From NCBI GenBank assembly GCA_002269645.1, contig NIVC01005265.1, forward strand, positions 1-12,945: a DNA stretch of 12,945 bases, given 5' to 3'. The position numbers and the translations under genes were made by a program. Below the pieces are notes generated by a model. The model had not been told where the DNA came from, made no database searches, and saw only the letters and a program-made list of their open reading frames with translations. This document shows positions 1 to 12,945 of this stretch, piece by piece (within the stretch, counting starts at the first letter, position 1; every line of letters begins with the position of its first letter). Source of the stretch: Macrostomum lignano. Lineage: Eukaryota.

Positions 1-504
1 CTGGGATAGAGAGTCACTGGGATAGAGAGTCACTATAATAGAGAGTCACTGGGATAGATTATCACTGGGATAGAGAGTCACTGGATAGAGAGTCACTGGG
101 ATAGAGAGTCACTATAATAGAGATCACTGGGATAGAGAGTCACTAGGATAGCGTCACTAGGATAGAGAGTCACTGGGATAGCGTCACTAGGATAGAGAGT
201 CACTGGGATAGCGTCACTAGGATAGAGAGTCACTGGGATAGCGTCACTAGGATTAGAGAGTCACTGGATAGCGTCACTAGATAGAGAGTCACTGGGATAG
301 CGTCACTAGGATAGAGAGTCACTGGGATAGCGTCACTAGGATAGAGAGTCACTGGGATAGAGAGTCACTGGGATAGAGTCACTAGGATAGAGAGTCACTA
401 GGATAGCGTCACTAGGATAGAGAGTCACTGGGATAGCGTCACTAGGATAGAGAGTCACTGGGATAGCGTCACTAGGATAGAGAGTCACTGGGATAGATAG
501 TCAC
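1..504. repeat. Minisatellite of 14-16 bp units (CTGGGATAGAGAGTCA / CTAGGATAGAGAGTCA / CTGGGATAGCGTCA), truncated at the window start; intronic
   Basis: Tandem units read directly. Alternating 16- and 14-bp units form a 30-bp higher-order unit (CTAGGATAGAGAGTCACTGGGATAGCGTCA) over much of 150-480. Confidence 0.95.
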
Positions 505-692
505 TCATCTGTTCATGTAATTACCGCGAGAGTTTGCCTACTTATAATAGTAGCAATTGAAGAATATGAAGCGAATGTTTTATAACACGTGCAAAATTGA
601 CCACGGCTGCTTAGCTCACACAAATATATTCTGCATTGCTTCAGAAGCAAAACTACTTATAGTAGCATCGAGTGCAACCCCAATCATTCCAG

Positions 693-837
693 CTAGCGCG
701 CTGCCAGCTCGAAGCCCGGTGCTGAAGGCCAAAGTGGAGGCCAGCACGAAGTGCTGCGGGAGCCAAGGAGGGCGGACGGCTGACTGCTGGCATCTGAAGA
801 AGCGGCGGGTGCCGAATGTCAGAGGGCGCACGAGCAG
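693..837 (+). CDS. Exon encoding the CUPID coiled coil; frameshifted as given (at least 2, probably 5, single-base losses)
   Basis: Acceptor CATTCCAG|CTA and donor GAGCAG|GTGAGG. Length 145 nt. Frame-hopping gives LARCQLEAR / VLKAKVEASTK / LREP / HLKKRR / AECQRAHEQ; adding 2 or 5 bases restores a multiple of 3. Confidence 0.65.
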
Positions 838-3800
838 GTGAGGGTGGTTCGGAGTGTGGGATTGAGGACAATGTGGAACAGAGGGTGGCAGAGAGTGAGA
901 GAAAGTGAGAGAGAGAAAGAAAAAATGGGAAAGGGTAAGAAAGAGAAAGAGGTGGGAGAGGGTAACAGAGGGTGGTGAGGGTATAAGAGAGGTGGAGAGG
1001 TAGGAGAGGCTGGGAGAGGTGAGAGAGGTAAAGAGGGTGGGAGAGGTAAGAGAGGTAGAGAGGGTGGAAGAGGGTAAGAGAGGGTGGAAGAGGGTAAGAG
1101 AGGGTGGGAGAGGTAAAGAGAGGGTGAGAGGTAACAGAGGGGGAGAGGGTAAGAGAGGGTGGAAGAGGGTAAGAGAGGGTGGGAGAGGTAAGAGAGGTGG
1201 GAGAGGGTAACAAGGGTGGGAGAGGGTGGAGAGGGTAAGAGAGGGTGAAGAGGGTAGAGAGGGTGGGAGAGGGTAAGAGAGTGTGGGAGAGGTAAGAGAG
1301 GGTGGGAGAGGGTAAGAGAGGGTGGGAGAGGTAAGAGAGGGTGGGAGACTGTAACAGAGGGTGGGAGAGGGTAAGAGAGGTGAAGGGCATAAGGTGTGAA
1401 AGCGGTGACACCAGGTGAGACGGTACTGCAGATGGCAGCGCACTCAAAGCATGATGTCATCGCATTGCCAGCCCTCCCCACCCGCCCCCTCGCTCGCAGC
1501 TGCAGCAGACAAATCGCAAAATTCAAACTCTTCGCGCCGAGGCCGCTGCGCGAAACGGCACTTCGGCCGCTGCCACCTGCCCGGATTTCCGGCTGGGCGC
1601 TTCTATGGGCTCCCTGGCCAACGCCGGGAGCCTGGAGCTCATCTCCAACGTTAGTGCCCGGCTGCTGACTTGAAGCTTTCGGCTGGGTTGGATGGCTGTT
1701 TATTGGTTGCTAGGGGGTCCGGAGGCATGCGTTGCTGATGGACAGGGTGGAGAGTAAGAGGGTCAGGTTGAGAGAAGGTGAGAATGAGACACAGGGTGAG
1801 AGTGAGACACAGGGTGAGAGTGAGACACAGGGTGAGAGTGAGACACAGGGTGAGAGTGAGACACAGGGTGAGAGTGAGACACAGGGTGAGAGTGAGACAC
1901 AGGGTGAGAGTGAGACACAGGGTGAGACACAGGGTGAGACACAGGATGAGACACAGGGTGAGACACAGGATGAGACACAGGATGAGACACAGGATAAGAC
2001 ACAAGATGAGACACAGGTTTAGACACAGGATGAGACACAGGGTGAGAAACAGGGTAAGACACAGATGGAGACAGGGTGAGACACAGGGTGAGACACAATG
2101 TGAGAAACAGGGTGAGACACAGGATGAGACACAGATGTAGACACAGATGGAGACAGGGTGAGACACAGGGTGAGACACAGATGGAGACACAGGGTGAGAC
2201 ACAGGGTTAGACACAGGGTGAGACACAGGGTGAGCCGCAGATGGAGACACAGGGTGCAGAGAGAATTATCAAATATTGAAAAACATCAGATGCAAGGCAC
2301 TCCCATCATTCTTCTTTCTTAAAAACAATCTCGATGCCCTCAGGGCTCACAGCAGCAGCTGCTGCACAGGTTTTACACGCCCAGCCCGCGCCAGCACCAT
2401 CACCAGCACCAGCAGTCCCAGCCCGACACCTACAGCCTCTCGTCCGACATCAGCCGCGACTCGTCTGAGCAGTCTTTGAGCACTGCTCTGGTATTTCCTG
2501 GGTAAGTCAGCTCGATAAAGGAGTCTGGGACTGCTCACAGAATCTGCTCCATCTTCATGGTCACTCACCCTTCATCTGCGAGTCTGGAACTGCTCAAAGC
2601 TCCAGTTGCATCTTCACGATCTCCGATCCTCCATCTGGGATTCTGGAACTGCTCAAAGCTCCAGTTGCATCTTCACGATCTCCGATCCTTCATCTGGGAG
2701 TTTTGGACTGCTCAAAGCACCAGTTTCATCTTCACGATCTCCGATCCTTCATCTGGGAGTCTGGAACTGCTCAAAGCTCCAGTTGCATCTTCACGATCTC
2801 TGATCCTTCACCTGGGTGTCTGGACTGCTCAAAATACCAGTTGCATCTTCACGATCTCCGATCCTTCATCTGGGATTCTGGAACTGCTCAAAGCTCCAGT
2901 TGCATCTTCACGATCTCCGATCCTTCATCTGGGAGTTTGGTACTGCTCAAAGCCCCAGTTGCATCTTCACGATCTCCGATCCTCCATCTGGGATTCTGGA
3001 ACTGCTCAAAGCTGCAGTTGCATCTTCACCATCTCCGATCCTTCATCTGGGAGTTTTGGACTGCTCAAAGCACCAGTTTCATCTTCACGATCTCCGATCC
3101 TTCATCTGGGAGTTTGGTACTGCTCAAAGCTCCAGTTGCATCTTCACGATCTCTGATCCTTCATCTGGGAGTTTGGTACTGCTCAAAGCTCCAGTTGCAT
3201 CTTCACGATCTCCAATCCTTCATCTGGGAGTCTGGAACTGCTCAAAGCTCCAGTTGCATCTTCACGATCTCTGATCCTTCACCTGGGTGTCTGGGACTGC
3301 TCAAAATACCAGTTGCATCTTCACGATCTCCGATCCTTCATCTGGGATTCTGGAACTGCTCAAAGCTCCAGTTGCATCTTCACGATCTCCGATCCTCCAT
3401 CTGGGATTCTGGAACTGCTCAAAGCTCAAGCTTCATCTTCTCAGTCCCTCTCATCCTTCATCTAGTAGTCGGAAACAGCTCACAGCTTCATCGTCACCGC
3501 TATCCATCGCCTCATCCAGAAGCCTGCGGCGTCACCAACCGCCGCTTCGACATCCGACGCCATCGACGAAGGAACTGTGTCGGTGGCGCTGCGCCGGGGC
3601 GGCAGCCTGGCCGCCAAGGCTGGCTCCATGGGCCGCCGGTCCAACAGCCTGGGCGACCTGCTTGGCGAGGAGGCGCTGCTGAGAGAGCAGCAACGGATTC
3701 TGTTCCGCAACCTACCTGCGCCGGTGAACACCAGCTTCCCCGCTGGCTCGGTGGCTGCCACCGCTGCTGAGCCTCCGGTTCGGGAAGATTCACAAGCTGG

Positions 3801-4949
3801 GCCCGCATCCATCGACACGTAAGGACCCCTCTGATCACTGAGATCCCCGTAAATATCCCATCTGATCACTGAGATCCCTAAAATATCCCATCTAATCATT
3901 GAGATCCCCAAAATATCCCATCTGATCATTGAGATCCCTAAAATATCCCATCTGATTATTGAGATCCCTAAAATATCCCATCTGGTCATTGAGATCCCTA
4001 AAATATCCCACCTGATCATTGAGATCCCTAAAATATCCCATCTGATCATTGAGATCCCTAAAATATCCCATCTGATTATTGAGATCCCTAAAATATCCCA
4101 TCTGGTCATTGAGATCCCTAAAATATCCCACCTGATCATTGAGATCCCTAAAATATCCCATCTGATCGTTGAAATCTCCAAAATATCCCATCTAATCATT
4201 GAGATCCCTAAAAATGCCCCATGATCATAGAAATTCCAAAGATATCCCATCAGTCTTTCTCTCCTACAAAAGAATCTGCCAGCCGCAGTGCAGTGGCGAG
4301 TCTCAATCAATCCGTATTGAATTTTTTCCATAATATTAAATATTTCTGCTCACTCAGCTCATCTAGCGCTCCTACTAGTGATTAATTTTGCATTACCCAT
4401 ATTATGATATTATTTATTCTGGCATCCAGGCCGCTAACTGCGATAAATTAATCTTACAGTCATTGTTGTCATGCTTACTTAGCTTACTTACAAAATAAAT
4501 AAGTAAATTTATTTTATCATTCTCTACTCAATTCCCTATAGTAGACGGTAGTATTAAGCGCTTATTATTTATTTCTTACCTTATTTTTCTTTGCATGTAC
4601 TATTTAATGAATTAAATCTCGTTTCTATGCATATGGTTTGCTGTTGTACTTCATCTTTGATTTTCTCATCCTTCATTAACCTAGTCCGCCTCCCAGCTTC
4701 CTGAGCAATACCTGTTCTTATGCGCCATCATTGCACTGAGAAATATATTAACTGCATGGCACTCGATTACTTACAAGCTGCACCTTAAACAGTCTTATGA
4801 GTTTTCCACCGCAACACTTTGGCCGCAGTTTTTAGGCGGCCGAAGCTGCAGTTCACAGTGTACTTTTTTGGAATTTTTTATTAACTTTTATAGCCTCATA
4901 AATGCATTTTCTCTTGCTTTTGTAGTTTATTTATTGTTTATGCATGTCC

Positions 4950-5013
<64 letters not shown>

Positions 5014-5061
5014 GCCTGCCTGTCCGTCTGTCTGTCTGTCTGTCTGTCTGCCTGCCTGTCC

Positions 5062-5101
<40 letters not shown>

Positions 5102-5177
5102 GCCTGCCTGTCCGTCTGTCTGTCTGTCTGTCTGCCTGCCTGTCCGTCTGTCTGTCTGTCTGTCTGCCTGCCTGTCC

Positions 5178-5257
<80 letters not shown>

Positions 5258-5260
5258 GCC

Positions 5261-5297
<37 letters not shown>

Positions 5298-5344
5298 GTC
5301 CGTCTGTCTGCCTGCCTGCCTGCCTGTCTTTCTGTCTGTCTGTC

Positions 5345-5379
<35 letters not shown>

Positions 5380-7063
5380 CTGCCTGCCTGCCTGCCTGTC
5401 TTTCTGTCTGTCTGTCTGTCCGTGTGTGTGCGTGCGTGTGTGTGTCTCGCTCGGCACAGTATGCATGTCTCACTCATAAAATTGCAACTGCTAAGCAGCA
5501 TGCCTAAGACCAACAACCTAAGACCATGCCTAGGCAAATGCTGTGTACAGTTAATTGCACGCGTTGTCACCAGCTCCCAATTTTTTGTCGTCACGCACCA
5601 GCAAGTTGGCCCTTATTGAAATACTACCGCGTCTTAATGGACTCGAAGGGTGCGGCGGATCAAGATTACTGTCTTATACTGATCGTATTATATGATATCA
5701 GCGCACTATAAAGCTAGCACAGTTTCAAAAGATAATTACTGTAATGTTATCAAATCAGTTTCAAAGCTGCACACATTAACTTTTAACATGGAATCTCTGG
5801 CGTGGAACTCCAGTATACTTTATCTGACAAAAATGCAAAGTAAAGGATTGCTGTTGCGGGTTTCCTAAATCCTCTGGGCGCCATTCCCGCCCTCAGACTC
5901 TTCTTTTTTGCTAAAAATAGACACGAGCCCACCGGGTACCGCTCCCCGTCCTCAGATTCTAATTGTTGCTAAAAATAGACAAATCCTCTAGGCGCCCCTT
6001 CCCGCCCAGACTCAGACTCAGACTCTGTTGCTAAAAATAGACACGAGCCCTCTGGGGCGAGGCTCCCCGTCCTCAGATTGCCGTCTTTGCTAAAAATAGA
6101 CACGAGCCCACTGGGCAGGGCTTCCCGCCCTCAGATTGCCGTATTTGCTAAAAATAGACACGAGCCCACTGGGCGCTGTTCCCCGTCCTCAGATTCTAAT
6201 TGTTGCTAAAAATAGACAAATCCTCTGGGCAACCCTTCCCGCCCTCAGACTCTGTTGCTAAAAATATACACGAGCACTCTGGGGCGAGGCTTCCCGCCCT
6301 CAGATTGCCGTTTTTGCTACAAATAGACACGAGCCCACTGGGCGGGGCTTCCCGCCCTCAGATTGCCGTATTTGCTAAAAATAGACACGAGCCCACTGGG
6401 CGGGGCTTCCCGCCCTCAGATTGCCGTATTTGCTAAAAATAGACACGAGCCCACTGGGCGCTGTTCCCCGTCCTCAGATTCTAATTGTTTCTAAAAATAG
6501 ACAAATCCTCTGGGCGCCCCTTCCCGCCCTCAGACTCTGTTGCTAAAAATATACACGAGCACTCTGGGGCGAGGCTTCCCGCCCTCAGATTGCCGTTTTT
6601 GCTACAAATAGACACGAGCCCACTGGGCGCTGTTCCCCGTCCTCAGATTCTCCTTGTTGCTAAAAATTGACACGAGCCCTCTGGGCGCCGATACCCATCA
6701 CCCACCCCCAGATTCGGCAGCAACGACGGCAGCAGCGATCACAGCGGCAGCGCCGAGTTTCTCTCGTCGCCGCAGCAGCAGCCGCCGCGTCAGCGCCGCT
6801 ACCTGAAGAAGAGCGGCTCCGCCTCTCGCGCCATTCGCCCGCCGGGCTGCTTCTTCCAGGACCCGCTGCCGCCACTCCCGCAGACGCCGCAGCCGCTGAC
6901 GGATCAACAGCAGCAGCCGGCCCTGTCCAGCGAGGAACAGCAGCGCCGCCTGTGGCGCCGTGGCATCCTCGCCTCCGACGGCGACAGTACCAGCGTCGGT
7001 GGCAACGCCGATGGCGACGACTGCTGCTTCGAGGAGGCCTCCGATAAAAGTACTTTTCTGTGA
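693..7063 (+). CDS. FRMD4: 3' part (5 exons) of a CUPID-domain, FRMD4A/B-like cytohesin-binding scaffold gene; 5' exons, presumably including the FERM domain, lie left of the window
   Basis: GT-AG exons with consistent phases 0,0,2,2. Spliced peptide ...LKKRR(R)AECQRAHEQ|LQQTNRKIQTLR aligns by eye with human FRMD4A LKKQRKTSYLNALKKLQEIENAINENR, and DSSEQSLSTALV with FRMD4A SEDSSLSDALV. Reference sequences are recalled from memory, not searched. Confidence 0.62.
840..1390. repeat. Purine-rich degenerate tandem repeat (GAGAGGGTAA / GAGAGGGTGG units); intronic
   Basis: Almost C-free + strand with 9-10 bp recurring units; source of the spurious minus-strand ORFs rich in L, P and S. Confidence 0.93.
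1500..1649 (+). CDS. Exon, 150 nt, phase 0/0: LQQTNRKIQTLRAEAAARNGTSAAATCPDFRLGASMGSLANAGSLELISN
   Basis: Acceptor CCCCCTCGCTCGCAG|CTG and donor AAC|GTTAGT. Open frame that continues the coiled-coil pattern of the previous exon. Confidence 0.75.
1785..2255. repeat. Tandem repeat: 7 perfect 18-bp units (TGAGACACAGGGTGAGAG, 1785-1910) followed by degenerate 12-bp units (TGAGACACAGGR); intronic
   Basis: Read directly from the sequence. Confidence 0.95.
2344..2501 (+). CDS. Exon, 158 nt, phase 0/2: GSQQQLLHRFYTPSPRQHHHQHQQSQPDTYSLSSDISRDSSEQSLSTALVFP(G)
   Basis: Acceptor GCCCTCAG|GGC and donor GG|GTAAGT. Open frame containing the SEQSLSTALV motif. Confidence 0.78.
2570..3485. repeat. 59-bp minisatellite (CTGGAACTGCTCAAAGCTCCAGTTGCATCTTCACGATCTCCGATCCTTCATCTGGGAGT), about 14 conserved units plus a degenerate terminal unit; intronic
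   Basis: Unit starts at 2584, 2643, 2761 ... 3409, with some 58-bp variants. No unique spacers. Confidence 0.95.
3486..3818 (+). CDS. Exon, 333 nt, phase 2/2: FIVTAIHRLIQKPAASPTAASTSDAIDEGTVSVALRRGGSLAAKAGSMGRRSNSLGDLLGEEALLREQQRILFRNLPAPVNTSFPAGSVAATAAEPPVREDSQAGPASID(T)
   Basis: Acceptor CTCACAG|C completes the GG|C codon; donor AC|GTAAGG. Includes the track ORF 3577-3822. Confidence 0.75.
3831..4250. repeat. 30-bp minisatellite (TCTGATCATTGAGATCCCTAAAATATCCCA), about 13 units, with an exact 120-bp higher-order duplication; intronic
   Basis: 3921-4040 is identical to 4041-4160 (variant order tctgatcatt, tctgattatt, tctggtcatt, cctgatcatt). Confidence 0.95.
4945..5446. repeat. Long (TCTG)n / GACA microsatellite with TGCC and TCCG interruptions, ending in a (TG)n/(TGCG)n tail; intronic
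   Basis: Read directly; source of the LSVC and TDRQ ORFs. Confidence 0.98.
5866..6690. repeat. Higher-order minisatellite of 52-62 bp units (core TGCTAAAAATAGACACGAGCCCACTGGGCG...CCCGCCCTCAGA), about 14 units of four variant types; intronic
   Basis: Variant order a,d,a,b,c,d,a,b,c,c,d,a,b,d plus a partial unit. Most units carry a GGGCG...CGYCC inverted repeat. Confidence 0.93.
6712..7063 (+). CDS. Terminal coding exon: FGSNDGSSDHSGSAEFLSSPQQQPPRQRRYLKKSGSASRAIRPPGCFFQDPLPPLPQTPQPLTDQQQQPALSSEEQQRRLWRRGILASDGDSTSVGGNADGDDCCFEEASDKSTFL*
   Basis: Acceptor CACCCACCCCCAG|A completes AC|A (phase 2). Open to TGA at 7061-7063 in a GC-rich island. This frame is absent from the ORF track. An unrecognised exon between 3819 and 6711 cannot be excluded. 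Confidence 0.72.
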
Positions 7064-7084
7064 TACCTGGCATGTCCTGTCCTA

Positions 7085-7820
7085 TTCTAACTCTCCGACT
7101 CGTCTAATCTCCCTTATATAATCTCTCCCCTGTCTCATCTAATCTCTCATGTCTCATCTAATCTCTCATGTCTCATCTAATCTCTCATGTCTCATCTAAT
7201 CTCTCCACTGTCGCATCTAGTCTATCCACTGTTTCATCTAATCTCTTCACTGTCTCATCTAATCTCTCATGTCTCATCTAATCTCTCCAATGTCGCATCT
7301 AGTCTATCCACTGTTTCATCTAATCTCTTCACTGTCTCATCTAATCTCTCCACTGTCTCATCTAGTCTATCCACTGTTTCATCTAATCTCTTCACTGTCT
7401 CATATAATCTCTCGCCTGTCTCATCTAATCTCTCTCATGTCTCATATAATCTCTCGCCTGTCTCATATAATCTCTCGTCTGTCTCATATAATCTCTCGTC
7501 TGTCTCATATAATCTCTCGTCTGTCTCATCTACATGTAATCTCTCTCATGTCTCATCTAACTTCCCCCTATCTCATCTAATCGATCTCCACTGTCTCATC
7601 TAACCTCTTGCCTGTCTCATCTAATTTCTCTTCCCTGTCTCAACTAATCTCTCTTCCCTGTCTCATCTAATCTCTCTTCTCTCCCTGTCTCATCTAATCT
7701 CTCTCTCTGTCTCATCTACTCTCTCCCCTGTCTCTTATAATCTCTCTGTCGTGTCTCATCTCTCTCCTGTTCAATGTAATCTCTATCCTATGTTTCATCT
7801 CATCCCTCCTGTCACATCTA
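7085..7820. repeat. Pyrimidine-rich degenerate tandem repeat of 19-21 bp units (TGTCTCATCTAATCTCTCA) with an 82-bp internal duplication; 3' UTR or 3' flank
   Basis: Read directly. The TCGCATCTAGTCTATCC block recurs at 7211 and 7293. Confidence 0.92.
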
Positions 7821-9391
7821 AAGCCCAATCTGTTCCCACTCCCCTCATCCATTTACGCATCATCAGTAGACGCTGCACAATCAAGCAACTTTATTCGTAC
7901 TTCTGTGTTCGATGCTCGCATCTGTGATTTGGTTTATAAAAGATGTATTTTTATTTTGAGCCGATATTTTTGTTGTTATTTGAAGTCTGCCTCAGCCTGT
8001 TCGCATTCTAGTCACAAATCTAGTAGCATGTGTGAGCTTTATTGCGCCATTTTAATTTCCTTCAATATTTTTAGAAAATTATGAAAGATTTTTTTCATCT
8101 CTCGCCTGACTTTCGGGTCTTCCTCAGTTTGCGCTGGACTTTTGTTAGACTGATGCAGTTTTATTTTTCTTTTTTTCAAAAAAATAGAGTAGATTTGCTT
8201 ATTTTCAGCTGCTTCTACTCATAGTAGAGCGAACGGGATACGCAAATATATTGTCAGTGTTGTTTGCTTCCGTAGAAACTCCAGACCCTGACTCAATCCC
8301 CAATTTGACCATCTGAATTTTCGTTCGGCTTCTTGACTGCATTTTGTTTTATTAATCATGATAATTCTTGTTCAACTTAAGTCATGATTGTTCTATTTTT
8401 TCTGTTAATTATTATTTTTGTTCAGATATGTACTACATGTACTACTAAACCCAATCAGTCAGCTTATTTAGCAATTTATTCTTATTTTAATTTCCTTTAA
8501 TATTGCTATGGTCTGCTTCAGTTAAATTTTGAGTGTATAAATAAATCAAATCAATTTTGCTAATTAATCACAGCTTGTTGACTGGGCAGATTTTTTTCAC
8601 AGAATTAAACATAATTAAAAAAGACATTGTTTTGTTTCATTTTTGTATACAATACTACTAATTAAAGTAGTGCAGAGTAGCAAAAGCAGGACAGGCTTTG
8701 TATATTTTATTTTTCAACGCGGATTAACAAAACATGGTTAATTTTAACTAGGCAAGCGTAAGGACAGAATAATTAAAAATACGTTTACACAGAATGTTCT
8801 TCTCTTAAAAAACACGGTACTGTATACAAACAGTAGTTTTTTAACTCGATTGGGCCACTCCTCCACTTTTCATATCGTCCATAACTGAGACTACTCTTAA
8901 GGAGAGTAGTATTATTTGCATATAGCTGGCTAAACTTATTTGCGCATGAAACTTAACTCGTAAAATGGAAGCCGCACGCTCACACAGGGCCTTATCATCA
9001 GGCATGTACACTCACTGTGACTTGAGCCCACCACGCCTCTCCTGAAGAGAGTTTGGTCGGTGAAGCATACCCTGAAAATTACTGATTTCTCATGAAGCCA
9101 TGCCCTAACAGAATTCTAAGAAAGCAATCAGTGAAATCCTTTCGCATTGTCTGCGTAGCGTACAGGTATGCTAATTAGCACTGTGATTTTTAGTACCAGG
9201 TAGATACCACAAGAAGTACCTAGATAGTAACACGCAAGCCCCAATGGAAAGGATATACTTTTCCACTACAAAATATAACTGGTCCTCAGAGTAGCCAAAA
9301 GTATTTTGAAGTGACCATGTCTACAGGTACATGCAGTTATCACTGAATCTATTAGTTCAGGCAAGCAGCAACACGCAGAGCTCCTGTGCAC

Positions 9392-12300
9392 TTATCTGGG
9401 CAGACCCGGCAGCATCTGCAGCACCAGAAATCCCTGACTGTCGGCCAGGCTTCCCAGCGAAGCCGTCGCAGTTGCTGCTGCTCCAACTGGCCGCAGCTGA
9501 AATCCACCACCTCCACCGCCGCTGCTGACGCCGCTCGCCAACTCGGCCGAAAGTCGGTCGCGGAACTCGCCCAGCCCGATGCCGGCCGGGCAGCCGCTGT
9601 ACAGCCGGGCCGCTCCGTTCGGATCGCGGACGAATACGGACACAATGGCGCCGCCGTCGGTGCCGCTGCTGTCGGTGGAGTCCGACGCCTGCAGGCAATG
9701 CAGCCGGCGAAGGTTGCCGCCGTCGCCGCCGGGTCCAAGTTCGACACTATCCAGCTGAGTGTCTGGTTCGAGGACGACAACTGGCGTCGAGGCCGCGCGG
9801 TTGATGCCGACGGCGGCGGAGCCAAGCAAGCCGAAGCGGTGGCTCCTCGCTGCTGTCGACGAGATCCGCGGCCAGTTGGTGCGCCGCCGCAGCAGCCTCA
9901 CTCGTTGTCAGGCCTGGACGCAGGGGCACGACAAACTCGTAGTTGGGTCTGACGGCGATCTGCACCACCGGCTGGTCCGGCCCGACCGCCTCCAGGCTGC
10001 TGGTTGATGTCACCGAGTAGTCGGCGAGCCGGCGACTGTCGCACAACACGCGGCCGCGCAGCGTCAGGGTTTGGTCGTAGGGCCGTGGGCCACCGAGACG
10101 GTGAACGAGAGACTTCAGCGTGCCGATCTGCAGGTCTGGTTCGGCGAACAGCGCCAAATTTTGTCGCCGACGCGAACTCGCAGATCAAAGTGGCTTGGTC
10201 CGGTCGCTTGTAGGACGTCGTCTTTGCCCAGGCCGAGTCGGACGAGTTCCCGAGCGTCATCAAGCAGTCGGTCACCCATGGCAATGCGCAGCTGGTCAAA
10301 GTCGCAGTCTTGCTGGCTCTGTCGGTACCGTGGAGCTTCATTCGGAGCGTCCGCACCGTCGCGTTACGCGGCATCGTGACCGGCAGGAAGCTGTTGCGGT
10401 GTAGCACGGTGCACTTCACCAGCTGGTCGGCGCACAGTCGGAGCACACAGGCGTCACTCAGCTCGTAGTGCCGCAAAGTTCGTCCCCTATTGAGCTGCCT
10501 GTTGCCGAATTTCAAACGCAGGCACTGCGAATCCAGCCCTGTGGCTCGGCTCACCTTTGACAGCAGGTCTTCCACGTGAGTGTCCGCGTCGAGCGTTGCC
10601 GACAGCGGCTTGGCGCGCAGGCGCCCGACATCGATGGTGACGCGGATTCGCTGGCGCTGACTCCCTGATGGTGGCTGCTCATCTTTCAATTGCTTAGCAG
10701 CTGCTGAAGCTGACGAACTCTCAGCTTTGGTCATGCTGGACTTCGTTTCTGGGGATCGCTTCGTCTGCGTCGCCTTATGACCGTTTGGCTCGCTGAACTC
10801 CTGCCGAATCTTTGTTGCTTGAGCCGCCGATTCCAGCATGGCTTTGGCTCTCTCGGTGGAGCTGATCAACTCAGATTTGGCCTGTCTAGCCAGCTGTTCC
10901 AGATCCCAAATAGTTCCTTGTGGAACTGTCATCGTACTTGATTTGACTGGCTCCTGGTCGGCTTGGGCTCGGCCGGACACTCGATTAGTCCAGTCTCTCA
11001 GCTCGCTGTCTGTGATGATCCGCTGCTTCAACGACGGCGGCACCGGCTGCTGTTGCGGGGTGGTTGAGTAACTGGGCAGCACAGGCGGCCTGTCTACCGT
11101 GATTCGCTCAGCTCTGCAGGAAGACAGAGAGCGCACACTGGACGGCGTACTTGATGCCGAGTTGAAGTCTTCCGGCCGATTGGAGAGCAGACCAGCCTGC
11201 CGCAGGAGCGACTCTGTGTTTTGACCGGCGTCTGGCGGCAGGATTCGACTGAAACTCGACGGTCCAGGTCGTCGGAGCTCACCTGTCAGAAACTGTATCG
11301 GCACGCGGCGGTTGACTGGCGCCACTGGCTGCGTTCGAGGCGGCGTCAGCGGCTCAATGATTGAACTCCGATCATCCGACGCTGTAGATGCCGGCGCCAA
11401 AGGAGAAATCGGGGGTCTGGCGCGGGGTCCTCTGCTGGCCAGCTTTCGTCGAACTCCGGCTGCTAGAAGCTTTTCAACTCGCTCCACAGCAGCTTCGCTG
11501 GGGGTTGGCGAGTCGGTGGCCCGGATAAGACTTCGGCTGCGTCTGGAGAGGGGCGCGCTGCCTACACGACCCCGACTGTGTCCGCTGGCCGCAAAGTCAC
11601 GGTCGAGCAGCTCGTTGTGCTCGAAATTGACAGCGAGTTCCTGCTCCGAGTACTGATCCGACGGAGTTGGCAGGTCCGATTCGGCGTCAGCCATCAACCA
11701 GTGCGAGCTATTTGCCAGCTCGGGAGACTTGGTTGCAGCCCTGCGAAGCCGCCTCAAGTTGGCCAGCTCCGCCATCAGTTCGCTCTCACCGTCGTTCATG
11801 AGCTCCTCAATAGCGTCGAGCTCCGCCTCAATCTCGGAAGTTGTCAATCCCTGGCGTTTCTGTACGTCACCTCTGCTGAGTTCCAACAGGGCCAGAAGTT
11901 CTTCCCGGTCCCACCGTGATAAAGGATGCTCTGATGGTTGCTGGGGAAGCTCAGTCGAGTCCTCAGATGCCTCATAGTACCTCAGATGAAGTGGGAATCC
12001 CAGCTGTTCGGCACCATCATCCAGGTGGGGCTCTGATGCAGCATGAAGGTTGGCAGGTCTCTGGAACTTCATAGGATCGGAGGAGCGAAATTCATGTCCT
12101 TCGTCTGGGCGATCTTTTCCATGACTTTCATCTAGAAGCGGAGGCTGCTTTTTGCTGGAATCTTCCTCCGGCGCTTTTTCTGGCTTTGTCTGTGTGCAGC
12201 GGTCGGAGCTGCTGGGCCTGGGCTCGGTCTGGAACGACCTGGATTCCAGAGTTCGCTGCCTGCTGCGTCGGCCGCTGTCTGGAGGCTCATCAACGCAAAC

Positions 12301-12945
12301 GTGAGAATCGACAACTGTCTTCGAGGCTCCGTCCGGCTTTCCGTTAGATAAATCCGACGATCCCGATGGCTCGTCCCAGCCTCCAGGGAGCAGATCGTCG
12401 GGATCCACCACTTTTTTCCAGGTCTTCTTCGTGTCATCGCTGGGTTTCTCTTCTACTAGCGATGCCAGGCTGTCCCGGCTTGCTGGGGGTCGCGCTTGAT
12501 CAGGGATGTTAAAAGCGGCTCGCTCTCCTCCTCTGCGCCCTGAGTTGATGTTGAAATATCAGCCATCTGCGGAGCGGGCACTGGTACGCTCGGCTGCTCC
12601 TTGGATTCGTCGTCACTTTTGCGCTCCGTTTCGGTGCCCACTTCGCTCACTAAAGGTTGAGTTCGAACGGAGCCGTGCCGGCTGAAGTCCGCCAGCAAGT
12701 CGAAGTGGTGGCGAATGCGTCCTGCTTGGATGGTAGCGGAAGCGTCTTCGCAGCTTCATCGTCCGACGCTTTCGATTTTGGCACGGTGGACGGGGTCTGT
12801 TCGGACAGTCGTCTGGCCCTGGCCGGATGCGAATGCCTCGGACCCAGCATGCCACAGACATCACAGAAAAATTCTTCGGCTTCTGGATGCTTTGATCATC
12901 CGAGCGAGCCCGAATGCCAGAGCTGATGTAGCTCTTTGGCTCTGG
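9392..12945 (-). CDS. Large, apparently intronless CDS: long acidic, Ser/Pro-rich disordered region plus 3-5 tandem C-terminal ubiquitin-like domains; about 6 frameshifts; 5' end beyond the window
   Basis: Track ORFs 12650-12850, 12456-12698, 9898-12411, 9747-10157 and 9392-9901, plus an untracked frame at about 10330-10157, chain into one protein by frame changes. Stop TAA at 9392-9394. Continuous GC-rich codon-like composition. Confidence 0.8.
9395..9646 (-). other. Possible fifth, highly divergent beta-grasp (UBL/PB1-like) domain at the C-terminus
   Basis: IVSVFVRDPNGAARLY...GLGEFRDRL...FQLR...SLGSL...LVLQM resembles ubiquitin [19 protein letters not shown] and TLHLV; weak. Confidence 0.4.
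9690..9968 (-). other. Divergent ubiquitin-like domain 4 (spans a frameshift at about 9785-9830)
   Basis: VVQIAVRPNYEFVVPLRPGLTTSEAAAAAHQL...LRLAWL / VVVLEPDTQLDSVEL...LHCL: beta-beta-alpha-beta-beta-beta pattern with a degenerate L.pD..L...l motif. Confidence 0.5.
9980..10190 (-). other. Ubiquitin-like domain 3 (spans a frameshift at about 10157)
   Basis: FDLRVRVGDKI / LALFAEPDLQIGTLKSLVHRLGGPRPYDQTLTLRGRVLCDSRRLADYSVTSTSSLEAV; QTLTLRGRVLCDSRRLADYSV corresponds to ubiquitin [21 protein letters not shown]. Confidence 0.82.
10200..10425 (-). other. Ubiquitin-like domain 2 (spans a frameshift at about 10330)
   Basis: VKCTVLHRNSFLPVTMPRNATVRTLRMKLH / ...QQDCDFDQLRIAMGDRLLDDARELVRLGLGKDDVLQA matches the UBL pattern (TV..LK.K, QLRI..GD..L.D...L). 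Confidence 0.72.
10435..10650 (-). other. Ubiquitin-like domain 1
   Basis: RIRVTIDV...TLDADTHVEDLLSKVSRATGLDSQCLRLKFGNRQLNRGRTLRHYELSDACVLRL parallels ubiquitin [48 protein letters not shown]. Confidence 0.85.

Follow-up and report, generated by a model that had tools for sequence, protein, structure and literature searches.

The window analysed here (12,945 nucleotides) is the entire contig NIVC01005265.1 of the Macrostomum lignano Mlig_3_7 assembly. From DNA alignments to the other copies, we observed that its minus strand carries a near-identical duplicate of Mlig032073.g4, an intronless gene whose intact copy is a single exon at L002:6001-9465. The 1154-aa product of that gene (P0002; PAA50252.1 / A0A267DNX3) is labelled "Ubiquitin-like domain-containing protein". 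The first-pass annotation had called the protein unrecognised, but GenBank and UniProt both have an entry for it, as an uncharacterised ubiquitin-like (UBL) domain-containing protein. Gene models of M. lignano were guided by RNA-seq (PMC5730564), and such models are present at three loci of the Mlig032073 type. No expression or phenotype data for Mlig032073 were found in full texts and supplements of M. lignano papers. A transposon, viral or prokaryotic origin was ruled out: the contig belongs to M. lignano, UBLs are the sole domains found and the flanks of the gene are minisatellites. The features of the locus are collected in Table 1.

Table 1. Features of the minus-strand gene, in window positions and ordered from its 5′ end
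Feature	Position	Strand	Remarks
Stretch 5′ of the annotated ATG to the contig end	12851..12945	-	Frame stays open in paralogous copies
Coding region equivalent to the 1154-aa P0002	9392..12850	-	Six 1-nt deletions here; DNA alignments to L002 and L003
Low-complexity S/P/E/A/R-rich region (P0002 1-735)	10648..12850	-	Composition; two short helix-like stretches
1-nt deletion, GG to G	12701..12702	-	
1-nt deletion, TTTTT to TTTT	12514..12515	-	
Deposited CDS of this contig (P0001, 724 aa)	9898..12072	-	
UBL unit 1, U1 (P0002 736-809)	10426..10647	-	Pfam, hhalign, AF2
UBL unit 2, U2 (P0002 810-886)	10196..10425	-	Holds the deletion at ~10304
1-nt deletion, CC to C, relative to L002 and L003	10304..10305	-	
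UBL unit 3, U3 (P0002 887-961)	9972..10195	-	Holds the deletion at ~10158
1-nt deletion, TTTT to TTT	10158..10159	-	
Candidate unit 4, U4 (P0002 962-1056)	9689..9971	-	Holds the deletions at ~9819 and ~9797
1-nt deletion, CCC to CC	9819..9820	-	
1-nt deletion plus substitution, AT to C	9797..9798	-	Point where true divergence from the other copies starts
Ser/Asp/Gly-rich linker ASDSTDSSGTDGG	9650..9688	-	Sequence; AF2 pLDDT below 35
Candidate unit 5, U5 (P0002 1070-1154), end ...LVLQMLPGLPR	9395..9649	-	
Stop codon TAA	9392..9394	-	

Reading frame of the window copy

Repair of the frame had been expected to yield about 420 contiguous codons at the 3′ end, and we found ∼419 (10647-9395, minus strand), ending ...LQMLPGLPR before the stop at 9394-9392. 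This repaired reading is proven by two intact near-identical copies in the same assembly, L002 and L003, with the proteins P0002 (1154 aa) and P0003. Between 9392 and 10650 the frame is changed by four 1-nt deletions (~10304, ~10158, ~9819 and ~9797) and not by three as was proposed earlier; the last two, only 22 nt apart, resemble one shift. Two further deletions in the coding region (~12701 and ~12514) lie 5′ of this interval. The deposited P0001 is cut at both ends, and its C-terminal tail is out of frame because of the deletion at ~10304. Introns were ruled out as the cause of the frame changes, as the intact copies are collinear with the window and the gaps are single bases only; the window gene has no introns across the portion visible here.

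We observed that five of the six coding-region deletions shorten homopolymers and that all six are private to the window copy. Over the 3,149 nt between window positions 12945 and 9797 there are eight indels, including these six, and zero substitutions. Such a deletion pattern is typical of PacBio consensus errors, and L002 and L003 each carry one private homopolymer indel of like kind. Private, mostly homopolymeric and without accompanying substitutions, the six deletions almost certainly stem from consensus errors rather than from introns or pseudogenisation, which largely removes the earlier concern about genuine frameshifts. The only diverged stretch (9460-9797) has 5 non-synonymous and 3 synonymous differences, which are too few to show purifying selection.

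It could be argued that, of several redundant copies, the one in the window is a true pseudogene that is decaying through frameshifts. Six frame-breaking deletions do occur in one coding region although the assembly, made from PacBio reads with Canu, was polished by Pilon with Illumina reads (PMC5730564), and 180 Mb of it lies in duplicated blocks at ≥95% identity (PMC5730564). Moreover, the 3′ end of the window copy has truly diverged, by 2.6-3.9%. The genome of M. lignano is neopolyploid and highly duplicated, so the loss of a copy would be tolerable. However, Pilon polishing fails where short reads map to several near-identical copies, indels with no substitution at all are the opposite of the natural mutation spectrum, and both the shortened homopolymers and the similar lesions of the other two copies argue against decay. 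We consider a pseudogene improbable. The window represents a duplicate of the M. lignano locus Mlig032073 on a short and poorly polished contig.

Ubiquitin-like units of the protein

The protein begins, as annotated, with a low-complexity arm. It was earlier described as a disordered arm of more than 750 aa, but measures 735 aa as far as the annotated Met, upstream of which the frame stays open to the contig end. This arm has no domain match in Pfam (P0002 outside the UBLs) and no PDB match.

For the units that follow the arm we used Pfam PF00240 (clan CL0072, beta-grasp; gathering cut-off 25.4 bits), hhalign against a home-made profile from 300 UBL units, and an AlphaFold2 (AF2) run with a 34-row alignment. 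A single-sequence AF2 run was unusable (mean pLDDT 36.5). The whole P0002 scored 53.3 bits against PF00240, in three stretches. U1 and U3 are both above the cut-off (26.1 and 30.4 bits), with hhalign values of 96.7% and 97.1% and AF2 block-mean pLDDT of 86-97 (a beta-grasp) and 81-96, respectively. U2 is the most diverged of the three; it scored 14.9 bits, below the cut-off, with 43% in hhalign (E 2.4e-4), and was modelled at block-mean pLDDT 84-92 except for a single loop block (69). This unit is collinear with the middle unit of tri-ubiquitin. Across U1-U3 (block-mean pLDDT 81-97 apart from the U2 loop) the model has the canonical beta-beta-alpha-beta-beta-3/10-beta order, with linkers of only 2-4 residues between the last strand of a unit and the first strand of the next.

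Residues 8-226 of the C-terminal query are collinear with tri-ubiquitin (E 2e-11) and tetra-ubiquitin (E 3e-21), and the top Foldseek matches to the model are linear tetra- and tri-ubiquitin (E 4e-17, probability 1.0). Checks of the kind that had been proposed (Pfam, hhalign, AF2/Foldseek) support U1-U3 as UBLs, and the suggested likeness to linear ubiquitin holds, as the fold and topology of U1-U3 resemble Met1-linked tri-ubiquitin. We concluded that U1-U3 are real, highly diverged ubiquitin-family beta-grasp domains, arranged head-to-tail at polyubiquitin spacing.

The units are mutually divergent, as was noticed at the outset (14-32% pairwise identity), and 16-29% identical to ubiquitin. 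It was also confirmed that none of them ends in LRGG, and there is no Gly-Gly at any unit end: the junctions read LCAD/QL, ATGPSH/FD and AVGPDQP/VV, and the C-terminus is LPGLPR, with ...QMLPGLPR before the stop in all three copies. U1 ends with ...VLRLCAD where ubiquitin has ...VLRLRGG, so that the processing/conjugation site LRLRGG/MQIFVKT is replaced by LRLCAD/QLVKCTV. In U1-U3, K, A and T take the place of ubiquitin Ile44, and R, Q and E stand at position 68; the linkers do not reach the length of the flexible RLRGG tail.

Among the three to five units first proposed, these three are solid, whereas U4 and U5 have no sequence support. Neither matched Pfam PF00240 or, by phmmer, any PDB entry; hhalign against the 300-unit profile gave probabilities of 0.4% and 2.5%, and shuffled Smith-Waterman pairwise tests gave z-scores ≤2.4. 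Starting one ubiquitin-length beyond U3, U4 has a predicted beta-beta-alpha-beta order and then a disordered insertion of ∼55 aa (AF2 pLDDT 43-66, then below 35). A few poly-UBL matches and the Foldseek alignments to tetra-ubiquitin extend in register into its first 25-45 residues. U5 is predicted as beta-beta-alpha, a Gly-rich loop and a beta strand (pLDDT 53-62 in the first half, <50 in the rest), and the single-sequence AF2 run gave a similar strand/helix pattern. From these low-confidence models, U4 and U5 may be degenerate UBLs.

Upstream reading frame and relatives

The majority consensus of the three copies is free of stops for 2,521 codons (7.5 kb), whereas the other sense frames have 2-24 stops per 300 codons; all three copies break this full frame somewhere. 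In the paralogous copies, the frame across the equivalent of the 95-nt 5′ stretch joins a long upstream ORF of 1,433 aa to the annotated downstream ORF of 1,154 aa. Compared with L002, the window has in this stretch an extra G at 12911 (GGG, which L003 also has) and lacks a G at 12877. The upstream ORF carries an N-terminal UBL pair, N1 and N2, which scored 31.1 and 29.2 bits against PF00240, above the threshold, and has a head-to-tail junction LRVTEW/LEIFIRH; the Ile44-equivalent position is R in both. The two arrays would be separated by ∼1,900 aa of low-complexity sequence that includes Gly/acidic, RS and Lys-rich NLS-like tracts; from the N-terminal pair to the annotated Met, Gly makes up 20% of the residues. 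As candidate transmembrane anchors, the hydrophobic stretches in the upstream part are rich in Gly/Ala and reach Kyte-Doolittle peaks of only 1.2-1.7.

These observations suggest that the ORF probably continues beyond the contig end, with a product of ∼2,521 aa having two extra N-terminal UBLs. The GenBank annotation covers only the downstream 1154 aa and leaves the N-terminal half unannotated; its three models (724, 1154 and 514 aa) are probably truncations resulting from homopolymer errors in duplicated parts of the assembly.

It is also conceivable that the upstream part belongs to another gene, or that some of the Gly-rich middle is non-coding. If the two ORFs are two genes, for instance trans-spliced neighbouring cistrons, the product of the window would have 1,154 aa; the GenBank models do begin at the downstream ATG, the upstream ORF is missing from protein collections, and ∼7% of M. 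lignano transcripts are reported to be polycistronic precursors that are resolved by trans-splicing (PMC5730564). However, the annotation pipeline threw out repeat-overlapping transcripts (PMC5730564), which would drop the Gly-rich part. With the majority call GGG (L003 and the window), the upstream ORF runs stop-free and in frame into the UBL ORF; the L003 sequence itself has an open frame of 1,822 codons spanning the junction, and both halves carry polyubiquitin-spaced UBLs lacking GG. Two genes are therefore a rather unlikely arrangement, though one to be reckoned with.

We next considered the relatives. Exhaustive phmmer against 1.84 billion representative proteins gave 518 matches. All of these were ubiquitin or poly-UBL proteins; none was an orthologue. 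The best 149 of the 518, realigned locally, cover only residues 2-275 of the 423-aa C-terminal query, and none of these 149 covers U4-U5. The nearest relatives are poly-UBL proteins from eukaryotic genome and metagenome assemblies, at 20-28% identity. When the 837-aa ORF, the 423-aa UBL region or the first 258 aa of the upstream ORF served as query, word-indexed searches returned nothing beyond the gene's own cluster. The protein therefore appears lineage-specific, as was suspected, with no relative for U4-U5 in the exhaustive search and none for the arm in the word-indexed ones. The accompanying premise that divergent multi-UBL arrays are unknown was wrong, as many such proteins, with 15-20 divergent PF00240 units and junctions lacking GG, are in the databases. 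We concluded that this protein is an apparently lineage-specific curiosity and not a new biochemical system.

Possible function and comparison with known systems

The proposal of a non-conjugatable tandem-UBL array joined to a long low-complexity region is supported, and with no Gly-Gly anywhere the array is also non-cleavable. On balance, we regard as probable the combined explanation that the window is an assembly-artefact duplicate and that its gene encodes an uncleavable, polyubiquitin-derived UBL protein with an upstream continuation. From its architecture and surface residues, we favour as a putative function that of a non-processed scaffold derived from polyubiquitin. The gene would be what is left of a polyubiquitin-type gene after the loss of cleavability, and its product would persist as a single uncleaved chain from which deubiquitinases could not release monomers and which E1 enzymes could not activate. 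The terminal beta-grasp arrays may serve as folded protein-binding knobs on a long, flexible and probably nuclear tether. Given K/A/T at the Ile44-patch positions of U1-U3 and R/R at those of the N-terminal pair, their partners would more likely be lineage-specific than canonical ubiquitin receptors.

The first-pass annotation had suggested a decoy or adaptor instead: the tandem UBLs would mimic a Met1-linked chain and engage linear-chain readers, deubiquitinases, proteasome receptors or p97 cofactors. Consistent with this, U1-U3 are collinear with linear tri-/tetra-ubiquitin in sequence and predicted structure with junctions of about equal length, and an array without Gly-Gly would resist cleavage, as expected of a decoy. 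But Ile44 is the centre of the patch that most ubiquitin receptors use, and UBAN, UIM/UBA domains, Rpn10/13 and OTULIN contact elements of Ile44, position 68 and the RLRGG tail. The first two are substituted here and the tail is gone, which, judged from the aligned residues, speaks against a mimic of ubiquitin chains that canonical receptors would read; the short linkers, the low identity to ubiquitin and the lack of UBA, UIM, UBX or any other ubiquitin-system domain (Pfam on P0002) weaken the idea further, and we consider it very unlikely. A bolder version, to which we give hardly any credence, is that a polyubiquitin gene became a giant uncleavable "pseudo-chain" with UBL arrays at both ends of the ∼1,900-aa disordered tether, acting as a genetically encoded ubiquitin-chain surrogate that resists deubiquitinases; it might, for example, seed or scaffold nuclear condensates or titrate chain-binding factors in a flatworm-specific pathway. 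At the other extreme, the ORF may be young or decaying and have no selected function, being a polyubiquitin relic plus expanded low-complexity DNA that is transcribed but neutral. The lack of orthologues, the extreme composition bias (the Gly content upstream of the annotated Met), the strong divergence of the UBL units with U4-U5 nearly unrecognisable, and a 5:3 ratio of non-synonymous to synonymous differences are compatible with neutrality. We find this improbable as well, given that the long frame was kept stop-free while every other sense frame has many stops, that U1-U3, N1 and N2 retain the hydrophobic core pattern (confident beta-grasp models or Pfam scores above threshold) and that three loci have RNA-seq-guided models.

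The locus provides a clear case in which a polyubiquitin-type array, deprived of cleavage sites and receptor surfaces, has been retained within a large disordered protein. If functional, the scaffold would illustrate one route by which ubiquitin repeats get reused as plain structural modules. Transgenesis and RNAi exist for M. lignano, and a functional role is therefore testable there.

Polyubiquitin precursors (UBB/UBC) and Met1-linked chains are the best sequence and structure matches of U1-U3, and they likewise have units head-to-tail without spacer at a period of ∼75 residues; the flatworm junction VLRLCAD/QLVKCTV is superimposable on VLRLRGG/MQIFVKT. However, polyubiquitin units are near-identical, unlike the flatworm units, whose Ile44-patch residues are replaced and whose array is embedded in a protein of >1,100 aa. 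The absence of Gly-Gly at any junction or at the C-terminus means that no processing or conjugation is possible. The uncharacterised divergent poly-UBL proteins (such as P0009, P0012, P0017, P0032, P0065, P0087 and P0131) also have tandem divergent PF00240 units with most junctions lacking GG, but they are nearly wall-to-wall UBLs of 7-20 units, whereas the flatworm protein has small terminal arrays and a very long low-complexity middle.

ISG15, FAT10 and the C-terminal di-UBL of OASL, all among the Foldseek matches, also combine diverged UBLs in tandem within a single chain. As small modifiers, ISG15 and FAT10 expose a C-terminal (LR)GG; the flatworm protein, in contrast, ends in ...LPGLPR with no free Gly-Gly for E1 activation and has at least three units. 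Unlike OASL, it has no OAS domain. The UBL-UBA shuttles (Rad23, Dsk2/ubiquilin, Ddi1) differ in that UBA, UIM, STI1 and RVP were not found in the flatworm protein (Pfam, E≤10) and in that the Ile44 hydrophobic patch is not kept in U1-U3. Proteins of the BAG6/Scythe type similarly join one or more UBLs to a very long low-complexity region, and BAG6 is partly nuclear with long proline-rich disordered regions; in the flatworm protein there is no BAG domain (Pfam) and no similarity outside the UBL fold. The C-terminal HUBL arrays of USP7/USP47 are non-conjugatable serial UBLs that have lost the ubiquitin receptor surfaces and act as intramolecular or partner-binding modules. Pfam gave no USP/UCH catalytic domain in P0002 or the upstream ORF and no TRAF/MATH domain in P0002, nor was there any specific resemblance in sequence to the HUBL families; it is with these HUBL arrays that we favour a functional analogy for the flatworm array.

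Deposited copies of the gene and the source of its frame changes

With the 837-aa minus-strand ORF 9898..12411 we matched a single cluster in a 5.8-billion-protein collection. One member comes from the window contig itself (NIVC01005265.1, GCA_002269645.1, 12,945 bp), and the two others, also from Macrostomum lignano, are PAA50252.1 (UniRef A0A267DNX3, Mlig032073.g4; 1154 aa, named 'Ubiquitin-like domain-containing protein') and PAA89843.1 (Mlig032073.g1; 514 aa). The window is accordingly nuclear DNA of a flatworm. The protein of the Mlig032073 locus is already deposited, as an uncharacterised entry; its gene identifier is not mentioned across searchable paper texts or the M. lignano paper supplements searched. 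The 1154-aa protein is encoded by one uninterrupted exon, L002:6001-9465, in a copy that sits at the end of its contig (L002, NIVC01003685.1). This copy and that on L003 (NIVC01000136.1) are 99.93% identical across 10.2 kb (1 mismatch, 6 gap columns), which may mean a single locus present two times in the assembly, or a duplication that happened very recently.

The window was aligned at the DNA level to both copies. We observed length differences of single bases only, which ruled out introns as the cause of the frame changes. The window coding sequence lacks one base at six sites (Table), four of which lie inside 9392-10650, where three frame changes had been counted in the first-pass annotation, because the deletions at ~9819 and ~9797 are only 22 nt apart. 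From 12945 to 9797 (3,149 nt) there were eight indels and zero substitutions relative to L002. Genuine divergence was seen only 3′ of 9797, with 9 substitutions in the coding sequence (2.6%, last 340 nt) and ∼3.9% downstream; coding changes in this sole diverged stretch were 5 non-synonymous versus 3 synonymous. L002 and L003 differ across the gene by just two 1-nt homopolymer indels, one private to each. The assembly, made by Canu on PacBio reads with Pilon polishing, holds 180 Mb of duplicated blocks of at least 95% identity, and its gene models were RNA-seq guided (PMC5730564). A set of indels that comes with no substitutions, sits mostly in homopolymers and differs from copy to copy is characteristic of long-read consensus left unpolished where sequence is duplicated, and on this comparison of copies the window frame changes are most probably a consensus artefact. 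A genuine pseudogene is improbable, and the proviso that the frame changes might be real, leaving no full-length product, is largely countered by the absence of accompanying substitutions. The 724-aa deposited model (window 9898-12072) is a by-product of the single-base errors.

The identity pattern against the two copies is a mosaic with its boundary at 9797, which could have arisen by gene conversion among the duplicated loci, or because reads from two copies were merged into one chimeric consensus.

Extent of the gene and the rest of the contig

Beyond the annotated ATG, in the upstream direction, the window contig continues for 95 nt and then ends. Directly upstream of that ATG in L002, on the same strand and overlapping it in another frame, is an unannotated 1,433-aa ORF. 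At L002:5939, L002 has GG where L003 and the window have GGG, and with GGG the upstream ORF joins the UBL ORF in frame. The L003 sequence itself keeps this frame open through the junction, over 1,822 codons, up to that copy's CCCCC to CCCC deletion. Taking the majority base of the three copies at each indel site gave a single ORF of 2,521 codons with zero stops, against 2-24 stops per 300 codons in its other two sense frames. A single gene is the likely arrangement; the main alternative is a pair of cistrons, or a transcript that starts internally. The earlier description of a long region attached to the UBL array stands, but its extent does not, since the frame probably runs past the contig end.

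The reconstructed ORF carries two head-to-tail UBLs at its N-terminus (PF00240, 31.1 and 29.2 bits), joined as LRVTEW/LEIFIRH at polyubiquitin spacing without GG, and carrying Arg at the Ile44 position. Gly makes up 20% of the ∼1,200 aa from this pair to the annotated Met, a segment that also contains acidic, RS-rich, Lys-rich (KRDKKRKKKKD) and poly-Ser tracts. Gly/Ala-rich hydrophobic stretches (residues 583-607, 785-803 and 900-918, from L002 outside the window; Kyte-Doolittle peaks 1.2-1.7) have Lys-rich flanks, e.g. AAGIGGGIIGASGVGVIV; these may be membrane-interacting segments or just low complexity. This upstream half had no counterpart in the protein collections searched.

Elsewhere, window 1-7800 is mostly minisatellite arrays, and these give rise to numerous ORFs on both strands that are long but spurious. 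The ORF at 3577-3822 (+) stops near the position matching the 3′ terminus of a 995-aa gene annotated in L003 (L003:13171). That gene has faint Pfam FERM_M/FERM_C matches, and the ORF probably represents the final coding exon of a FERM-domain gene copy in convergent orientation. Two Arg/Ala-rich ORFs lie at a local GC peak (0.65, window 6501-7000) and are probably non-coding, as no gene is annotated at the L003 counterpart.

Table. Features of the locus and of the candidate UBL units U1-U5 (pLDDT as 10-residue block means, AlphaFold2 with alignment)
Feature	Location	Details
Single-base deletion	window ~12701	GG to G
Single-base deletion	window ~12514	TTTTT to TTTT
Single-base deletion	window ~10304	CC to C
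Single-base deletion	window ~10158	TTTT to TTT
Single-base deletion	window ~9819	CCC to CC
Single-base deletion	window ~9797	AT to C
Unannotated upstream ORF	L002:1901..6202 (+)	1,433 aa
Upstream ORF region	L002:1901-6202 (+), L003:1-5467 (+), window 12851-12945 (-)	window contig end falls inside
U1		PF00240 26.1 bits; hhalign 96.7%; pLDDT 86-97
U2		PF00240 14.9 bits (below cut-off); hhalign 43%; pLDDT 84-92, one loop block 69
U3		PF00240 30.4 bits; hhalign 97.1%; pLDDT 81-96
U4		PF00240 no hit; hhalign 0.4%; pLDDT 43-66, then <35
U5		PF00240 no hit; hhalign 2.5%; pLDDT 53-62, then <50
Minisatellite	window 1-505	16/30-bp units
Minisatellite	window 951-1380	10/20/39-bp units
Minisatellite	window 1777-2256	12/18-bp units
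Minisatellite	window 2520-3440	59-bp x15.6
Minisatellite	window 3826-4251	30-bp x14
Repeat array	window 4945-5420	(TGTC)119
Minisatellite	window 5884-6687	58/227/285-bp units
Arg/Ala-rich ORFs	6660..7073 (-), 6667..7047 (+)	at GC peak
Minisatellite	window 7119-7746	21-bp x29

Number, surfaces and descent of the ubiquitin-like units

PF00240 (Pfam cut-off 25.4 bits) scored 53.3 bits in three stretches of the intact 1154-aa protein. Residues 8-226 of its C-terminal 423 aa were collinear with three consecutive linear polyubiquitin units in phmmer against PDB sequences (tri-ubiquitin 5h07, E 2e-11; tetra-ubiquitin, E 3e-21). AlphaFold2 reached a mean pLDDT of just 36.5 without an alignment, and with one of 33 trimmed poly-UBL matches it produced the canonical beta-grasp elements in U1-U3; top Foldseek matches of the model were linear tetra- and tri-ubiquitin (E ∼1e-16). 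The hhalign values were obtained with a profile made from 300 diverse UBL units. Of the 3-5 units initially proposed, U1-U3 are established as UBLs, but U4 and U5 lack sequence support and their models are of low confidence: together they had no PDB match, and pairwise against all other units nothing rose above chance (z ≤2.4; controls 4-12). U4 starts exactly one ubiquitin-length past U3, and its first 25-45 residues are reached, in register, by the Foldseek tetra-ubiquitin alignments and by a small number of database alignments. A similar beta-beta-alpha-beta pattern of low pLDDT appeared for U4/U5 in both AlphaFold2 runs. This is weak support, on which U4 and U5 may possibly be two further UBLs.

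U1-U3 share 16-29% identity with ubiquitin and 14-32% among themselves, in agreement with their description as mutually divergent. As had also been noted, none of the units has Gly-Gly at its end; the C-terminus of the protein reads ...LPGLPR. The U1/U2 junction VLRLCAD/QLVKCTV overlays ubiquitin VLRLRGG/MQIFVKT, which suggests a polyubiquitin-type array as the ancestor. In the model, only 2-4 residues separate the final strand of each unit from the opening strand of its successor, fewer than make up the flexible tail in a Met1-linked ubiquitin chain. Ubiquitin receptors (UIM, UBA, UBAN, Rpn10/13, OTULIN) use the main contact surface and tail of ubiquitin. In U1-U3 the equivalents of Ile44 are K, A and T, those of position 68 are R, Q and E, and that of Lys48 is Arg in all three. 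With surface and tail apparently lost, the suggestion of a linear-chain mimic acting as decoy or adaptor for chain readers fits the topology but is chemically unsupported.

Relatives and proposed role

Searching 1.84 billion representative proteins exhaustively with phmmer yielded 518 matches (E ≤0.001), all ubiquitin or poly-UBL proteins. The best 149 of these, realigned locally, fell within query residues 2-275 at 20-34% identity, and none covered U4-U5; the low-complexity arm N-terminal to U1 had no relatives in word-indexed protein searches. The gene looks restricted to Macrostomum within these collections, where flatworm transcriptomes are probably under-represented, and in this scope the possibility of a lineage-specific protein is supported. 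The premise that only identical-unit polyubiquitin and two-UBL proteins are known is refuted at the database level: P0032, P0065, P0087 and P0131 carry 16-20 PF00240 stretches each, and junctions in P0009, P0012 and P0017 are mostly non-GG. Judged from database sequences, divergent multi-UBL arrays are not rare, although the proteins concerned are uncharacterised.

P0032, P0065, P0087, P0089 and P0131 are uncharacterised eukaryotic proteins of 1,400-1,900 aa with 15-20 divergent ubiquitin-family domains, P0089 also having a protein kinase domain at its C-terminus. Such proteins form a large class that is apparently unstudied.

The Mlig032073 protein is a lineage-specific variant of UBL-domain proteins and degenerate polyubiquitin arrays, deposited but mis-modelled, and it carries non-cleavable, non-conjugatable tandem beta-grasp domains of ubiquitin origin. 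It would be translated and retained as one chain, unusable by deubiquitinases and E1 enzymes; the terminal UBL arrays would be folded modules for binding, carried on a long tether that is disordered and probably nuclear, and their diverged surfaces may bind lineage-specific partners. The HUBL arrays of USP7 would be functionally closer to this role than ubiquitin chains.
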